IMG/VR virus record: IMGVR_UViG_3300013902_000009 | Span: 1 to 64,000 of that record | From: a virus | Lineage: Duplodnaviria > Caudoviricetes | Strand: one strand, 5' to 3' | Length of the DNA stretch: 64,000 nt | Shown: positions 1 through 64,000 of the stretch, piece by piece | How positions within the stretch are numbered: position 1 is the first letter of the stretch | Layout of the letters: each line of letters opens with the position of its first letter | The notes under the pieces: model-generated | The model's input: the letters and a program-made list of their open reading frames with translations, nothing else | Database searches by the model: none | What the model was told of the DNA's origin: nothing | Program-made: the position numbers and the translations under genes

Positions 1-1959
1 TCCGTTAAGAGTATGTATTCTTTTAAATACAGACGTAGTACTTGAAGGTGATATTCTTGACGTCTGTCTTTTCCCTGCAAAGGTAAACATATTCTCAGTT
101 GCAGATTCAATGCCGCTCAAATCAGCCATACGGAGAAGTACTTTATAGTTATTTTCTATGGTATTATTATTGGCAAACTTAGCAAAAGAGCTAGTAGTAG
201 TACTAAACCCAAGGTTACTAAAAAGAGTCTGAAATGACTTAATCATAGCCTCAAGGTTTGCACTGTTGCCCATTATTGATGCAGCGGTGTCAGAGTTAAT
301 CTTTATGCCAACCCAGTTGAACATATTAGTTATATATCCAATCATTGAGTTATCTGTAGTAATAACAGGATTACTCATTGTCTTTGCATCAAACAAATTG
401 CCTGCTACTGGGTACTTTCCATTTTTGGCATAATAGATAATACAATCGTATATACCGTCGGTTTGATTGATTAACTTCCTATACATATCGACCCTATTGC
501 AATAGATTGATACGTTTATGCCACCATTGCCACTCCCTTTTATATTAAATACTGAGAGGTTTGTGTTCTTACCATAAAACAATCCATTCTTGAAAGACTC
601 GAATAAATCTTTTGCTCCAGACCTATTAAGTATAGGGGTAGAATACGAATAAGTTCCATCCTTTTGATACTCTTTAACTGTACCTATAACCTGCTGGTGA
701 TACTTATTAAAATTTGATACAAAAGTATTTCGCATCATAGGATTATTGCGAAGCACGTTAGCTATAATTTTGTATTTCTTACCAGATTTTTCAAGTCTTG
801 ATATAATCTCTTCACCCGTAGAACAATCTCTTGTTATATCGAATATTTTCCTACCAACAAATTGAGGATTTGATAGCATCTGCATACCGGTAAGTGTAGT
901 TGTTTTCTTCTCCTCAGTAGTAGTTGCTATGGGAAATAAAAACTTTTTATCTTCATTATTAACTAAAAGATTATTATCAATAATATTAAATGCTTCTTCC
1001 TCAGGTATAGAAGAATCTTTCTTTATAATCTTTCCATCAGATAGTTTAATGTCTTTTGTGGCAATATAAGACGTATTTTGTTTTACCTCAAACGAAGGGG
1101 TCATCATAAGTAGTCTGTTAACGCTTGCAGACATACTACTTATTGGATTAACCTCATCTGGGTCTACTTGCCAACCTTCCTGCTGAGATAACTCCATATC
1201 TTCTATATTTGCATCTGTATCGTTAGTAGATGTAGAGGTAGTACTTATTGATAAGTCGCTATTTATTCTTATATTGTAAATCTTGTTTATTATAGGGATA
1301 GCCATAGATGCTACCTCGTAGAATATGGAATCATAGTATTTACCATTCATATTGATTCCAAATACTCTTGAGGCTAGACTATTTATCTTTTCTGCTCTTT
1401 CTATATCGCCTTTATTGATAGCATCAGCTTTGTTATTGCTTGCTAGCAAAAGCATATTCTTCATCACGGTATCAAAGAGTGAAGCAACTCTATCTGTAGT
1501 AAGTGTATTTGTATAATCACTTATTGTTTTGCCAACACGTTTGCTTTCGTTGCCTATAGCACCGATAAATAGATTAACTATATCAGATTTAAGCTCTGCA
1601 AGCTCCTTACCTGTGACGCGCATATCAATCATTTGTTGATTTTGAGCTTCTTTTGAGCCGTAAGCCTTAATCATAGCATTCTTGATAATCCTTATATTTT
1701 CAGACATATCAGGTTTGCTATTTATAAAAGAGGCTATATTTGTCGCAATCTCTTCGATTTGTTTATCTGTATATGTATTACTGTCATTTATAACCAAATC
1801 TTGTCTACCTATTCCTTTGACATGAAAGTTATAAAGACGTATCATACTATATATAGACTCGTTAGTCACACCGTCGCCAAGCACTTGATGTCCTAAAGAT
1901 GTCTTTACAGAGCGTAATCTCCTACCTACTCGCGGATATATGTTACACGGATTTAACAT
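1..1959 (-). CDS. N-terminal part of a giant protein that runs off the window; possibly the crAss-type virion RNA polymerase or a cargo protein
   Basis: ATG at 1959 (MLNPCNIYPRVGRRLRSVK...). Hand translation shows no stop over about 460 codons and the frame is in phase with the window edge. It has its own TAnnTTTG promoter. The RNAP identity is inferred from size and position only. Confidence 0.6.
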   Translation of the reverse strand, partial: MLNPCNIYPRVGRRLRSVKTSLGHQVLGDGVTNESIYSMIRLYNFHVKGIGRQDLVINDSNTYTDKQIEEIATNIASFINSKPDMSENIRIIKNAMIKAYGSKEAQNQQMIDMRVTGKELAELKSDIVNLFIGAIGNESKRVGKTISDYTNTLTTDRVASLFDTVMKNMLLLASNNKADAINKGDIERAEKINSLASRVFGINMNGKYYDSIFYEVASMAIPIINKIYNIRINSDLSISTTSTSTNDTDANIEDMELSQQEGWQVDPDEVNPISSMSASVNRLLMMTPSFEVKQNTSYIATKDIKLSDGKIIKKDSSIPEEEAFNIIDNNLLVNNEDKKFLFPIATTTEEKKTTTLTGMQMLSNPQFVGRKIFDITRDCSTGEEIISRLEKSGKKYKIIANVLRNNPMMRNTFVSNFNKYHQQVIGTVKEYQKDGTYSYSTPILNRSGAKDLFESFKNGLFYGKNTNLSVFNIKGSGNGGINVSIYCNRVDMYRKLINQTDGIYDCIIYYAKNGKYPVAGNLFDAKTMSNPVITTDNSMIGYITNMFNWVGIKINSDTAASIMGNSANLEAMIKSFQTLFSNLGFSTTTSSFAKFANNNTIENNYKVLLRMADLSGIESATENMFTFAGKRQTSRISPSSTTSVFKRIHTLNG

Positions 1960-1991
1960 ATTATGTTTAATATTTAGTTTTTTTTGTTTGA

Positions 1992-1999
1992 CAAATATA
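1992..1999 (-). promoter_or_regulatory. Bacteroidota sigma -7 element TATATTTG
   Basis: Matches TAnnTTTG about 30 nt upstream of the ATG at 1959, just after a terminator. Confidence 0.7.
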
Positions 2000-2044
2000 C
2001 GGACAATCTCTTTTAAGACAATCCATATTAAATAGTTGTTAAAT

Positions 2045-2080
2045 AAAAAAGGTGTCAATATTTGTTTTATTGACACCTTT
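2045..2080 (-). terminator. Intrinsic terminator ending the replication/nucleotide operon
   Basis: 13-bp stem AAAGGTGTCAATA/TATTGACACCTTT followed by a U-tract on the minus strand. Confidence 0.8.
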
Positions 2081-2092
2081 AAAGTAATTAGA

Positions 2093-2218
2093 CTATAATA
2101 AGTCTATATAATCACCAAGGAGAATACTTATCTGTTCGAGCAGTCTATCTTTGTCTTTTATACTCATGCTACGATCAGAAAGAATCCACCTTATATATTC
2201 ATCATAACGATTAAGCAT
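2093..2218 (-). CDS. small hypothetical protein (41 aa)
   Basis: MLNRYDEYIRWILSDRSMSIKDKDRLLEQ...; ATG overlaps the upstream stop; below the ORF-track cutoff. Confidence 0.55.
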   Translation of the reverse strand: MLNRYDEYIRWILSDRSMSIKDKDRLLEQISILLGDYIDLL

Positions 2219-2825
2219 TGACATTACCCGAATCATCTATACCAACCGTAATTAGATCGTCTGCATAAGGGAGGGTTTTAATCCAGTCGCAGAATATATG
2301 CCATTGAGGAAGCCTGTGGTTTCTTCTTTGAATATATATCCTCCTTAGTGTCTGGTAGGAAAACATCTGCACCCTTTTCTGCATGGTAGCCTCGGTAAGG
2401 TTCTCCTTAAGCTCAAGAAGTTCATCTGTAGCTAAGCCCTTGCCTTGAATATGCATTGAAGATTCACTACTAAGTCTTTCTATACCAATGCGATAAGTAT
2501 CCATTTCTTGCCAAAAATAGCGAGGAGCGTTAATTATAGCATATACATTTATTCCACGCAGGACCTTTGCATGCTCATCGCCTCTCTTGATAAGAGTTAA
2601 CATCAAATGTAAATCCTTTGGATTAAGTTTAATGCCGCAAGCTGTGCTGATTTTCGAATCGAATCCACTCTTTTCCTCATCACCTACAAATACGTGACTA
2701 AAATACACATCACTTCTGCATTCCTTGCCAAAAGGAAGTCTTAATGCTTGTAATGCTGCGCCGAATCCAGCAATTTCAAGCGTCTTAACGTTAAACTCAT
2801 TTACTGATTTAAATCCCTTTTCCAT
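2211..2825 (-). CDS. ThyX-like (flavin-dependent thymidylate synthase fold) phage protein
   Basis: GDEHAKVLR...APRYFWQEMDTYR...SESSMH...QRRNHRLPQW pattern of the divergent phage Thy1-like family; canonical RHR motif absent. Confidence 0.65.
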   Translation of the reverse strand: MEKGFKSVNEFNVKTLEIAGFGAALQALRLPFGKECRSDVYFSHVFVGDEEKSGFDSKISTACGIKLNPKDLHLMLTLIKRGDEHAKVLRGINVYAIINAPRYFWQEMDTYRIGIERLSSESSMHIQGKGLATDELLELKENLTEATMQKRVQMFSYQTLRRIYIQRRNHRLPQWHIFCDWIKTLPYADDLITVGIDDSGNVNA

Positions 2826-2941
2826 TTGTGTTTTTCTTTCTTGCTTGGTTTATAGTTATTCCTTTTCTTTTTATCAAAGCGTTCATATGATTTATTATCA
2901 TTTTCATAACGCTCTATTTGTCTCTCATTAAGTTTAGCCAT
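2801..2941 (-). CDS. small basic hypothetical protein (46 aa)
   Basis: MAKLNERQIERYENDNKSYERFDKKKR...; fills the gap in the operon. Confidence 0.55.
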   Translation of the reverse strand: MAKLNERQIERYENDNKSYERFDKKKRNNYKPSKKEKHKWKRDLNQ

Positions 2942-2944
2942 AAA

Positions 2945-3211
2945 TTATTCCTCTACTACTTCAAATTCATCAATAGACCAACCTTTGACTTTCTCATAAG
3001 GAAGGTCAATTTGGTTTTTAACTGCATCTATAAGTGTAGGAGTATCAAATTTACGTTCTATATCAGGATTGCCATCCTCATCAAATCCGTAATTGATTTC
3101 TTCATAATCTCTAACGCATATTCTTACGTTTTTATGCAAAGTAATAGATATGCAAACATCAACCATAACTGGAGTTTTGTTATCATTATAAGGTGCATTA
3201 CTCTCTTCCAT
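2945..3211 (-). CDS. hypothetical protein
   Basis: 88-aa ORF in a tightly packed operon. Confidence 0.7.
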   Translation of the reverse strand: MEESNAPYNDNKTPVMVDVCISITLHKNVRICVRDYEEINYGFDEDGNPDIERKFDTPTLIDAVKNQIDLPYEKVKGWSIDEFEVVEE

Positions 3212-3476
3212 TGGAATTTATTTTTAGAATTTCGTAATCAATATAAACCTTTGCTTTTTGTAAATCTTCAATTGCTTTATCTCTAGTTGATATGCCGTTT
3301 TCGAATTTTTTACCTGCTCTCCAGATATACTTTATAGCGTTACCGAGGTTGAAATCAAACTCTTGCGCAACATCTATACACTCAAGACCGCTCTTGGTTT
3401 TATAGTAATCTTGATGTTGAATCTCCCTTTCAACCGGCTCAACATCACCGCCGGCTTTAAATCCAATTCTTTTCAT
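3198..3476 (-). CDS. DUF3310 protein (T7 gp1.7-like nucleotide kinase family)
   Basis: ECIDV...FNLGNAIKYIWRAGKK...EDLQKAKVYIDYEI signature. Confidence 0.85.
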   Translation of the reverse strand: MKRIGFKAGGDVEPVEREIQHQDYYKTKSGLECIDVAQEFDFNLGNAIKYIWRAGKKFENGISTRDKAIEDLQKAKVYIDYEILKINSNGRE

Positions 3477-3733
3477 TTATTTATGTTTGATAGTTTTGAT
3501 GTACCAATAGGTACATTACTTATAAATACAATCTCAATATCTTCGTCGAGGATATTTTCAAGAACCCTTATATACCCATTATATTCAGCGTTGTTATTAA
3601 CGTAAAGCAAAGGATAATCCCATTCTGCTATACACGTATTATTAGAATATAATCTATCGCTATCGCTTTTAAGATATTGATTTGAGGCCTCCTCACGTTG
3701 TGAGAATAATTCAATAACTCTACTATTTCTCAT
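3473..3733 (-). CDS. hypothetical protein
   Basis: 86-aa ORF coupled to both neighbours. Confidence 0.7.
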   Translation of the reverse strand: MRNSRVIELFSQREEASNQYLKSDSDRLYSNNTCIAEWDYPLLYVNNNAEYNGYIRVLENILDEDIEIVFISNVPIGTSKLSNINK

Positions 3734-5508
3734 TATAATAACTTTTGTTGTTTTACAGTTAGCTCAGAATAAAGTTGATATGCTTTATTTATATACCACA
3801 TCATGTCTATATCTTTGTATTGTGCTTTCCCTAATATTATCCTACTATAGACAAGTTTAGGCTCTGATACATAATCTCCTTTTATATAGAGAGAATAACC
3901 ATTTTTAGTTATCGTAAAACAAATATTAGAACCTATTGGATTCTCAAATAAACCATCACGTTTAATGCAAAATACTTTATCTTTTCCAGCATTTTTGCTT
4001 ATAACATATTTTGATGTGTCAATCATACACATGACATCATCTACGGTTTTATTATCTGTTATAGACATTATGACAGCTATAGAGGAAGCCAAAGGGAATT
4101 TAGATGAGCCATATTTAAAGAATCCACTTGTAATAATATTTGAATTAGAATCAACAGCAAACCAATCATTTATAGAATACTGGCAAAACAATTTGTATTC
4201 CTTGAAATTAAGTTGTATGTTATGCTTTTCCTCCCATTCATCAAGCTCTAAACGTGTAGTATTCTTTGTTTTTTCTGACATGAATACTATACCATCGTTA
4301 TTTATTTGTAATATATCTACATTTCCAAGCGATTCAATTAAGCTAATAGTCTCAAGTGCAGACATTATCTTTATGGACATAAACGCTTTAAAGTCGTGTA
4401 CGCCAGAAGTTTCAAGCATTAGACTACCTATAAAAGAGTTAGTGGCAAGTTTGAATTGTTTTGAATATGTCTTACCCGAATCGTTACAATCTCTAAGTTT
4501 AAGCATTGTTTCTAACGCATATGAAAACGCATCTGGACTCATCTTGTCAGGCGTTATTTTAAAATTTACAGCAACAGAGGGCCATGCTGATTTAAAATCA
4601 ACATAATAGATATGTTTTGATTTATTATCAAATACACCTTTTTCTGCAAATCCCTTAAGTCCACCTAATGTAAGTGTTGCTATATTTCCGGGTAAAACTA
4701 CAGATAATACATAATCTGGATTTATAATGATATTTCTTAACTCTGAAAGAAATGCATTGTTTCCTGCAAAGTTAAAGTTGTAACTTTTTGGTATTATGTC
4801 GTTTATGGATATACTAGAATATCTGTTGTCTATAGGTTCAAATGTTGATTTTGTGTTATAAAATAACTTAAATAACTTCATACCTATAGTGGTTATGTTA
4901 TCGTTCATAACACGTATTGGATATTCTCTTTCTATAAACTCTTTAAACAACACATCAGCAGTTTTTGCCTCAAGAAGCTCATTATAGATTAAAGCATTAC
5001 TTTTTGATAACTCTCTTGAATAGGTGCGCCTATCAGAAAAACATCCTTTAGGTACTGTAAGATTATCGTCAACAACTCTTCCAAGTTGTTCAAACACAGC
5101 ATCTCTAAATTGTACTACACCTTTGTTGTAAAAAAGTGGTGCCAAATCAAAAGAGTTAAACTTATACGCATGCTTATAGTTTATCCAGTCCTGATAAGGA
5201 TGAGTATGCACAATATTAGCAAATGAGTCTATCTGAAAGATAATATCACCTATAGACTTATTCTTTAACTCATTATAATTGATTATACAATAATTAAGTA
5301 TTGTCTCATCATGATATCTTCCATTATATGCACACCAGTAAACATCGCCACACATTAGACTTGATATAATCTTGTCTAACTGATTATAAACTTTACTTAT
5401 CTCATAATGGCGAATACCGTTTGTCTCGGTATTTACCATTGAGAAATCAATACAATCACGTTGTGTGACAACACTATAAGTAAAAACAGTTTTTCCAAAC
5501 AGAATCAT
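3733..5508 (-). CDS. divergent family B DNA polymerase
   Basis: Motif A VDFKSAWPS, motif B KLATNSFIG, motif C QINNDG, ExoII-like YNGRYHD. Confidence 0.75.
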   Translation of the reverse strand: MILFGKTVFTYSVVTQRDCIDFSMVNTETNGIRHYEISKVYNQLDKIISSLMCGDVYWCAYNGRYHDETILNYCIINYNELKNKSIGDIIFQIDSFANIVHTHPYQDWINYKHAYKFNSFDLAPLFYNKGVVQFRDAVFEQLGRVVDDNLTVPKGCFSDRRTYSRELSKSNALIYNELLEAKTADVLFKEFIEREYPIRVMNDNITTIGMKLFKLFYNTKSTFEPIDNRYSSISINDIIPKSYNFNFAGNNAFLSELRNIIINPDYVLSVVLPGNIATLTLGGLKGFAEKGVFDNKSKHIYYVDFKSAWPSVAVNFKITPDKMSPDAFSYALETMLKLRDCNDSGKTYSKQFKLATNSFIGSLMLETSGVHDFKAFMSIKIMSALETISLIESLGNVDILQINNDGIVFMSEKTKNTTRLELDEWEEKHNIQLNFKEYKLFCQYSINDWFAVDSNSNIITSGFFKYGSSKFPLASSIAVIMSITDNKTVDDVMCMIDTSKYVISKNAGKDKVFCIKRDGLFENPIGSNICFTITKNGYSLYIKGDYVSEPKLVYSRIILGKAQYKDIDMMWYINKAYQLYSELTVKQQKLL

Positions 5509-6014
5509 TTGATATACATATTTTTATTCTTGAAGTCTATTACGTATTTATATTCTTCAAAGAATGTATTACCTAATATTCCATGAATTTCTATACCCCA
5601 ATCGTCAAAAGCACCGCTAACATCAAATACTTCAAATATTTCAGTAAACATCTTCTCTCCATTAAATAGAGTAACCCTATAATACTCATCTGGAACAACT
5701 TCTCCGTTTGCTGTAGTTATTGTTTGATGAGGCATTTCGTTTCCGTCTTTATCAACAAGCTTTACTTTGTCAGCATCAGCCATAGATTGAACAACTCCAA
5801 GTTTAAGGTGAGATAAATTACTACCAGTATCTACGAGAAAGTTAAATGATTTACCTTTTCTATCCTTAAGCGTAACTATTGGAGTACCTGTCTTTTTAAA
5901 TGTCTTGCTAAAACTAAATTTTGCTTGATTTTTCAAATTAAAATCATAAAGACTTTTTGCTCCGATTGCAGCAAGTAAAATCACAATAAGTATTATTGAT
6001 ACAACTGTAGCCAT
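5505..6014 (-). CDS. membrane-anchored retropepsin-like aspartyl protease
   Basis: N-terminal hydrophobic helix; FLVDTGS catalytic motif and GILG motif. Confidence 0.85.
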   Translation of the reverse strand: MATVVSIILIVILLAAIGAKSLYDFNLKNQAKFSFSKTFKKTGTPIVTLKDRKGKSFNFLVDTGSNLSHLKLGVVQSMADADKVKLVDKDGNEMPHQTITTANGEVVPDEYYRVTLFNGEKMFTEIFEVFDVSGAFDDWGIEIHGILGNTFFEEYKYVIDFKNKNMYIK

Positions 6015-6021
6015 AATCCTC

Positions 6022-6504
6022 CTATTTTACTCCTGTTGAACCAAAGCCGCCCCTATCTTTTCCTCCAAGTGAATTAACCTCAATAAACTCAAATCCACTA
6101 GTGAAAAGCCACTTGATTTTTTGCCACACAGTTGCTTTCTGACTAAGATTTAACCTAAACTGGCAAATTCTATCGCCATAAGTGACGACGCTATCCCGAA
6201 GGAAATACACAGGATCTTTCCACTCATCGTTATCTCCACTATATGAGTTATCTATAATACCGAACGAGTTTACTTGTATGAATCCAAACTTCTTGAATGT
6301 ACTGCTTCTTGACACAATATTGGCTTCAAAACCCTTAGGAAGCCTCATAGCTACGCCAAGAGGTAGCAATGCAAAATCATCTTTTTTGTATTCGTATTTT
6401 TTATACTCAGGACATACTTTTAGATCTATCCATTCACCTTTGTCTATAAACTTAGGGATATATGCACCTCTATTTACTTTCTTTATATATATTTTTTGTC
6501 TCAT
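6022..6504 (-). CDS. dut: trimeric dUTPase
   Basis: IDL, SRSS, GIIDNSYSG, DRICQ and RGGFGSTG motifs; start moved to MRQKIY because the longer start lies inside a hairpin. Confidence 0.95.
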   Translation of the reverse strand: MRQKIYIKKVNRGAYIPKFIDKGEWIDLKVCPEYKKYEYKKDDFALLPLGVAMRLPKGFEANIVSRSSTFKKFGFIQVNSFGIIDNSYSGDNDEWKDPVYFLRDSVVTYGDRICQFRLNLSQKATVWQKIKWLFTSGFEFIEVNSLGGKDRGGFGSTGVK

Positions 6505-6526
6505 TTCTTTCTTATTTATCAAATTT

Positions 6527-6559
6527 AATAAAGCCACAGGTTTATACTGTGGCTTTATT
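6527..6559. terminator. hairpin, probable terminator upstream of dut
   Basis: Perfect 13-bp inverted repeat AATAAAGCCACAG/CTGTGGCTTTATT. Confidence 0.65.
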
Positions 6560-6643
6560 GTACGATACGTAAAACTACTTCTCTACTTATTTTAATAAGG
6601 GACTCTCACCCTCCCGACATCCTTTTATGCCGTATTTAATAAA

Positions 6644-7681
6644 TTAAACTTTGTTAAGATAATCAATTATGTCGTTTGGCTCTGTCTCTCTAACACCAAT
6701 CGGAATCTTAGGATTCTCTTTGAGATAGTAATCCAGTTCTTTAACGATATTTCTCCAGTTTTTGCAAAGATACTCACCGTTCTTTCCGTATGCAAGGTTT
6801 GTTATAGATTTTGTGTCTTTGTATTCCCAAGCGAGAGGGTTCTTACTATTTCTATTGACTACAATAAAGATATAGTTGTTAATCTTAAAGTCTTTGAAAT
6901 AGTTATCTTTGACTACATTTTGACGTAATAACTCATAGTATAATTGTGCCTGAATCATATAACGCCATTTGATAAAACTAAGCGGGAACTCATACTCAAG
7001 ATGCGATGATGTTTTCAAGTCGCAAGGAGTTATAGTTTTTTCCTTGTGATTGATTAAACATAAATCCATCATACATCTCAGTTTGACACCTTCATATTCG
7101 CCCTTAAATTTTAGTTGATATTGCCTCTCGATATCATCTATTCCGTCCCGCCTAAAATAAAACTCGGTAGACGGTGATGTTTTTAACGCCTCGACTGAAG
7201 CTATGCAGTCGGCGTAATCCTGCGATGATACAACCTCTTTACTGCCGCAGCAAACCAAAGCATCAAAATAGTCAGAGCAATCCCTACGTATGTTGCGTAT
7301 CCTTGTTGATTCATAAGACTTACCGGCATAATAACCGCATTCTGCCCCTATCCTAGCTATATCGAAATCATCTATATCTGATAGACTTAACGCATCAGGA
7401 AATTCATCGTTAAGACGTTTCGTGACAAGTATAAGTGAGTCACTTAATTTTGGGAAATCAACCACAGCGAATCTTTCGTTGAAAGCATTCTCACCGTCAG
7501 TAAGTAACGTGTCTACCATGCTGCCGAAAGTAAGCGATGGTGTGCTTATCCTGTCAAAAAGTGTAGGCAATCCTTTAAATCCCTCCCTGTCGAATCTAGC
7601 TATTGTTGAATACGAATACGCCTCATCCTTGCGGTATGTAGGCTCGTCAACTTTCCAGCTTATCTCGTAAAGACTTTTCAT
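6644..7681 (-). CDS. PD-(D/E)XK exonuclease (RecE/ExoVIII-like)
   Basis: SYSTI...FGSMVD...ERQ...MMDL...DLKT...YMIQAQLY. Confidence 0.8.
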   Translation of the reverse strand: MKSLYEISWKVDEPTYRKDEAYSYSTIARFDREGFKGLPTLFDRISTPSLTFGSMVDTLLTDGENAFNERFAVVDFPKLSDSLILVTKRLNDEFPDALSLSDIDDFDIARIGAECGYYAGKSYESTRIRNIRRDCSDYFDALVCCGSKEVVSSQDYADCIASVEALKTSPSTEFYFRRDGIDDIERQYQLKFKGEYEGVKLRCMMDLCLINHKEKTITPCDLKTSSHLEYEFPLSFIKWRYMIQAQLYYELLRQNVVKDNYFKDFKINNYIFIVVNRNSKNPLAWEYKDTKSITNLAYGKNGEYLCKNWRNIVKELDYYLKENPKIPIGVRETEPNDIIDYLNKV

Positions 7682-8123
7682 TTGTTTGTTGAGTTATTTT
7701 GTTAAACCATTCCATTGTTTTCCTTAATCCTTTAAGCGTGTGAATCTCAGCATAATACCAATGTATCGCCAAATCTATGTTTTTGAGAAACATTTTACGC
7801 TTATATGGGTGTAAATCGTTAGAGTATCCCTTACATTCAAGTACAAGAAAGTCATCACCTATTCTGACTACAAAATCAGGAGTATATTCCCAACGTCTTA
7901 TTTTTGTAGGGCTTCCGTTTTTTGTGACTTGTGAGATTCCGTCAATACACCACGGTTTTGACGGAGTGAAACTATCCAGAAGGGTTGATGTCAAAGGTTC
8001 ATACTCGGTATTATAACCAAGTTTAACCAACTCTTTAAATACTCTTGCTTCTAACTTTGATTTAAATTCTATACCGTTTGTGATATTTTCTGTTGCTCCA
8101 ATTATTTTCCTATTTTCCATCAT
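7647..8123 (-). CDS. PD-(D/E)XK endonuclease (T7 endonuclease I/DUF1064-like resolvase)
   Basis: FKSKLE...YEP...YTPDF...LECKG. Confidence 0.8.
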   Translation of the reverse strand: MMENRKIIGATENITNGIEFKSKLEARVFKELVKLGYNTEYEPLTSTLLDSFTPSKPWCIDGISQVTKNGSPTKIRRWEYTPDFVVRIGDDFLVLECKGYSNDLHPYKRKMFLKNIDLAIHWYYAEIHTLKGLRKTMEWFNKITQQTNEKSLRDKLES

Positions 8124-8608
8124 TTTATATAGTCAGTTACTGAACCAATAATAATTTCATTATAAAAAATACGCGTTGCATTCAAGAAGCTTTTTATAAT
8201 ACATTTAAGTAAATCTTTATTTTTGTATATGTTACTTATAACTATTTTTATGTTTCCAGTATTTTCATCTTTAAGAGAGAGGCAATATATCTTTCCTGTT
8301 TTAGAATATACACAGCCATATTCACAAAATATGTCACCATCGTCACATTCAAAATGTCCTATAAGATTTTGATAACACTTGTCTATAATCATATCAGATA
8401 TAACTTTTTGAGACATAGGTGACACATTATATGTATTATTTCTGGCACAATATAAAGACATAGGTAAAATCAAATTCTTATCTCCATTTATAAAACAATA
8501 TCCATCTTCGGCTTTTATAACGCAAAACCGTATAGATTGCATTGTCTCATATTTTAGAGACGAATGTTTTCCCTTTAAAGCACAGATTACACGTTCGCTT
8601 TTTGTCAT
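8120..8608 (-). CDS. hypothetical protein, coupled to the E1 gene
   Basis: 162-aa ORF with 4-nt overlaps on both sides; AT-rich like the E1/JAB/E2 genes. Confidence 0.7.
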   Translation of the reverse strand: MTKSERVICALKGKHSSLKYETMQSIRFCVIKAEDGYCFINGDKNLILPMSLYCARNNTYNVSPMSQKVISDMIIDKCYQNLIGHFECDDGDIFCEYGCVYSKTGKIYCLSLKDENTGNIKIVISNIYKNKDLLKCIIKSFLNATRIFYNEIIIGSVTDYIK

Positions 8609-9480
8609 CTTAATTCCTCCAATGACATTTTTATTGAATTATATTCTGTAAAGAAAGGAAGATTATACTCTACCAAATTAACATTGTTGTTCACATAGTT
8701 TACTACAAGATTGCATATTATAGAACCTATCATCATAGCCATATATGTTGTTTGTTTAAACGAGCATATTGTGCTGTCAGCATATCTATCCTCAAACATA
8801 TAGTCAGCCTCATATCTCCTTCTAGATTCAATATCGTCAAACCTAAAACAAATTACTTGTAATGTATCCGCAGATAATCTACCATCTATGTATAAACCTT
8901 GAAATCCAGACGCTATAGCGCTATCATATACAGATTTTCTAGAAGACATTGAATCTACTCCAGAAATAACTATATCAAAGTTTTTTTGTATTGATGTATC
9001 GGAGTAAAATCGTAAAGTTGATGAGCTTATTTCAGTATTAGGAGAGAAAAGTCTTACATTATTAGATAATTCAAGAGTTTTATTACCACCTATATTCATA
9101 GGGCCAAAAAACTGTCCTGCCATATTATATACAGAAACAGTATCATTGTCAATTATATGTATTCTTTTTAGATTAAGTCTTGATAACGCAAGTACGGTCC
9201 AACTTGATATTCCGCCAGCACCTATAATTTCAACGTTTATTTTCGAACATGCTTTAAACCATGGCGCTCCACTGTATCTTTGCGTAGTCATAGCAGATAT
9301 ACCATAGTCTGATAATATCTTTATATCCACATTATTTGTATGTTCATCTTGTATAGAATCATTATTATTTTCTGTATTATCACTATTAATTATAAATGTA
9401 TTTCCAGAGGAAGTGTTATCGTTTGTTCCGAGGATTTCGTTTATATCCTCATTTGTTATATTAACACTCATAATATTCAA
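8605..9480 (-). CDS. ThiF/E1-like ubiquitin-activating adenylyltransferase
   Basis: IIGAGGISSW, IIDNDTVSVYNMAGQFF, GGNKT, SGVDSMSSR, YIDGR; candidate catalytic Cys in TICSFKQT. Confidence 0.9.
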   Translation of the reverse strand: MNIMSVNITNEDINEILGTNDNTSSGNTFIINSDNTENNNDSIQDEHTNNVDIKILSDYGISAMTTQRYSGAPWFKACSKINVEIIGAGGISSWTVLALSRLNLKRIHIIDNDTVSVYNMAGQFFGPMNIGGNKTLELSNNVRLFSPNTEISSSTLRFYSDTSIQKNFDIVISGVDSMSSRKSVYDSAIASGFQGLYIDGRLSADTLQVICFRFDDIESRRRYEADYMFEDRYADSTICSFKQTTYMAMMIGSIICNLVVNYVNNNVNLVEYNLPFFTEYNSIKMSLEELR

Positions 9481-10441
9481 GATTGTTATTTATGCATTCT
9501 AAACACATGTCTACATATACAGAACTATCAAGTTTGGAAAGCATGTCATAAAGTGCTTTAAGTTCTTCTATAGACAAATTCTCAATCTGCGAAATGATAA
9601 AATTATATATAGTTTCATCATCATCGTTTGTAATCTTATCAAGGCTGCTGTCAAATTTTAACTTTTTATCGCATGGAACCCAACCAAGAGAGGCTGTTGC
9701 CAATCTATTATATATTTGAGTAATCTTACCATTATCCACAATATTGGATTTATCCTTAAACAATGTTGGGTAATCGTTTCTATGTGGTTTTTTGTCATCA
9801 AAATACAAGTGCTCTTTAGATATTGGCATTGCACTGTTTCCGGCAAGCTCAATAAGTACAGACTCTTCGCTGTTTTGCGGTATGATAACATCAAGATTTA
9901 TCTTCTCTATAAACTCGTCGATAACAACGTTGTCTCGTGTCTCGGTTACATCGGAATTACCAAATGTCTTATAAGTCGAGGTGATTTTGCTTGACTTAAT
10001 CTTTACCTTTCTTGTTATGGCTGCTACATACTTACCTTTGTTGTTTACAACTAAGGAGAGGAAATGATTCCTTGTCGAGCCTTCCTTTATTAGCGTTTGT
10101 GTATCTTCTCCGCTGTAAAAAGCATCCATTCGATTATGACTGTGTAGTAAACCAACTTGTTGATTTATAAGCATTTGACTACAAGCATAACTTATTATTC
10201 TTTCATCTTCAACAAATTCTGTATGCCCTCTTGTGCCAATATCAAGCACAAGGAAGTCAACCACCTCAAATATGATGTCTTTGTTTTCAAATGAACCTTT
10301 GTAGTTGTAATATAATACTCCGCTCCACTCGTTGTCAGGCAGTTTTGAGCACCACCACCTTATTTTTGATTCAACCTTTTCCGATATAATAAGTTTGAAT
10401 CTGATATTGGATTCTTTTATTTTATAATTATTATTGTTCAT
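9461..10441 (-). CDS. JAB/MPN+ metallo-isopeptidase
   Basis: EWSG...GLLHSHNRMDAFYSGED matches the JAMM motif E-xn-HSH-x7-S-xx-D. Confidence 0.9.
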   Translation of the reverse strand: MNNNNYKIKESNIRFKLIISEKVESKIRWWCSKLPDNEWSGVLYYNYKGSFENKDIIFEVVDFLVLDIGTRGHTEFVEDERIISYACSQMLINQQVGLLHSHNRMDAFYSGEDTQTLIKEGSTRNHFLSLVVNNKGKYVAAITRKVKIKSSKITSTYKTFGNSDVTETRDNVVIDEFIEKINLDVIIPQNSEESVLIELAGNSAMPISKEHLYFDDKKPHRNDYPTLFKDKSNIVDNGKITQIYNRLATASLGWVPCDKKLKFDSSLDKITNDDDETIYNFIISQIENLSIEELKALYDMLSKLDSSVYVDMCLECINNNLEYYEC

Positions 10442-10442
10442 T

Positions 10443-11363
10443 TTATTTATTATTAATAAGATAGTATCTATAAAGTAATATTATTAAGCCTCGTGCTACT
10501 TCTGGCCTTATAATATACGCTTCTTCATTTGACTCAACACCTATCTTTTTGAACCTAACATTATTACCCTTAAAATATATTAACGTTCTCATACCGTCAC
10601 GAAGTATAGGGTTATACTGTGAATCAATGTATAATCTTCCATCACTTATAGCACCAACTATAAGATAGGTATCAATATCGCAACTATTATAATCTTTTTT
10701 GTGACGTAAATAATCAAGCGTTAGTTCTGTAAGTTTACATATAAGCGGTATTGTGGTACCGAAATTAATACTATATTTATCAATATATAAAGGCTTAATA
10801 GGGTTTATAGACATTATATAATTAAACAGATTTAATATATAATTAGGTGGAATATCGTTTACTTGTATTTGAGGTATAATATATTCGATTGAATACCTAC
10901 TAACAACTTCTTTCATTCTTATATATGGACCTCCTGATATTGATTCAGTTCTAATATATCTATCAAGCTCTACAAGGAATAATCCGAATATATCAGGATT
11001 ATAACTTGATGCAAGTGTAGCCATAGTTGACTTTATTGGTCCAGTACCAAGACATGGTACTTTATAACTCATCGTATTATCACATTGACGAGGGAGGTGA
11101 GAAAAAACATAACCACATCTCATCTCGTTAGCTGTAAGTGTCGAACGTGTCATATCAAACCCGACAAGGCTTGCGTTTTCAGTAAATGTGATTCTGACAT
11201 ATACATCATATATAGTATGTTTTTCATCTCTTTCATTTGACACTTCAACCTTATCCCAATATATTACAAGCCTTGGTCTACTAGTAAGCGTATCTTGTAA
11301 GTCAACGTTATCTGCTCCAAACATATTATCGGCAGCAGATTTTATGTCATCAAAACAATTCAT
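10443..11363 (-). CDS. prokaryotic E2-like conjugating enzyme
   Basis: FSHLP...VPCLGTGP resembles the E2 His...Cys-Leu-Gly active site; lies between the Ubl and JAB genes. Confidence 0.65.
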   Translation of the reverse strand: MNCFDDIKSAADNMFGADNVDLQDTLTSRPRLVIYWDKVEVSNERDEKHTIYDVYVRITFTENASLVGFDMTRSTLTANEMRCGYVFSHLPRQCDNTMSYKVPCLGTGPIKSTMATLASSYNPDIFGLFLVELDRYIRTESISGGPYIRMKEVVSRYSIEYIIPQIQVNDIPPNYILNLFNYIMSINPIKPLYIDKYSINFGTTIPLICKLTELTLDYLRHKKDYNSCDIDTYLIVGAISDGRLYIDSQYNPILRDGMRTLIYFKGNNVRFKKIGVESNEEAYIIRPEVARGLIILLYRYYLINNK

Positions 11364-11370
11364 ATCAAAT

Positions 11371-11399
11371 AAAAAAAGCCATATCCAAAGATATGGCTT
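11371..11399 (-). terminator. intrinsic terminator between the Ubl and E2 genes
   Basis: AAGCCATAT/ATATGGCTT stem followed by U7 on the minus strand. Confidence 0.75.
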
Positions 11400-11404
11400 G
11401 AAGT

Positions 11405-11977
11405 CTACCTGTCAAGAATGTCACTTATTTCCGACGTTGAGAGATTCCTTGCAATGTTTTTGCTTTTGCATACCGTGTAGCCCATTTTTGTAAGTGCGGC
11501 TATAACCTGCTTTAGAAGATATTCATTTGAGAATTCCTCAGCCCGCCTTTTGGTATCAGACAACTCCTTGGATTTTCTGTTGGCGATAAAACTCTTGAGG
11601 TTTTCCGTGGACACGCTGGTATACATGAGACCGTACGCGTCCTTTACCTCCTTGAAGAGTTTGTGGCTCTTTATGTAGTCGAAGCACTCCTGACGCTCCT
11701 TACTGATAGCTCCCGACGAAATCTTCTTGTTTGCGTTAGAGAGCTGAAAGACCAAGTCGTTGGTTACACTTCCCTTGAAAGGCATGTTTGTCGGGAGTAT
11801 TGAGTCATCTGACTTATACTCAGCTTTGCTAACACCCTCATAGAAGGCCTGATTTGTATAGTCTATTCCTGCTTCATCGAGAAGTCTTTTAACGTCGGCA
11901 AGTGTTGTCACTTCAACATCGTTAAAGTCTTTTCTCGATTGTGTGTTTGTAGATACTACAATTACGTTTCTTTTCAT
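11405..11977 (-). CDS. ubiquitin-like (beta-grasp) precursor with a C-terminal extension
   Basis: Residues 1-89 show a beta-beta-alpha-beta pattern (VIVVS..., TTLADVKRLL, LVFQL) ending KKISSG, followed by a 101-aa helical tail; first gene of the E2/JAB/E1 cluster. Confidence 0.7.
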   Translation of the reverse strand: MKRNVIVVSTNTQSRKDFNDVEVTTLADVKRLLDEAGIDYTNQAFYEGVSKAEYKSDDSILPTNMPFKGSVTNDLVFQLSNANKKISSGAISKERQECFDYIKSHKLFKEVKDAYGLMYTSVSTENLKSFIANRKSKELSDTKRRAEEFSNEYLLKQVIAALTKMGYTVCKSKNIARNLSTSEISDILDR

Positions 11978-12987
11978 GATTGCTTTTGTTTGATTGGTTT
12001 AACTAACAGTTCCTTTATTACCCTCCTGAACGTTTCGGAGCCTTTATTCTTGAATAAATCCGAAGGGTCCTTCGACTGGTATTCCGACGGAATCTCAACC
12101 ATTTCAAGGTCGAACATACCGCATAGTCTTGACGCGTATATATGTCCGTGGTTTTCCTCCTTGTCGAAATCGTTGTCGAAGAATATGATTATCCTTTTGA
12201 ATCTTCGCTTCAACTGGTTGATTACCTTCTCCTTCGGTATATAACCCTCTCCCTGAAGGCTTACAGACGGTATCCCGGTATTCTCCCAAAGGCACAACGC
12301 ATCCTTTCTTGAAGACGTTATAAACAAGGTGTCACCCTCTTCTGGCAGTCGGGACCACAAGTCCCAAACCGAGGAGTCGTGTTTGCTCAACCATTTGAGT
12401 CTCTGTGACTCAGGCTGGTATACTTTGAGTGATACCTTATTATCCTTGCGCTCTACATAAACATAGGCGAGTCTGTCGGCGGGTATAACCTTTGTGTGAT
12501 TGTCTCTTGTTATAAGGATATGGCTTATAGGGTACACATCGCCAAACTCAAGCCACTCTCTGGTTATTCCGTATGAGTTCCAATACTCCATATCATAATC
12601 AAACCATTGGCGTGTTCTGACCTGCAATACAGAGTCGGTTCTGCGTATTACTCTCTTATGAGTCTTGTTAAGTCTGATTGAATCTGGATTAACCTTATCC
12701 AAATCTCTCCATATCTTTGAGATAACCTCGTTGAAGCTACGGTTCCACATCTTACCCAAAAGGTCGAATATACTACCGTGCTCGCCCGTGCCGAAGTCTT
12801 TGTAGAATACCTTTATGCCGTTCGGTGAGAAGATGCTTACCGAAGCGTTTCTATCCTGTCTGACAGGGCTGTTAATAAGCGTTGGTAAGACGTCTATATT
12901 AAGATAGAACCTCATTATATCAAACTCTGAGATTCTTTTTAATAACTCGTCTATTCCAACGCTTATATTGCAACGCCTGAAAGCCAT
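11974..12987 (-). CDS. dnaG: DnaG-like primase (crAss type)
   Basis: SPVRQD...YKDFG N-terminal domain; TOPRIM ITSSRKDA...FFDND...KDPSD. Confidence 0.85.
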   Translation of the reverse strand: MAFRRCNISVGIDELLKRISEFDIMRFYLNIDVLPTLINSPVRQDRNASVSIFSPNGIKVFYKDFGTGEHGSIFDLLGKMWNRSFNEVISKIWRDLDKVNPDSIRLNKTHKRVIRRTDSVLQVRTRQWFDYDMEYWNSYGITREWLEFGDVYPISHILITRDNHTKVIPADRLAYVYVERKDNKVSLKVYQPESQRLKWLSKHDSSVWDLWSRLPEEGDTLFITSSRKDALCLWENTGIPSVSLQGEGYIPKEKVINQLKRRFKRIIIFFDNDFDKEENHGHIYASRLCGMFDLEMVEIPSEYQSKDPSDLFKNKGSETFRRVIKELLVKPIKQKQS

Positions 12988-12997
12988 TGTAGTTCAA

Positions 12998-13906
12998 TTA
13001 ATACTCAGGAAACTCTTCCGGCATATCGTCATTATTGTCTGTCGCTGGAATCTCAGGTTTGGATTCTTCCGTAGCGAATGAGGTTGGCACTACCTTGTAC
13101 TTATGTACAGGAGAGACGTCAAACTCGCTAGTCTTATAGCCTCCGTTGCTAACTCGGTCGTCAAGGCTTTTCTCAAACTGTTTAATTGCCGTCTCCATCT
13201 TTGACTTGTTTTTCACAAATAAATCGGTGTAAACAGCCTGATACTGCCTTCCGTCATTGTTGTTGCGTACTCCAAGAAGAATCTTTACCTCATTGTTTGA
13301 TGCCATCTTGACGATATCCTTCAACTCTTGGATGTTACCGTTAATGATAGCTTTCACATCCTCAAGTACTCCCTCACAAGCATCAAGCTCGCTTTCTGTG
13401 CGTGTAACCCAAGAAGAAGTGTTCGAGTTATAGTATTCAGCGTCATCAAGACAAAGAAGTGCACGGATGAACTGCTCAAGATTAGCCTCACCAGAATATA
13501 CCTTACGGTAAGCCTTATCTATCCTTGCCGGACCGCTCGCGTACTGAGGTATCTTGTTGGCGTCAATCTCGTCTTGTGTAGCCCATGCGGTTCTTCCATA
13601 CTTGTCTATAACCTGATACTTTCCTGAGTTTGAGCCTTTTATAAAGGTATCGTTAAGGAAGAAAGTGAGGTTAGTCAATATCGGCTTATCTTCATTGACA
13701 TTCACAGATAGAATAAAAGATACTCTCATCTGTTTCTCTCCTGCGCGTGCTATTCCTGTATATACAGGCTCGTTCTGTACTGACGTGCCATAGATTGACT
13801 CCATCTCAGCCTTTGTAGGATTGACAGCGATTACCTTAGCGACACCCACACCGGTATAAAGTCTTCTTACAATCTCCTCTGAGTTGTTAGCGTGTTTAAA
13901 AGCCAT
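12998..13906 (-). CDS. crAss-type ssDNA-binding/replication protein
   Basis: YTGVG..KVIAVNPT start, acidic aromatic tail DDMPEEFPEY, next to primase. Confidence 0.6.
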   Translation of the reverse strand: MAFKHANNSEEIVRRLYTGVGVAKVIAVNPTKAEMESIYGTSVQNEPVYTGIARAGEKQMRVSFILSVNVNEDKPILTNLTFFLNDTFIKGSNSGKYQVIDKYGRTAWATQDEIDANKIPQYASGPARIDKAYRKVYSGEANLEQFIRALLCLDDAEYYNSNTSSWVTRTESELDACEGVLEDVKAIINGNIQELKDIVKMASNNEVKILLGVRNNNDGRQYQAVYTDLFVKNKSKMETAIKQFEKSLDDRVSNGGYKTSEFDVSPVHKYKVVPTSFATEESKPEIPATDNNDDMPEEFPEY

Positions 13907-13959
13907 AATGTATTCCTTTTTTTTATTGTTTAACTGTAAAGGTAGCTATATTTTCCGGA

Positions 13960-14328
13960 TTACTCTGCAGGGTTATAGCTGTTTCCCTCAACTTCCGCGA
14001 TTGCCTCTATGGCTTCATCCGGTATGGTGTTGTCGTCAGATAATTTTGTCTCAATCGGTTGAGTCTCAACCTCTGTATAGTTCTCAGGCTCATTTATTAC
14101 AAGCTCGTAGTCTTTGATTCTCTTGAGCGCGTCTACTGAAGACAAACCCTCGGTAATACCAAGGATAGGCTCCTCCCAACGCTGGATTGTATGGTCGAGA
14201 CCCTCAAGCTCCTCGTTTAGCGCGAGTATCTTGTGGTATACAGACTCTCTTTTTCTTCTCAGCGCTGAAGTCCTCTGCGCCACAGCCTTGATATCGGCTA
14301 CTTCAAACCTTGTAAGTTTCTTAATCAT
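13960..14328 (-). CDS. hypothetical coiled-coil protein
   Basis: Likely start MIKKLTRFE after an A-rich leader. Confidence 0.7.
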   Translation of the reverse strand: MIKKLTRFEVADIKAVAQRTSALRRKRESVYHKILALNEELEGLDHTIQRWEEPILGITEGLSSVDALKRIKDYELVINEPENYTEVETQPIETKLSDDNTIPDEAIEAIAEVEGNSYNPAE

Positions 14329-14354
14329 GATTTTTTTTGTGTTTGATTGATTTG

Positions 14355-14726
14355 TTATTGTTTTTCCTCGGCTATAAAGCCGTTGTTGCATTCGTATTCA
14401 GGTACCGCCTCGACGGTTGACGCGACCACCTTGTAGTAAACCTTCTCAATATTATTGTAGTCGGTATACAACTCTGTCTTTAACCTTCCTATGACATGTA
14501 TGTTTTTACCTTTTGCTATAGCGTCAAAATCAATATCCTTGCCACCTTCGAAGGCTACAACATGATGCCAAGTTGTTTCTAATATTGGGGTTCCGGAATC
14601 CTTGTAAACAAAATTGGTGGCTACGCTAAAGTTTGCCACATGTTTGTTATCGTAGCTGATATTGGCTATTCTGACATCTCCTATAGTACCGATAAGCTCG
14701 ATTCTATTGAGTTGCTGTGTTATCAT
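14355..14726 (-). CDS. ssb: bacterial-type single-stranded DNA-binding protein
   Basis: LNRIELIG...FSVATN...TTWHHVVAF...KGKNIHVIGRLKT OB-fold signature. Confidence 0.9.
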   Translation of the reverse strand: MITQQLNRIELIGTIGDVRIANISYDNKHVANFSVATNFVYKDSGTPILETTWHHVVAFEGGKDIDFDAIAKGKNIHVIGRLKTELYTDYNNIEKVYYKVVASTVEAVPEYECNNGFIAEEKQ

Positions 14727-15526
14727 CAGATAAATATTTTTGACATATCAACTGTAATGTTTCCGTTCTCGTCCGATGAGGCTACCTCAAACTTTTTACC
14801 TCTAAGATGTATAGGCCTTGCCTCTCGAAGAGTATCTCCTCCACCCTCGAAAGTTATATATGTTTTATTCTTATCACGATATACCATTCCAACAGCATCA
14901 GCTTCACCACAGATAATATCAGCGGATTTTCCAGCCAAAGCCATGGAGTATTCAGTCATTTCCTGACCGTTCTTTTGAATCTGTTTATCCTTTATATGAG
15001 ATACCAATATGAGGGTGTCACATAACGGCTTAAATACATCAATCATAGCGCGTATAGCATTCCGGATAAACATCCATCCGGCTCCTTGCGGAAGCATTCT
15101 AACATCAGCTTTAGGGTCAGGAACTGGTTTGTTAGTTTTTGGGTCTTTATAGATTCTACCGTTAGCATCAAGTTTATACCCCCAATTTTGTCCAACCGAA
15201 GTGGCTCTGTATAACTGTGCGGCATAACTTAAACTTGCCTCTTCGAGACGAGTGGCGTTATCAATGGTGATGAATCTGTAGGGAAACTTACCGGTCTCTT
15301 CGATTTTAGCTTTGATTGATTTCGCTATCTCGAATATATCTCTTGCTGTTCTTGCTTGAACGCACATGACGCTTAATGCGCGGTAGCCATCCTCAAGGTC
15401 TATAATGAGGTTACTATCAAGGCTTGCCATCAGCGTTGACTTTCCCGACTTATAACCTCCAAATAAAACCATTAGTTTCGGGTTATAGTTTTCCACTTTC
15501 TTCCTTTCTGTTGGTAATTCAATCAT
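14726..15526 (-). CDS. AAA_24/Sak4-like P-loop ATPase
   Basis: GGYKSGKST Walker A, IIDLEDG, ITIDN, ILVSH. Confidence 0.8.
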   Translation of the reverse strand: MIELPTERKKVENYNPKLMVLFGGYKSGKSTLMASLDSNLIIDLEDGYRALSVMCVQARTARDIFEIAKSIKAKIEETGKFPYRFITIDNATRLEEASLSYAAQLYRATSVGQNWGYKLDANGRIYKDPKTNKPVPDPKADVRMLPQGAGWMFIRNAIRAMIDVFKPLCDTLILVSHIKDKQIQKNGQEMTEYSMALAGKSADIICGEADAVGMVYRDKNKTYITFEGGGDTLREARPIHLRGKKFEVASSDENGNITVDMSKIFI

Positions 15527-15527
15527 T

Positions 15528-16024
15528 TTATTTGTGTATCAAATGTTTAACTTTTGAAATCAATAAGAATAAGGCGTTTCTCCTGTTAACCACGCGTTCC
15601 ACAAGGGTATTGTATTCCTGTGTGCGCGGAGGAGGCAACTCCTCGTAATAGTTTACGGCTCCGTCAAAATACAGACCTATCATTCCGTTGCTTTCTCCAT
15701 CTCTGTTGATTACAACCTCAAGGAATCTCGCGTTACCTTTGAGTCTTGTGAGGTCATAACCTGCATAAGAGTTCATCTCAAAAGCGTAAGGGTTTGATAA
15801 TCCGAGCATTACGTTTGCGTCCTTTCCCGTATATTTACTATCCGAGAGGCTAGCTACTGTAGGACGTATTTTATTTGCCTTAAACGCTTCAAGATTGCTA
15901 ATCTCAGTTGATTGCTGTTGTACTACAACTGGTATATAGTTGTATTTATTCCTAAGCTGTATCAAATAACTCGATAAAGTGTTTATACCTTCCCTTAAAT
16001 CTTGCTTACCATCAGGAGAGATTA
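15528..16024 (-). CDS. dnaB: DnaB-like replicative helicase, exon 2
   Basis: After splicing reads DHIS-L-ISPDGKQDLREGINTLSSYLIQLRNKY...VVVQQQ...LSDS..TGKDANV...NRDG. Confidence 0.9.
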
Positions 16025-16178
16025 CATTTTGTTATCCTAAAGGTTTTTTATCCTTTAGTTCTCTATATTTCCATAGAGTTCAGCATATATTTTCATCCGC
16101 TTGGGATGACGAACACTCGTGGCGACATTATATTCTATTTATAGTTTCAGCCGCTATGCGTTACACTGCCGAAAATTG

Positions 16179-17068
16179 TTACAATTCGGTTAGCTCGGTA
16201 TTAGCATGTCTTTTATATATTAGCATATCAAGATTATCATTAAACTTATCGAATTTTCTTTTTAGATATATATTAGAATCATCATACATATAATGGAATA
16301 GATTCAATATACTTTCTTTCTTTCTTTCTGAAAAACAATCTATACATATCATTCTTACATAAAGCTTCTCCATTAGGTACTTTCATAATTTTACCTTTTC
16401 TTAACTCTTTATTTATTGTGCACTCGATATTATTATCCACTAATATTTTTTGTATTTCATTAAGTATATTTATTGTAGAAGAACATATATTCCCTTTAAG
16501 AAATCTATTATTCTTATTATTACATACAAAAATGCAACCGTCTCCGTCAAAATATCCCCTTATGAAATGTCTTAAAAGATTTTGTGGCATACAAGGTATT
16601 GATAACTCCTTATAAGTTTTATTTCGCACAACTCCTAATTTCTCAAGATTTCTGCACACTATGTTTGAAGATATTACAAATCCAAATGATTTTCCTTCGG
16701 ATTTAAGATGTATTTCTTCAGAAAAATAGTTTTTTATTCTTTCCACCATGTACTTATCATCTTCTTTAAGTCTAAAACCAGCTTGTTTGCCATTCCAACC
16801 GTCCGAAAGCATAAAACCTATGATATAGGCTTCCGTCTCATTCGTTATGGAATCGCAAGTCCAATTTAATTTATACCTTCCAATTCTTAACCTTTCTTTA
16901 ACCAACAAGTTTTCCTTGTGTGTTCTTTTAGGTATATTAAACTTTTTGAAGTGATAATAACAATCAGTATTATATTTTTTTATCCAGATAAGCTATTGAT
17001 AAACCTGAATCATACTCTTGCTTTAGTAATAAAGCAAACTTCCTTGAACCTCTTATTAAATTTGACAT
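16179..17068 (-). pseudogene. intron-encoded LAGLIDADG homing endonuclease with two frameshifts
   Basis: AYIIGFMLSDG and FIRGYFDGDG motifs; an extra A in the A7 run (16975-16981) and an extra 4-nt unit in the repeat at 16312-16329 split a 294-aa frame. Confidence 0.8.
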
Positions 17069-17088
17069 AATATAATCTATTAATAGAC

Positions 17089-17119
17089 CAAAGTTAGTCA
17101 AATATATCGGGATTACAAA
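17089..17119 (-). promoter_or_regulatory. Bacteroidota promoter inside the intron, driving the endonuclease
   Basis: TTTG-19nt-TAACTTTG, 20 nt upstream of ATG 17068. Confidence 0.75.
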
Positions 17120-17198
17120 GTAATATAAAAGATTTAGCCTTCACCGATTTTGCTCGTTAATAATCCCAGAAATCACTAACTGGGACGCCTAATCTTTA

Positions 17199-17847
17199 AG
17201 CTGATATGATCTATCACAATCATTACGTACTCCTTGGGGTCATAAGGTATATAGTAATCAAATACATCCCTCTCGTCAACAACCTCTCCGCTATTGTTCT
17301 TCACCTGCAACTTCTTTGTATATGTCACACCATTATTCTCAGCGTACTTCTTGGACTGTTTATAGATACCATACGGGTTCTTATCGTCCAGAAAGGTTAC
17401 AGTATTCTCAAAGTATTCAAGAATTGACTTATACGGCTCCTTCTCGAACATATCAAGAATACTCTCGTCTATAACCTTATCCTCCCTCACGGACTTGAGG
17501 TCGTTAGGTGTCTTTCGTATAGTCTTATCCGAGAGTATATACAATAGGTGGCACATAAACCTGAGAGTTATAGCTTCCTGTGTCTCCTCAAGGTTGTAAT
17601 ACAAGACGCGCAGATGTACCTTATCTGTATGATAATAAGAGTACAACACGGAGTTATAGAGGAACAGATAGTTCATAAGCTGTGTCTTGCCAACCTTGGT
17701 AGAAGCCGATATGAGGTAATACCTGCCCTGCTCTATGCCGGGGAAGTCATTGCGGAACCTAACAAAAGGTGATGGTATGCAGTTGACGTTACCGCTGAGG
17801 ATGTTACTTCTTCTGTCCCTCAGGTTCTTTAGTATTCTCCGAATCAT
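17199..17847 (-). CDS. dnaB: DnaB-like replicative helicase, exon 1
   Basis: NCIP..F.RF...PGIEQG, Walker A ASTKVGKT, YNLEE, Walker B IVIDH. Confidence 0.9.
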
Positions 17848-18199
17848 CCCTGAATCTGTCGATATATCTTAGGTTTCCGTAGATAACGTCGCTAACCTTA
17901 TGTTGAAAGCGATTGAACGAGTCGATATACATCATCTGTTTCTTAAGATAGTCACAGGCGTATCTATATGCTTTCTTATAAGCCTTATTGACAGCTCTCG
18001 CCTTGGCTATCTTCTTGCCAGTTGACTCAACATAAGTGTCATCCTCTCTACAGTTGGACCATCCAGAGACGGTATATTCCCTGTATTGGTATGGAGTGAG
18101 CCTCAATTCTATCTTTAACTCGCACTTTGTGGTGCTAGCTATAAGGTGGTAGCTCTCCTTGACTACCTTCACCTTGATTGATTGATTTGTGTATGTCAT
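17804..18199 (-). CDS. hypothetical protein
   Basis: 131-aa ORF with CREDDTY...GKKIAKARA motif. Confidence 0.7.
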   Translation of the reverse strand: MTYTNQSIKVKVVKESYHLIASTTKCELKIELRLTPYQYREYTVSGWSNCREDDTYVESTGKKIAKARAVNKAYKKAYRYACDYLKKQMMYIDSFNRFQHKVSDVIYGNLRYIDRFRDDSENTKEPEGQKK

Positions 18200-18732
18200 C
18201 TTATTTCTGCAAATAAATTAGTCAAATTGTCATCCTTATTCTCAAGAACCGTAGCCAAATCAGACTCGTTATCCTTAAGTATAAAGTATTTGAGTATCCT
18301 CATGTGCGTGTTGTCGCCGTTGAAGCACTCGACATACCTCCGTGTGGCATCAAGTATCTGCTCGTCGGTATATTTGTTGCCGTAGAGTTTGAAAAACTTC
18401 TTCAACTTAAGTGTCACATCTTTGCGATTTCCCCTCCAAGCGTATGGAGCAACCTTGTAGCCGTGAGGAAAATACTCTCGCATAGCCTCGTATAACCTGT
18501 CGAGGCGCTCCTCTTTTGGAATATACGAGTCTGCATCAAGTAGAATGCTTTGTATATCTTCTATCGTGTTTACGGACGGATTTCCAAACATGTCAAGCAT
18601 TCCTTTCGATTGCATCGAGAGGAACTCCTCCTGATACCCTCTCTTACAGGCTGTCAAAAACATAACACCGAGGACTTCGGCCTCGGTGTAGTTTCTATTG
18701 TTTGCCAAATCAGTGTCTATTACATATCTCAT
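18196..18732 (-). CDS. hypothetical replication-module protein
   Basis: 178-aa ORF between the two helicases. Confidence 0.7.
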   Translation of the reverse strand: MRYVIDTDLANNRNYTEAEVLGVMFLTACKRGYQEEFLSMQSKGMLDMFGNPSVNTIEDIQSILLDADSYIPKEERLDRLYEAMREYFPHGYKVAPYAWRGNRKDVTLKLKKFFKLYGNKYTDEQILDATRRYVECFNGDNTHMRILKYFILKDNESDLATVLENKDDNLTNLFAEIR

Positions 18733-19930
18733 CGTAATCCATTTCGTTTATGTATTCCTTGTCTATGCCTTCAAGGGCTTTCTTTAGGTATTCCTCGTCG
18801 CGAGTCTGCTTGAAATACAATATGTATATCTCTGGTTCCTCGCTGCGGAGTATCCGCCCTAATTTTTGACAGAAACCTCTCTCGTTGCCGTCAAGCTGGA
18901 TAATCATTCCTTTCTCTATATCAGGCAGGTTCTGACCTTCTGAAAGCATACCTACAGCATACAAGGAGTTTGTCTTTCCCTTATTGAAGTCGTCTATGAG
19001 CGATTGTGATGCATCTTTCTTTGAGTGTATAGCGTTTTTGCCACCAAGCATATCTGCCTGTAGGATATCTCCACAGAAGACTATATGACGATAATCTTTA
19101 AGAAACCTATCTATGATTGCCTTAGCATATTTTGTCTTACGTTCGGCAAGAAAACGCTTGCGCTCGCTTCCGCAGTGAAGCCACATATTTTTTACAGCTT
19201 CATTCTTTGTGGCTATATATCTTTTCTTGAGATACTCAAACCTCTCGCACAGATAGGCGTATTTAGCCCACTCGCTGCATTTGACTGTTAATTCAAGGTC
19301 TGGATACTTAGTCTTGTTTTTGATATATTCCCACCTGTCCTTAGATTCGCATATAAACTTCTTGCGCTTCTTTGAGTTGCCGCGGGTAACAACATACGTC
19401 TGGTCGTTACCGGATAGGTTTAGTCGAAGAGGTATAACGTTAATCCTAGGTTTTGGCAATATATCCCAGTCTATAGCCTGTCTCAAGGTTATGTTGAACT
19501 CATAGAAGTCACCAAACAGCTCTTTCAAGGCATACCTTGTCTCGTTATTTACGGTTGCGCTTAAGGCTATAACCGAGTCTGACTTGATTGTCTCAAGACA
19601 GTCAACCCTTATGTCTGTGGCTATATGGTGGCACTCGTCAAGCACAAGCACATCCCAAGAGGTGTTCTTGTACTTCTTAAGAGAGGCGTAACAAATAACC
19701 TCAACCTCAACCAAAGGCCTGTTGAAGCCCCACTTCTGGAACTCCCTCCGCCAGTTGTTAATATGCGCCACCTCAGCCGTGCATATCAAAGCCTTTCCTT
19801 GACTAATAGACGATATCTTGTTTATCGCCTGTTTTGTCTTGCCGCAGCCTGTAGCCCATGTATATAGTATATTTTTATGGAGCGACATCAATCTAATTGA
19901 CTCGCTCTCAATTTCCTGTCTATTCATCAT
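18710..19930 (-). CDS. superfamily 2 (DExH) helicase
   Basis: ATGCGKT, LDECHH, LSAT, EGQNLP, QKLGRILR. Confidence 0.9.
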   Translation of the reverse strand: MMNRQEIESESIRLMSLHKNILYTWATGCGKTKQAINKISSISQGKALICTAEVAHINNWRREFQKWGFNRPLVEVEVICYASLKKYKNTSWDVLVLDECHHIATDIRVDCLETIKSDSVIALSATVNNETRYALKELFGDFYEFNITLRQAIDWDILPKPRINVIPLRLNLSGNDQTYVVTRGNSKKRKKFICESKDRWEYIKNKTKYPDLELTVKCSEWAKYAYLCERFEYLKKRYIATKNEAVKNMWLHCGSERKRFLAERKTKYAKAIIDRFLKDYRHIVFCGDILQADMLGGKNAIHSKKDASQSLIDDFNKGKTNSLYAVGMLSEGQNLPDIEKGMIIQLDGNERGFCQKLGRILRSEEPEIYILYFKQTRDEEYLKKALEGIDKEYINEMDYDEICNRH

Positions 19931-20276
19931 GTTTAAATATCCTTTTGATGAATCTCCAGAACTTTACAAATACATTTGGTCTGAAAGGTTCATAATCCTC
20001 GATGTTAAAGAGTATTTTCTCTGACATGTCAGGTAACGTAGCATTTACTGTCGTGTGTGACGTAAAGGTATTACCATCTGTTTTGTTTGTATCAAGCTCA
20101 TTAACATTTATCTTTCCTGACTTGATAAGGTTGTAACGTTTTCTTGCTGCCTCTCTCGTTCTATGCGGATGGCTTTCAAGAAAGCTATCAAGGCCTTTTC
20201 CGTTTCTTTCTTGAATAAGAGTATAGAGACACATCATCTCCTCTATAGTCCATCTTGTTCTTATTTTTGTTTCCAT
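19920..20276 (-). CDS. Myb/HTH-like hypothetical protein
   Basis: RWTIEE...HRTREAARKRY pattern. Confidence 0.55.
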   Translation of the reverse strand: METKIRTRWTIEEMMCLYTLIQERNGKGLDSFLESHPHRTREAARKRYNLIKSGKINVNELDTNKTDGNTFTSHTTVNATLPDMSEKILFNIEDYEPFRPNVFVKFWRFIKRIFKHDE

Positions 20277-20288
20277 TGTTTGAATAAA

Positions 20289-20471
20289 TTAATAATTAAT
20301 GTTAAAGTCATCGTATAATCCGCACTCGATGAGTTTCTCACCGTAATGCTTACTGTTATATTCTCTAACTTCATCTTTGAGATTATCAATGTTTTTTATC
20401 TCAATGTTTTCGGTACGCGTTATAATGTCAATACCTTTCCTTGATTTGGTTATGATCTTAACCCTTTGCAT
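20289..20471 (-). CDS. hypothetical protein
   Basis: 60-aa ORF in operon. Confidence 0.6.
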   Translation of the reverse strand: MQRVKIITKSRKGIDIITRTENIEIKNIDNLKDEVREYNSKHYGEKLIECGLYDDFNINY

Positions 20472-20817
20472 AGCATTCCTGTTTTAGCTTATCAACAACC
20501 TCGTCTAAACAACTTGCAAGCAGGTAACACCTTATGGTTACATCGCAATATTCACCATTCCAAACACGCTCATTATCAACACCAAACTCTTGGAAAGCCT
20601 CTTGCAGCAAATCAAGATTATGGCACACATTCTCCTCTGCTTCCCAAGAATTGAATGTATAACTTCCGGAGGCGTTGCCAGTCACGGAGTCATCCATAAA
20701 CAGATTGTCATATAATGCGTCATAATCGAAGTCTTTGGAGTTGACATCAATATTGTTATACTCCATATAACTTCTGATGTCGCTTATTATGTTTGCTTTG
20801 TAATCGTATCTATCCAT
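20458..20817 (-). CDS. acidic hypothetical phage protein
   Basis: DDSVTGNASGSY...DVTIRCYLL. Confidence 0.7.
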   Translation of the reverse strand: MDRYDYKANIISDIRSYMEYNNIDVNSKDFDYDALYDNLFMDDSVTGNASGSYTFNSWEAEENVCHNLDLLQEAFQEFGVDNERVWNGEYCDVTIRCYLLASCLDEVVDKLKQECYAKG

Positions 20818-20825
20818 GATGTTTT

Positions 20826-21236
20826 TTATATTTTAAGATTTCTTGCCAAGTCATTCAGTCCTACCAAGCGCAGGGCGTGCTGCAACTCGTGAACGTATTG
20901 TATCGGTTTTACAACTCCACATCTCTCGAAACTAATCTCGGTCATACGTGGCTCGTCATTATATCTGAGCGATACCGCCACATACCACGTCTTACCCTCG
21001 TCGAGATATAGGACATATCCGCGCTTTACCTCTTCGTCAAATTCAAATCCGTTAGCCAACAAGATTTTAGACGTTAGAGGTAAAGGCTTGACATCCTCCT
21101 CCCTGAACGTCTCTATCGTCTTTAAAGGTGACATTATGCCGATAGGCTCATCGTCTTTGAGGCTTAACGACACGACCCTCACAGGGTCTCCTAGGCAACT
21201 CACCCAGTCGCCAATCTGTAATTCCGAAATTTTCAT
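20826..21236 (-). CDS. hypothetical Bacteroidota-phage protein
   Basis: ELQIGDWV...PLPLT..IL..NGF...YVHELQHALRL. Confidence 0.75.
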   Translation of the reverse strand: MKISELQIGDWVSCLGDPVRVVSLSLKDDEPIGIMSPLKTIETFREEDVKPLPLTSKILLANGFEFDEEVKRGYVLYLDEGKTWYVAVSLRYNDEPRMTEISFERCGVVKPIQYVHELQHALRLVGLNDLARNLKI

Positions 21237-21237
21237 G

Positions 21238-21588
21238 CTATTCCTCCCACTCGATTTTAACTGTTGCTACTTGACCCAAACACTCTTTAGCAGCATCCTT
21301 TTCGGTATCATAGATATTTTCTCCTGTCTGATACTCGTCTCCATCTTTATACACATTCACCCAGCCCTCATGCTTTTCTGGCGCAAAGAAAAGGTCAAGA
21401 TTAATCAGATTAGACGAATCTTTCCCGTTTTCCAAGTAGGTGTTTATATGGCAATTGTTACCAATTAGTGCAACAATTGGATATATGCTATTTCTGTCAG
21501 TGCAGAGTATTCGCACATTCAGACCATTTCTTGTAACAACCTTTCTATTAGGATTCTTGAGGTATTCCTCTAAATTAAACTGTACCAT
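21238..21588 (-). CDS. hypothetical Bacteroidota-phage protein
   Basis: FNLEEYLKNP..KVVTRNG..VRILCTD...YPIVAL. Confidence 0.75.
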   Translation of the reverse strand: MVQFNLEEYLKNPNRKVVTRNGLNVRILCTDRNSIYPIVALIGNNCHINTYLENGKDSSNLINLDLFFAPEKHEGWVNVYKDGDEYQTGENIYDTEKDAAKECLGQVATVKIEWEE

Positions 21589-21874
21589 AATTAATTTTAT
21601 CTTGAATTTTATATCTAATATCCCAGAGGAAATTCACATAATCATTTGTTTCTTCAAGTATGTGTTGACTATATTTTGGATTCCTATCACGCAAAACCTC
21701 AAGTTTGTTTTCAAGTTGTATTTTGCCCCAACTGAAAACATCGATTAATTGAAGATTAGCCTTGTCTATATCGGTAGTTTTCAAGCAACTCTCCATCACT
21801 TTTATGACATAATAGCAATCATTAATCCATCCGGATTCAAGCAGAATCTTTCTGGCTTTTTCTTGTTTGTCCAT
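21575..21874 (-). CDS. hypothetical protein
   Basis: 99-aa ORF in operon. Confidence 0.65.
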   Translation of the reverse strand: MDKQEKARKILLESGWINDCYYVIKVMESCLKTTDIDKANLQLIDVFSWGKIQLENKLEVLRDRNPKYSQHILEETNDYVNFLWDIRYKIQDKINYGTV

Positions 21875-21875
21875 A

Positions 21876-22028
21876 TTAATCTTTTAATTCTGGTATTCTT
21901 GTTTGAAAAATCATCTCGACAAACAACTCTAATTCAACAATATCAAGCGAGTCTAATCCATAGCTTCTCAACTTTGCTTCAACCTTGTTAAGACGGTCTT
22001 TAGTGAGTTCAAGTGTTAATATTTCCAT
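21876..22028 (-). CDS. minimal acyl-carrier-protein-like peptide (50 aa)
   Basis: LRSYGLDSLDIVELELFVEMIF..RIP matches the ACP phosphopantetheine-site motif; start MEILT lies 2 nt after the upstream stop. Confidence 0.6.
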   Translation of the reverse strand: MEILTLELTKDRLNKVEAKLRSYGLDSLDIVELELFVEMIFQTRIPELKD

Positions 22029-22030
22029 AT

Positions 22031-22240
22031 TTATTCTTCCATCGCTTTTTTGAATCTTTCCATTCCGCTTTGTTGTACTTTTGAGTCTCTTATCCAGTCG
22101 TCTGGATAACCTATTTCTGCAAGATAATTTGTAAACCAATCAGCCGCCTTATCAATCACCTCTTTACGTGCTTTTTCTACTGCTTCTACGGTATGTGTAG
22201 CCATAAGTAAATCATGAAATATCAATTCGTCTTCCGTCAT
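22031..22240 (-). CDS. hypothetical protein
   Basis: 69 aa, ends IDKAADWF...FKKAMEE. Confidence 0.7.
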   Translation of the reverse strand: MTEDELIFHDLLMATHTVEAVEKARKEVIDKAADWFTNYLAEIGYPDDWIRDSKVQQSGMERFKKAMEE

Positions 22241-22242
22241 AA

Positions 22243-22557
22243 CTATTCATCCATAGCTTTTTGAAAATTAGATATATCGTCGGTGTATTTAAGATTTTTA
22301 ATTAGCCACAACTTTGCTTTTTCAAGCATCCATTCGGAACTATCAATAAAAGCGTCTTCAGTTTCCATTCTGACATTCGCTTCTATCAATGGTGAGATAG
22401 GCATAGTGATTCCTATTTTGGGAACTACTTGCTTAATAACATATTCTTTCGCCTTGTCTTCAATACCGTTCTTAGCGTTAATCGCTTTAAGAACTCTTTC
22501 GCCATTATCCATTGCTTTTTGCGCAAACCCGTCCATACGCTTAAAAAAATCTTCCAT
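22243..22557 (-). CDS. hypothetical protein
   Basis: 104 aa, ends LEKAKLWL...FQKAMDE. Confidence 0.7.
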   Translation of the reverse strand: MEDFFKRMDGFAQKAMDNGERVLKAINAKNGIEDKAKEYVIKQVVPKIGITMPISPLIEANVRMETEDAFIDSSEWMLEKAKLWLIKNLKYTDDISNFQKAMDE

Positions 22558-22559
22558 GA

Positions 22560-22709
22560 CTATTTGTCTTTATAACCAATCATTTCAAGATACTCATCAA
22601 CACTTATTTTGCACTCTATACTCTTACGAATTTCTTCATCGAGTGCTTTTTGTTCCTCTGGAGTCATCCTATCAAGACTCTCTTTAAGTTGTTTAACGTA
22701 ATCTTTCAT
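22560..22709 (-). CDS. small hypothetical protein (49 aa)
   Basis: MKDYVKQLKESLDRMTPEEQ...; fills the gap exactly. Confidence 0.6.
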   Translation of the reverse strand: MKDYVKQLKESLDRMTPEEQKALDEEIRKSIECKISVDEYLEMIGYKDK

Positions 22710-23293
22710 TATAGCAACGGTTTAGCGGTTTTCAACAAATCTTTGAAAGTGTTAATAAATTCTTGAGCAACATCTTTGCTATAAAAGGATAATCCATTTG
22801 TATTATCTCCAACAACCATTATAGTGAGACTATTATGAATAGTTGTTATTCTAGCAAATGTAACGCAATCGGTACAATCCTTTACCCAAGCATTCCTCAA
22901 CTGAATGAGTTTCATATATGCCACAAATGCCTCACAGAGTTCCTTTGACATAATATTAGCACTAGTTGCTGCTTTTCTATCTCCAACACCTGCTGAATCC
23001 TGAATCTCGCAATCTACATCAATCCAACATTCAGACCCATCTAAAGGATTCTGCTCGCAATATTCCTCCCAAGACATTGGCTTATTGTTGGAGTTGTACC
23101 ATTTTCGATATTCTTCATCACGAGGCTTCCATGTAAGCTCCCTATGCGATATGTTATGCCAATCAAAGGCATATCTGATGAAATTTCCATTATAACAGAT
23201 TATCTTACTGTCATCCTTGAAAAACTCTTCGTAAAACTCATTCTTCCAAGGCTGTTTGTCAAGCCATTCAAGTATTTGCTCTTTTGTTTTCAT
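22709..23293 (-). CDS. hypothetical protein
   Basis: 194 aa, ends LSF.SKDVAQEFINTFKDLL..AKPLL. Confidence 0.75.
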   Translation of the reverse strand: MKTKEQILEWLDKQPWKNEFYEEFFKDDSKIICYNGNFIRYAFDWHNISHRELTWKPRDEEYRKWYNSNNKPMSWEEYCEQNPLDGSECWIDVDCEIQDSAGVGDRKAATSANIMSKELCEAFVAYMKLIQLRNAWVKDCTDCVTFARITTIHNSLTIMVVGDNTNGLSFYSKDVAQEFINTFKDLLKTAKPLL

Positions 23294-23295
23294 GA

Positions 23296-23685
23296 TTATC
23301 TTTCGTTTTTAGTCCTCCAATACCAACTCAACTTCTTATCCTCTTCCTCATTATAATTGAATTTTTCATTCAAGGATTGCATATTGAATTGTTTTGAGGT
23401 GTTAAGGTTATACAAACCTCTGTGAATCGCTTTATCAGCCAACTCTACTGTTAACCTTTTCTTTGACTTTGGTTTCTCAAGATTGAGAATCAAATCAAGA
23501 ATACTTGTGTTTGACTCAGTAAGCCTGTCCTTCAAATCATTGTTGTTATGCTCTATACACTTCATGTATAGGTTAAATACTCTGTGTGAATCAAGTTTGC
23601 CTTTAATCATCAAATAGAGTATAGCATAATCTATCTCCTCGTTTGTCTTTTTAAGCAATTCGTTTAGAAGTTCAAATATATTCAT
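23296..23685 (-). CDS. hypothetical protein
   Basis: 129-aa ORF in operon. Confidence 0.7.
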   Translation of the reverse strand: MNIFELLNELLKKTNEEIDYAILYLMIKGKLDSHRVFNLYMKCIEHNNNDLKDRLTESNTSILDLILNLEKPKSKKRLTVELADKAIHRGLYNLNTSKQFNMQSLNEKFNYNEEEDKKLSWYWRTKNER

Positions 23686-23687
23686 AA

Positions 23688-23852
23688 CTATTTCTTTAAT
23701 TCTTCGATAAGAGCATCAGCAAGCTCAATGGCATCTACTGCAAATTGGTGAGGAGTGCCACTGTTGATTCTGTCATTTGAATTTGAAAGATACGCTGCAA
23801 GCACATCCTTTGCAATCTCATACCTGCGCTGCTCCCAGTTAATACTATCCAT
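23688..23852 (-). CDS. small hypothetical phage protein (54 aa)
   Basis: MDSINWEQRRYEIAKDVL...ADALIEELKK. Confidence 0.75.
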   Translation of the reverse strand: MDSINWEQRRYEIAKDVLAAYLSNSNDRINSGTPHQFAVDAIELADALIEELKK

Positions 23853-23858
23853 ATAACT

Positions 23859-24050
23859 CTAAATTTCTACTGGTTCATCCTCCCAAGTGATATGTCTTCC
23901 AATTAACTTTTCATCAGCATCGGAGGGAAGTTCAATAAAATCTGTGATTTCTCCATAAAAGGGAATCCATACCGTCCTTGAAACACACCTTTCCGGCATA
24001 TCGTCGAAAATACATAAATTGAGATTTCCATCTCTTGCTATCCATGCCAT
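23859..24050 (-). CDS. hypothetical protein
   Basis: MAWIARD...ITWEDEPVEI. Confidence 0.75.
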   Translation of the reverse strand: MAWIARDGNLNLCIFDDMPERCVSRTVWIPFYGEITDFIELPSDADEKLIGRHITWEDEPVEI

Positions 24051-24052
24051 AA

Positions 24053-24205
24053 TTAATCCTCCTCAATGATTGATAAAATATCTTTTTCAGACAATCTATA
24101 GTACATTTGTATCGTTTTTTGTGCTATTTCAGCGTTGTTAGCCTCTATTTTACGAAACATTATTTCATTTCTTAACGGACTAAAAAATTTTACTATATAA
24201 TTCAT
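24053..24205 (-). CDS. small hypothetical protein (50 aa)
   Basis: MNYIVKFFSPLRNE...; fills the gap. Confidence 0.55.
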   Translation of the reverse strand: MNYIVKFFSPLRNEIMFRKIEANNAEIAQKTIQMYYRLSEKDILSIIEED

Positions 24206-24208
24206 ATC

Positions 24209-24487
24209 CTAATCTTCTTTAATTTTTGTCAATACATAAGTAGTATCACTCTGCTCTCCAATAGTAGTTACCTTGTATTCGAGAGTGTATTCAGTTGCTG
24301 AATATTCATAAGATTTATTTTTCTCTGAAGATAAATCTAATATTCCGACAAATGAGCATATTAACCCAAATACAGAAAAAATAGCAAGTATTGCAAAACC
24401 ATCTGTTTCTATTATTGAATATACAAGACCAGCAAAAGAAATCAAGCCTATTATTATACAAATCCAAATCATGATTAATTCTCCCAA
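24209..24487 (-). CDS. small membrane protein
   Basis: Two hydrophobic helices. Confidence 0.7.
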   Translation of the reverse strand: MGELIMIWICIIIGLISFAGLVYSIIETDGFAILAIFSVFGLICSFVGILDLSSEKNKSYEYSATEYTLEYKVTTIGEQSDTTYVLTKIKED

Positions 24488-24972
24488 TATCTGTAATACT
24501 CCGGAGCCTCATCACACGTACCAATAAGATGCTTGGTGTCGTCGTTGTAAGGGATGACTCGACTATACGCTTGGTCAGATACCGTAATTATCTTTTTTAG
24601 CCACCTATCAAAATAACTAATAAAGGTTGGTATCCAACAATCTTCATCATCCTCTCTTACCAGCACCTTGTCGAACGGCTCAAACGTCTTCGGGTTAAAA
24701 CGTTCAACCTTTGGCTTTAGATTCTTCCAAGTAGACCAGTCACGGTTATCTTTGGAGGGAAACAATAGGCATTCATCACCTAAAGTGGAGATTGTTCCAT
24801 TAGCGAAAAATGTCTCATTACAGATTATATTTACCTCTCCGACATAATCGATTGTTATGAATTTGTCATCAACCGAATATAAACTACATACACCATAAAG
24901 CGGCGTATATAATTTAGTCCCTTTCGGGCAATCTTTGAGAATCTCGCAGAGATTCAATTCTTTATCATTCAT
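24475..24972 (-). CDS. hypothetical Bacteroidota-phage protein
   Basis: EILKDCPKGTKLY...LFPSKDNRDW...FEPFDKVLVR. Confidence 0.8.
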   Translation of the reverse strand: MNDKELNLCEILKDCPKGTKLYTPLYGVCSLYSVDDKFITIDYVGEVNIICNETFFANGTISTLGDECLLFPSKDNRDWSTWKNLKPKVERFNPKTFEPFDKVLVREDDEDCWIPTFISYFDRWLKKIITVSDQAYSRVIPYNDDTKHLIGTCDEAPEYYRYWEN

Positions 24973-24974
24973 AA

Positions 24975-25271
24975 CTATAAACTTATTTTATAACCAATCT
25001 CCCTATAACTTATAGGATGCCTCGCCACGCCAACCCGGAAACCTTGAGTTTTTAAGTATTCCTTTATAGCCTGCAACTGCTTCTCGCTGCTACACTCGAT
25101 GTTGTAGGAGCCGTAAGATATAGAAGCGGGACTCATACCTCTTCCGTAGTATAGTATCTCCGAGTAGCCTCCGTTATTTTTAATTCCGTTGGTTACCGTC
25201 TTGATAACCTTATCCTTGTCAAACAGATTGCTGTTAACAAGCTCCTGCCTTAGTTGTTCAGCCGCATTCAT
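24975..25271 (-). CDS. hypothetical protein
   Basis: Likely start MNAAEQLRQ. Confidence 0.65.
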   Translation of the reverse strand: MNAAEQLRQELVNSNLFDKDKVIKTVTNGIKNNGGYSEILYYGRGMSPASISYGSYNIECSSEKQLQAIKEYLKTQGFRVGVARHPISYREIGYKISL

Positions 25272-25367
25272 ATTCTCTCTTTTATTCTTTTTATTGTTTA
25301 ACTTATTCTTCACTCTATAAATTTTTGCATCAAACTTGTTCTCCGGTTCCTCTCTCAATGTCTTACA

Positions 25368-25961
25368 TTATTTGTATCTGTTTATAATTTTACTCCTCAT
25401 AGATTCGTATAAAAGAAGATTGTTGTATTCTTTTATTATCCTTGTCTGATACGCATCAGACTTGTTATGATAATAAATAGTCTTGATGAAGTCTCCGTCG
25501 GGATTGTGGTGATTCTGCAATATGTCAAACATCTCAAGCGACTTGTCAACGTCATGCGCGTCTGAAAGGGTGTATTTGTCATAACCGAGTATGCGGTTGA
25601 CCTCATCGACATAAATCTGACGTATCTGCAGGATGCCGGTGTCGCCCTGTTTGCCTTCCGCTTCGGGGTTGAAGTTGGACTCAACCGACATAATAGACAG
25701 GATAAGCAGTTCCCGCCCCGAAAGAGAAGGATAGATGTGTACTGTATCTTTCTGACAATCACACGATGCATCCGCATCTCCCGAACGCATCCCTATATAG
25801 GCGCAACACTGCATCAGGAACATAATGAAGCAAAACAACAGAACGACTTCGAATTTGCCTCCTATGTCACATCTGTTTCTTGCCATACAATAAACCAGCC
25901 CTCCCAGCGACACCATCGAAAGCGAGAAGAACACTATTATAGATATCGACAATGTCTCCAT
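25368..25961 (-). CDS. membrane-anchored lysozyme-fold (SLT/destabilase-like) protein
   Basis: Two TM helices, then IMSVESNFNPEA...GILQI catalytic-Glu motif. Confidence 0.75.
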   Translation of the reverse strand: METLSISIIVFFSLSMVSLGGLVYCMARNRCDIGGKFEVVLLFCFIMFLMQCCAYIGMRSGDADASCDCQKDTVHIYPSLSGRELLILSIMSVESNFNPEAEGKQGDTGILQIRQIYVDEVNRILGYDKYTLSDAHDVDKSLEMFDILQNHHNPDGDFIKTIYYHNKSDAYQTRIIKEYNNLLLYESMRSKIINRYK

Positions 25962-25963
25962 AA

Positions 25964-26329
25964 TCAGAAAAGTATAGTGGACTTGTTGTCGTTATACACG
26001 CGCATCGGTATCGTCTCGCACATAATGTAAGACCAGTTAAGCCCCGAAGGCACATACCATTCACGCCTATAGATATGCCAGCCTTTGTCTTTGATTGTCC
26101 TCAACGCCAAATCAAAGGCGTCTTTGGTAATGTTATGCCACTCCTTTATCGGTGTCTTTCCGGAACCCATATCTGGCCTGCCGAAAACAACTTTGTCGTC
26201 AAGTTTTTTGCTGACGGTATTTGAATGGCACTTATACATCTCCCTCTCGTTGTAGAACGCCTCACATATAAGCGAAGCCACAGCTTCCGTATCCTTGACG
26301 GAAGACTTGTTGATTGGTAACTCAAACAT
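25964..26329 (-). CDS. hypothetical protein
   Basis: Likely start MFELPI, downstream of the terminator. Confidence 0.65.
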   Translation of the reverse strand: MFELPINKSSVKDTEAVASLICEAFYNEREMYKCHSNTVSKKLDDKVVFGRPDMGSGKTPIKEWHNITKDAFDLALRTIKDKGWHIYRREWYVPSGLNWSYIMCETIPMRVYNDNKSTILF

Positions 26330-26356
26330 AATATAAAGATAATGATTTTGATGTCT

Positions 26357-26393
26357 AAAAAAAATCCCCCTCAAGGTAAAACCTCAAGGGGGA
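26357..26393 (-). terminator. intrinsic terminator
   Basis: G/C-rich imperfect stem followed by U8 on the minus strand. Confidence 0.7.
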
Positions 26394-26849
26394 ATTGTCA
26401 AACAACTAACTAATTATAAAAAACAAGAACCGGCAAAGAATATAACGGTTTTGTTATATCGAAGATTAAAGATATCGAGTTAAAATTGCTAAAAACCAGA
26501 ACTCATAACTGACGGAACGGTAAGATTATTATAACCTACTATTGTAATCTACTCACATTAGCTATTTAACATCATATAACTTCATTACTGAACTTAAGGT
26601 AGGCCTTAAATGTTAACACCTTTGGTTAATCTATATTAATCGTGTCTAGAATTAATTAATATTGGTTAACAAATAGATGGATATCTTTAATCTATAAGGT
26701 AAAGGATGCAGAATATAAAAACTTACCATACACGCTATGATGTATTCAGATTATGGCTAAATTGTGCGTCTCCGGCTTGACTTAGTATTGCGGTACTTAA
26801 GTAACCAAGATTAACTTGGCTTTTTTTATTATGTATCCAGTTTTTCTTG

Positions 26850-26923
26850 TAGCCACTACAGGACTTGAACCTGTAACCTCGAAGGTATAAGCTTCTTGCG
26901 CTAACCAATTGCGCCAAGTGGCT
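26850..26923 (-). tRNA. tRNA-Ile(UAU)
   Basis: Acceptor AGCCACU/AGUGGCU, D-arm GCGC/GCGC, anticodon loop CU-UAU-AC, T-arm ACAGG-UUCAAGU-CCUGU. Confidence 0.9.
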
Positions 26924-27037
26924 ATGAGTAATCAAGAGTAAATAAGGTTGTAATTAAATGCAGACGCCATACAAACTTGATTTTAGTTTAACTTAAATTT
27001 ATTGATTAAACCTATATTTACTCTTGATTCGTTTATA

Positions 27038-27418
27038 TTAATCTTCAAATACGTTATATGTAAATGATGTACCGTTTAAGGAATGACATATACGAGCTAA
27101 ATGTAGCTCAAGACGTTCTTTGGTGGATTTTTTAATCCAATCATAAGGATTTTTAAACCAATACGGTTTCTGTCTTGATGTAAACTCCTCATAAGCTTCC
27201 TCTGTCATATTGATGCGTTGACTACAAGGTATATACTCGTAATCGTTTGAGGTGTACTTACCCTTTCTAAGGATTTTTGCACCTTCGTGAGGATCTAATT
27301 TTTCTTTTGATACATCTTGTTTTGTAATAATCCATTCCTTCCTTGATTTTCCTACAAGGTGACGGGTAGCGCCCGGAATACCTAGTATTGTGACGCTTAA
27401 TTTAATATTGTTACTCAT
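27038..27418 (-). CDS. hypothetical protein
   Basis: 126 aa with its own promoter. Confidence 0.75.
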   Translation of the reverse strand: MSNNIKLSVTILGIPGATRHLVGKSRKEWIITKQDVSKEKLDPHEGAKILRKGKYTSNDYEYIPCSQRINMTEEAYEEFTSRQKPYWFKNPYDWIKKSTKERLELHLARICHSLNGTSFTYNVFED

Positions 27419-27455
27419 TATAATAATGTTTGAGGATTAATGTCCTCTTTGATTG

Positions 27456-27463
27456 CAAAGTTA
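27456..27463 (-). promoter_or_regulatory. Bacteroidota -7 element TAACTTTG
   Basis: TAACTTTGCAATC, the same 13-mer as at 60705. Confidence 0.65.
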
Positions 27464-27465
27464 AT

Positions 27466-27500
27466 AAAAAAACCTTTCGCATTTCACAACGAGAAAGGTT
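27466..27500 (-). terminator. intrinsic terminator
   Basis: AACCTTTC/GAAAGGTT stem followed by a U-tract. Confidence 0.65.
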
Positions 27501-28102
27501 AATTATCCCATAAAACAAGAACCATTGAAAATTTGATTCTATACGCACGTTGTATCTCTACAACTATATGTGCGTAATCAATAACATAACACTTATGAAA
27601 CACTTGATATCGTTGGCTTCAACTAGACTACAATAAGCAAGATGTAAAGACATTTAGAATAAATCTAGTTTACTGGACCTTAAAACCACGTTGAGGTGAT
27701 ATCTATTAAGGATAATAAAACACTTTAAAGATATAAAAATAATTGAATGATTGGTGCGAATAATAAGTTATTCTTATATCTAAAAAGTGCTTTATCAGTT
27801 ATTATTCCGTGCATTTTTGGATTAAATCTTCTCAGATAGGAGTGGGTAAAAACAAGAAGAGGTTGATAATCAATGAGTTACAGGAAACTTTTTTAGTCAA
27901 ACGAGTTTCCATGGAAACTCTGATAAATTAGAAAGTTTCCAATTTTAATCGTTTTAACTATAAGATTTCCTTATCGAATAATAAGATATTATTAATGTTA
28001 AACGATAAGGTTTTTTTATGCCTGTCAACTCCGGTTGTAGAGCGTTTTTGAAGAGTAGTGTTAGAAGAGGTTTTTATCATCCCGTTATTGGGTTTGTCGT
28101 CT

Positions 28103-28293
28103 TGTGTGTATGCGCGTGTACATGCGCGCGCGTGCGCGTATAACTCTAACTAATTCTTTCTCTTTTGGGATTTTCTTTTTTTTCTCTTCTTCTCTTTTTC
28201 TCTTCTTCTTTTCTTTATATTACTTTCTTTTCTTCTTCTCTTTTTCTCTTCTTCTCTTGTGTTTCTTTCCTTTTCTCTTTCTTTCTACTTTTT
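28103..28293. repeat. alternating purine-pyrimidine tract followed by a polypyrimidine tract
   Basis: 28103-28142 is strict Y/R alternation; about 28155-28293 is almost only T/C. Confidence 0.85.
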
Positions 28294-28348
28294 CGACAAT
28301 TTATTCGACCTTTTGACCAATAGTGAGACCCTCTCGTACAGGTAATAT

Positions 28349-28383
28349 AAAAAAAACAAGAGAGCGTCCCTCTGGACGCTCCC
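28349..28383 (-). terminator. intrinsic terminator
   Basis: GAGCGTCC/GGACGCTC stem, then TTG and U8 on the minus strand. Confidence 0.75.
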
Positions 28384-28391
28384 AAGTTATA

Positions 28392-28676
28392 CTAGAACCT
28401 TACGCGATAAATATCCTCATCTCCGTCACGCCCTAGCGCGATGATATCGGCTCTCGCGAGGTCTTCCTTGGTTACGACATCCCTGTCTACGGAATCCCTG
28501 TCGAAGTTGAGCCAGCGTGTCGTTCCGCTTTTGAGCATGAGCAGACATGATTTGCCATACTCGCCGGTGAACACCTTGATTGAGATTACCTCATTAAGGT
28601 CTTCGTCAGACATTTTCTCCACTGACTTGACGGCCCAGTTGGAATAACCCTTCTTAAGTTTGTCAAATATAGACAT
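28392..28676 (-). CDS. conserved crAss-like small beta-rich protein
   Basis: MSIFDKLK...WAVKS...EYGKSC...EDIYRV. Confidence 0.75.
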   Translation of the reverse strand: MSIFDKLKKGYSNWAVKSVEKMSDEDLNEVISIKVFTGEYGKSCLLMLKSGTTRWLNFDRDSVDRDVVTKEDLARADIIALGRDGDEDIYRVRF

Positions 28677-28898
28677 GATGTAAGTGATTAAATGTTAATA
28701 ATAAAGACAAGGGTTGAATAAAAAGTAAGGTTAAACTTACCTTCCCAACCCAATTGAGGGGAAGGTAATCCCCACAGCGTTTCTAATATACAGCAAAATA
28801 AAAGGTAGGCGAAGCCTACTCCAGCGAGCAGCAACGACATATAACCTTCTACAACACGGTAGACAACAATAACGGATAGCCTCTCGGACATGGCGTAC

Positions 28899-28925
28899 AA
28901 AAAAAACAAGGGGATTAACCCCTTG
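28899..28925 (-). terminator. intrinsic terminator
   Basis: CAAGGGG/CCCCTTG stem followed by U8. Confidence 0.75.
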
Positions 28926-28931
28926 CTTTAA

Positions 28932-29255
28932 TTAGAATGGAAGATTATTATCTTCCTTTTCATAATGTAGTTTCTCGCATACTTGACTACCTCTCCTGAA
29001 TAAGCATATAAAACATCTGCTCTTATCGAGTTTGGTACCGATTGGTATATCGTTAGAGTCTAAGGTTAGGCTATAATAACAATAGCCATCATAAGTCTCA
29101 ATCCTTGCTGAATTACAACGATAAGACGAATCTTTAGGAGCTACTACCTCAATACTCATTATTGAGTTTAAGTCGTCTTGGTCGAATTTACTCCTTTGCG
29201 ATTTATCTTCAACCCATTGTTTGCCGAAGAATTGTTTGTTTTCTAAATGTCCCAT
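28932..29255 (-). CDS. probable distant paralogue of 28392..28676
   Basis: Shared W...DDLN.(I/V).SI.V...DS layout; ends DNNLPF. Confidence 0.7.
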   Translation of the reverse strand: MGHLENKQFFGKQWVEDKSQRSKFDQDDLNSIMSIEVVAPKDSSYRCNSARIETYDGYCYYSLTLDSNDIPIGTKLDKSRCFICLFRRGSQVCEKLHYEKEDNNLPF

Positions 29256-29279
29256 AATCATTAATTGTTTGATTGTTTA

Positions 29280-29516
29280 TTAATTATCTATTGGTGGTTC
29301 TTTATAATTAAACACGCCGTAATATTTGTAATATTCATCTGTTTTGCTAAGTGTATCTAAGTAAAAGTTAGGCTTATCAATAAATACTCTATGAATTAGC
29401 ATCTGGCAAGCCCATAACTTTTCTTTTGTGTAGTAATATTTGATTGATATCCAAGCAAAAGCAATGATAAGTATTATAATTACTAGATACTTTATTTTGG
29501 AAATAATATTATGCAT
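29280..29516 (-). CDS. small membrane protein
   Basis: Likely start MHNIIS; one TM helix. Confidence 0.6.
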   Translation of the reverse strand: MHNIISKIKYLVIIILIIAFAWISIKYYYTKEKLWACQMLIHRVFIDKPNFYLDTLSKTDEYYKYYGVFNYKEPPIDN

Positions 29517-29731
29517 ATTAATATCAATATAGCTATTGATGTAATTATGACACTTCGAGTTAAGCAATAAATAGCGCTTATAAAACCGATAGCGCAGCAT
29601 ACTACGCAAAGAAACAATATTGCAGCCAATAATACCACTAGTGATGCGAAGAATTTATTTACTCCATGCTTTTTAGCATCTTCAAAGAAGTCTTCTATGG
29701 AGTATTTGATTTTATTGATTAACCTACACAT
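29492..29731 (-). CDS. small membrane protein
   Basis: Two hydrophobic helices. Confidence 0.65.
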   Translation of the reverse strand: MCRLINKIKYSIEDFFEDAKKHGVNKFFASLVVLLAAILFLCVVCCAIGFISAIYCLTRSVIITSIAILILICIILFPK

Positions 29732-29927
29732 ATTTATAGAATAAGTAAGATATTACACATGCAAACAATAGAATACCAACCCAACCGCAATGTATTGGGA
29801 ACCAATTTATAAACCATAATACTCCTATTAAAACACCGAAGATTATAACTAATGCTACTATTGTAATTATAAACCAAGTTAATATAAAAGGTAATATACC
29901 TTCATCTTTGCGATTCTTCCAACTCAT
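29724..29927 (-). CDS. small membrane protein
   Basis: MSWKNRK..., two hydrophobic helices. Confidence 0.65.
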   Translation of the reverse strand: MSWKNRKDEGILPFILTWFIITIVALVIIFGVLIGVLWFINWFPIHCGWVGILLFACVISYLFYKYV

Positions 29928-29929
29928 AT

Positions 29930-30127
29930 TTACCTCCATTCTACGTTAAAACCCTCGCTAGCGTATAACTTAATATCGTTTCTACTGATACGTATGGTTT
30001 TGCCAAAAATTGTTACATAAGGCTGCTTCGGGTTAGCTTTTACAGCCTTTCCATTTGTACGAATAGAATCCATTGTGTGCCAATTACTGCTTGTAACTAG
30101 CACGGCATTTGGTTTTGTGTTTGCCAT
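29930..30127 (-). CDS. hypothetical protein
   Basis: 65-aa ORF. Confidence 0.65.
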   Translation of the reverse strand: MANTKPNAVLVTSSNWHTMDSIRTNGKAVKANPKQPYVTIFGKTIRISRNDIKLYASEGFNVEWR

Positions 30128-30196
30128 AATTATTTATGCCCGATATTAAACCCTCGATAGCACAGGTTTAGAATGTGATTATTAACCTTTCTTTTA

Positions 30197-30517
30197 CTAC
30201 TTATTCCTCGGAGTGTATTTTCTACCAAGAGACTGACAAATCTCCCTTGAGATTTCCTCGCCAAGGTATTTGCGATAAATCTTACCGCTCTTTTGAGAGG
30301 TCTTATTGATATAGCAAGAACCAGTAGGCCCAATATAGATGTCGTAAACAACACCTTTGGAATCCTTGTAGGTAAACCCAGTCTTTTCCTCGGCTTTGCT
30401 TGCTTTGGACTTGGCTTGCTCAACATAAACCTTACCCTCACGTTTAACGTCTTGGGCTGAGACGGTAACACCCACACCTAGTACGAGTGCTGCAATCATA
30501 ATGAATCTGTAAAACAT
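30197..30517 (-). CDS. signal-peptide protein, first gene of the left block
   Basis: MFYRFIMIAALVLGVGVTVSA|QDV...TGFTYKDSKG.VY.IY...SGKIYRKYL. Confidence 0.75.
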   Translation of the reverse strand: MFYRFIMIAALVLGVGVTVSAQDVKREGKVYVEQAKSKASKAEEKTGFTYKDSKGVVYDIYIGPTGSCYINKTSQKSGKIYRKYLGEEISREICQSLGRKYTPRNK

Positions 30518-30613
30518 AATGATATAAAACCCACCAATAAACACGTGGTGTAATCGTGGCCGCCACACAGAAAAGCACTGGCAGCTAGTGCAGGAGTGAC
30601 GCTCTATTAGTTA

Positions 30614-30850
30614 GGAGAGGTAAGTCTCTCTCTCGAAGAGACGAGTCTCTCGCTTACTCTCTCCGGATGGTAAGGTGCGACCCGTCAGACTTGACGGGGG
30701 TACCCTCCCCGTGGGCGTCACCCCACGGGGAGGGTAAGGTAAGAATCCTCCGTTTATATAAATAAAATAAAAAAAATGCTAATCCCTCGCTTATAGAAAT
30801 AAAAAAACCAAAAAAAAGAATCCCTCCGCTTTTATATATAAAATAAAAAA
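30614..30850. other. putative replication origin or genome-end region: GC hairpins plus three direct repeats
   Basis: Perfect 15-bp inverted repeat at 30701-30736; hairpin at 30681-30698; AATCC(C)TC(C)G..TATA repeats at 30744, 30781 and 30819; lies at the strand switch beside a RepL-like gene. Confidence 0.55.
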
Positions 30851-31150
30851 GTTTTTTTTAGCCTGTTCTTTGTTTAGAAAAATTACAAAAAAAAATAAAA
30901 AAAAAATAAGTTTTGTTTAACCTATATTTTACTTTACTTCTTCTTGGTTTGCTTTGTGGTTGTTTTCAAAAGTTGAAGAGCCAATATTGCGTTGTAATAG
31001 ATATAAATAAGGAATAAGTCTTTAATTGATTGATTGTCAATTTATTTGCGGTTACGTTTATACTCTGTTATTATAATAGTTTTACTTGGTTGAGGTATTG
31101 GTTTTACTTGGCTGAAGTAATACTTATAATCGAAAATGATTATAAGTAGA

Positions 31151-31181
31151 TTTGATTTAATAAAATCTTATACTATATTTG
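31151..31181 (+). promoter_or_regulatory. Bacteroidota promoter
   Basis: TTTG-19nt-TATATTTG. Confidence 0.8.
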
Positions 31182-31200
31182 CGGTATAAATAATATTATT

Positions 31201-31650
31201 ATGGAAGTAAAAGAAAAAATTGTTGTTGATTGCGACAGCGGGGAAGTTATAGAGCATACCGCCGATATAGTAAGGGTTAGAAAGATAAGTAGTGATTCTT
31301 TTGTAAATGTTTATCTTGATGATATGTCCGGTATATTGAATGTCAAGTCAAAGACTGACTTGCGCATACTTGCTTGGATGTGGAAGTTTTCTTCGTTTCC
31401 GAGTGATGAGTGTCCCGGCAACTGTGTATTCTTATGTGATATGCTTATGGAGCGTATAGAGAAAGATTTGTGCATCTCAAGACAGACTATAAGGAATTGT
31501 ATCTGCAATATGTCAAAATCTAAGATTCTCGTGAAAGACAAGAAGCACAGGGCTACTTATTATTTGAATCCAAAGTATTTCTTCAAGAGGAGGTTAGAGG
31601 ATTTGCCTAAGATTAGAAAGGTTATGCTCGAATACGAGATTATTGATTAG
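31201..31650 (+). CDS. RepL-like winged-helix replication protein
   Basis: VVD.DSGEV start, FVNVY, HTH ISRQTIRNCI, YYLNPKYFFK. Confidence 0.75.
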   Translation: MEVKEKIVVDCDSGEVIEHTADIVRVRKISSDSFVNVYLDDMSGILNVKSKTDLRILAWMWKFSSFPSDECPGNCVFLCDMLMERIEKDLCISRQTIRNCICNMSKSKILVKDKKHRATYYLNPKYFFKRRLEDLPKIRKVMLEYEIID

Positions 31651-31696
31651 TATTAACGTTGTCTTTTCGAAGCGCGGGTGATACCGGGAGAATTGT

Positions 31697-31704
31697 TATA
31701 TTTG
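31697..31704 (+). promoter_or_regulatory. Bacteroidota -7 element
   Basis: TATATTTG 16 nt before the ATG. Confidence 0.6.
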
Positions 31705-31720
31705 CGAAAAACTAAAGGTT

Positions 31721-32122
31721 ATGAAAAAGTTTTTTAATATTATTATCAAGGTTTTGCTTTGGGTGTGGCAGTTTCCTCAGCATTTGTGTGCTCTTGTTTA
31801 TTTAATTAATCAGTTTGATAGAGTTGATAGTCCTATAAGGTATTATAAAAGACGTGATTGTGAGGATGGTGGTGCTGTTACTCTAGGTGAGTATATATTT
31901 ATAAACAAGAAGTACAGTAAGAAAACGCTTATTCATGAGTACGGCCATGTTATACAATCGAGAATATTAGGACCTTTTTATCTTCTTGTTATTGGTATTC
32001 CTAGTATATTACATGCTTGGCTACATGATTATATATGTAATAATAAGGATTACTATCATTTTTATACTGAGAAATGGGCTAATAAGCTTGGTGATAAATA
32101 TTTTGTAAAACATATTAAATAA
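31721..32122 (+). CDS. HExxH putative metallopeptidase, membrane-associated
   Basis: WQFPQ...VTLG.YIF...HEYGH..QS..LGP.YL...TEKWAN. Confidence 0.75.
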   Translation: MKKFFNIIIKVLLWVWQFPQHLCALVYLINQFDRVDSPIRYYKRRDCEDGGAVTLGEYIFINKKYSKKTLIHEYGHVIQSRILGPFYLLVIGIPSILHAWLHDYICNNKDYYHFYTEKWANKLGDKYFVKHIK

Positions 32123-32130
32123 TAAAGATT

Positions 32131-32637
32131 ATGAAGAATAAAAGAATTGGTAAGATTTTGGGTAAGACAATCCTATTGGATACTCCACCTTATGGCGACA
32201 AGAAAGCTAGAGCTAATGAGATTGTAATAGAAAAAACCGATAGTATTAGCAATAACGATATTGATAAATATATAAAAAACCTACGGTTTTGTGTTGTTAA
32301 AAATATTATATCAACAGATGAAGAACTATCATTTGAGAGTTATACTGGAAAGATAATTAATATTTATAAAGACGGAAGATACACACCAATAGCAGGATTA
32401 TTTGGAAAATATGACGAACTTGTTTTTAGGTATGTATTTAACCCTGATAATGATCATCTCGATATCATACCTGTATATAATAAAAAATTTGATGAAGCAG
32501 TTGATATTAATTTAGTTAATATAATAGTTTCTCCAGATGAAAGAATCCCCAATGAGTTCAAAATGATAAGGACAGAAATTTTTCGTGAAATAATTGAATG
32601 CTTAGGCATTGGTACAATTACAGGCCCAGCTGAATAA
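32131..32637 (+). CDS. hypothetical protein
   Basis: 168-aa ORF. Confidence 0.65.
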   Translation: MKNKRIGKILGKTILLDTPPYGDKKARANEIVIEKTDSISNNDIDKYIKNLRFCVVKNIISTDEELSFESYTGKIINIYKDGRYTPIAGLFGKYDELVFRYVFNPDNDHLDIIPVYNKKFDEAVDINLVNIIVSPDERIPNEFKMIRTEIFREIIECLGIGTITGPAE

Positions 32638-32649
32638 ATATGACAGAAT

Positions 32650-32808
32650 ATGCCAATAAAAATAAATCCTAAAAACAAGGGTAAATTCAATGCTACCAAA
32701 AAGCGCACTGGTAAAACTACTGAGGAACTAACGCATAGCAAGAATCCTTTAACTAAGAAAAGAGCTATATTTGCCCAGAATGCAAGGAAGTGGAATAAAA
32801 AAGGTTAG
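32650..32808 (+). CDS. small basic crAss-like protein (52 aa)
   Basis: MPIKINPKNKGKFNATKKRTGK...KRAIFAQNARKW. Confidence 0.75.
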   Translation: MPIKINPKNKGKFNATKKRTGKTTEELTHSKNPLTKKRAIFAQNARKWNKKG

Positions 32809-32810
32809 TT

Positions 32811-34970
32811 ATGTCAAGATGGGATAAACTTTCTATGGGGGACAGGGCTGCTCTTGTCTCCCTTTTTATTAATAATGGGGTTGTTAACCCAAATGAAATG
32901 CGCCGCATATACGATGATGGAGGCGATGTCGAGAATATAAAACCTGCTGTTGCAGAGGCTTCGTACCCGAGGGAGAGGGAGGTGCTTGATTTGATAGACA
33001 AATCAGACGCCGATTTTGTGTCGAGGCTTAAGGATGAGAATAGGGTTACCATTCCTGATTGGGAAGGCAAGGGAGAGACAGCTACTCATAAACTCAGTTA
33101 CGCCGAGGTTGACGGCAAGTATATTGTCTATCCTTTGGTGCAGAATATAGATGGCAAGCTGTATGACTTTAGCGACCCGCAATACGGGATGGATAATGGT
33201 TGGCAAGCGTTTGATTCAGCTTTGTATGCGGGTGATTATGTCGAGTTGCCATCAAAAGCTAACGCCAGATGGTTTACAGAATCTTATAAAAATCATTATC
33301 CGGGATTTAACAAGTATGACGGTAAGACAGAGAAATCTCAACAGATGGTAAAACTTGGAGAAGATGATTATTTTATTCCAGAAGAGCTTGAGGCTGCTGT
33401 TGTTACTGTCGATAGTAATGATAAGCCTAAGATAGAGATACCTATAAACTACCTCTTTCCAGAGCGGAATGATGTCGATAATAAAATTAATACTCTTCGC
33501 GATGTGATGCAGGATTTAATTGATAGAGAGAAAAAGAAAAAGTCAACATCTGTTGATATATTAAAGAGTTACAGAAGTGCTTATGATAATCCTTTCCTTT
33601 ATAACCCTTTTTATTTTAGTAATATTAATAAACTTAAAGATGGAGGGGAACTTAATAATTCTTCTAAAATAACATTTCAAGACCAATCTAGAAGAGGGTT
33701 AAAAAAAGCAGCAAGAGAGGCTGTTTTTAATGATAACCCATATAATCCAGAAGAGAATGATACTTTCCTTAACGATTATATGAGTGATAATAATATAGTA
33801 TCATTTGATAGTAAAAGGTCCAAAAGAATATTTGATAGGAATCTAAAGAAAAATATAAAGCTAAAAAATAGAGTGCTTTATGGTGATGGATATGGTGTTT
33901 TGCCTACAAAAGATAGTGGTTATAACGTAATATATTCACCGGAAGGTAAAATATTTACAAGGTCTGAAAAGCCACTATCAAACGAAGATGCAATTATGTT
34001 AGCTTTTGTTCCAGCGGGAGGTGGTGCATCATTAGCAGAAAAAGGTGTGCAAACTGCTAGTAATGCAATAACTAAGCTATCTCCAAATATTTCTAAGGTT
34101 GCATTTAATTCATATAGAAAAATAGCATATCCATTAGCAAAAATAGACTACACGCTCAGGCCATCAACATATTTAGCAAAACTAATGAATCGTGCTGGAT
34201 TTTCTAAATCAAAAACAGCAGCAGCTGGATTAGCTACAGATATTGGGTTATATAATATCATTCCCGGAGCTATATCGTATAATAAATATACTAATACAGG
34301 AAATACAGATTATAAAAGTGATGCTATAAATAGTATGATTGGTATATTTCCTAATATTATGGGGAAATATATTGCCGGTACATCATATATTGATGATTAT
34401 ATAACAAAACTTAATAAACAAAGAGCTGATAATATCTTTGATAAGACTATTTTGTTTGATTCATCTCTTGCAAACTCATCATCATTTAGAAATAGACCGC
34501 GTATAAGAAGGGTTAATAGATTAGGAGATGCATATGCTGAATATTCATCAGTTGATAATGTTGTTAATCTTCCCTATGTAGATAATGTATATTCTTTATC
34601 TAATGTAGGAAATCCTAAAGCTTTAGATTCATCTCTTTCACATGAATTTCAACATGTATTGACTGATCATTCTTATAAATCATCATATACTATTCCATCA
34701 AAAGAATATTATACGGCAGCTCATGGCTTTAGCAAATTCTTACCGTTTTATAAAAATTATACTAAAGGTATGAATTGGAAATCATCACCTGATGAATTTT
34801 TATCTAATATGGCAGAATACAACTTTTTGATGGGTACTAGTGGAAAACGACTTGATGAACTTAATAAAATACAAAGAATGAATTATATAAATAATATGTC
34901 TAAAGATTTTAATATGACAAAACAAGAAGTGGAAGATTTAATAAGAGCCTTTGAAAGTGGTATTATATAA
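32811..34970 (+). CDS. modular virion/cargo-like protein with a C-terminal HExxH zincin motif
   Basis: WDKLSM.DRA N-terminus; YDDGG and LKDGG linkers; SHEFQH...PDE. Confidence 0.7.
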   Translation: MSRWDKLSMGDRAALVSLFINNGVVNPNEMRRIYDDGGDVENIKPAVAEASYPREREVLDLIDKSDADFVSRLKDENRVTIPDWEGKGETATHKLSYAEVDGKYIVYPLVQNIDGKLYDFSDPQYGMDNGWQAFDSALYAGDYVELPSKANARWFTESYKNHYPGFNKYDGKTEKSQQMVKLGEDDYFIPEELEAAVVTVDSNDKPKIEIPINYLFPERNDVDNKINTLRDVMQDLIDREKKKKSTSVDILKSYRSAYDNPFLYNPFYFSNINKLKDGGELNNSSKITFQDQSRRGLKKAAREAVFNDNPYNPEENDTFLNDYMSDNNIVSFDSKRSKRIFDRNLKKNIKLKNRVLYGDGYGVLPTKDSGYNVIYSPEGKIFTRSEKPLSNEDAIMLAFVPAGGGASLAEKGVQTASNAITKLSPNISKVAFNSYRKIAYPLAKIDYTLRPSTYLAKLMNRAGFSKSKTAAAGLATDIGLYNIIPGAISYNKYTNTGNTDYKSDAINSMIGIFPNIMGKYIAGTSYIDDYITKLNKQRADNIFDKTILFDSSLANSSSFRNRPRIRRVNRLGDAYAEYSSVDNVVNLPYVDNVYSLSNVGNPKALDSSLSHEFQHVLTDHSYKSSYTIPSKEYYTAAHGFSKFLPFYKNYTKGMNWKSSPDEFLSNMAEYNFLMGTSGKRLDELNKIQRMNYINNMSKDFNMTKQEVEDLIRAFESGII

Positions 34971-35017
34971 TAAGATATACTTCTTAATAAATAATTTATT
35001 GTATAACCATTAATTTA

Positions 35018-35048
35018 TTTGTAATATCAACCATTCTTATTATATTTG
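35018..35048 (+). promoter_or_regulatory. Bacteroidota promoter
   Basis: TTTG-19nt-TATATTTG upstream of the tRNAs. Confidence 0.8.
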
Positions 35049-35138
35049 CATTATGATTGATAATTGATTGACATAGCCTCCTTTTTCAGGCGTAGTTCGA
35101 CTTAAGACTCATGCGTGTTTTTGGAGGCTTTTTTTTAT

Positions 35139-35211
35139 GGCGGGTTAGCGCAGTGGCAGCGTGTGAGTCTCATAATCTCAAAGTCGTATGGTTCGAATCC
35201 TACACCCGCTT
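35139..35211 (+). tRNA. tRNA-Met(CAU), atypical
   Basis: Acceptor GGCGGGU/ACCCGCU, anticodon loop CU-CAU-AA, T-loop UUCGAAU; bulged T-stem. Confidence 0.75.
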
Positions 35212-35222
35212 CAAGTTTATAC

Positions 35223-35294
35223 GGGCTTATCGTATAAAGGTTATTACTGGTGACTGTTAATCACTCTATTGAGGTTCGAGTCCTTGTAAGCCCG
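35223..35294 (+). tRNA. tRNA-Asn(GUU)
   Basis: Acceptor GGGCUUA/UAAGCCC, loop CU-GUU-AA, T-loop UUCGAGU, discriminator G. Confidence 0.85.
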
Positions 35295-35313
35295 CTTATT
35301 AATGACACTGCTT

Positions 35314-35460
35314 ATGAGTATGTTTAAAGTAATACAAGGAAATACTGTGTCTGAGGTTATACGACTAGCTAATGCTAATGGTATTACTAAGGAAGAATAT
35401 GTTCAACTTTTAATCAATGACGGTAGTGTCATTCTTGTATATTATCAAGAATATGAATAA
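35314..35460 (+). CDS. small hypothetical protein (48 aa)
   Basis: MSMFKVIQGNTVSEVIRLANANGITKEEYVQLL... Confidence 0.6.
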   Translation: MSMFKVIQGNTVSEVIRLANANGITKEEYVQLLINDGSVILVYYQEYE

Positions 35461-35659
35461 TCGCGAAGAATATAATGATGAACCTGTATTTTGGTGTAGC
35501 AGATGCTTGTCTCTAAAAGTCAAGTGTGAGGATGGGCTTGATTATTGCGACGAATGCGGCTGTGGAGATATAGGTGAATCATCTTTTGAGGATTGGGAGA
35601 AAATGTATGTTAAACGCTACGGCAGAAAATTTACAGAGTATGGAAGAAAAAGTTACTAA
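35453..35659 (+). CDS. zinc-ribbon protein
   Basis: YNDEPVFWCSRCLSL...CDECG, two CxxC motifs. Confidence 0.75.
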   Translation: MNNREEYNDEPVFWCSRCLSLKVKCEDGLDYCDECGCGDIGESSFEDWEKMYVKRYGRKFTEYGRKSY

Positions 35660-35891
35660 AGGTATCGAAGAACTCAAGGCTGAGAATGAGATGCTTAAGA
35701 AACAGCTGGGTAATGTTTATAACCAACTAAAAGAAAGAGATTTTGCTATCATGATGAATAGGCTTAGCTTTCTATTCAAAATTGTTGAAAACAACTCTAT
35801 GTTTGATGCTGACACAATAGTGATGGCTACAGACGAAATAAAAGAAGCATTATTTCCTAAAGAGGAAGATAACAAGTCTAAGGAGGCTTAG
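35640..35891 (+). CDS. coiled-coil hypothetical protein
   Basis: Likely start MEEKVTK. Confidence 0.7.
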   Translation: MEEKVTKGIEELKAENEMLKKQLGNVYNQLKERDFAIMMNRLSFLFKIVENNSMFDADTIVMATDEIKEALFPKEEDNKSKEA

Positions 35892-35893
35892 TT

Positions 35894-36277
35894 ATGAGTA
35901 GAATAGCTGACAGCGTTATAAAAATTGATGCACCTGTCAATAATAACTTCTTTAAGAGTTGGTTTATGTTTTTAGAGCCTTTCCATCACTTAACAGATAA
36001 AGAGATGGATGTTATGGCTTCATTCGCTAAGCATAGATACGAGCTTGGTAAATCAATAAAAGATGACGCACTGCTTGATAGATTTCTATTTAGTGAAGAA
36101 GTTAAGCGTCAAATAAGGGAAGAGCTTGGTATGACCGCTAATAATTTTCAAGTTGTTATGGGTAAGTTTAAAAAGAAGGGGGTTATGCTTGAAGGTAAGA
36201 TTAATCCAAAACTTTTGCCTAATCTTGATTATGATAATCCAAGCTGTTATAAGTTAATGATTTACTTCAAGCTATGA
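35894..36277 (+). CDS. putative winged-helix protein
   Basis: LTDKEMDV...IREELGM..NNFQV.MGKFKKKG. Confidence 0.65.
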   Translation: MSRIADSVIKIDAPVNNNFFKSWFMFLEPFHHLTDKEMDVMASFAKHRYELGKSIKDDALLDRFLFSEEVKRQIREELGMTANNFQVVMGKFKKKGVMLEGKINPKLLPNLDYDNPSCYKLMIYFKL

Positions 36278-36543
36278 AAAATCATAATGAAGATATAATT
36301 AAGGATGTAGCAGAAAAGACAGGTTATTCTTACGATACAGTATTAGGAGTATATAATACCTACTTCAAACAAATGAGGAAGTGTATGGAACGTTATGACT
36401 TCTTTACTAACTTTAAACCAGAAGATTATAAAGGGTTAAAAACTAAATTTCCTTTATTTCAATTAGGTTATCTTTATATATCATTAGAAAGAGTATTAAA
36501 AATAAATAGAAAGAAAATATGGAGTCTTATAAATACCGTTTAA
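36274..36543 (+). CDS. HU/IHF-like DNA-binding protein
   Basis: IIKDVAEKTGYS.D.V..VY...F.L..LG.L. Confidence 0.6.
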   Translation: MKNHNEDIIKDVAEKTGYSYDTVLGVYNTYFKQMRKCMERYDFFTNFKPEDYKGLKTKFPLFQLGYLYISLERVLKINRKKIWSLINTV

Positions 36544-36887
36544 TCAAAGAGTTTTGTGACCTTGATGTCAATATGGACAAGCTCGATATGTTTATCGAGG
36601 CGAAAAAGCAGGAAGGCGTTGACGTGCATAAAGCATATCCGCATCATATAGAGCAGAAGGATGCTATGCTTGACTACAGCAAGGCTCTTGCCAACAGGCT
36701 TATGGAAGAGTGTATACTTTCGGAGTTTATGGATGAGGTGAAGAAATCCATAAACATAGACGAGCCTGAGGAGAAGAATCCCAGTGAGTCTCAGGAGGAA
36801 CTTAACAAGGCGATCGAGGAGGCTGTTGTCAAGTCAATCAAGGAGTGCTTCGGGATTGATGTAAAGGTTGATATTAAAAATCTGTAG
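36519..36887 (+). CDS. hypothetical helical-hairpin phage protein
   Basis: RL.KE..DL....DKL..FI...Q..AM..Y...L..RL. Confidence 0.7.
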   Translation: MESYKYRLIKEFCDLDVNMDKLDMFIEAKKQEGVDVHKAYPHHIEQKDAMLDYSKALANRLMEECILSEFMDEVKKSINIDEPEEKNPSESQEELNKAIEEAVVKSIKECFGIDVKVDIKNL

Positions 36888-36889
36888 AT

Positions 36890-37309
36890 ATGATTAAGGC
36901 GAAAAGGATTACACCGATGTTTAACCGCATCGTAACAACAGCTGATAGGGTTGAGGTTGACCAGAAAGTTAATGGTATAATTATACCAGAGAAACTTAAA
37001 GGTGGATATAGTGAATATCAAAGAGTTATAGCTGTTGGCTCAATGGTGCACAACCTTAAAGAGGGAGATTTGGTTTGTATAGACCCTTCTGCGTATGGAA
37101 GACCAGTACATAAGGAGCATATAGATTCAGTTAAAGGACTTTCCGAAGACACAGTGCAAATGGCTTATTATATTCCTACTATAGAGGTTGACGGTAAAGA
37201 ATGTATGTTTATAGCTGATAGGGATATAGCTTATAAAGTAGAAGAGTACGAGGATATTAAAGACGAGGATAAACCCTTGGTTATAACGCCCCCTACAATA
37301 ATTAGTTAG
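36890..37309 (+). CDS. GroES/Cpn10-like co-chaperonin
   Basis: ITPMFNRIV...GIIIP...VIAVG.....LKEGDLV...DRDI. Confidence 0.75.
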   Translation: MIKAKRITPMFNRIVTTADRVEVDQKVNGIIIPEKLKGGYSEYQRVIAVGSMVHNLKEGDLVCIDPSAYGRPVHKEHIDSVKGLSEDTVQMAYYIPTIEVDGKECMFIADRDIAYKVEEYEDIKDEDKPLVITPPTIIS

Positions 37310-37327
37310 TTGTGTATTTTATATTTC

Positions 37328-37359
37328 GCCCTGCCCTTATGGGCGGGGCTTTTATTTTT
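37328..37359 (+). terminator. intrinsic terminator
   Basis: GCCCTGCCC/GGGCGGGGC stem followed by a U-tract. Confidence 0.75.
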
Positions 37360-37366
37360 GATTAAT

Positions 37367-37921
37367 ATGAATCTTTTACAATACAAAGATTATAAAGTTA
37401 CTATAAGCGATGAAGCTTGGTTAGTTCCATCTATACGTAAGTTATTTACTATGGATAAAACTAAAAACAAAGATGTTTTTCTTAACCAGATGACATATAT
37501 TTACTTTTATGCTGATGTAAGGAGTGATTACAACTATATAGATGACATTGATGAGAAGTCATCAACGATAATATCAAACGAAGGGCTTCCAAAGGATTTC
37601 AAGGTTACGCCAGAACTCGATAATGCTATTGAGGATTATATAAGGCTAACAACTACAACGTCTTCGGCTCTTTTAAGGGATTCTATGATTGCCGCTGAAC
37701 GTCTTCGTAAATTTCTTGTTAGTGTAGATTATAATGAAAGGGACGATAAGGGCAAGCCAGTATATGCTGTAAATACTGTAACTTCTGCTTTGAAGTCAAT
37801 ACCTGAGATAGCCAAGTCTATCAAAGAGACGGAGAGGATAGTCAATCAGGAAATGCTTGAGGCTGGTAGGGCAAGAGGTGGTAACGAGCATAAAAAACTA
37901 TTTGAAGATGGAGCGGTATAG
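37367..37921 (+). CDS. conserved crAss-like protein upstream of terminase
   Basis: Start MNLLQY; YIYFYADVRSDY...ARGG. Confidence 0.75.
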   Translation: MNLLQYKDYKVTISDEAWLVPSIRKLFTMDKTKNKDVFLNQMTYIYFYADVRSDYNYIDDIDEKSSTIISNEGLPKDFKVTPELDNAIEDYIRLTTTTSSALLRDSMIAAERLRKFLVSVDYNERDDKGKPVYAVNTVTSALKSIPEIAKSIKETERIVNQEMLEAGRARGGNEHKKLFEDGAV

Positions 37922-38192
37922 TGAGATTAAAAAGTTGGTTAGATGGGGAGAGTTGTTTCTTGGAGACAAACTTGGAGGAAATAGGCTAATATTGTCTGTT
38001 GAAGACAAGCCTAACAAAAAATTTCCTGCTTACCATAATTTGAAGGTTATTATATACGATGTTAAAAGTAGGAGTGAGAAAACGCTCATGTGTGGTTATG
38101 AAGGTACATATAGAACCGTAGGTGATGTAGATTCTATGCTTGACAGGCTTGCCGTTGATTTCATTAGTAAACTAATGTCTTATGGAGTATAA
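37908..38192 (+). CDS. hypothetical protein
   Basis: Likely start MERYSE. Confidence 0.6.
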   Translation: MERYSEIKKLVRWGELFLGDKLGGNRLILSVEDKPNKKFPAYHNLKVIIYDVKSRSEKTLMCGYEGTYRTVGDVDSMLDRLAVDFISKLMSYGV

Positions 38193-41100
38193 TTCAAAAC
38201 AGACACCGTTTGAGTCGCTCGGTCTTGATAAGGCTGCCGAGGAAGTTAGGCTTCAATATGATGATTTTGCTAATAATGTGCCTTTTATAAATTGGATGTT
38301 AGGTGCGCGTCCTAGAGCAAAAGACTTACCAAGAGACGAGTCTGGTAGAATTATAATCGATATAACAAAGCCTCATATACTTGAGGATATGGATTATTTC
38401 AGACCGACAGCCATACATTACCAAAAGACGGGTAAGCTGTGCGACTTCAAACCTAACGGCAACCCAAACAGCGATTACGGCGCTTGGGTTAGGGAGGAGA
38501 CGCGCAGGTGTCTTGAGGGTTACATTAGACCAAGCGACGGCGAGTGGATTACAGGCGACTACTACTTCTTTTTGAATTACTGCCCGATACAGCTATCAAA
38601 GAGAGGTAAAGGTAAGAAAGCCAACCGTGTGGTTGACTTCCCTTTTGTTTGGGACGGACATTATCTTATAACGCATTATCTATACAAGGCGAGAATGAGC
38701 GGGCATCACGCTTGGGAGTTAGCCCGCAGAGGTTCAGGCAAGGCGCATCCTTATGATGAGTTTGTATATACACCAGATGGACTAAAGCGTTGGGGTGATA
38801 TCAAAATAGGTGATACTCTTTACGGAGACGACGGGTTGACAACAAAAGTTGTTGATATTCCTTTCGACGGAGTATCCCCTGTTTATGAGGTGACGCTTGC
38901 CTCAGGAGAGAATGTGAGATGTTCAGAAGGGCATTTATGGAGGGTTAGAAGCCATACAAAAAAGAAAGAGTTAGTTATATCAACCAAGGAATTGATTGGC
39001 TTATACAAGAGAAAACGCAAGGTTTCTGACAGAAATCCCAAGGGTATAGAGTATGATTGCACAATTCCGTTAAGCAAAGGTGTTGACTATCCATACAAAG
39101 AGACAAAGGTAGATCCGTATGTTTTTGGTTTGCTTCTTGGTAACGGCAGTTTTAGGATTCCAAACTGTAAGGACAAGACATACTTTACAGCTCCAGACGA
39201 TGATTTTGAGGTGTATAAGGAATACATTCCATATAAGTGGATAAAATATTCAAACACAAAGTTTGGATACAACTTAAATGTGCCGGGCTTTGGAGATATA
39301 CTTAAAGGATACGGTTTGTTCTACAAGAAGTCCGAGAATAAGTTTATACCGGATGAGTATAAGTTCAATTCAAGAGAGGTCAGGATAAACATACTGAAAG
39401 GCATATTGGATTCCGACGGCACCGTTTATAATAAAAGAGGCTCAATAGATTTGGCGTTATCCTCAAAAAGACTCATAGAGGATGTCAGGTGGATTCTCGC
39501 TTCGCTTGGTATAAACTATTCAAAGATAAGGGTTAAGCACACGTTTTATAAAAATAAGGATGGCGTCAGGATTGACTGTTTGGATTCATACAGAATATCA
39601 ATATTTTCAGAAATAGAGTTGTTTAACCTTCCACGCAAACTTTCCTTATGGAACCAAAGGAGTCTCACAAATTATGGCAGGAGCAAATATACTGGAACAA
39701 AAATAGTTGATATACAATATGTAGGTGAACAGAAAGCCAAATGTGTAACGGTTGATAATGATTCGCATTGCTACTTAATCAACAACTTCATCGTGACGCA
39801 TAACAGCTTCTTGGGTGCTTCACTGCTTGCCAAGAGGTTTATATTGGGTGAGTCTTATGAGGTTAACCGCAAGGTGCAGTGCGTTGTGACTGCGTCTGAG
39901 AGAAAGTATCTTACTGGAGCAAACCAGATTCTTGATATGTTCCAGACTTATATAGATTTCTGCGCGACATATACAGAATGGCCTTATTTGCGTCTTATGG
40001 ATTCCAAACAGAATCTCCAGTGGATTATGGGTTACAAAGATGTAGATACGGGTGTATCAAAAGGTACTCTTAATTCGGTAATAGGCATATCTTCAAAAGA
40101 TGACGACTCCAAACTGAGAGGTTCGCGAGGTGTTTTGTATCTAATCGAGGAGTGCGGTACTTTTGCGAGGCTGCTTGATACATACAATACAATACGTCCT
40201 TCCGTTGAGGATGGAGATAGTGTTTTTGGAATGCTTTTCGGATACGGTACGTCTGGTTCGAGCGAGTCTGACTTTAGGAGTTCTCAGGAGATTATGTATA
40301 ACCCGGACGGATATAATGTGATGTCGCTTGAGAATGTATACGACAAGGTCGGGCAGGGCAGAAGCAGATTTTGCTATTTCTTTCCGGGTTATCTAAATAG
40401 ATCTGAATGCTATGATAATGATGGTAACTCTGATGTATCAAAGGCTCTGGTTGAAATACTTAAGGATAGATATGTAACCAAGTATAACTCTACAGACCCG
40501 AACACTATAACGAAGCGTATAGCGGAGATACCTATAACCCCTCAAGAGGCTGTGTTGAAAGTTATGGGTAATCTATTCCCAGTCAGTGATTTAAATGCGA
40601 GATTGAATCAGCTTGACGCCAATACATCCGAATATAACGATGTGTATACAGGAGAACTTATATTTGACAATAAAGGAGATGTTAAGTTTGCTCCTACTTC
40701 TGATATGCCTATACGTGTGTGGCCTACAAAAGACAACAAGGTTAATGGAGCCATAGAGTTCTACGCGATGCCGGAAAAGGATTCAAACGGCAAGGTTTAC
40801 AGGGAGAGGTATATATTAGGACATGACCCAGCCGATAATGATGTAGCTGATACGATGTCTTTGACTTCAACGTTTGTATTGGACTTGTGGACAGACAGGA
40901 TAGTTGCTGAATATACTGGCAGACAGGATTACGCTGACGACAACTTCGAGATAGTGAGGAAGCTGTGTATGTTCTATAACGGTAAGTGCTTATACGAGCA
41001 AAACAAGAAGGGTATATTCGCTTATTTTTCTAAGATGAACTGTCTGTATCTTCTTGCTGATACACCTGAGTATCTGAGGGATAAGCAGTTGATTAAGTCG

Positions 41101-41469
41101 ATAGGTTACGGCAATACAAGCAAGGGAGTTAACGCTACACAGCCTATCAATAATTTCGCCGACAATTTAATTAAGGAGTGGCTTATCAAGCCTGTCATGA
41201 TTAATATCGAGGAAGAAGGCGAGGTTAAAGAAGTGCAGGTTAAAAACCTTGTGTTTATCAAGAATAGGGCTTTGTTACAGGAGTTGATTTCGTATAATCC
41301 TTACGCAAACTTCGATAGAATACGTGCTTTAGGTATGCTCATGCTTTACCGCGAGCAGTATATGGTGCTTTGGGGAGGAGAGGTTCGCAAGGATAACAAT
41401 ATAGCTGATGATAAAGCATATCTTGGTAACGATGACTTTTTTAGTAAAAATTACAGGCATAAAGGTTAA
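38182..41469 (+). CDS. terL: terminase large subunit with intein
   Basis: ITGDYYFFLNY, Walker A RRGSGK|S, Walker B LIEE, YGTSG, nuclease GHDP...NFDR. Confidence 0.95.
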   Translation: MEYNSKQTPFESLGLDKAAEEVRLQYDDFANNVPFINWMLGARPRAKDLPRDESGRIIIDITKPHILEDMDYFRPTAIHYQKTGKLCDFKPNGNPNSDYGAWVREETRRCLEGYIRPSDGEWITGDYYFFLNYCPIQLSKRGKGKKANRVVDFPFVWDGHYLITHYLYKARMSGHHAWELARRGSGKAHPYDEFVYTPDGLKRWGDIKIGDTLYGDDGLTTKVVDIPFDGVSPVYEVTLASGENVRCSEGHLWRVRSHTKKKELVISTKELIGLYKRKRKVSDRNPKGIEYDCTIPLSKGVDYPYKETKVDPYVFGLLLGNGSFRIPNCKDKTYFTAPDDDFEVYKEYIPYKWIKYSNTKFGYNLNVPGFGDILKGYGLFYKKSENKFIPDEYKFNSREVRINILKGILDSDGTVYNKRGSIDLALSSKRLIEDVRWILASLGINYSKIRVKHTFYKNKDGVRIDCLDSYRISIFSEIELFNLPRKLSLWNQRSLTNYGRSKYTGTKIVDIQYVGEQKAKCVTVDNDSHCYLINNFIVTHNSFLGASLLAKRFILGESYEVNRKVQCVVTASERKYLTGANQILDMFQTYIDFCATYTEWPYLRLMDSKQNLQWIMGYKDVDTGVSKGTLNSVIGISSKDDDSKLRGSRGVLYLIEECGTFARLLDTYNTIRPSVEDGDSVFGMLFGYGTSGSSESDFRSSQEIMYNPDGYNVMSLENVYDKVGQGRSRFCYFFPGYLNRSECYDNDGNSDVSKALVEILKDRYVTKYNSTDPNTITKRIAEIPITPQEAVLKVMGNLFPVSDLNARLNQLDANTSEYNDVYTGELIFDNKGDVKFAPTSDMPIRVWPTKDNKVNGAIEFYAMPEKDSNGKVYRERYILGHDPADNDVADTMSLTSTFVLDLWTDRIVAEYTGRQDYADDNFEIVRKLCMFYNGKCLYEQNKKGIFAYFSKMNCLYLLADTPEYLRDKQLIKSIGYGNTSKGVNATQPINNFADNLIKEWLIKPVMINIEEEGEVKEVQVKNLVFIKNRALLQELISYNPYANFDRIRALGMLMLYREQYMVLWGGEVRKDNNIADDKAYLGNDDFFSKNYRHKG
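38743..39804 (+). mobile_element. class 3 intein (354 aa) with LAGLIDADG domain
   Basis: Starts AHPYD..VYTPDG; block B CSEGHLW; block F KCVTVD; ends VTHN|S. Confidence 0.9.
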
Positions 41470-41508
41470 AAAGGTATTAATCTAATTGTCTGTATTATTA
41501 TTGTTGCT

Positions 41509-41516
41509 TATTTTTG
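41509..41516 (+). promoter_or_regulatory. Bacteroidota -7 element
   Basis: TATTTTTG 22 nt before the portal ATG. Confidence 0.5.
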
Positions 41517-41538
41517 TGGCAGTTAAATATTTATAGAT

Positions 41539-43953
41539 ATGAGTTTTGACTTTGGTTTTCCGAGGCAGCAGCTTCCATTCTCTTCCAAGACTAAGGCTTG
41601 GAGGAAGCGTTGCGTCGATTGGGGGGCCGACAAATCCATAGGTGACGACAATCCTGTAAGGAAGTCTATGTATCATAAGATGATAAACTATGACTTGCTT
41701 AACGGAAAAACACATATAGAGGATATGATGAATGTCGTTAACCCAGATAGGATTGACGCCTCATACATACCGTCAAGTATACAACATTATCCTATAATGA
41801 ACTCAAAACTTAACGTCTTACGAGGTGAAGAGTCAAGAAGAGTTTTTGATTATAGGGTTATAGTAACAAACCCGACGGCCATAAGTGATATAGAGCGTGA
41901 GAAGAGAGACGCTTTAAGTCAATCATTACAGCAAGCTGTGATGGATTCATCAATATCTGAGGAAGATTTTAATGCTAGGATTCAGGAGATTTCAGACTAT
42001 TTTAATTATAACTATCAAGATACTAGGGAATTTAGGGCTAATTGCTTACTCAATCATTATTGGAAAGAATACAATATGCCATTAATGTTTAATAGAGGTT
42101 TCGTTGATGGTTATTGTGTTGGTGAAGAAATATACCAATGTGATATAGTCGGTGGTGAGCCAGTTATAAGTCAGATAAATCCTAGGATAATTAATCTCTA
42201 TATGAATTCGTATTCTTCAAGGGTTGAAGATGCCGATGTTGTTGTAATAGAGAATTGGTGGTCTCCAGCTAAGGTTATAGATACATTTCATGAGCAATTA
42301 ACTTCGAATGAAGTTAAGCGTATCGAGGAAGCATATATGACAGAAACTAATGGTGAGAATACTAGCGATAGTGAAGAGGCTGCAAGAGGTTTTATAAGGC
42401 TTACAGATGGCTATCAATCACCCGAAGAACGTTATGATAATAATGATAACGTATCAGCTTCTGTTCTTTTTGGTGATGAAACGGTACACTCTTTAACTCC
42501 TTATGATAATAATGGTAATATAAGAGTAGTACAGGTTTATTGGAAGTCAAGAAGGAAAGTAAAGAAGGTTAAATCTTACAATCAAATAACAGGAGAAGAG
42601 GAATATAATCTATATCCTGAGACATATATTTGCAATAAAGACAAAGGCGAGGAAGAGCAGGTATTGTGGATTAACCAAGCTTGGGAAGGTACAAAGATAG
42701 GTAAGGATATATATGTCAATATGAGACCTAGGCCTATACAGTATAATTCTATGAGTAATCCTTCAAGATGTCATTTTGGTATTGTAGGTTCAATCTATAA
42801 TATAACAGGTGACAAACCTTTCTCTTTGGTTGATATAATGAAGCCATATTCATATTATTATGACTTCATACATGATAGGCTAAATAAAACAATAGCAAAG
42901 AATTGGGGTAAAATCCTACAGATGGATATAGCTAAAGTGCCAGAGGGTTGGGATGTAGACAAGTGGATGTATTTCGCCAAGGTAAACTCAATAGCTGTTG
43001 TGGATTCATTCAAGGAAGGTAATAAAGGTGCTGCTACAGGTAAGCTTGCCGGTGGTTTAAATAACGCATCAACTGGAGTTATAGACCTCGAATTAGGTAA
43101 TTCTATACAGCAACATATAAATCTACTTGAGTACATCAAGTCTGAGATGAGTGAGGTTGCAGGAATATCAAAACAAAGAGAAGGTCAGATAAGTAATAGA
43201 GAAACCGTAGGAGGCGTTGAGAGGGCTACTCTTCAATCTAGTCACATCACAGAATGGTTATTTATAATACATGATGATGTCAAGAAACGCACTATGGAAT
43301 GCTTTCTAGAGACGGCTAAAATAGCTTTGAGAGGACGTTCTAAGAAGTTCCAATATATACTTCCTGATAATGCTATTAAAGTTATAGATATAGATGGCGA
43401 TGAGTTTGCAGAGTGCGATTACGGTATAGTAGTTGACAATTCTAGCGATATACAACAGCTAAAGTCGCAGATAGATACGCTTGCACAGGCGGCTTTACAG
43501 AACCAATTGCTTTCCTTCTCTACGCTTATGAGGATTTACTCTTCTTGCTCTCTTTCTGAAAAGGTTCGTCTTATAGAGCGTGACGAGAAACAGAGGCAGC
43601 AACAGGCCGAACAGGCGCAGCAACAACAGTTGCAAGCACAGCAACAGATTGCGCAAATGCAGCAGCGGGAAAAACAAATGGAGTTACAACTTGAAGATAC
43701 ATTAAATCAAAGGGATAACGAAACTAAAATTGTTGTTGCTACTATAGGCGCTCAATCAAAACAAAGCGAATCAAATGATGGTATAGTTGAACCTACAGAA
43801 AGTGAAAGGCAAAATCTTCAGGAGAAAATACGTCAGTTTGATGAGCGACTTAAATTAGATAGGGAGAGGCTAGAATTTGACAAAAATAAGTCAAAGGAAG
43901 AATTGAGGTTAAAAGAGAAGCAAATAAATAAACCAAATAAAACTGTTAAGTGA
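41539..43953 (+). CDS. portal protein
   Basis: FPRQQLP...K...W start; IQHYPIMNSKLNVLRGEE; GISKQREGQ; Q-rich coiled-coil end; follows terL. Confidence 0.9.
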   Translation: MSFDFGFPRQQLPFSSKTKAWRKRCVDWGADKSIGDDNPVRKSMYHKMINYDLLNGKTHIEDMMNVVNPDRIDASYIPSSIQHYPIMNSKLNVLRGEESRRVFDYRVIVTNPTAISDIEREKRDALSQSLQQAVMDSSISEEDFNARIQEISDYFNYNYQDTREFRANCLLNHYWKEYNMPLMFNRGFVDGYCVGEEIYQCDIVGGEPVISQINPRIINLYMNSYSSRVEDADVVVIENWWSPAKVIDTFHEQLTSNEVKRIEEAYMTETNGENTSDSEEAARGFIRLTDGYQSPEERYDNNDNVSASVLFGDETVHSLTPYDNNGNIRVVQVYWKSRRKVKKVKSYNQITGEEEYNLYPETYICNKDKGEEEQVLWINQAWEGTKIGKDIYVNMRPRPIQYNSMSNPSRCHFGIVGSIYNITGDKPFSLVDIMKPYSYYYDFIHDRLNKTIAKNWGKILQMDIAKVPEGWDVDKWMYFAKVNSIAVVDSFKEGNKGAATGKLAGGLNNASTGVIDLELGNSIQQHINLLEYIKSEMSEVAGISKQREGQISNRETVGGVERATLQSSHITEWLFIIHDDVKKRTMECFLETAKIALRGRSKKFQYILPDNAIKVIDIDGDEFAECDYGIVVDNSSDIQQLKSQIDTLAQAALQNQLLSFSTLMRIYSSCSLSEKVRLIERDEKQRQQQAEQAQQQQLQAQQQIAQMQQREKQMELQLEDTLNQRDNETKIVVATIGAQSKQSESNDGIVEPTESERQNLQEKIRQFDERLKLDRERLEFDKNKSKEELRLKEKQINKPNKTVK

Positions 43954-46900
43954 TGGATGAAATAGTAAAAGGTGTGGTTGAAACCACTTCTGTTCCTGAA
44001 AATGTGGAACAGCTCGTAAAGATAAATATTAAAGATGGCAAAGCATCTGCTACTCTTTTTGCTAACCCTAATGGTTCGTCTATAAAGAGAAGACTTGATG
44101 AACTTGAGGAAAGATTTAATAATCTTAAGACTATTAATTACGAAGAACTTTACGGTCCGGGTAATATTGATATAAAACAAGGAGGAGGTTCTTCTGGTGG
44201 AGGAGAAGGAGATGTAACAAAAGTTTACGTCGATGAGCAAGATGAAAAAACTCTTACTAAAGCTAAAGAATATACAGATAGCAAGGTAGGTAGTGAAATA
44301 ACAAATTTGAGAGATTATGTCGATAAGACATCAAGTACAATACTTGAGCAAGCTAAAGAGTATGCTGATTCTCTATCTTATGGAGGAGGAGAAGGAGGCG
44401 ACAAAGCTACTGTTGTTCTAATAGATGCGGTTAATAGAGCTTCACAAGCTCGTACCGAAGCTTATACAGCTCATAAAGAAGGCAAGGCAATCGTACTTAA
44501 GTGTGCTGCAGACAAATACATTCCAATGACAGTTACTGCTGAATCTAATGATTCTGTAGATTTGAAAGGATTTGATTTGAGTTATTCAGGATACGAGTAT
44601 ATTCCAGAAGTAACTTTGGTTACTCGTATGTGGACGCTAGATTCAAAAGGATTGAATTATACTGAAAAATCAGTACCTATTAACTCTTGTAGAACATTTG
44701 ATTGCACAGGTTCTTCTAATGTATCTAATATATTTAATTATGCTCTTGATACCTATAATAAAGGATTGAGCGTAATACTTAAAGTTAACACTAATACATT
44801 TGTATTAGCTAATACTGCAACAAGTGATTCACTCATAGGATATTCTTTCCAGTTTAATCCGGGAAAGCTAGAGAATGGAGAAAGTGGTATTGTTAGTGTA
44901 GATATAGTTAGATGGAGATTAACCTCATCTGGTGTTACTAGGGATTCATTTAGTACAGAAGGTGGAGGAGGAAGTACTGGTGGAGGTGTAACTCTTACGC
45001 AGTATTATTCAACGAATACAGTTGCTAAAAATACATTGCCATCTAATCCTAGTGACGACCCTACTTTTTGGAATCAAACTAAACAAACAGTTGATTCGAT
45101 ATGGGCAGCACAAAAAGCAACAGGATACGATTGGACTATGTGGAAGCTTCTACCTAAAGATGGAGAAGATGGCAAGCCCGGTAAAGATGGAGATGATGGT
45201 ATAACTCCAAATACATCATTTAAAAGCATGGTGTTTAAAAGGACTAATACTAAACCAGATGCGCCAGATGCTAGTGAAGGGTCTTATAATAATCCAGTTC
45301 CTTCTGGTTGGTCTGATGGTGCTCCTTCTGGTGAAGAACAACTTTGGATGTCAACAAGAATATTCTCTTCTGATGGAGAATCACCTCAGCAATCTGCTTG
45401 GACTACACCTTCTGCTGTAAGCGATAATGAGTTTATGGATTATGAGTTCTCTTCTAAGGAAAATCCCGGAGAACCTAACAAGAAAACCCCTTCTTCTCCA
45501 GAACTTAATACTAACTGGAGTAACGAGGCTGACACAAGCACTATATGGATGGCTATGAGACAAGTAAGTAATGGTGCTTATGCAGAAGGTAGTTCTTGGA
45601 AGATAATGAAAATTAAGGGAGAGAAAGGAGAGGATGGTACTAGTGTAAAAATTAAAGGTAAACTAAATAGTACTGACGAACTGCCAAAATCAGGTAATAC
45701 AATTGGTGACGCCTATCTAATAGATGGAGATTTATGGATTTGGGATGGAGATTCTTGGGAAAATGTTGGCAAAATAAAAGGAGAGAAGGGAGATGATGGC
45801 AATGATGGAAAATCTCCATATTTACATATAAAATACTCGAATGATGGAGGTAATACATTTACCGATAATAATGGTGAAGTTCCGGGTGATTATATAGGAA
45901 TGTATTGGGATTATATAATAGATGATAGTTCCGATACAAGTAGCTATACATGGAAATACGTAAGAGGTGAAGATGGTTTTGGTTACGAGTATATATTCAA
46001 GCTTACAGAAACTTATGAAGCTCCAGATGTGCCTCAAATTGGTGATGATTATGATGATTACTTACCTACTGGCTGGACTGATGACGCTGGTGACGTATCT
46101 GAAGATATGCCTTTTTGCTGGGTATGTTATAGAAGAAAAATATCAGGACATTGGAGCGCATATAAAGGAAGTTCAAAAACACCGGGTAAAGCTGCTTTAT
46201 TCTGTTCTTTTGGAACGTCTGGAGTAGACGCTATAACTGTTGACTTTACAAACGATGTAGATGGTGTAAATCTTACCTATGAAGGTAAAGTTGATGGAGA
46301 GCAAACTGTATCAACTTATGTAGGAGCTTTTGAAGGAGAAGATGCAGCCGAGATTAAAAAGATAGAATATACACCAATTTCTGGCGTAACAATATCTACA
46401 TCTACAACTGGTAGCGGAATAGATAATTATCCCGGAATAATAACTGCAACATTTGCTGATGGTTCTGAAGCTTTAAAAGAAGGTATAAATAGTATTGATG
46501 TTAAAGTTACTATTAGATGTAAAAATGCTACATCTATAGAGCATGTGTCTAAAAAAACCTTTAAAGTTTTAGGCAATAAACCGGGCGCTCCCGGACAGGA
46601 TGCTGTAACGTATAGAATTATTACAAATGTACACTCTGTAAGAAAGTTTAGTGATGGAAGTTACGATACCGATTCTATCTCTGTAAAAAAGGTAGAAAAA
46701 AGGGTAGGTAGAGGCGATTTTGTCGAAACTACAGAAGGCGTAATTAAATACTGTATAGATACTTATGACGAAAGCAAGGCTGTTACAATAGCTTTAAATA
46801 CTGGAGTATCTGTAGCTAATATAAATAAGTTTATATCTTTCTATTATTATGTTGATGGTAAACTAGCAGATGGTCCAGAAGATGTTCCTATAAACGTTGA

Positions 46901-49028
46901 CGGAGAGATGGGTGCTACTAATAAAATAGTTAGCGAGAAGGTATATTATTATGTATCTAACTCATATATTAATTTGCCTAGCTCTATATCTTCGGCTGAC
47001 TGGTCAGAAACACCTTTTGATTTGGAGCCGGGTCAGTATCTTTATATAAAAAAGGTACGTACTTGGGAATCTGGTGATGTAACATACGATTACTCTTGGA
47101 CTAGATCCGGTCTTGATGGATTCTCTAACCTTCCTTTTATATCAACTGTATTTACTATAAGTAGTTCTCAACCATCTACTCCTTCTGGTGGAACATATAG
47201 CAAACCATTGCCAGATTCTACATCTTGGTCTGATGGAATACCTAGTGGTTCTGGTACTATCTGGCTGTCTACTAGAAAGTTTACGGTTGACGGAGCGAAT
47301 CCACAAGAGGCTACTTGGTCAACGCCTATCAAAGCTACATCTGATATAGATTCAAGTGGAAACGGTTGGAATATAAGATATTCATCTCTGACTGCATGTC
47401 CTAAAGCTCCAGATGTAGATGTTGCTTCTGCTTGGCATACAACTCCTCTTGCAGCAGATATTTGGGGTGCCTTCCAAAAGGTAGCTAACAATATTAAAAG
47501 CCCTTGGAATGTTAGGAGAATATATGGCGAAGGTATAAAAATAGAAGCTGAGACTACATCGGCTGCAACTCCTTTTATGGGCGAATGGAATGCAGATACA
47601 GAATACTACGGAACAAAAACTAGAACAGATATAGTTAGGGTTAGTGGTACTTCTGGCGCTGATGATCCAAATACTTACTATTACATAGCTAATAAGGCTA
47701 AGAATTTTGATGGAGAAATAACTCCTCAACCGGGTACAACAGCAGGCGAAGCATATTGGCTTAAGTTTGGTGCTAACTTTGATAATATAGCTACTGGATT
47801 CTTGTTTAGCGAGAAGATATCTACTCAGATTATTGACGCAGTAAATGCTAAAATTGATAATCTTGATGTAGATAATTTGGTGGCTAAAAAGTTAAGAACA
47901 AATGAGAGTGGTAATCTTATATCTATAGAGAATAATAAGATATTATCTTTAACATCTGACGCTACAACTTTTACTGTTGATCCAGAAATTGAAATTACGT
48001 CAAGCCTTGGACTTTCTTGTGATAATACGGTATCGTATTCTGGCAACAAAACAATTTATGGCACATCAATAACGTCTACTTCCAATTCTGTAATAAGTCA
48101 AACTGTAACGTTAACAACTATATCTAGAAAAAATTTTAATGGATATCTTAAATCAATCGTAGCTAGTAAAGATAGAATACGTATAGTTATTAGTGGAGCC
48201 AATATAACATATTTTTCTGCTGGGTTTACAATTACAGCAAAAGGAAATTCATCATCTTCTACACCTATTACTTTAGCTAGTTGCACTGTAGTTAGAAGGT
48301 CATTATGTTATGATTATATTGAAATTAAACCAACAAGTGTAAAAAAGCTACCATTAAGTGATGGAGATATATTTACTATAAGTATAAATTATAGTTATGT
48401 TATAACTAAACCTAATTCGAGCACAACTACAATAGGTGCTACTCTGATTGATGGTGGAACTATTAAAATATTTGATAATGATAATATATTTATTGGAAAA
48501 GACGGAATGAGGATAGGCTCAAATTTAGGAGGACAAAAAATTCTTATGAGCGTTAATAGAGAATCTAATGATATATTATCAATATCAGATGGCGATAATG
48601 ATATTTTTACAATAGGAAGTTCGTTAAAAGTAAACACTGATAGCAGGGGGTTAGTTGAATTAAATAATCCAATGATTTATAATATTGGTAGTAATACATC
48701 AATAGCTAAAGATGATATGGATAAAATTTACTCTTGCTTTGTTAATGGGACTCCTGTTTATTTAAAAGGTGTATATGATGCAACTTTTGGTTCTAATACT
48801 AGAACTGTTTCATATATGTCTATGATAGAAAGTATGTATCCAGCAAGTAGTTTAACTACAGGTGGAACATGTACATTCTTGGCTACGTGTGGATTACATG
48901 ATATGAGTAACTTAACAGATACAACAGATTATAGATTAAATATATTCATTAAAGGTTCTATAAGTACAGTAAGTGGTGGCATATTTAGCGGAGCTGCTAC
49001 TGTATCAATTTATCAACACACTGTATAA
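43950..49028 (+). CDS. large tail-fibre-like structural protein
   Basis: Short collagen-like triplets (GEKGEDG), duplicated WSDG.PSG...W.STR.F..DG module, S/T-rich beta C-terminus. Confidence 0.75.
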   Translation: MMDEIVKGVVETTSVPENVEQLVKINIKDGKASATLFANPNGSSIKRRLDELEERFNNLKTINYEELYGPGNIDIKQGGGSSGGGEGDVTKVYVDEQDEKTLTKAKEYTDSKVGSEITNLRDYVDKTSSTILEQAKEYADSLSYGGGEGGDKATVVLIDAVNRASQARTEAYTAHKEGKAIVLKCAADKYIPMTVTAESNDSVDLKGFDLSYSGYEYIPEVTLVTRMWTLDSKGLNYTEKSVPINSCRTFDCTGSSNVSNIFNYALDTYNKGLSVILKVNTNTFVLANTATSDSLIGYSFQFNPGKLENGESGIVSVDIVRWRLTSSGVTRDSFSTEGGGGSTGGGVTLTQYYSTNTVAKNTLPSNPSDDPTFWNQTKQTVDSIWAAQKATGYDWTMWKLLPKDGEDGKPGKDGDDGITPNTSFKSMVFKRTNTKPDAPDASEGSYNNPVPSGWSDGAPSGEEQLWMSTRIFSSDGESPQQSAWTTPSAVSDNEFMDYEFSSKENPGEPNKKTPSSPELNTNWSNEADTSTIWMAMRQVSNGAYAEGSSWKIMKIKGEKGEDGTSVKIKGKLNSTDELPKSGNTIGDAYLIDGDLWIWDGDSWENVGKIKGEKGDDGNDGKSPYLHIKYSNDGGNTFTDNNGEVPGDYIGMYWDYIIDDSSDTSSYTWKYVRGEDGFGYEYIFKLTETYEAPDVPQIGDDYDDYLPTGWTDDAGDVSEDMPFCWVCYRRKISGHWSAYKGSSKTPGKAALFCSFGTSGVDAITVDFTNDVDGVNLTYEGKVDGEQTVSTYVGAFEGEDAAEIKKIEYTPISGVTISTSTTGSGIDNYPGIITATFADGSEALKEGINSIDVKVTIRCKNATSIEHVSKKTFKVLGNKPGAPGQDAVTYRIITNVHSVRKFSDGSYDTDSISVKKVEKRVGRGDFVETTEGVIKYCIDTYDESKAVTIALNTGVSVANINKFISFYYYVDGKLADGPEDVPINVDGEMGATNKIVSEKVYYYVSNSYINLPSSISSADWSETPFDLEPGQYLYIKKVRTWESGDVTYDYSWTRSGLDGFSNLPFISTVFTISSSQPSTPSGGTYSKPLPDSTSWSDGIPSGSGTIWLSTRKFTVDGANPQEATWSTPIKATSDIDSSGNGWNIRYSSLTACPKAPDVDVASAWHTTPLAADIWGAFQKVANNIKSPWNVRRIYGEGIKIEAETTSAATPFMGEWNADTEYYGTKTRTDIVRVSGTSGADDPNTYYYIANKAKNFDGEITPQPGTTAGEAYWLKFGANFDNIATGFLFSEKISTQIIDAVNAKIDNLDVDNLVAKKLRTNESGNLISIENNKILSLTSDATTFTVDPEIEITSSLGLSCDNTVSYSGNKTIYGTSITSTSNSVISQTVTLTTISRKNFNGYLKSIVASKDRIRIVISGANITYFSAGFTITAKGNSSSSTPITLASCTVVRRSLCYDYIEIKPTSVKKLPLSDGDIFTISINYSYVITKPNSSTTTIGATLIDGGTIKIFDNDNIFIGKDGMRIGSNLGGQKILMSVNRESNDILSISDGDNDIFTIGSSLKVNTDSRGLVELNNPMIYNIGSNTSIAKDDMDKIYSCFVNGTPVYLKGVYDATFGSNTRTVSYMSMIESMYPASSLTTGGTCTFLATCGLHDMSNLTDTTDYRLNIFIKGSISTVSGGIFSGAATVSIYQHTV

Positions 49029-49065
49029 ATTTATACGTATTATTATTTAGTAAAGAATATCTTAA

Positions 49066-49677
49066 ATGAAGAATAACTTTCTAATTATTTGTGCTTTCCT
49101 TATCGTTTTGGCGTTTGGTATTATTTTACTTCAAAGCCAAACGATAAGGAAGTATAAATATGATATTTCCACGCTTGCGTCTAATAATAAAGCGTTAGCT
49201 GTACAGTTAGATTCATCTAATAATATTGCAATTGAGTTTAAGAATACTATAGAATCGCTTGAATATTATAACGACTCTATATCCTATAAATTAAAAAATG
49301 CATATGAGAAATTGCGTATTAAGGATAAAACAATGAAGCGTCTTGAGTATATCGCATCAACGGCGTTAATACGTGACAGTATTATCGTTAAAGATACTAT
49401 CTTTGTTGAGAATTATCATCTTGACACATCTATTGTAAACAAGTGGTACAATATAGACGTTAAGCTGAATTATCCAAATAAAATTGAGGTTAAACCAAAG
49501 ATTGTAAGCGAAAAGTATATAGTGTCGCATGCATCGAGGGAAACCATCAATAAACCGAAAAAATTCTTCTTATGGAGGTTATTCCAAAAGAAGCACAATA
49601 TTGTAAGGGTGGAAGTTGTTGAGGAGAACCCGTATATAACAAATACACAAACAAAATTTATAGAGATTGTGAAATGA
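49066..49677 (+). CDS. spanin-like membrane protein
   Basis: N-terminal TM helix, coiled coil, KKFFLWRLFQKKH. Confidence 0.55.
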   Translation: MKNNFLIICAFLIVLAFGIILLQSQTIRKYKYDISTLASNNKALAVQLDSSNNIAIEFKNTIESLEYYNDSISYKLKNAYEKLRIKDKTMKRLEYIASTALIRDSIIVKDTIFVENYHLDTSIVNKWYNIDVKLNYPNKIEVKPKIVSEKYIVSHASRETINKPKKFFLWRLFQKKHNIVRVEVVEENPYITNTQTKFIEIVK

Positions 49678-49991
49678 GCGAATTACTTATCACTATTGTT
49701 ACAGCGGTAATATCCTCAGCCGCATCAGGCTGGGCCGGTTGGTTCTTTGCGAGGAGAAAGTATAATGCAGAGGTTGAGTCAAACGACTTGCAAAACCTAA
49801 GAGATAGGGTGCAGGTTGTAAATGACATTATAGCCACCTTAAAGACTGAGCTTGATAGAATCAACGACGAAAATCAAAAACTTCGTGACGAAAATGACTT
49901 GATGGACCGTAAGATAACAAACCTTACAACCATTATTTTAAATCATGGAATAAACATAAAAAAAGAGTTGAAAGATGTTGAAGAATCTTAA
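49674..49991 (+). CDS. holin-like protein (one TM helix plus coiled coil)
   Basis: Hydrophobic N-terminus, WFFARRKY, coiled coil. Confidence 0.5.
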   Translation: MSELLITIVTAVISSAASGWAGWFFARRKYNAEVESNDLQNLRDRVQVVNDIIATLKTELDRINDENQKLRDENDLMDRKITNLTTIILNHGINIKKELKDVEES

Positions 49992-52900
49992 TGTAATAAA
50001 ATCGGAGTACGCACCAAAGGATACTACTGCTCTTTGGCTTAAAAAAGAGGGTAATAAGGCATTGCTTCTTTGGTTTGACGGGATAGAATGGGCGCCATTG
50101 ACTGCAGATGTTAAGGGTGATTCTGTTATAGGAGATATACCATCTGGTGTAAATACAAGAGGTACATCTGCTGAGTTTTTTAAGTCTCTTCTAGATGAAT
50201 TTAATAATGGAAATATAGAACTAAATGGATTTTTCCAAGGGCAGGTAGAAATGTCTGACCTTCCATGTGACATAGGGAATGCAGAAGCTACAATACAAGT
50301 TATAGAGGGATTAAATGGCACTCCTATATTTAATGTTGAAGTAACTACTACGTCGTATGATGAAAAATACTCGCCATATAGATGGGATTATTCGTCAAGA
50401 AACGGCACGTTTGATTCTTGGAATGCTAGAACTATAGGTGATAAAGCTGATAAAACCGTTGTTGATGAGATATCTAAAAAAGTGGCAAGTCTTGAAGGAT
50501 TCTTTACTGATGGCAAGGCAAATACAGCTTTGACTTTGGAAGGATTTAATAAAGACAATTACTATACTAAATCAGATACGGATAATAAGGTAGCTTCTGT
50601 GGTTAATGGATTGTCATGGAAAGAAGCAGTCGATAATGTCGCGATGTTGAAGGCCATTAAATCCCCTAAAGAGGGTTGGACTATATCTATAAAAGATACA
50701 AATGCTATCTATCGTTTCGATGATAATAACAGCGCTATAGAAGATTCTTCTGATAGCAATATAATAGTGGCTACTGATAAAACAGCTGGAGCTTGGGTAC
50801 TGCTTGGTACTGCTGTATATTCTGTTGCTACAGATAAAGCTGATGGTTTAATGAGTAAGTCTGATAAGGCTGCGCTAGATAAGACTGTAACTGATATTTT
50901 AGACTTGAATACTACGGTATCTAATAAAGCTAATAAAAGTGATATTCCAGACGTAACAGGCTTCGCTAAAGCAAAAGATGTAGAAGATACTTATGCTAAA
51001 AAAACAGATATTCCAAATATAAGCGATTTGCAAAAAACCGCTGATGCTGATGCTAAGTATGTAAGTAAAGATGGATACGTTGCATTTAGTCAAGAAGAAA
51101 AAGACAAACTAAATGGATTGAAGAATTATACTCTTCCAATAGCCACAGATGAGGTTTTGGGAGGTATTAAGGTTGGTTCTGGTATTAACAAAACTGATGA
51201 TGGTATAATTTCTGTTGATGTTAGTGGCAAGCTTGATAAAACAGAAGCTGAAAGCACCTATGCTAAAAAAGATGATATTCCTAATGTATCTGGTTTTATA
51301 ACAGAAGCTAACGCTGATAATAAATATGTAGCCAAGGATGGTTATATAGAATTTAGTCAAGAAGAGAAAGATAAACTTGGTAGCCTTGAGAATTATACGC
51401 TTCCAATAGCTACCGATAAATCCCTAGGAGGAGTCAAAATCGGTTTTGGTATAAATAAAGATGCTGATGGAGTTATATCTGTAGCGACTGTTGATATAGA
51501 TGGTAAGCTAGACAAGACTGAGGCTGAGAATACTTATGCTAAAAAGACTGATATACCTACAGTTCCAGACGTATCAGATTTTATTACAGAGACTAATGCT
51601 GATGGTAAATACGTAGCAAAAGAAGGCTATACTGCTTATACAGAAGAAGAGAAGACTAAGCTTGCAGGGCTTAATAATTATACTCTTCCACAAGCAACAG
51701 ATAGTACTCTTGGTGGGGTAAAGATAGGTTCTGGTATTAATCTAGCTAATGATGGTACTATTTCAGTAGAAGCAAGCAGTTCAACTCTACCAGATTCTGT
51801 ATTTTTAGATATGGTAAGCTATGGTATTGAGTGGGATACAGAAGTCGCTGATTCTGCTTGTACTCGTATTGGTAATATGTCTATGCATAAAACACTCCCT
51901 ATTCAATCTGGATTTAAGGGTTGTGTTGCCAAAGGAAAAGATATACAATACTATCTCGATCCTAATGATTGGTCTAAAAAAGCTGATGGTTCTGCTTCCG
52001 TGCTTGATGGTACAGATGGAGATGTACGTGTAGATACTGGCTGTAAGTGGTATTATAAAGGATTTGAGAGTGGTACCAAACGTCAATTTAGGATGTCTCA
52101 AACACAAGTTGATTCTACTTGGGTTGAGGTTCCTAGAATGCTTGTAAGTGCTTGGGGTGTTACTCTTGATAGAACTGATTCTACTACACCTAAGGCTCGT
52201 GTTGTTATGAATACGACTGCCAATTTTAGAGGTGGTAAGTATAGCTTAGATGGTTTTGATAAGTATCTTACAACGCTTCCTTGTAGAAGTAATCTTGGCA
52301 AACCTACTACTTATGTTTCTAGACATGATATGAGAACTTACATAGCCAATGCTGCTAACAACCAAGAGATACTTTGTTATGATTTCTATAAGGCTCTTGT
52401 TTGGTGTTATTATGTGGAATATGCTAATTTTAACTGTCAATTACCTTTTAATGCTGAATTAACAAGTGAAGGTTATCATCAAGGTGGACTTGGTAATGGC
52501 TTGACCACTTTTGATAATTCAGCTTGGCAAGGTTTTAATAGTTACAATCCTATTACTCCTTGTGGTTATCTTAATGATATTGGTAATTTTAGCGGAATAA
52601 AAGAATTATCTATTCCAGAAATAGTTATAAATGATACTTTAACTATCAGTGATAAATTAACCCCTTGTAAATACAGAGGTTTTGAAAATCTATTCGGGGA
52701 TTGTTGGAAGAATCTTGAAGGAATTGTTTTACAAAAACCAGATGCAGATTCTGCCAATGTTATATATGCTACATCCGATAATACAAAGTTTGACGATGAG
52801 ATTTCCAATAAGGAGATTCGTGGGATTGAGGCAAAAACGGAAGGACATATAAAGACATTTGTGTTTGGTGATAAGGCTGAGATTATATCTGCGACAACTG

Positions 52901-53085
52901 GTGGCAATGCCTCTACATATAAAACTGATTATCATTCTACTAATAAGGATACAAGTAAAAAAACGGCCCTCTTTGGTGGCTCTGCTTTTAACGGTCTTGA
53001 TGCGGGTTTTGGTTATTTGTATTCCAGTCGCAATGTCGGTGATGCCAATACTTATCAGGGTTTCTTTAGTGTTATAAGATTATAA
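49975..53085 (+). CDS. fibre/receptor-binding protein with a C-terminal CLec-like DGR-target domain
   Basis: Three NYTLP.ATD..LGG.K.G repeats; YRGFENLFG..W; ALFGGSA.NG..AGFG variable-region-like end. Confidence 0.8.
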   Translation: MLKNLNVIKSEYAPKDTTALWLKKEGNKALLLWFDGIEWAPLTADVKGDSVIGDIPSGVNTRGTSAEFFKSLLDEFNNGNIELNGFFQGQVEMSDLPCDIGNAEATIQVIEGLNGTPIFNVEVTTTSYDEKYSPYRWDYSSRNGTFDSWNARTIGDKADKTVVDEISKKVASLEGFFTDGKANTALTLEGFNKDNYYTKSDTDNKVASVVNGLSWKEAVDNVAMLKAIKSPKEGWTISIKDTNAIYRFDDNNSAIEDSSDSNIIVATDKTAGAWVLLGTAVYSVATDKADGLMSKSDKAALDKTVTDILDLNTTVSNKANKSDIPDVTGFAKAKDVEDTYAKKTDIPNISDLQKTADADAKYVSKDGYVAFSQEEKDKLNGLKNYTLPIATDEVLGGIKVGSGINKTDDGIISVDVSGKLDKTEAESTYAKKDDIPNVSGFITEANADNKYVAKDGYIEFSQEEKDKLGSLENYTLPIATDKSLGGVKIGFGINKDADGVISVATVDIDGKLDKTEAENTYAKKTDIPTVPDVSDFITETNADGKYVAKEGYTAYTEEEKTKLAGLNNYTLPQATDSTLGGVKIGSGINLANDGTISVEASSSTLPDSVFLDMVSYGIEWDTEVADSACTRIGNMSMHKTLPIQSGFKGCVAKGKDIQYYLDPNDWSKKADGSASVLDGTDGDVRVDTGCKWYYKGFESGTKRQFRMSQTQVDSTWVEVPRMLVSAWGVTLDRTDSTTPKARVVMNTTANFRGGKYSLDGFDKYLTTLPCRSNLGKPTTYVSRHDMRTYIANAANNQEILCYDFYKALVWCYYVEYANFNCQLPFNAELTSEGYHQGGLGNGLTTFDNSAWQGFNSYNPITPCGYLNDIGNFSGIKELSIPEIVINDTLTISDKLTPCKYRGFENLFGDCWKNLEGIVLQKPDADSANVIYATSDNTKFDDEISNKEIRGIEAKTEGHIKTFVFGDKAEIISATTGGNASTYKTDYHSTNKDTSKKTALFGGSAFNGLDAGFGYLYSSRNVGDANTYQGFFSVIRL

Positions 53086-53145
53086 TAATAAAAAAAATAT
53101 AAAAAAGGTTGTTCAATATCATATATTGACATTTACTAAAAAAAA

Positions 53146-53178
53146 GCCTTATTTAGTGGTAATGCTAATAATGGTACT
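53146..53178 (+). repeat. truncated DGR template-repeat relic
   Basis: Aligns to 52966-52998 with mismatches concentrated at adenines. Confidence 0.6.
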
Positions 53179-53192
53179 AAAAATATGATTGT

Positions 53193-54017
53193 ATGGAAAT
53201 AAAACAATATTTTAAAACAAATGATGAACCAGTGATATTAAATAGGCTTGGTAATAACCAGTACATTTATACACAAGTTATAGAAACTGGTAACGAGGAT
53301 GTTACCGATAAGGATGGTAACACAGAAAATAAGCCTTATTGGATTTGTGTTTGGGTACAACTTGCAGGCGTACCTAACTACAAGTCATGCGTTAAAGGTA
53401 TAATCCGCAACTATTATTCAGCAGAGGACGAGCTTAAATTTATCAATATAGGCTCAAAACTGCAACTAGACTTTGATGTTAACGAGGATGAGTTTGAGGA
53501 ATACAAGGAGTACCTCAATACTGTTAATACCATTAAAGTAAGAACACGAGCTGATTTTGGTATTGATGAGCCTGATGTGCAAAAGGTAGACAAGGTAAAG
53601 TCGTCAGATATGACGGAATTAATTAAACTGATGGCGAATACGGTTACTATAGATGACTCGAAAGCTCTTACTATAAAGTCTATATATCCTAGATTTGAAG
53701 AACTTATAGGTCACGTTGTAAATAAGGATTCTAAACTGCTTTACAATGATACTCTTTATAAGGTATTGCAAGAGCATACTGTAGCATCCGAGCATAAACC
53801 GGGTGTAGGTACAGAATCACTCTATACTGAGATTTGTGAGACTCATAGCGGTACCGCTGATGACCCTATTCCTTACAATAACAATATGGCTCTTGAGAAT
53901 GGTAAGTATTACTCACAAGACGGAGTTATCTATAAGTGTACAAGAGATACTATTAATCCTATATATAATCAACTCAAGGATTTGATAGGAATATATGTTG
54001 AAGTTTACGAAGGTTAA
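53193..54017 (+). CDS. tail-associated protein with CBM-like C-terminal modules
   Basis: LYKVLQEHT...SLY...GTADDPIPY..NM.LENGKYY...YKCTRD. Confidence 0.7.
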   Translation: MEIKQYFKTNDEPVILNRLGNNQYIYTQVIETGNEDVTDKDGNTENKPYWICVWVQLAGVPNYKSCVKGIIRNYYSAEDELKFINIGSKLQLDFDVNEDEFEEYKEYLNTVNTIKVRTRADFGIDEPDVQKVDKVKSSDMTELIKLMANTVTIDDSKALTIKSIYPRFEELIGHVVNKDSKLLYNDTLYKVLQEHTVASEHKPGVGTESLYTEICETHSGTADDPIPYNNNMALENGKYYSQDGVIYKCTRDTINPIYNQLKDLIGIYVEVYEG

Positions 54018-54031
54018 TTAAACTTTATATT

Positions 54032-54163
54032 ATGGGTACTAAAACAAAATCCGATAGCAAGCAAAAACAAAAGAAAAAGACTGGTAGACCAAAACCAATG
54101 GTGTCAAAAGCAGGTCTAACTAAAAATAAGTATTCTTGCGGTGGACGAATCAAAAATTCTTGA
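54032..54163 (+). CDS. small basic protein (43 aa)
   Basis: MGTKTK...GRPKPMVSKAGLTKNKYSCGGRIKNS. Confidence 0.6.
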   Translation: MGTKTKSDSKQKQKKKTGRPKPMVSKAGLTKNKYSCGGRIKNS

Positions 54164-54557
54164 TAGATACATAATTAACAAGCTATTTGTTATAACACTT
54201 AAATACGCTCCGGCATTAATGTCGATATGTTGCATACTAAATACTACCGGAGCGTATTTTGGTTACGAAATGGGTTGGCTAAGTTTTATATCTGGAATAT
54301 CTTTGATACCTTGGCTCTTCCTTTTGTTAGCTTCGAGAGTTTTTAAATTTTGTGTATATCATAGGTTTATGCTATATTATATAGCGATTGACAATATTGT
54401 AAATATAATTGACTATCATATTGGTATTCCTGTTGATGATTACAATATACTTATGATTCATTATATTATACTCGGTGTTATTATGATGATTGCTGTTTAT
54501 AAACATACTAAAAAGATTCACAATGAACGTAAAAGACAAAATAAAAAGACTGCATGA
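54141..54557 (+). CDS. multi-pass membrane protein
   Basis: 3-4 hydrophobic segments; FKFCVYHR. Confidence 0.7.
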   Translation: MDESKILDRYIINKLFVITLKYAPALMSICCILNTTGAYFGYEMGWLSFISGISLIPWLFLLLASRVFKFCVYHRFMLYYIAIDNIVNIIDYHIGIPVDDYNILMIHYIILGVIMMIAVYKHTKKIHNERKRQNKKTA

Positions 54558-55974
54558 GGTTGTTGTGTCCCAAAAGACACCCACGGATACTAATGTCTTG
54601 TGGATTAAAAAGAATGTAAATTCAACATTTACATTTTATATTAACGATGGAATCGATTGGGTGACACCATCCTCAAGCTCTTCTTCTGGAACGGAATTAT
54701 CAGATAAGCAGTTGAATGCAATATTTAAAGCTGATAAGATTGTAATAGATGGCGATGGCAATATGTTTCTATCAAACGACGGAACGTATAAATCGCTTGA
54801 TTCATTCTTGGAAGGATATGCTAAGCTTACAGATATACCTCATTTTACATCGGAGCTAAATAATGATAAAGGCTTTATTACCGAGGTGGACCTGAAAGAA
54901 ATTTCATATACAAAGAGTGAAATTGATAACAAAATATTAACTAACGGTGGTTTTAGCGCATCACTTTATTATACAAAGGAAGATGTAGATAATATCGTTA
55001 ATAATAAAGCAAAGCAACTTGAAGCTTTTGATTGCTCCGCATTCTTTAGATTACAAGTTGGTGACGATTGTAGTAAAATATACGCTGCTTTAGAGACAGC
55101 TGTTAAGAATAAGAGAAGACTATATACTACTGTAACAAAGTATGATACAGATACAATATATAAGGAAGTATTCTCAAATTTTGAAAGCTACTATGATGTA
55201 GATGATGTATTGTCACCATCTGTAAGAATACATGCTCTACTTGATGATGGCCGTATTGAATATGTTACTATAGGTAGCCCAGAGGCTTCAGATAGGACAA
55301 ATAGTAAATATGCTATTATTGAAGAAATCGGTGTATCTGGCAGTCAATATCAACAATATGATTGTACTTACTTTTTTGTATCACCAGAAGGTACTATCGT
55401 TGATGAGCATTATGATGAGTTAGTAAATGCAATTAAAAAGGGGTATTTCCTTTATACTACATATAGTATCTATAAAGATGAAGCCGATAAATATATACAA
55501 GTAATTCCTAGCGTAGATGATTATAATGCTCCGTGGATTGATTTGATCGCTTTTAATGATTGTGTTGGAGACGAAGGCAACGTAATTGTTGAGTATGTAT
55601 ATATTAGGGAAAATAATACTGAGCAACAAGGTAAGACTATTATAGAGTCTAAAAAAGACAAGCTTCTAGTTGATGATACTATACTTAAGACAGTAAACGG
55701 TCAATCTCTAATTGGTTCTGGTGATATTAAGATAGAATCAGATGTGACATATGTTAATGTACCAGAACTACAAGAAGATTATATGGTACAATCTGGAGAG
55801 GAAAATAAAGAGATTATATATACTATTGAAGTAGGCGATACGGTGTATTCTATAACAGGAGATTCAACTCTGCGTTGGATTAATAGTGACGCTCCTGTTG
55901 CTAGCGCAAATTGCACTTATGTAATCTCTGTTATTGGAACGTTTGCGGTATGGGGTGAATTTCCAAAAGAGTAA
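54523..55974 (+). CDS. fibre-related structural protein
   Basis: N-terminus (S..TP.DTNVLWIK) resembles that of 49975; LKTVNGQSLIGSGDI motif. Confidence 0.7.
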   Translation: MNVKDKIKRLHEVVVSQKTPTDTNVLWIKKNVNSTFTFYINDGIDWVTPSSSSSSGTELSDKQLNAIFKADKIVIDGDGNMFLSNDGTYKSLDSFLEGYAKLTDIPHFTSELNNDKGFITEVDLKEISYTKSEIDNKILTNGGFSASLYYTKEDVDNIVNNKAKQLEAFDCSAFFRLQVGDDCSKIYAALETAVKNKRRLYTTVTKYDTDTIYKEVFSNFESYYDVDDVLSPSVRIHALLDDGRIEYVTIGSPEASDRTNSKYAIIEEIGVSGSQYQQYDCTYFFVSPEGTIVDEHYDELVNAIKKGYFLYTTYSIYKDEADKYIQVIPSVDDYNAPWIDLIAFNDCVGDEGNVIVEYVYIRENNTEQQGKTIIESKKDKLLVDDTILKTVNGQSLIGSGDIKIESDVTYVNVPELQEDYMVQSGEENKEIIYTIEVGDTVYSITGDSTLRWINSDAPVASANCTYVISVIGTFAVWGEFPKE

Positions 55975-55979
55975 TAATT

Positions 55980-56135
55980 ATGACTGCATTTAGAATACTA
56001 TTAATGATGCATAAGCATCAAAAGACAGATACAATCAAGCTTTCCCCAAAGAAGTTAGAGTTTGATTATAAAGAGGACTCAAAAGATCTAAGTGTAGAAT
56101 CAAATACTGAATGGTCTATAAGTGTAAACAAATAA
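55980..56135 (+). CDS. 51-aa protein carrying the N-terminal half of a BACON domain
   Basis: IKLSPKKLEFDYKEDSKDLSVESNTEWSISV. Confidence 0.7.
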   Translation: MTAFRILLMMHKHQKTDTIKLSPKKLEFDYKEDSKDLSVESNTEWSISVNK

Positions 56136-56136
56136 T

Positions 56137-56196
56137 TATTTTTGTTTATATTTTTGTTTATATTTTTGTTTATATTTTTGTTTATATTTTTGTTTA
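56137..56196 (+). repeat. 12-bp tandem repeat (TATTTTTGTTTA)x5
   Basis: Five exact copies ending at the A of the next ATG. Confidence 0.95.
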
Positions 56197-57884
56197 TGGC
56201 AACAAATTGGGTAAAATTAAGTAAGAGCTCAGGCTCTATGAATGATTCAGTAACAGTTACAGTTAATGAATATACTGGACGTTCTGACCGTGGTAGTACT
56301 ATTACTGCAAAAACAGCAGGTGGTGCCACGGATACTACCTCTGTTACACAGAAAGGCAAAGCAGAGTTTATTAGCGTTGGTACATTGACTTATAATGCAG
56401 CAGCTAAAGGTAATAATTCTGATGGTTCTGATACTATACAGATTACTGGTACTGCTAATACTGCTAATATCAAAGTAGTAGAGGAAACTCTTAACGTATC
56501 TAATCCACTCTTAAGTGGTAGAATCATTGACAATGCTACATATAAAATTCAAGTCAATGCTGTTAATGATACCTCTTGGGATGGTGAAACAGATACTGGT
56601 ATTGATGGCGACCCCGGTAAGGATGCACAATATACATTTACTATTGATGTAACTATTCCTGAGAATAAGTCAGAGAAGACTAAAACACTTCAATTTAACC
56701 TAAAAAATGGTAATTCAAATGTTTCTACTGAAGCTATTACTATTAATCAAGCTGCTGGTAAGAAGACTTACGGTGATATTACACTTACAGTAGGTTCTTA
56801 TCAGCAGATTCCTGCTTCTGGTGGTACTGTTGATGCTCCTTCTATTTCATACTCTCAGCCTTGGGGTTGGAATGGCGCAACCTCAGGTGGTGGCACTATT
56901 ACTACAGGTGGTACTGTAACTTTTGCATTTGAAAACGAGGCAGTTGCTAGTGGAGATTATGAATGGACACTTAATCCTACTACAGGTGAAGTAGAAGGAG
57001 TTGATCAAGATAATTATGTGACCGAAATACATTCAAGTAATGTTATTATTTCAATTAATAGTAATGGTAAGATTGCATCTAAAACAGTTGCTGTAACACA
57101 AGAAGCTAACAAGGTTACTTATTCTGTTACAAACGTTACTCTTGGAGATACAACAGATATTCCAGCTTCTGGTGGTACAGTATCTTCTACTACAGTTACA
57201 GCTAAGGGTTCCAAGACTTATACATCTGGTTCTAAAGAAGAGAACATAACTCTTACTAATGGTTCTGATGATTGTGCTATTACTTGGAGTTCTGCTATTA
57301 CGGCTGCTTCACTTGGCACTACAGTCACTAATAGAACCAAAAAGGGCACTCTTACAGCTACAGTTGCTTGGAAGACAGCTGCTACCAATACTGGTTCCGT
57401 AGATGTATATCAGGCTGCTAACACGGCTACTTACAGTGACATCACATTTGATTCTGCCGTTACTACAACAGTATCACTTAAGGCTGATGGAACTCAAAGT
57501 CGCAATATGACTGATAACTCTAATGTTGGTGCTAAGCAGACTGTTACTTACACTTCTGGTGCTACTAGAACTGAATCTAGCTCTACTTCAAAGGTTGTAT
57601 TTAGCTTTACACCTACAGTTAAGACTGCTGCTACAGGATTCGCTTTATCTTCTGATGGAATTGTTTCTGTTGGTGCAAACCCGACAACTACATCAAGAGG
57701 CGGTTTTGTAGTTACGGTTGCTGTTGAAGGCGAGGGTGGCAAGACTGCTACTAGAGAATTTACATTTAATCAGCAAGGTAGTAGCTCTTATATTACAATT
57801 ACTCCTGATAGCCTCACATTTGCCGCTGCTGGTGAAGAGAAGACTATTACAATTGATTCTAATGACAGTTGGACTCTTGAATAA
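56196..57884 (+). CDS. BACON-like repeat fibre protein 1
   Basis: Starts with a C-half BACON (WVKLSKSSGS...R...VTQ), has IPASGG repeats, ends with an N-half BACON. Confidence 0.8.
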   Translation: MATNWVKLSKSSGSMNDSVTVTVNEYTGRSDRGSTITAKTAGGATDTTSVTQKGKAEFISVGTLTYNAAAKGNNSDGSDTIQITGTANTANIKVVEETLNVSNPLLSGRIIDNATYKIQVNAVNDTSWDGETDTGIDGDPGKDAQYTFTIDVTIPENKSEKTKTLQFNLKNGNSNVSTEAITINQAAGKKTYGDITLTVGSYQQIPASGGTVDAPSISYSQPWGWNGATSGGGTITTGGTVTFAFENEAVASGDYEWTLNPTTGEVEGVDQDNYVTEIHSSNVIISINSNGKIASKTVAVTQEANKVTYSVTNVTLGDTTDIPASGGTVSSTTVTAKGSKTYTSGSKEENITLTNGSDDCAITWSSAITAASLGTTVTNRTKKGTLTATVAWKTAATNTGSVDVYQAANTATYSDITFDSAVTTTVSLKADGTQSRNMTDNSNVGAKQTVTYTSGATRTESSSTSKVVFSFTPTVKTAATGFALSSDGIVSVGANPTTTSRGGFVVTVAVEGEGGKTATREFTFNQQGSSSYITITPDSLTFAAAGEEKTITIDSNDSWTLE

Positions 57885-57902
57885 GTCTAATATATATCCA
57901 AT

Positions 57903-57931
57903 GAATGTAGGGGATAAAATCCCCTACATTC
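57903..57931 (+). terminator. 13-bp hairpin (weak terminator or mRNA stabiliser)
   Basis: GAATGTAGGGGAT-AAA-ATCCCCTACATTC with an imperfect U-tract. Confidence 0.65.
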
Positions 57932-57961
57932 TATTATTATTAATAGTTAAACAAATTTATT

Positions 57962-60568
57962 ATGGCTAAACCTGCGTGGATAGAAATAATTAATGGCGCA
58001 TCTGGTAGTGGGTCTACAACTAGGACGTTAAAAGCAAAAGCTCATACTGGTAGGTTAAGTAGGTCAGGTTCTATTAAAGGCACTGTATCAAGTGGAGAAT
58101 CAGACACTGTTTCTCTTTCGCAAATTGGAGCAAACGAATTTATTAGTATTAATTTGCAATCGTATTCTGTTACAGCCTTGGGAGGAGTTGTAACAATTAC
58201 TGGTACAAGCAATTCTCCTTCTTTAAAGATAACCAATCTAAGTAATGCGAGCATTATTTCTAGCAGGTCTTTAAAGATAAATGGAACGACTTATACTTGG
58301 GATGGAGATTCATCTCATTTAATAGCAAACGACCCCGGTGCTGCTAATACGTATTCTTTTGAAATATCATTAAGTATAACTGAGAATCAAACCGAAAGTT
58401 CTAGGTCTACTTCTTTTTATTTGAGCGATTCTGGCTCAACAGTTGTTAAAACTAGTACTATATCTATAACTCAAGCTGCTGGTGTTAAAACCTATGGAAC
58501 AGAAGATTTTACTCTAAATTATAATATTTGGGATATTCCAGCATCTGGTGGAACAGCAAGTTGTATATATTCATTCACAATCCCTTGGGGTTGGAATGGC
58601 AAAACGTCTGGAGGAGGTACACTAACACAAAATGATGAGCATACTATAGAGTTTAATTATAGAGATGACGGTCCAGATTATCCTTTTGATTGGAGTTTAG
58701 ATAGCAATACAGGAGATATTACAGTTGCTAGTCTAGGAACAAATGAGACTACTAGCAGTAGTGGTAATATATATATTCAAGCTACTGTTACTATACAGGG
58801 TAAGACAATTTATGCAGAAGATTATGTTGAACAGCAAGCTAATGAAGTTTCCTATAGGTTAGGTGATATAGAATTATCAGTTGATGATATTCCCGCATCC
58901 GGAGGAACAGCTAGCGTTAATTTTATATCAGGAATTGGTTATACTAATTATTCTTCCGGAGAATCATCAACAACCTCTCTGTTTAGTAGTAGTGATGTTT
59001 CTATTGACCATAATGATGTATCTGCAGATAATCTTGGTACCACAGTAAAGAGTAGAACTAAAGTAGGAACTCTTAATGTTATAGTTACTTGGAATGGTGT
59101 TACAGAATTCCCAAGTCTTGATGTATATCAAGAAGCGAATAAGATAGAAAATACCACTTATGAGGGAGGAGAAATTACTTATGAAGATGTTTCTATTGGA
59201 GAAATTACAGATGGATATATACCAGCATCGGGAGGAACGGCTACCGCTACAGCGGGAGATGGAAGTCAAAGTTGGTCACGTACAAGTGAAACTAAAATTA
59301 ATCATTATACATCTGGAGAACGTGAAGAACTTTTACACGATTTTGCTAGATCGGGTACTGATAAAATATCACCTTCTGTAGATTCTATTAAAGCTGTAGC
59401 TGCTTCAAGAGGAACTACTGTTGGTTCAACAATAACTTTAAAAACTCAAACTGTTACTTGGATTGGAGAAGGAGGTTTATCTAAGTCTGGTGTCATAGTT
59501 ATATATCAAGAGGAAAACAAGGTAGAAGAAACTTCAACAGAAGGAGGCAATGTTAGTTATTCTGACTTAGTAGCTGGAGATATTACAAATGGTATAATTC
59601 CTGCATCTGGTGGAAGTGCAACTGCAACGGCTGGGAAAGGAAGTGTAGTGAAAGCGATAGAATCTACATATAATGTAAATACATATACATCTGGTTCCAT
59701 AGACAGAGTTTTAGCTAACGCAGGTTCTTCTGAAACTATCGAAGTAGAGCCTTCTGTAAGCTTAATTTCCGCTACTGCTTCTTCTAAGGGTACTACCATA
59801 TCAGAGCAAACAGTTGTAAAATCACAAGATGTTACTTGGGAAACAGGTAATTTGTCTGTTTCTGATAATATGTATATTTATCAAGAAGCAAATACAAAAT
59901 CTATTTCTGAACTAAAAACCAATATAGAAACGTTAAATGTTCCAGCGGAAGGTTGTACATATTCATTGCAAGAAATAATAAATCCATTACAATATTATGT
60001 TTATACATCTGGAGAAAAGAAAGAAATAACTCCGATGTGGTTCGGATACGAGCAAGGAGCAAATAGTAATACTTATAATTTCATTACTATAGAATATAAC
60101 AATATTAGTTTTGGCGAAAATGATGGAGATGCTAGAAGTGGTGTAGTTACTATTACAGTTAACACTATAGATGAAGATGGTATTGTAGATTATTCTAGTA
60201 TTATAGATGTTGATATATCATTTATTCAGGAAAAAAAGCTTAAAAAACCATCAATGGTTATAGACCACAATGAGTTCTATGCAAATGGAAATTTAACATT
60301 TGATAATAATACAACTATTGCGATACTTAAAGTTACAGATAATGATAATGCTGGATGGTCAATACATCCATTTTCACAAGGAGCATGGTTATTAATAGAT
60401 TCTTCGTCACTTGTTATTTCTGGTACAGGCGCAAGTGTTATATCTGTTACTGTAAAAGTAAATGAAACTCTTGAAGATAGAAATGGTAATATATCCCTTT
60501 ATAGCGGAGAAGATCAAGTCGATAGCGTATCCGTTACGCAATTAGCAATTTCTAAAATTAATCTATGA
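57962..60568 (+). CDS. BACON-like repeat fibre protein 2
   Basis: Starts with a C-half BACON, has four IPASGG repeats, ends with a complete BACON-like domain. Confidence 0.8.
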   Translation: MAKPAWIEIINGASGSGSTTRTLKAKAHTGRLSRSGSIKGTVSSGESDTVSLSQIGANEFISINLQSYSVTALGGVVTITGTSNSPSLKITNLSNASIISSRSLKINGTTYTWDGDSSHLIANDPGAANTYSFEISLSITENQTESSRSTSFYLSDSGSTVVKTSTISITQAAGVKTYGTEDFTLNYNIWDIPASGGTASCIYSFTIPWGWNGKTSGGGTLTQNDEHTIEFNYRDDGPDYPFDWSLDSNTGDITVASLGTNETTSSSGNIYIQATVTIQGKTIYAEDYVEQQANEVSYRLGDIELSVDDIPASGGTASVNFISGIGYTNYSSGESSTTSLFSSSDVSIDHNDVSADNLGTTVKSRTKVGTLNVIVTWNGVTEFPSLDVYQEANKIENTTYEGGEITYEDVSIGEITDGYIPASGGTATATAGDGSQSWSRTSETKINHYTSGEREELLHDFARSGTDKISPSVDSIKAVAASRGTTVGSTITLKTQTVTWIGEGGLSKSGVIVIYQEENKVEETSTEGGNVSYSDLVAGDITNGIIPASGGSATATAGKGSVVKAIESTYNVNTYTSGSIDRVLANAGSSETIEVEPSVSLISATASSKGTTISEQTVVKSQDVTWETGNLSVSDNMYIYQEANTKSISELKTNIETLNVPAEGCTYSLQEIINPLQYYVYTSGEKKEITPMWFGYEQGANSNTYNFITIEYNNISFGENDGDARSGVVTITVNTIDEDGIVDYSSIIDVDISFIQEKKLKKPSMVIDHNEFYANGNLTFDNNTTIAILKVTDNDNAGWSIHPFSQGAWLLIDSSSLVISGTGASVISVTVKVNETLEDRNGNISLYSGEDQVDSVSVTQLAISKINL

Positions 60569-60627
60569 GGAATTGTATAATATTTGTTTAAACAGAATGA
60601 GTAACTTGTTACTCAAAAATTATTTAG

Positions 60628-60668
60628 AATCCCTTACTGGAATATCTCCAGTGGGGATTTTTCATTTT
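60628..60668 (+). terminator. intrinsic terminator
   Basis: AATCCCTTACTGGA/TCCAGTGGGGATT stem followed by a U-tract. Confidence 0.7.
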
Positions 60669-60704
60669 ATATGAGTAACGTTATGCATGCAATAATCTAT
60701 TCTA

Positions 60705-60712
60705 TAACTTTG
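60705..60712 (+). promoter_or_regulatory. Bacteroidota -7 element TAACTTTG
   Basis: Upstream of the cassette at 60757. Confidence 0.65.
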
Positions 60713-60756
60713 CAATCGTAGCTACAAATTAAGTTTAACACTAAAATGTATTTATT

Positions 60757-61647
60757 ATGGCAGAGGATTCAACAAAAACTTATGTATTCGGGCAGGATAG
60801 CTCGTTTGGTATGCTTGGAATGCTTGCACCACTTCTACAACAGAGAGGTATAGACCCTTCCGTATTAGCTTGTATGAAGAATAATAACAACGGATTCGGT
60901 GAAGGCGGTTGGTTTATGTGGATTATCTTCCTTTTCTTCCTTATGGGATGGGGAGGTAATGGTTGGAACGGACGCAACGGCAACCAATCAGAATGGCTTG
61001 CAAGCCAACTAAACAATGATTACGGCAGAGACGTATTGCTTCAGGCAGTAAATGGTAACGGTAACGCTGTTAGCCAGTTGGCTACAACACTTAATTGTGA
61101 CATTAATTCCGTACAGACGAGCCTTAACAATATCAGCAACGCAGTAGGCATGAATGGACAACAGATTATCAACTCACTACAGATGGGTAATAATCAGCTT
61201 GCTTCACAGTTAGCTCAGTGCTGCTGCGAGAACAAATTGCTTGCTACACAGCAGGGTTACGAAAATAGGATTGCAACTCAGGAGCAAACATGTACACTTG
61301 GAGGTAAGATAGATAATAGCGCAAATACTATAAGCTCTCAGATTGCTGCTCAGACTACTTTCCTAAGTGATAAATTCTGCGATTTGGAGAAAAGGGAAAT
61401 GCAAAGCAAGATTGACGCCTTAAGAGAGGAAAGGTCAACATTGTTAAGCAATATCAATAATGCTCAGCAAACAGCAGCGATACAGCAATATGTTGCAAAC
61501 GTTGTGGCTCCTATAGCAGCTGATGTTAACGCTATTAAAGCTGCACAGCCTCCTACTGTAGCGGTACCTTATCCGCAACTTACGGCTGTACCTTCTGTTT
61601 ATGCAGCTAATCTTTATGGTTATAATACACAAGGTTTGTGGGCTTAA
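60757..61647 (+). CDS. Gly-flanked TM, N/Q-rich coiled-coil protein with CCC motif
   Basis: GFGEGGWFMWIIFLFFLMGWGGNGW...LAQCCCENK...KID.LR. Confidence 0.8.
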   Translation: MAEDSTKTYVFGQDSSFGMLGMLAPLLQQRGIDPSVLACMKNNNNGFGEGGWFMWIIFLFFLMGWGGNGWNGRNGNQSEWLASQLNNDYGRDVLLQAVNGNGNAVSQLATTLNCDINSVQTSLNNISNAVGMNGQQIINSLQMGNNQLASQLAQCCCENKLLATQQGYENRIATQEQTCTLGGKIDNSANTISSQIAAQTTFLSDKFCDLEKREMQSKIDALREERSTLLSNINNAQQTAAIQQYVANVVAPIAADVNAIKAAQPPTVAVPYPQLTAVPSVYAANLYGYNTQGLWA

Positions 61648-61664
61648 CAATTGGAGGAGAGGAT

Positions 61665-61997
61665 ATGCTTAACCAATATCTTTTTTATAGCAATAGAAGC
61701 GGCATACCTCGCATAGAGACGGAATCAGTTACTGTTGGCACATCAAGCGTTGACTTTACCGTTACTTCAAGAAAAATATTTGGTAATCAATTTAGTGGAT
61801 TGATTCTAGTGAAGATGTCGCAGGCTATACCTTCGGGTACTACAACTACTTTACCAATAACATTAACTTCGGCTTCCGGTATAAAAAACATAACTACATA
61901 TAATGGAGCTAATATAACTGTTGCTGATTTTAAAGGAGTAGGTATATACGTTATGTATTATGATTCAAATACTGGTGTATTACAACTAGTAGGATAA
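61665..61997 (+). CDS. beta-rich hypothetical protein
   Basis: NRSGIPRI...AIPSGTTTTLPI...G.GIY...YD...GVLQL. Confidence 0.75.
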   Translation: MLNQYLFYSNRSGIPRIETESVTVGTSSVDFTVTSRKIFGNQFSGLILVKMSQAIPSGTTTTLPITLTSASGIKNITTYNGANITVADFKGVGIYVMYYDSNTGVLQLVG

Positions 61998-62023
61998 ATG
62001 TTTAACTAAAAATAAAAAGACAG

Positions 62024-62551
62024 ATGTTCCAGTCAGTAAGACAAAATAGTCAGGTATATTTACTCCATAAAGGAGATAATCCTTATGTTGAGATTGGCAC
62101 TATAACTTCTGTTCCACAGATAAAGCCAAAATATACTATACCTCAAACATTTGGTCAAAACGAAATGATTGTTAATCTTACGGTTAATGTAAATGGAGTC
62201 AATCATAATTTTAAGGATTTGCCTTCTAACCTTGATATAGCAGATGTCTATATGGGTGCAGATTGCGTATCTATATCCGATAGTAGAGATGCAATCAATA
62301 GTGAAGTACTATCGCTTAAGAAGAAAAGTATGGATATTATAGATAGTTATGAAAAACATAAAAGTTTAATTTCTGTTTATGATAATATACTTAAGGATAT
62401 AAATCCGGAGTTTGCTGAAAGACAAAATCAACGTGAGGAGATTGAGTCGCTAAAAGCAAGAATCGTATCTATGGAGAATAATACAAATCAATTACTTGAG
62501 ACTAATAAGCTTCTGCTTGAACGTCTGTCTAAATTAACAAAGGAGAACTAA
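62024..62551 (+). CDS. hypothetical protein with a C-terminal coiled coil
   Basis: MFQSVRQNS.VY.LHK...NPEFAE. Confidence 0.8.
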   Translation: MFQSVRQNSQVYLLHKGDNPYVEIGTITSVPQIKPKYTIPQTFGQNEMIVNLTVNVNGVNHNFKDLPSNLDIADVYMGADCVSISDSRDAINSEVLSLKKKSMDIIDSYEKHKSLISVYDNILKDINPEFAERQNQREEIESLKARIVSMENNTNQLLETNKLLLERLSKLTKEN

Positions 62552-62554
62552 ATT

Positions 62555-62740
62555 ATGTCAAGAATGTGGGAAATACGTGAGAATGCTACACGCTCAAGAA
62601 GGAGTGGAAGAAATGTAAATGATGTCGATTACGACGACGAAGATGATGATGACTCTTATGAGTGTGGTTATGATGACGGTTATAGAGCTGCAATGAAGGC
62701 TATGGGACGCAAGCGCTCAAGGCGAGGCGAAGTCGAGTAG
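62555..62740 (+). CDS. small charged protein
   Basis: MWEIRE...YECGYDDGYRAAM. Confidence 0.7.
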   Translation: MSRMWEIRENATRSRRSGRNVNDVDYDDEDDDDSYECGYDDGYRAAMKAMGRKRSRRGEVE

Positions 62741-62744
62741 AGTT

Positions 62745-62785
62745 GGAGGGGTGGGTTAGATTTAACTTACCCCTTCTTTTTTTTT
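62745..62785 (+). terminator. intrinsic terminator
   Basis: GGAGGGGTGGGTTA/TAACTTACCCCTTC stem followed by U9. Confidence 0.75.
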
Positions 62786-62804
62786 ATTCTTTAATTGGTT
62801 CAAT

Positions 62805-63218
62805 ATGGGAATGAGATTGGATTACAATGCTAAACTTCCATCTGGCATGGAAGAATACATAGAGTCTTACGGTTGGCATTTCTCTAAGAGGATGTGTGAC
62901 TGGGCGTGTTCAAGAATGTACAAAAGCATAAATGGTAAAAAAGAATATATTAATCCATATACAAAGGACTGGGTCGAGCAGTTATTGCGTAATTGGTCTA
63001 TTAGTATAGACTCAGCTTATATATATGATGCAATATATATAGCTAATATGTGCAAGGCTGACTTTTTCGGTTCTAGTATATCAGACGACCAACGTTTAGC
63101 ATATTATGTTGGTGACGTAATAAATGACGCTGATGGGTATGATGGTATGGTTTTTACTAGATTCTATGCTGATTGTATAGGTAGTGGTACCCCTATAAAC
63201 TGGGAGGATATGATTTGA
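62805..63218 (+). CDS. conserved hypothetical protein
   Basis: YGWHFSKRMC.WA..M...YIANMCKADF...D.DG...WEDMI. Confidence 0.8.
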   Translation: MGMRLDYNAKLPSGMEEYIESYGWHFSKRMCDWACSRMYKSINGKKEYINPYTKDWVEQLLRNWSISIDSAYIYDAIYIANMCKADFFGSSISDDQRLAYYVGDVINDADGYDGMVFTRFYADCIGSGTPINWEDMI

Positions 63219-63245
63219 TTTAGTTATTTGTATTGTTTATATTTG
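63214..63245 (+). promoter_or_regulatory. Bacteroidota promoter
   Basis: TTTG-20nt-TATATTTG. Confidence 0.7.
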
Positions 63246-63264
63246 TCAATAAATCTTTTTCGAC

Positions 63265-63570
63265 ATGATGAAAACCTTGCGCAGCGGATTGTGCTGTATC
63301 ATCAACGAGATAGATAGTGGTAATTCTGAGCTTTCAAAGAAAGACGAGGAAACCTTATCTACTTTGATTAAACAGTTTGTAAAGACTGATCTTCCAATGA
63401 GTAAGTATCAGGCATATCATTATTTAAATGTAAGTAGAGCTACATTTGATAGACTTGTTAAGGAGGGCAAGATTGTGTCGGGAAGGAAATTGATTGGCTT
63501 TAAGGAGAAGGTTTGGTATAAAAGAGACCTTCTCCATATAAATAATACAAGAAATGGAAATCAAAGTTAA
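63265..63570 (+). CDS. excisionase-like HTH DNA-binding protein
   Basis: MSKYQAYHYLNVSRATFDRLVKEGKI..GRK..GFKE..W. Confidence 0.75.
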   Translation: MMKTLRSGLCCIINEIDSGNSELSKKDEETLSTLIKQFVKTDLPMSKYQAYHYLNVSRATFDRLVKEGKIVSGRKLIGFKEKVWYKRDLLHINNTRNGNQS

Positions 63571-64000
63571 ACGTGTTAAAAAGACAGACAAGGTGACTAT
63601 TGGTACATTAAGTATCAATGGAGTGTACGTGTGTGATACACTTGAAGATAAAGATAGAGGATTGAAATCTACTGATAGCCTTATAGATATAAATAAGGTT
63701 AAAGTAAAATCCGAAACCGCAATACCTTTTGGTAAATACAACGTGACACTTAAAGTAAAATCGCCTAGGTTTTCATCAAAGCCTTACTATAATAAGTTTT
63801 GTGGTGGGTTCCTACCTAGGCTACTTGATGTCAAGGGGTTTAGTGGAGTGCTAATTCATCGAGGAGTTAACGAAACGCATACAGAAGGTTGCATACTTGT
63901 TGGTAAAGCTTCTGGTAATATACTAACAGATAGCCAAAGGTGTTTTGAGAATCTGTATAAACAACTCAAAACAGCATCAGATAAAGGCGAAATGATTACA
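63554..64000 (+). CDS. DUF5675 (L,D-transpeptidase-like) putative endolysin, truncated by the window end
   Basis: TIGTL...CDTLED...ETAIP.GKY...PRLLDVKGFSGVLIHRG....TEGCILVG. Confidence 0.85.
   Translation, partial: MEIKVKRVKKTDKVTIGTLSINGVYVCDTLEDKDRGLKSTDSLIDINKVKVKSETAIPFGKYNVTLKVKSPRFSSKPYYNKFCGGFLPRLLDVKGFSGVLIHRGVNETHTEGCILVGKASGNILTDSQRCFENLYKQLKTASDKGEMIT

Follow-up and report, generated by a model that had tools for sequence, protein, structure and literature searches.

Gene content of the locus

The window analysed here, a 64,000-nucleotide stretch of DNA, belongs to a crAss-like gut phage of ~100 kb (full record 99.8 kb, 98% complete). On its minus strand, at 8120-11977, five co-oriented and tightly coupled genes lie immediately downstream of the primase gene; a first-pass annotation of the window had called all five, and the corresponding open reading frames were found. 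The features of the locus are as follows.

11405..11977, minus strand: Ubl precursor gene, 190 aa; ubiquitin-like fold and invariant Gly89
11711..11713, minus strand: Gly89 codon, predicted processing/activation site; invariant Gly in a flexible linker
11369..11399, minus strand: terminator-like hairpin with a T run after it, in the gap between the Ubl gene and the E2-like gene (consensus match only)
10443..11363, minus strand: E2-like gene, 306 aa; UBC/UEV/RWD-like N-terminal domain, at fold level only
9461..10441, minus strand: JAB/JAMM metallopeptidase gene, 326 aa; JAMM motif and weak profile matches
8605..9480, minus strand: minimal E1-like adenylyltransferase gene (ThiF/MoeB/UBA5 type), 291 aa; Pfam ThiF
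8120..8608, minus strand: fifth gene, 162 aa; coupled translationally at both sides

The stop of the primase gene and the start of the Ubl gene share an ATGA, and the 4-nt overlap claimed for this junction could be read directly from the DNA. An ATGA is also common to the E1 and fifth genes, and to the fifth gene and the next one. A single base separates the E2-like stop from the JAB start, and the JAB and E1 genes overlap. The hairpin between the Ubl and E2-like genes has a 10-bp stem and a 4-nt loop. Motifs of the four proteins described below were checked by reading back from the DNA.

A survey of synteny, which the first-pass annotation had suggested, gave a clear result: the order Ubl-E2-JAB-E1 was kept without exception in 76 independent viral loci, meaning that the arrangement is not due to chance. 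The same order was found in the cultured phages crAss001 (gp79-gp76) and DAC15, and in Flavobacterium phage Fpv1. That the cassette is owned by the phage and sits in its replication module, as had been claimed, is borne out by these viral loci and cultured phages. No E3 or target was identified; 'complete' is a reasonable label for the cassette.

A ubiquitin-like precursor, a JAMM peptidase and a minimal E1

The product of the first gene (11405..11977) had been read as a beta-grasp protein, and structure comparison upheld this reading. Its residues 1-89 (11711-11977) form a ubiquitin-like beta-grasp domain with KKISSG at its end, and residues 90-190 (11405-11710) form a conserved helical tail closed by an acidic S-x-x-E-I-x-D-I/M-L/F motif. 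In the AF2 model (pLDDT 82), a beta-beta-alpha-beta...beta fold spans residues 2-81, and residues 85-90 are disordered. Foldseek returned SUMO1, ubiquitin variants, TtuB and the bacterial Ubl 8tyx with a probability of 1.0, while VIA placed TINCR first (Z 8.7, 2.1 A over 72 residues), with ubiquitin, FAT10 and MoaD at Z about 7. K84, S88 and G89 are invariant in the relatives aligned, and [SN]-G was found at the Gly89 site in every Ubl sequence inspected at this site among the 76 loci, one further sequence being inspected over a shorter stretch. In phage cr106_1, the Ubl gene is interrupted two codons past the equivalent Gly, which we count in favour of the cleavage step proposed below. The phage tails are conserved and 100-157 residues long; a conserved tail past Gly89 also fits an unprocessed two-domain protein.

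In the third gene, the JAMM domain corresponds to about residues 1-150 and is followed by a C-terminal domain of unassigned function. E38 is encoded at 10328-10330, and H100-S-H102-x7-S110-x2-D113 at 10103-10144; the latter stretch reads HSHNRMDAFYSGED, an intact H-x-H-x7-S-x2-D motif, and the JAMM motif is kept in distant homologues. Matches to known families were weak and consistent, with Pfam Prok-JAB at 2e-3 (below cut-off), PADLOC JAB at 9e-5 and, by profile, archaeal JAMM1 (5lda, 6e-3), CSN5 and Rpn11-like chains. The intact JAMM peptidase announced by the first-pass annotation is thus retained. Several relatives carry homing-endonuclease genes inserted exactly at the JAMM motif.

The fourth gene, expected to encode a ThiF/E1 protein with a candidate catalytic Cys (TICSF), gave a single match to Pfam ThiF (3e-19, above cut-off), over residues 77-290 of its 291 aa. 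This ThiF domain of about 215 residues carries a Cys in its crossover loop and comes without a rhodanese domain. The key residues are GAGG 87-90 (9211-9222), D176 (8953-8955) and Cys239 (TICSF; 8764-8766). Cys239 is invariant and aligns with C184 of E. coli ThiF and C187 of MoeB, in agreement with the expectation. GxGG, DxD, K134, D176 and R181 are invariant as well and align with MoeB, D176 being the counterpart of MoeB D130. At the position of MoeB Arg73 (N-L-Q-R-Q motif), however, the phage family has a Gly, so that the adenylation chemistry may differ. In a profile search, the best solved relatives were UBA5 (1.6e-13), MccB and UBA3, and lower in the same search came ThiF (2e-8), MoeB (4e-6) and BubCD (1.2e-5). 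Translation of this gene may start at an ATG at 9471.

The second protein: E2 or adaptor

The second protein combines an N-terminal UBC/UEV/RWD-like domain (about residues 1-160; AF2 pLDDT 84) with a C-terminal domain (about residues 165-306) without assigned fold class. In a wide VIA search, the UBC/UEV/RWD fold class dominated the list of matches, with Ubc9 as the best at Z 5.7, a value that is middling by the tool's own scale, followed by Tsg101 UEV (5.5), RWD (5.4), Ube2K (5.3), Ubc13 (5.2), Cap2 (4.6) and BubB (4.3). No sequence match was found in Pfam (including the Prok-E2 families), NCBIfam or PDB, and the Atlas gave one weak lead to Prok-E2_D. A profile search with this protein alone recovered 3185 clusters at 50% identity.

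Among 148 diverse relatives, N43, E44, Y85, S88, H89, C104, G106, G108 and P109 are invariant in all. S88-H89 is encoded at 11097-11102 and C104 (C104-LGTGP) at 11052-11054. His89 and Cys104 are 15 residues apart, the Cys lying in a C-x-G-x-G-P context, and this spacing resembles that of the HPN...Cys of E2 enzymes. In most family members the motif is H-S-H...C; in the phage studied here, H87 is a Phe. At the level of the fold only, and unaided by any sequence similarity to E2 families, the model and these residues suggest an E2 with C104 as candidate catalytic Cys. Because the S88-H89 pair is invariant too, a Ser nucleophile is a further possibility. For the E2 claimed for 10443..11363, the evidence is thus a fold of the UBC/UEV/RWD class, with a best Z of 5.7, and a Cys invariant in 148/148.

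The same data could be read otherwise: the enzymes would be the JAB and the E1, acting on the Ubl, and the UBC-like protein would be a non-catalytic UEV/RWD adaptor or a scaffold of the replisome, its Cys and His having a structural role or binding a metal, while the E1 would pass the Ubl on directly or the Ubl would act non-covalently. Non-catalytic UEV proteins (Tsg101, Vps37, Mms2) and RWD indeed had Z scores equal to those of true E2s, the H-S-H...C found in most members could bind a metal, and the lack of a sequence link to E2 families fits an adaptor. Nevertheless, we hold this reading to be unlikely. Cys104 and His89 are invariant in 148/148, with an E2-like spacing and the C-x-G-x-G-P context; the replacement of H87 by Phe in the phage studied means that an H-x-H metal site does not extend to all members; and the gene always lies between those of the Ubl and the JAB.

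Sulfur transfer and the fifth gene

We searched the whole 99.8-kb, 98%-complete phage record for sulfur-transfer partners. ThiG, MoaE, rhodanese, class V aminotransferase (cysteine desulfurase) and PP-loop ATP_bind_3 gave no match, under conditions where control genomes did, so the absence of sulfur-transfer genes reported earlier extends to the 98%-complete genome. This bears on the proposal of a Ubl of the ThiS/MoaD/TtuB/CysO type that would be trimmed by the JAB, adenylated by the E1 and turned into a thiocarboxylate, giving sulfur for a nucleic-acid or cofactor modification useful in phage replication, with the Cys/His 'E2-like' protein as sulfur relay or final transferase. We consider it quite improbable, as the E1 is without a rhodanese domain, UBA5, MccB and UBA3 rank far above ThiF and MoeB in its profile search, and the UBC/RWD fold class of the second protein is that of no known sulfurtransferase. 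It would nonetheless agree with the E1 being of the ThiF/MoeB family and matching the ThiS adenylyltransferase model best in NCBIfam, though far below cut-off, with the structural similarity of the Ubl to MoaD and TtuB, among others, with the location of the cassette among DNA-metabolism genes, and with the association of JAB, carrier and E1 known from sulfur-assimilation clusters (Iyer et al. 2006, PMC1779556); the sulfur itself could come from host enzymes.

The position of the fifth gene is always occupied, and its sequence evolves fast, with 11-36% identity to the protein of the window and one invariant Gly only among homologues. The fifth protein had no match in Pfam, PHROGs, NCBIfam, PADLOC, PDB or Atlas; a Pfam search with 8 homologues was negative at E up to 1, and these homologues share no Ser-His pair. 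Such fast evolution fits an arms race. In a counter-defence of this kind, the phage JAB would strip Ubl or CD-NTase conjugates made by host Bil-type or CBASS type II systems, with Ubl, E1 and E2 as decoys or competitors for the host machinery. This reading would also agree with bacterial E1/E2/JAB operons being anti-phage systems (PMC11601596) and with a Pfam Prok-E2_D match in the control genome of Bacteroides thetaiotaomicron, the recorded host species of the cassette-bearing phage DAC15. It is very unlikely, since a deconjugase alone would suffice for this, yet four genes with intact catalytic residues are found in 76/76 loci, and the cassette is kept in Flavobacterium phages too. Counter-defence is compatible with a conjugation pathway if the tagged target is a defence protein.

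A probable virus-encoded conjugation pathway

We conclude that the cassette is rather probably a virus-encoded Ubl conjugation pathway operating via thioesters. From the folds, motifs, invariant residues and gene order observed, and from the absence of sulfur-transfer partners, we infer its chemical steps, cleavage site, type of target and purpose as follows. The first gene would give a precursor made of the ubiquitin-like domain, the flexible KKISSG linker and the conserved helical tail; as the terminator-like hairpin lies directly after this gene, the Ubl is perhaps produced in excess over the enzymes. The JAMM peptidase would cleave after Gly89, yielding a Ubl with a C-terminal Gly and the tail as second product. 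There is a precedent for this step, as the JAB domain of BubCD cuts the Ubl-E2 fusion BubAB directly after a conserved Gly (PMC11601596). The small MoeB/UBA5-type E1 would then adenylate Gly89 and load the Ubl on its crossover-loop Cys239, and the UBC-like protein would take over the Ubl on its Cys104. The C-terminal domain of the E2-like protein, the fifth protein, or both would pick a lysine of the target, which would be a host protein or a phage replication protein, and the JAMM peptidase may also remove the tag. In favour of this pathway, the nearest solved relatives of the E1 (UBA5, MccB, UBA3) are enzymes that activate a protein or peptide, rather than ThiF or MoeB.

More broadly, Steigviridae crAss-like phages and related Flavobacterium phages might run their own E1-E2 tagging cascade during DNA replication, modifying a host, replisome or defence protein by a mechanism distinct from those of Bil and Bub; on this wider proposition our opinion is evenly balanced.

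Prokaryotic Ubl conjugation has so far been seen as an anti-phage weapon of the host (Bil, Bub, CBASS Cap2/Cap3). Here a kit of the same sort is owned by a virus, and fixed beside the primase in a large and abundant group of human-gut phages. If the proposed pathway is true, a bacteriophage possesses its own protein-conjugation system, and the identity of the target would tell whether tagging controls the replication of the phage or disarms its host. A minimal Cys-based E1, together with E2 and Ubl families that are new, would also give the evolution of ubiquitin systems a further branch. We found no paper describing the phage cassette in the literature, and public records name 2 of its 5 genes, as 'thiamine biosynthesis protein' and 'metalloprotease domain', the former label being probably misleading. 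Carriers are available in culture with known hosts, namely Bacteroides intestinalis for crAss001, B. thetaiotaomicron for DAC15 and Flavobacterium psychrophilum for the Fpv phages, so that the pathway and its targets are open to direct testing.

Comparison with known systems

Of the components of the generic prokaryotic E1-E2-JAB-Ubl operon (classes 6a-6e, Iyer et al. 2006), the Ubl, the E1 and the JAB are all present in the cassette; for the E2, there is a UBC/UEV/RWD fold (best Z 5.7) with invariant His89 and Cys104, and no Prok-E2 Pfam match. In tests of membership, the cassette fell outside PRTRC, Bil and Bub.

PRTRC is a ParB-related, ThiF-related cassette of conjugative elements. Like the phage cassette, it is borne by mobile elements and lies beside DNA replication or partition genes, and among NCBIfam models its ThiF comes second for the phage E1 (9e-13). 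The kinship suggested by the first-pass annotation does not amount to membership, however: PRTRC_ThiF reached 48.1 bits versus a cut-off of 144.75 (NCBIfam), the NCBIfam models for PRTRC proteins A-F gave no match to the other four cassette proteins at E up to 1, and, unlike in PRTRC, no ParB-like gene lies inside the cassette.

A further phage-encoded case is the tail pair of lambda and T1, composed of TAPI (Ubl and C-terminal domain) and TAPK (JAB and NlpC/P60) (Iyer et al. 2006, PMC1779556). In TAPI as in the cassette, a Ubl domain with a terminal conserved Gly is joined to a second small domain, and the adjoining JAB is predicted to cut at this Gly (PMC1779556). TAPI/TAPK belong to a tail module without E1 or E2, whereas the cassette belongs to a replication module, and no sequence relationship was detected between the two.

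Bil, a bacterial anti-phage defence, consists of the Ubl BilA, the E2 BilB, the JAB BilC and the E1 BilD (summarised in PMC11601596). As in the phage, the Ubl, E2, JAB and E1 are on four separate genes, Cys chemistry is expected, there is no E3, and the E2 is proposed to choose the target; 8tyx, a bacterial Ubl from a Ubl-deubiquitinase complex, was one of many fold matches of the phage Ubl. Bil differs by its gene order, by its owner, which is the host and not the phage, and by its E1, which has an inactive and an active adenylation domain and a separate Cys domain, instead of a single ThiF domain with a crossover-loop Cys. Unlike Bil, the phage Ubl has its conserved tail of 100-157 residues. 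The phage Ubl and E2-like proteins had no Bil match in NCBIfam or PADLOC, both of which may lack Bil models.

For Bub, the comparison was made with type I operons (BubAB, BubCD, BubE; formerly 6E.1; Ye et al. 2024, PMC11601596). The likeness lies in the order of modules, Ubl, E2, JAB, E1 and then a fifth protein, in a single-domain E1 of the homodimer type, in the lack of an E3, and in a Ubl precursor cut by the JAB after a Gly, as demonstrated for Bub and predicted for the phage. In Bub, however, the Ubl is fused to the E2 and the JAB to the E1, while each has an open reading frame of its own, both in the window and in those related loci that were looked at. Bub uses oxyesters, with E1 Tyr370 and E2 Ser333/His335, and its E1 is without catalytic Cys (PMC11601596); in the phage, by contrast, Cys239 of the E1 and Cys104 of the E2-like protein are both invariant. 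BubE is a DUF6527 Ser-His protease, whereas the fifth phage protein has no DUF6527 match and a single invariant Gly. By profile, the phage E1 is closer to UBA5 (1.6e-13) than to BubCD (1.2e-5), and Bub belongs to bacteria and is associated with defence regulators, the phage cassette being viral and part of a replication module. What would set the phage cascade apart from both Bil and Bub is an E1 of minimal UBA5/MoeB type that carries its Cys in the crossover loop, an E2 built of two domains, and the release of the Ubl from a conserved partner domain.

Organization of the locus

The virus record that contains the window is 99.8 kb long and rated 98% complete. The genes of the region, from the primase gene onwards, are as follows.

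Genes of the cassette and its neighbours
11974-12987, minus strand: DnaG-type primase gene (phrog_12622, 1e-51); the cassette comes next
11405-11977, minus strand: gene 1, Ubl precursor, ORF of 190 aa
10443-11363, minus strand: gene 2, E2-like protein, ORF of 306 aa
9461-10441, minus strand: gene 3, JAMM peptidase (JAB), ORF of 326 aa
8605-9480, minus strand: gene 4, E1, ORF of 291 aa
8120-8608, minus strand: gene 5, ORF of 162 aa
7647-8123, minus strand: DUF1064/Holliday-junction-resolvase-like gene, immediately downstream of the cassette (Pfam, PHROGs)
6644-7681, minus strand: PD-(D/E)XK exonuclease gene, downstream of the cassette (Pfam, PHROGs)

As read from the DNA, an ATGA is common to the primase stop and the gene 1 start, genes 2 and 3 are one base apart, genes 3 and 4 overlap, and gene 5 has an ATGA overlap with its neighbour at either end. 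Between genes 1 and 2 lies a 10-bp hairpin with a T run (11369-11399). A 12/12 match to the sigma-70 consensus (TTGACA, 17 nt, TATAAT) is present within the E1 coding sequence (9124-9152, minus strand). Promoters of Bacteroidota deviate from it, so that this match may be due to chance. Downstream of the cassette, a uracil-DNA glycosylase gene precedes the resolvase-like and exonuclease genes in crAss001 and most of the relatives examined; the window has no such gene at that position (6644-8123).

Conservation of the gene set

A nucleotide search of the phage collection with the cassette gave zero matches. In crAss001 the order is primase gp80, gp79, gp78, gp77 ('metalloprotease domain'), gp76 ('thiamine biosynthesis protein, ThiF') and gp75, and it is common to DAC15, cr85_1 and four metagenome contigs. 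Fpv1, the Flavobacterium phage examined (a Fipvunavirus), has a uracil-DNA glycosylase gene wedged behind the primase gene. The classified Crassvirales records examined all belong to the Steigviridae, subfamily Asinivirinae.

The first-pass annotation had described consecutive Ubl, E2, JAB and E1 genes, and our survey bears this out. Seventy-six IMG/VR loci carry the E2-like gene; the Ubl gene is immediately upstream of it in all 76, and JAB then E1 follow on the same strand in every locus that is long enough. We conclude that the Ubl, the E1, the JAMM protein and the UBC-like Cys/His protein are kept together without exception. The slot of gene 5 is also always filled, by proteins 11-36% identical to that of the window and sharing a single invariant Gly. 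Gene 5 matched nothing in the libraries searched (including Pfam, PHROGs, NCBIfam and PADLOC), and neither a PDB profile search nor the Atlas gave a match for it.

The Ubl precursor

Gene 1 matched no sequence family in Pfam or NCBIfam, and nothing in the PDB by sequence. Its AlphaFold2 model, built with 22 homologues as input (pLDDT 82), consists of a beta-beta-alpha-beta...beta domain (residues 2-81), a disordered stretch (85-90) and helices after it. With this model, Foldseek returned SUMO1, ubiquitin variants, TtuB and the bacterial Ubl 8tyx (probability 1.0, E about 1e-3). In the exhaustive structure search VIA, TINCR came first (Z 8.7, 2.1 A over 72 residues), Z was about 7 for ubiquitin, FAT10, UBX, DIX and MoaD, and the best 50 of the 217 chains with Z >= 5 were all ubiquitin-like beta-grasp domains. 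The beta-grasp fold that had been proposed for this protein from the sequence is thus supported by both structure searches.

K84, S88 and G89 are invariant among 22 close and 8 distant homologues, the latter including crAss001 gp79, DAC15 and Fpv1. Over the 76 viral loci the motif reads K-x-[IV]-x-[SN]-G, its Gly being kept in all variants examined as far as this position. In phage cr106_1 (NC_055871.1, L090:1077-2280) the Ubl ORF terminates two codons past the Ser-Gly (...KKIKSGKF*); an HNH endonuclease ORF comes after it, with the conserved tail encoded by an ORF of its own (131 aa). Rfam detected no group I intron at this break, which may represent either a split gene or an intron that is spliced. 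In both cases the break identifies Gly89 as a domain boundary in the precursor.

The tail beyond the Gly (11405-11710 in the window), 101-157 residues long, is itself conserved, with a helical segment (R95, I102, T120, L127) and, at its C-terminus, an acidic S/T-x-x-E/D-I/L-D/E-x-M/I-F/L motif. Weak Pfam matches of the tail to DUF7226, DUF6240 and DNAG_N fell below the cut-off and were set aside, those to DNAG_N having been seen in three homologues. Single-strand-binding proteins have acidic C-terminal tips that dock replisome partners, and the acidic end of the tail resembles these. The tail, once released, may be a replisome-binding protein.

The JAMM peptidase and the E1

The JAMM residues of gene 3 (E38, H100-S-H102-x7-S110-x2-D113) are all present and are conserved in homologues, as expected for the intact peptidase reported in the first reading. 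Family matches were weak and in agreement with each other (Pfam Prok-JAB, 2e-3; PADLOC JAB, 9e-5), and profile searches returned the archaeal JAMM1, CSN5 and an Rpn11-like protein. In some viral loci, the JAB gene is broken at or just past the HSHN motif by an insert of about 1.1-1.2 kb (L004:7235-9624; Fpv1, L002:5851-8143; also L054, L056, L068 and L070). The insert of L004 contains a LAGLIDADG homing-endonuclease ORF, and that of Fpv1 a homing-endonuclease ORF in the reverse orientation. These inserts are probably introns, but a search of L004, L002 and L054 with Rfam detected no group I intron.

Gene 4 matched Pfam ThiF (3e-19). Its top solved relatives by profile were UBA5 (1.6e-13), MccB (7e-13) and the NEDD8 E1 subunit UBA3 (2e-11), followed by ThiF (2e-8), MoeB (4e-6), and Cap2 and BubCD (1e-5). 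An alignment with the MoeB and ThiF proteins of E. coli K-12 shows that the phage E1 family retains GxGG, DxD, N119, Q123, K134 (MoeB K86), D176 (MoeB D130) and R181 (MoeB R135). The invariant Cys239, in the crossover loop, is aligned to MoeB C187 and ThiF C184, and the Cys noted earlier remains a candidate for the catalytic residue. Both CxxC zinc motifs are missing, and a Gly stands in place of MoeB Arg73. The phage E1 is a single-domain protein with a variable N-terminal extension. In two IMG/VR contigs (L011:4523-5411 and L082:5551-6956), one has the E1 gene and the other the E2-like gene as two overlapping ORFs, which could be frameshifts or assembly errors.

The E2-like protein

Gene 2 had no match in Pfam, NCBIfam, PADLOC or the PDB (single sequence and profile), Pfam on 24 family members gave nothing informative, its PHROGs family has no annotated function, and BFVD returned only uncharacterised crAss-like homologues. 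A search for shorter related proteins yielded just one 54-aa fragment. The predicted model (pLDDT 84) runs from an N-terminal helix through a four-strand meander and a long loop into helices, which is the order of elements found in UBC domains; a second domain covers residues 165-306. Foldseek against the PDB gave nothing significant, with weak RWD and E2 rows, and the exhaustive VIA search alone revealed a class. Its output was dominated by the UBC/RWD fold, with Z values that are middling by the tool's own warning: Ubc9 5.7, the UEV-like domain of a BRISC subunit 5.6, Tsg101 UEV 5.5, RWD 5.4, Ube2K 5.3, Ubc13 5.2, Cap2 4.6 and BubB 4.3. Because the tool rates such values in this way, we grade the UBC-type fold as probable only.

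Searching 1.84 billion representatives with a profile retrieved 3185 clusters, and in a 148-member alignment of these N43, E44, Y85, S88, H89, C104, G106, G108, P109, E140, S141, G144 and P146 never vary. His89 and Cys104 are 15 residues apart, in the loop that follows the fourth strand, and resemble the E2 HPN...Cys arrangement. The assignment of this HLP...CLG protein as an E2 is tentative: the probable fold class and the invariance of Cys104 agree with it, but sequence searches did not support it and the best Z was modest.

Comparison with known systems

ThiG, MoaE, rhodanese, cysteine desulfurase and PP-loop thiolase were not found anywhere in the phage genome, in line with the first-pass annotation, which had noted the lack of sulfur-transfer genes. 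A reading as thiamine or molybdopterin biosynthesis was rejected. Since the four components stay together and the genome has no sulfur-transfer partner, a Ubl conjugation cascade fits best; its chemistry, at each step, and its target are inferred.

A literature search, many journals being outside its range, yielded no paper describing the cassette and none that relevantly connects ThiF, ubiquitin or thiamine to crAss-like phages or Crassvirales. Yutin et al. 2021, in a broad analysis of crAss-like genomes, do not mention ThiF, JAB or ubiquitin. Pfam Prok-E2_D was matched in the Bacteroides thetaiotaomicron control genome, so that hosts of the cassette phages may carry a Ubl-conjugation operon of their own, which would make a phage-host interplay testable.

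The likeness to PRTRC, Bil and Bub systems that had been suggested does not amount to membership. PRTRC was rejected, the cassette falling outside its models (NCBIfam), and so was Bil, whose E1 has a three-part architecture that the phage E1 lacks. Type I Bub has the same module order, and cleavage of a Ubl fusion by a JAB after a conserved Gly has been demonstrated for BubCD acting on BubAB (PMC11601596). However, Bub forms Tyr and Ser oxyesters with an E1 devoid of a catalytic Cys (PMC11601596), a chemistry unlike that predicted for the phage cassette, and membership was rejected here too. Given these differences, we place the cassette among prokaryotic E1-E2-JAB-Ubl operons in general, rather than in Bil, Bub or PRTRC.

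Follow-up and report, generated by a model that had tools for sequence, protein, structure and literature searches.

How does a single protein domain come to be divided between neighbouring genes, and do the separated halves meet again in the assembled virion? This question is raised by three consecutive genes in the window, a stretch of 64,000 nucleotides from a virus (IMG/VR record IMGVR_UViG_3300013902_000009), in which halves of BACON domains lie at the ends of different proteins. A sequence-only reading had proposed that the halves complement each other in trans to give a fibre composed of an anchor, a shaft and a tip, and a re-check of the sequence upheld all coordinates on which that proposal was built (Table 1). 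The window is part of a 99.8-kb genome that belongs to the Crassvirales, as indicated by a crAss-type major capsid protein (PF23898 Crass_capsid, E 1.9e-165, genome positions 65302-66798), and the split-BACON genes are surrounded by genes for phage structural proteins. No viruses are more abundant in the human gut than the Crassvirales, whose fibres and BACON-bearing adhesins determine whether they adhere to host bacteria or to mucosal surfaces. When the GenBank phage collection was searched by nucleotide comparison and tblastn, neither the region nor gene 2 nor the anchor gene of one relative (locus L037) had a match, and PHROGs contained no family for the 51-aa, 562-aa or 868-aa protein.

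Table 1. Features of the split-BACON locus (positions in the window).
Feature	Position	Strand	Description
Upstream fibre-like protein X	54490..55974	+	494 aa from TTG; ATG at 54523
51-aa small ORF	55980..56135	+	Leader and BACON front half (a-half, 56034-56132)
Tandem repeat TATTTTTGTTTA x 5.1	56137..56197	+	TRF score 122, 100% matches
Gene 2, 562-aa 'link'	56196..57884	+	b-half residues 1-56 (56196-56363); a-half residues 527-562 (57774-57881)
13-bp stem-loop	57903..57931	+	Terminator/attenuator candidate, between gene 2 and gene 3
Gene 3, 868-aa 'tip'	57962..60568	+	b-half residues 1-60 (57962-58141); whole BACON ~60284-60565

At both junctions, one protein ends with BACON positions ~1-40 and its successor opens with positions ~41-93, whereas a complete sandwich of ~90 residues within one polypeptide occurred only as the C-terminal copy in gene 3. 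The front half (a-half), comprising the first 3-4 strands of the viral BACON domain, closes the 51-aa ORF and the 562-aa protein, and the back half (b-half) opens genes 2 and 3, so that profile matches bore out the domain layout of the sequence-only reading, including the whole domain at the end of gene 3. The last 33 residues of the 51-aa ORF resembled BACON_2 positions 3-38, a weak match (E 0.055), and the ORF ends in SNTEWSISVNK and a TAA, 6 residues past the conserved Trp. Gene 2 begins with MATNWVKLSKSSGS, matching positions 42-93 of the 94 of the viral BACON_2 model (PF19190; 33.4 bits, cut-off 25), and closes with SNDSWTLE followed by TAA. Gene 3 starts with MAKPAWIEII (b-half HMM, E 3e-16) and carries its whole BACON domain at residues 808-860 (Pfam PF13004, E 2.3e-12; 47.1 bits for the whole protein).

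HMMs of both halves, made from the termini of gene 2 homologues, were run against all six frames of the complete 99.8-kb genome. The a-half model detected only the small ORF (E 5e-6) and the gene 2 C-terminus, and matches of the b-half model were confined to the N-termini encoded by genes 2 and 3 and, weakly, to the whole domain at the end of gene 3; the genome thus holds two a-ends and two b-starts. The same models tiled contiguous BACON repeats of bacterial lipoproteins, lying 2-6 residues apart, and in split pairs the loop lengths summed to the loop of a whole domain. The window's halves were also collinear on PDB 8va4_A (residues 37-65 and 66-120), a statistically weak match. Judged from these alignments, the halves are real, being two parts of a single BACON domain.

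The body of gene 2 is all-beta and composed of Ig-like domains, with Foldseek matches to titin, cadherin and adhesin Ig arrays. In the homologue alignment, both half-domains were among the best conserved segments of the protein, each with one invariant Trp (W5 in the b-half, W559 in the a-half), and pN/pS was 0.13 for the b-half and 0.33 for the a-half. The first ~400 residues of gene 3 are paralogous to the gene 2 body, and both genes share the motif PWGWNG.TSGGG; the C-terminal parts of gene 3 differ among relatives, with protein lengths of 283-935 aa. Since genes 2 and 3 are paralogues, a single unequal crossover could have copied the first junction, so that the second need not have arisen independently.

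The division proved to be deeply conserved. In a close set of 24 IMG/VR loci (L001-L024, ~72% identity), the cut was found at the same loop in 24/24, and a b-half start with an a-half end was present in 105 of the 120 best-scoring gene 2 homologues listed, down to 44% identity. The homologues are therefore not routinely fused, routine fusion being an outcome that the sequence-only reading had named as one that would count against it, and the conserved split point that it proposed to check for was confirmed. Among 120 longer relatives, 30 combined a b-start with an a-end, 19 had only the a-end and 16 only the b-start, and contiguous internal halves occurred in only two. In distant relatives, this arrangement followed a regular grammar, in which an anchor has the front half at its end, a link has one half at either end and a tip has the back half at its start, and in every locus examined the gene with an a-end directly precedes one with a b-start. 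Loci L033, L037 and L039 all have an a-half at the end of the gene preceding gene 2 and a b-half at the start of the gene following it (3/3). The anchor of L033 is a relative of crAss001 gp29 (Pfam PF25641, 122 bits), as is that of L037 (PDB 7qof_j, E 1.5e-4), and the L039 anchor, which shares with these two only the N-terminal motif, is probably gp29-like. The half counts are uneven in L033 (three a-ends, two b-starts) and L035 (two and one).

In the window, the place before gene 2 is occupied by the 51-aa ORF, which consists of a leader of 17-20 residues with a conserved FR.[LI][LM] motif followed by the a-half. It is intact in all 24 IMG/VR relatives, its pN/pS of 0.30, alike in leader and a-half, indicates purifying selection, and orthologues were found in L033, L035, L041 and L042, down to 37% identity. 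The small ORF always lies directly 3′ of the gene for protein X, and the pair is present in the window, L001-L024, L033, L035, L041 and L042. The C-terminal domain of X, ending in AVWGEFPKE, is conserved and forms the extreme C-terminus in 163 representative clusters. X had no match in Pfam, PHROG or PDB, profile searches of the PDB included, and Atlas searches gave fibre-like leads only, without an identification. Neither half was found on the 150 best representatives of proteins with the X C-terminal domain, and a search for a protein fusing X, leader and a-half found none, the small-ORF profile matching, among longer proteins, only four bacterial tandem-BACON lipoproteins. The role of anchor assigned earlier to the 51-aa protein is unsupported, as is the self-polymerisation suggested for the middle protein. 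A -1 frameshift leading from X to the small ORF was rejected, as their 13-nt overlap lacks a slippery heptamer and the offset between the two frames is 0 for the L001 group and +2 elsewhere.

Structure prediction with AF2 contrasted the lone and the joined halves. For gene 2 alone (43-sequence alignment), the body reached pLDDT 85-95 and both termini only 49-65. In a natural a-linker-b read-through of the second junction of relative L002, the a-half rose to 83-93 and the b-half to 76-87. This model, taken from the relative's junction rather than the window's and by its fused design biased toward local pairing, contains eight strands, four in the donor (121-149) and four in the acceptor (181-228), separated by a disordered linker, with the a-b contact deduced from confidence and secondary structure. 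It aligned as a straight three-domain Ig array; its structure matches were generic Ig arrays only, so that the BACON fold was not specifically confirmed, and phmmer of the fusion against the PDB gave chance matches only. The contrast between a confident composite domain and low-confidence lone termini supports, in silico, the compatibility of the halves, and it argues against the circularly permuted shaft monomer that had been named among the outcomes refuting the trans proposal.

Considering the conserved split, the grammar and the AF2 contrast, the best explanation, and probably the correct one, is that halves of separate proteins join in trans to form one BACON domain. The three genes would then encode separately translated subunits of a single appendage on a Crassvirales virion, either a fibre or an adhesin. 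In each pair, the last 30-35 residues of the first protein, with about four beta-strands and the first conserved Trp, would act as donor, and the N-terminal 55-60 residues of the next, with four strands and the second conserved Trp, as acceptor, both completing one BACON Ig-like sandwich that serves as an interlocked joint. Following gene order, the gene 2 product would accept the a-half of the 51-aa protein and donate its own to the product of gene 3, the latter carrying the variable distal part and the complete BACON domain. It is in this sense that we infer binding in trans, the order of pairing, the stoichiometry and the adhesin function.

Other explanations were weighed against this one. 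The halves may not pair at all, the b-half being a small self-sufficient domain and the a-half a conserved C-terminal tail with some other role, for example in oligomerisation or as a signal for assembly or for a chaperone. The classical Pfam model (PF13004, 61 positions) covers and matches the b-half alone, which might therefore fold by itself, and the uneven counts in L033 and L035 point in the same direction. Against this stand the 94-position viral model, which needs both halves, the tiling of contiguous domains, the summed loop lengths, the strict succession of a-end and b-start genes and the low AF2 confidence of lone halves, and we regard the explanation as unlikely. Closure in cis, in which the gene 2 a-half folds onto its own b-half as a circularly permuted BACON domain and the 51-aa protein pairs with gene 3, agrees with the presence of one half of each kind in gene 2 and with the 2:2 count of the genome. 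It would, on the other hand, leave gene 2 unattached, the AF2 monomer leaves the domain open, the gene 2 body is a long Ig-like string of the titin/cadherin type, and relatives with a-end-only anchors and b-start-only tips demand pairing in trans somewhere; cis closure is accordingly held to be quite improbable.

It could also be asked whether the cut exists at the protein level. Stop read-through, frameshifting, ribosomal bypass or a small intron would yield one polyprotein with intact BACON domains, and in the window the small ORF is indeed in the same frame as gene 2, separated by a single TAA and a 63-nt insert with a perfect tandem repeat (12 bp x 5), and the second gap contains a hairpin. 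The shared frame is not a conserved feature: close relatives have four copies of a 12-bp or 13-bp unit, so that copy number and frame vary, and across the 24 loci the frames of the downstream genes differ at both junctions (0, +1, +2). Spacers between split genes are unrelated in sequence and vary in length from 2 to ~100 nt, the ATG of every downstream gene is retained within a conserved MAKP.W or MESW context, and no suppressor tRNA was found. Since frames and spacers vary and each gene retains its own ATG, the genes are separate, as the sequence-only reading had maintained, with neither frameshift nor read-through. Bypass was rejected at either junction, given variable spacers and no take-off/landing codon pair. 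Recoding or splicing is hence very improbable, and by sequence comparison the cut is neither an artefact nor a recoding site. Hardly more credence, and if anything less, can be given to the view that the halves are remnants in decay, left when an ancestral fibre gene underwent fission or took up an insertion, with the 51-aa ORF as a pseudogene fragment; the ORF is tiny and a promoter-like repeat lies exactly at the cut, but its open frame in every relative, its purifying selection, its distant orthologues and the strong conservation of the gene 2 half-domains speak against decay.

Joining in trans, as favoured here, recalls chaperone-usher pili (Fim, Pap, CFA/I), in which an incomplete Ig-like fold is completed by strands of the following subunit, so that the subunits line up head to tail in chains capped by an adhesin. 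In those pili, one N-terminal strand fills the groove of a subunit with the help of a periplasmic chaperone and an usher. The likeness drawn earlier to pilus donor-strand assembly holds for this idea of fold completion and not for its geometry: instead of a lone missing G strand supplied by a single N-terminal strand, about four C-terminal strands, almost half the sandwich and part of its core, would be given to an N-terminal half-domain, the joint would form in the cytoplasm of the infected cell, and there is no sequence relationship; no chaperone or usher was noticed at the locus. The fusion model scored Z 9.4 against the engineered, donor-strand-complemented 3f85 and Z 9.1 against 2hb0 (CfaB/CfaE; residues 118-350), values generic to Ig arrays.

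The halves belong to the same sequence family as the BACON domains (PF13004; BACON_2 PF19190) known from crAss-like phage fibres and from glycan-binding proteins of Bacteroidota; described BACON domains are contiguous, whereas here they are divided between genes. According to passages of the respective papers, repeats of the domain occur close to the tail-fibre genes of crAss phages (PMC6949934), and gut phages adhere to epithelial layers by means of BACON proteins (PMC13370021); the word 'split' is absent from the former, and passages of the latter describe no domain divided between two genes. No description of such a split-BACON joint between separate proteins was found in the virus literature. 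Related systems are the split nozzle of Pseudomonas phage A1002, a trans-completed fold (PMC13730344), and the strand exchange of sheath protomers in contractile systems (PMC13266070), in which separate structural proteins supply a truncated partner's strands or augment its beta-sheet, locking the assembly. Those systems differ in using beta-propeller/platform and sheath-handshake folds with fixed partners, and not a reusable Ig connector with an anchor-link-tip grammar.

As to where the appendage sits, the earlier picture of a tail fibre with shaft and tip may have to be modified. The crAss001 head fibre dimer protein gp29 (PDB 7QOF/8CKB; PF25641) has 118-122 aa, and its C-terminal part is a beta-sandwich with an Ig-like fold. 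A gp29-like protein ends in an a-half just before gene 2 in L033, L037 and probably L039, which points to a capsid-anchored fibre, and given this homology of the anchors to a head-fibre protein of the capsid, the assembly may be a head fibre or adhesin instead. The gp29 paper mentions no divided domain, and PF25641 had no match at E <= 1 in the window's 99.8-kb genome. It is possible, falling just short of likely, that gut Crassvirales and other Bacteroidota phages generally use split BACON halves as plug and socket, building head or tail adhesin fibres after translation from exchangeable modules, possibly with several copies of a link such as gene 2. If the proteins are joined by one Ig-like domain rebuilt from two chains, receptor-binding tips could be swapped by whole-gene exchange without breaking attachment, and pairing of a-ends with b-starts would become an annotation rule for deciding which fibre genes belong together. 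Moreover, a natural, genetically encoded connector would be added to the small set of split-domain systems (pilus strand exchange, split inteins) and could be used in protein assembly or in engineering phages of laboratory strains.

The spacers themselves may carry expression signals. Each TATTTTTGTTTA repeat unit contains TAnnTTTG, quoted in Bacteroides papers as the -7 promoter consensus, and this motif shows ~7-fold enrichment within the 62 nt preceding plus-strand genes (6.7 versus 0.93 per kb); the tandem repeat is thus probably gene 2's own promoter array. The hairpin after gene 2 (13 bp, -21.5 kcal/mol, z -4.74) was classed as terminator-like, and strong hairpins of unrelated sequence separate gene 2 from gene 3 in four lineages (the window, L001, L033, with a U-run, and L037). 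That the hairpin would favour shaft over tip had been proposed; the hairpin is real, and its recurrence fits stoichiometry control. With a promoter-like array before it and a hairpin behind, gene 2 is probably expressed in excess of its neighbours.

Sequence comparisons indicated that the termini of three consecutive genes, namely a 51-aa ORF (small ORF), gene 2 (562 aa) and gene 3 (868 aa), are real halves of one BACON domain, in which a front half (a-half) closes the small ORF and gene 2, and a back half (b-half) opens genes 2 and 3. The gene 2 N-terminus matched positions 42-93 of the viral BACON_2 model (94 positions) with 33.4 bits, above the cut-off, and the small ORF tail weakly matched positions 3-38. 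Half-domain HMMs ('a', 36 positions; 'b', 61 positions), built on the terminal segments of homologues of gene 2, were run against the six-frame translation of the entire genome. Matches to the 'a' HMM were confined to the small ORF (E 5e-6) and the gene 2 C-terminus. Those to the 'b' HMM fell at the N-termini of gene 2 and gene 3 and nowhere else, apart from a weak one in the whole domain at the end of gene 3. Where bacterial lipoproteins have whole BACON domains in tandem, matches to the two HMMs alternated with gaps of 2-6 residues. The BACON_2 match, the HMM scan and this alternation confirmed the observation, made in the sequence-only reading, of BACON halves at the gene ends. The halves also aligned, collinearly and with weak statistics, to residues 37-65 and 66-120 of the solved GH16 protein 8va4_A, and each contained one invariant Trp (W559 in the a-half and W5 in the b-half, gene 2 numbering).

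Features of the split-BACON locus, its genome and a related record
Feature	Coordinates	Strand	Description
Terminase	38182-41469		Upstream of split-BACON genes
Portal	41539-43953		Upstream of split-BACON genes
X C-terminal domain	55549-55971		~70 residues, end ..AVWG.F
Small ORF	55980-56135	+	51 aa, end ..SNTEWSISVNK, then TAA
Tandem repeat TATTTTTGTTTA	56137-56197	+	Perfect, 12 bp x 5.1, after small ORF TAA
Gene 2	56196 (ATG)-57884	+	N-terminus MATNWVKLSKSSGS..., C-terminus ..SNDSWTLE
Hairpin	57903-57931		13 bp, dG -21.5 kcal/mol, z -4.74, inside 77-nt spacer after gene 2
Gene 3	57962-60568	+	N-terminus MAKPAWIEII..., C-terminus a whole BACON domain
Major capsid gene, crAss type	65302-66798 (of record)		PF23898, E 1.9e-165
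Small proteins of G001 (L044)	37585-38202 and 38254-38919	-	b-half-like start, a-half-like end

The same three-gene layout was found in 24 IMG/VR loci of ~72% identity, in all of which the small ORF was open, and all three frame values occurred among them, both for the small ORF and for gene 3 relative to gene 2. Among the 120 best-scoring gene 2 homologues of similar length, 105 combined a b-half start (MAKP.W...) with a C-terminus 2-3 residues past the a-half Trp (..SNDSWTL[ES]), a pattern that persisted at identities as low as 44% and on contigs of ~100 kb; the other 15 included gene calls from an internal Met as well as one chimera and one partial protein. These loci and homologues showed that the split point is conserved in related phages, a check proposed with the original observation, and the variety of frame relations bore out the claim that the breaks are not frameshifts. 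Of the 20-residue blocks of gene 2, those in the half-domains ranked among the best conserved (column conservation 0.70-0.84). Pooled pN/pS was 0.13 in both the b-half and the body, reached 0.33 in the a-half and was 0.30 in the small ORF, where leader and a-half gave the same value. Given the open small ORF, the varying frames, the deep conservation, the low pN/pS and the absence of a suppressor tRNA from the genome, interpretations of the cut as artefactual, as a site of recoding or as a relic were rejected. Since genes 2 and 3 are paralogues, an unequal crossover may have produced the second junction out of the first, and the pair does not count as independent evidence.

The analysis also covered four more distant loci (L033, L035, L037 and L039). 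In L033, L037 and L039, an a-half ended the gene immediately upstream of gene 2, and a b-half beginning MESW... opened the gene downstream of it. The upstream gene was a homologue of crAss001 gp29, a dimeric head-fibre protein, in L033 (PF25641, 122 bits) and in L037 (PDB 7qof_j, E 1.5e-4), and that of L039 had only an N-terminal motif in common with these counterparts. According to the crAss001 paper (PMC10172136), gp29 attaches to the capsid at the winged hexon pocket through its residues 1-58. Among 120 longer homologues (985-2810 aa), 30 had both a b-half start and an a-half end, 19 only the a-half end and 16 only the b-half start, and a contiguous internal a+b was observed in only two. 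Such a pattern of anchors (ending in an a-half), links (both halves) and tips (starting with a b-half) would be hard to explain unless a-half ends and b-half starts meet. The halves were unbalanced in L033:4184-8289 (three a-half ends vs two b-half starts) and L035:5844-7596 (two vs one), possibly reflecting alternative anchors on one link, partners elsewhere in the genome, or capping by the mini-ORF. The complete 98.4-kb record G001, to which one of the 24 loci (L016) belongs, encoded two extra small proteins of 205 and 221 aa, which from their termini are candidates for links of minimal size; no counterpart of them was present in the genome of the window.

Structure prediction of gene 2 alone, from a 43-sequence alignment, gave an all-beta body (pLDDT 85-95) whose fold matched the Ig arrays of titin, cadherin and RTX-adhesin, and left the b-half (62-65) and the a-half (49-58) at low confidence with few strands. 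In the relative L002, nothing but TAA stops interrupts the shared frame of genes 2 and 3, and the natural read-through across this junction was folded. The last 150 residues of gene 2, the 24-residue spacer and the first 190 residues of gene 3 were joined, with TAA read as Gly, and the alignment took in fragments from the window and the four distant loci. In this model, which is a fusion rather than a multimer, is biased toward local pairing and concerns a relative 73% identical to the window, the a-half (pLDDT 83-93) and the b-half (76-87) each formed four strands, and the spacer was disordered (<40). It aligned over its whole length with Ig arrays of three domains, among them donor-strand-complemented CFA/I pilin fusions, as expected if a and b together form the middle domain.

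The best explanation, which we consider moderately probable, is that the halves join by fold complementation in trans; the anchor and polymer details of the sequence-only reading are unsupported. The 51-aa protein, which that reading took for the anchor, presented a conserved leader and always lay immediately downstream of X, a 494-aa fibre-like protein, but profile, PDB and Atlas searches revealed neither a fused form nor a structural lead for such a role, and a gp29-like domain was absent from the 99.8-kb genome. The C-terminal domain of X, without a Pfam or PDB match, lay at the extreme C-terminus in 163 representative clusters, whose proteins range from 92 to 1600 aa in length, and was followed within 0-5 nt by an a-only mini-ORF in four lineages. 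Like the window, L033 and L035 also contained an X protein and a ~50-aa a-only ORF.

Regarding expression, every unit of the repeat array after the small ORF contained TAnnTTTG, quoted as the Bacteroides -7 promoter motif. Across the + strand of this genome, the 62 nt preceding a gene showed ~7-fold enrichment of the motif. Close relatives (81-82% identity) carried four copies of a 12-bp unit (L041:2950-3000) or of a 13-bp unit (L042:3026-3078), thus altering the frame between the small ORF and gene 2, and copy number and unit length could tune gene 2 expression. One public gene call (P0003) begins within this array. The junction between genes 2 and 3 contained a strong hairpin in the window, L001 (one of the 24 loci), L033 (followed by a U-run) and L037, and these hairpins were unrelated in sequence. 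From the promoter-like array and these hairpins, gene 2 looks like its own highly expressed unit. This layout fits the earlier idea that more copies of the link than of the tip are needed, and does not prove polymerisation.

In the passages returned by full-text literature searches and by term look-ups in the BACON-in-crAssphage paper, the crAss001 atlas, and gut-phage adhesin and discovery papers, no account was found of phage genes that share one BACON or Ig domain between them. Within viruses, the split nozzle of phage A1002 (PMC13730344) and the exchange of strands in sheaths (PMC13266070) come nearest as precedents.

The virus record has 99,817 bp and a CheckV completeness of 98%; the window covers its first 64 kb, and the split-BACON genes lie in a + strand late block ~5 kb upstream of the capsid gene, with two large tail proteins also encoded upstream of them. 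The terminase large subunit has 1095 aa, yet its match to a PHROG profile of 758 positions is confined to positions 78-751, which points to some 340 inserted residues (an additional domain, an intein or similar). Pyrimidine-rich 38-46-bp repeats and A-rich 37-bp repeats with a 20-nt A run were observed at 28171-28294 and 30741-30909, in a strand-switch region where GC skew changes sign (about 30 kb) and which is a possible origin or region of divergent promoters. Three tRNA genes, for Ile (TAT), Met (CAT) and Asn (GTT), were found in the window at 26849-26923 and 35139-35295.
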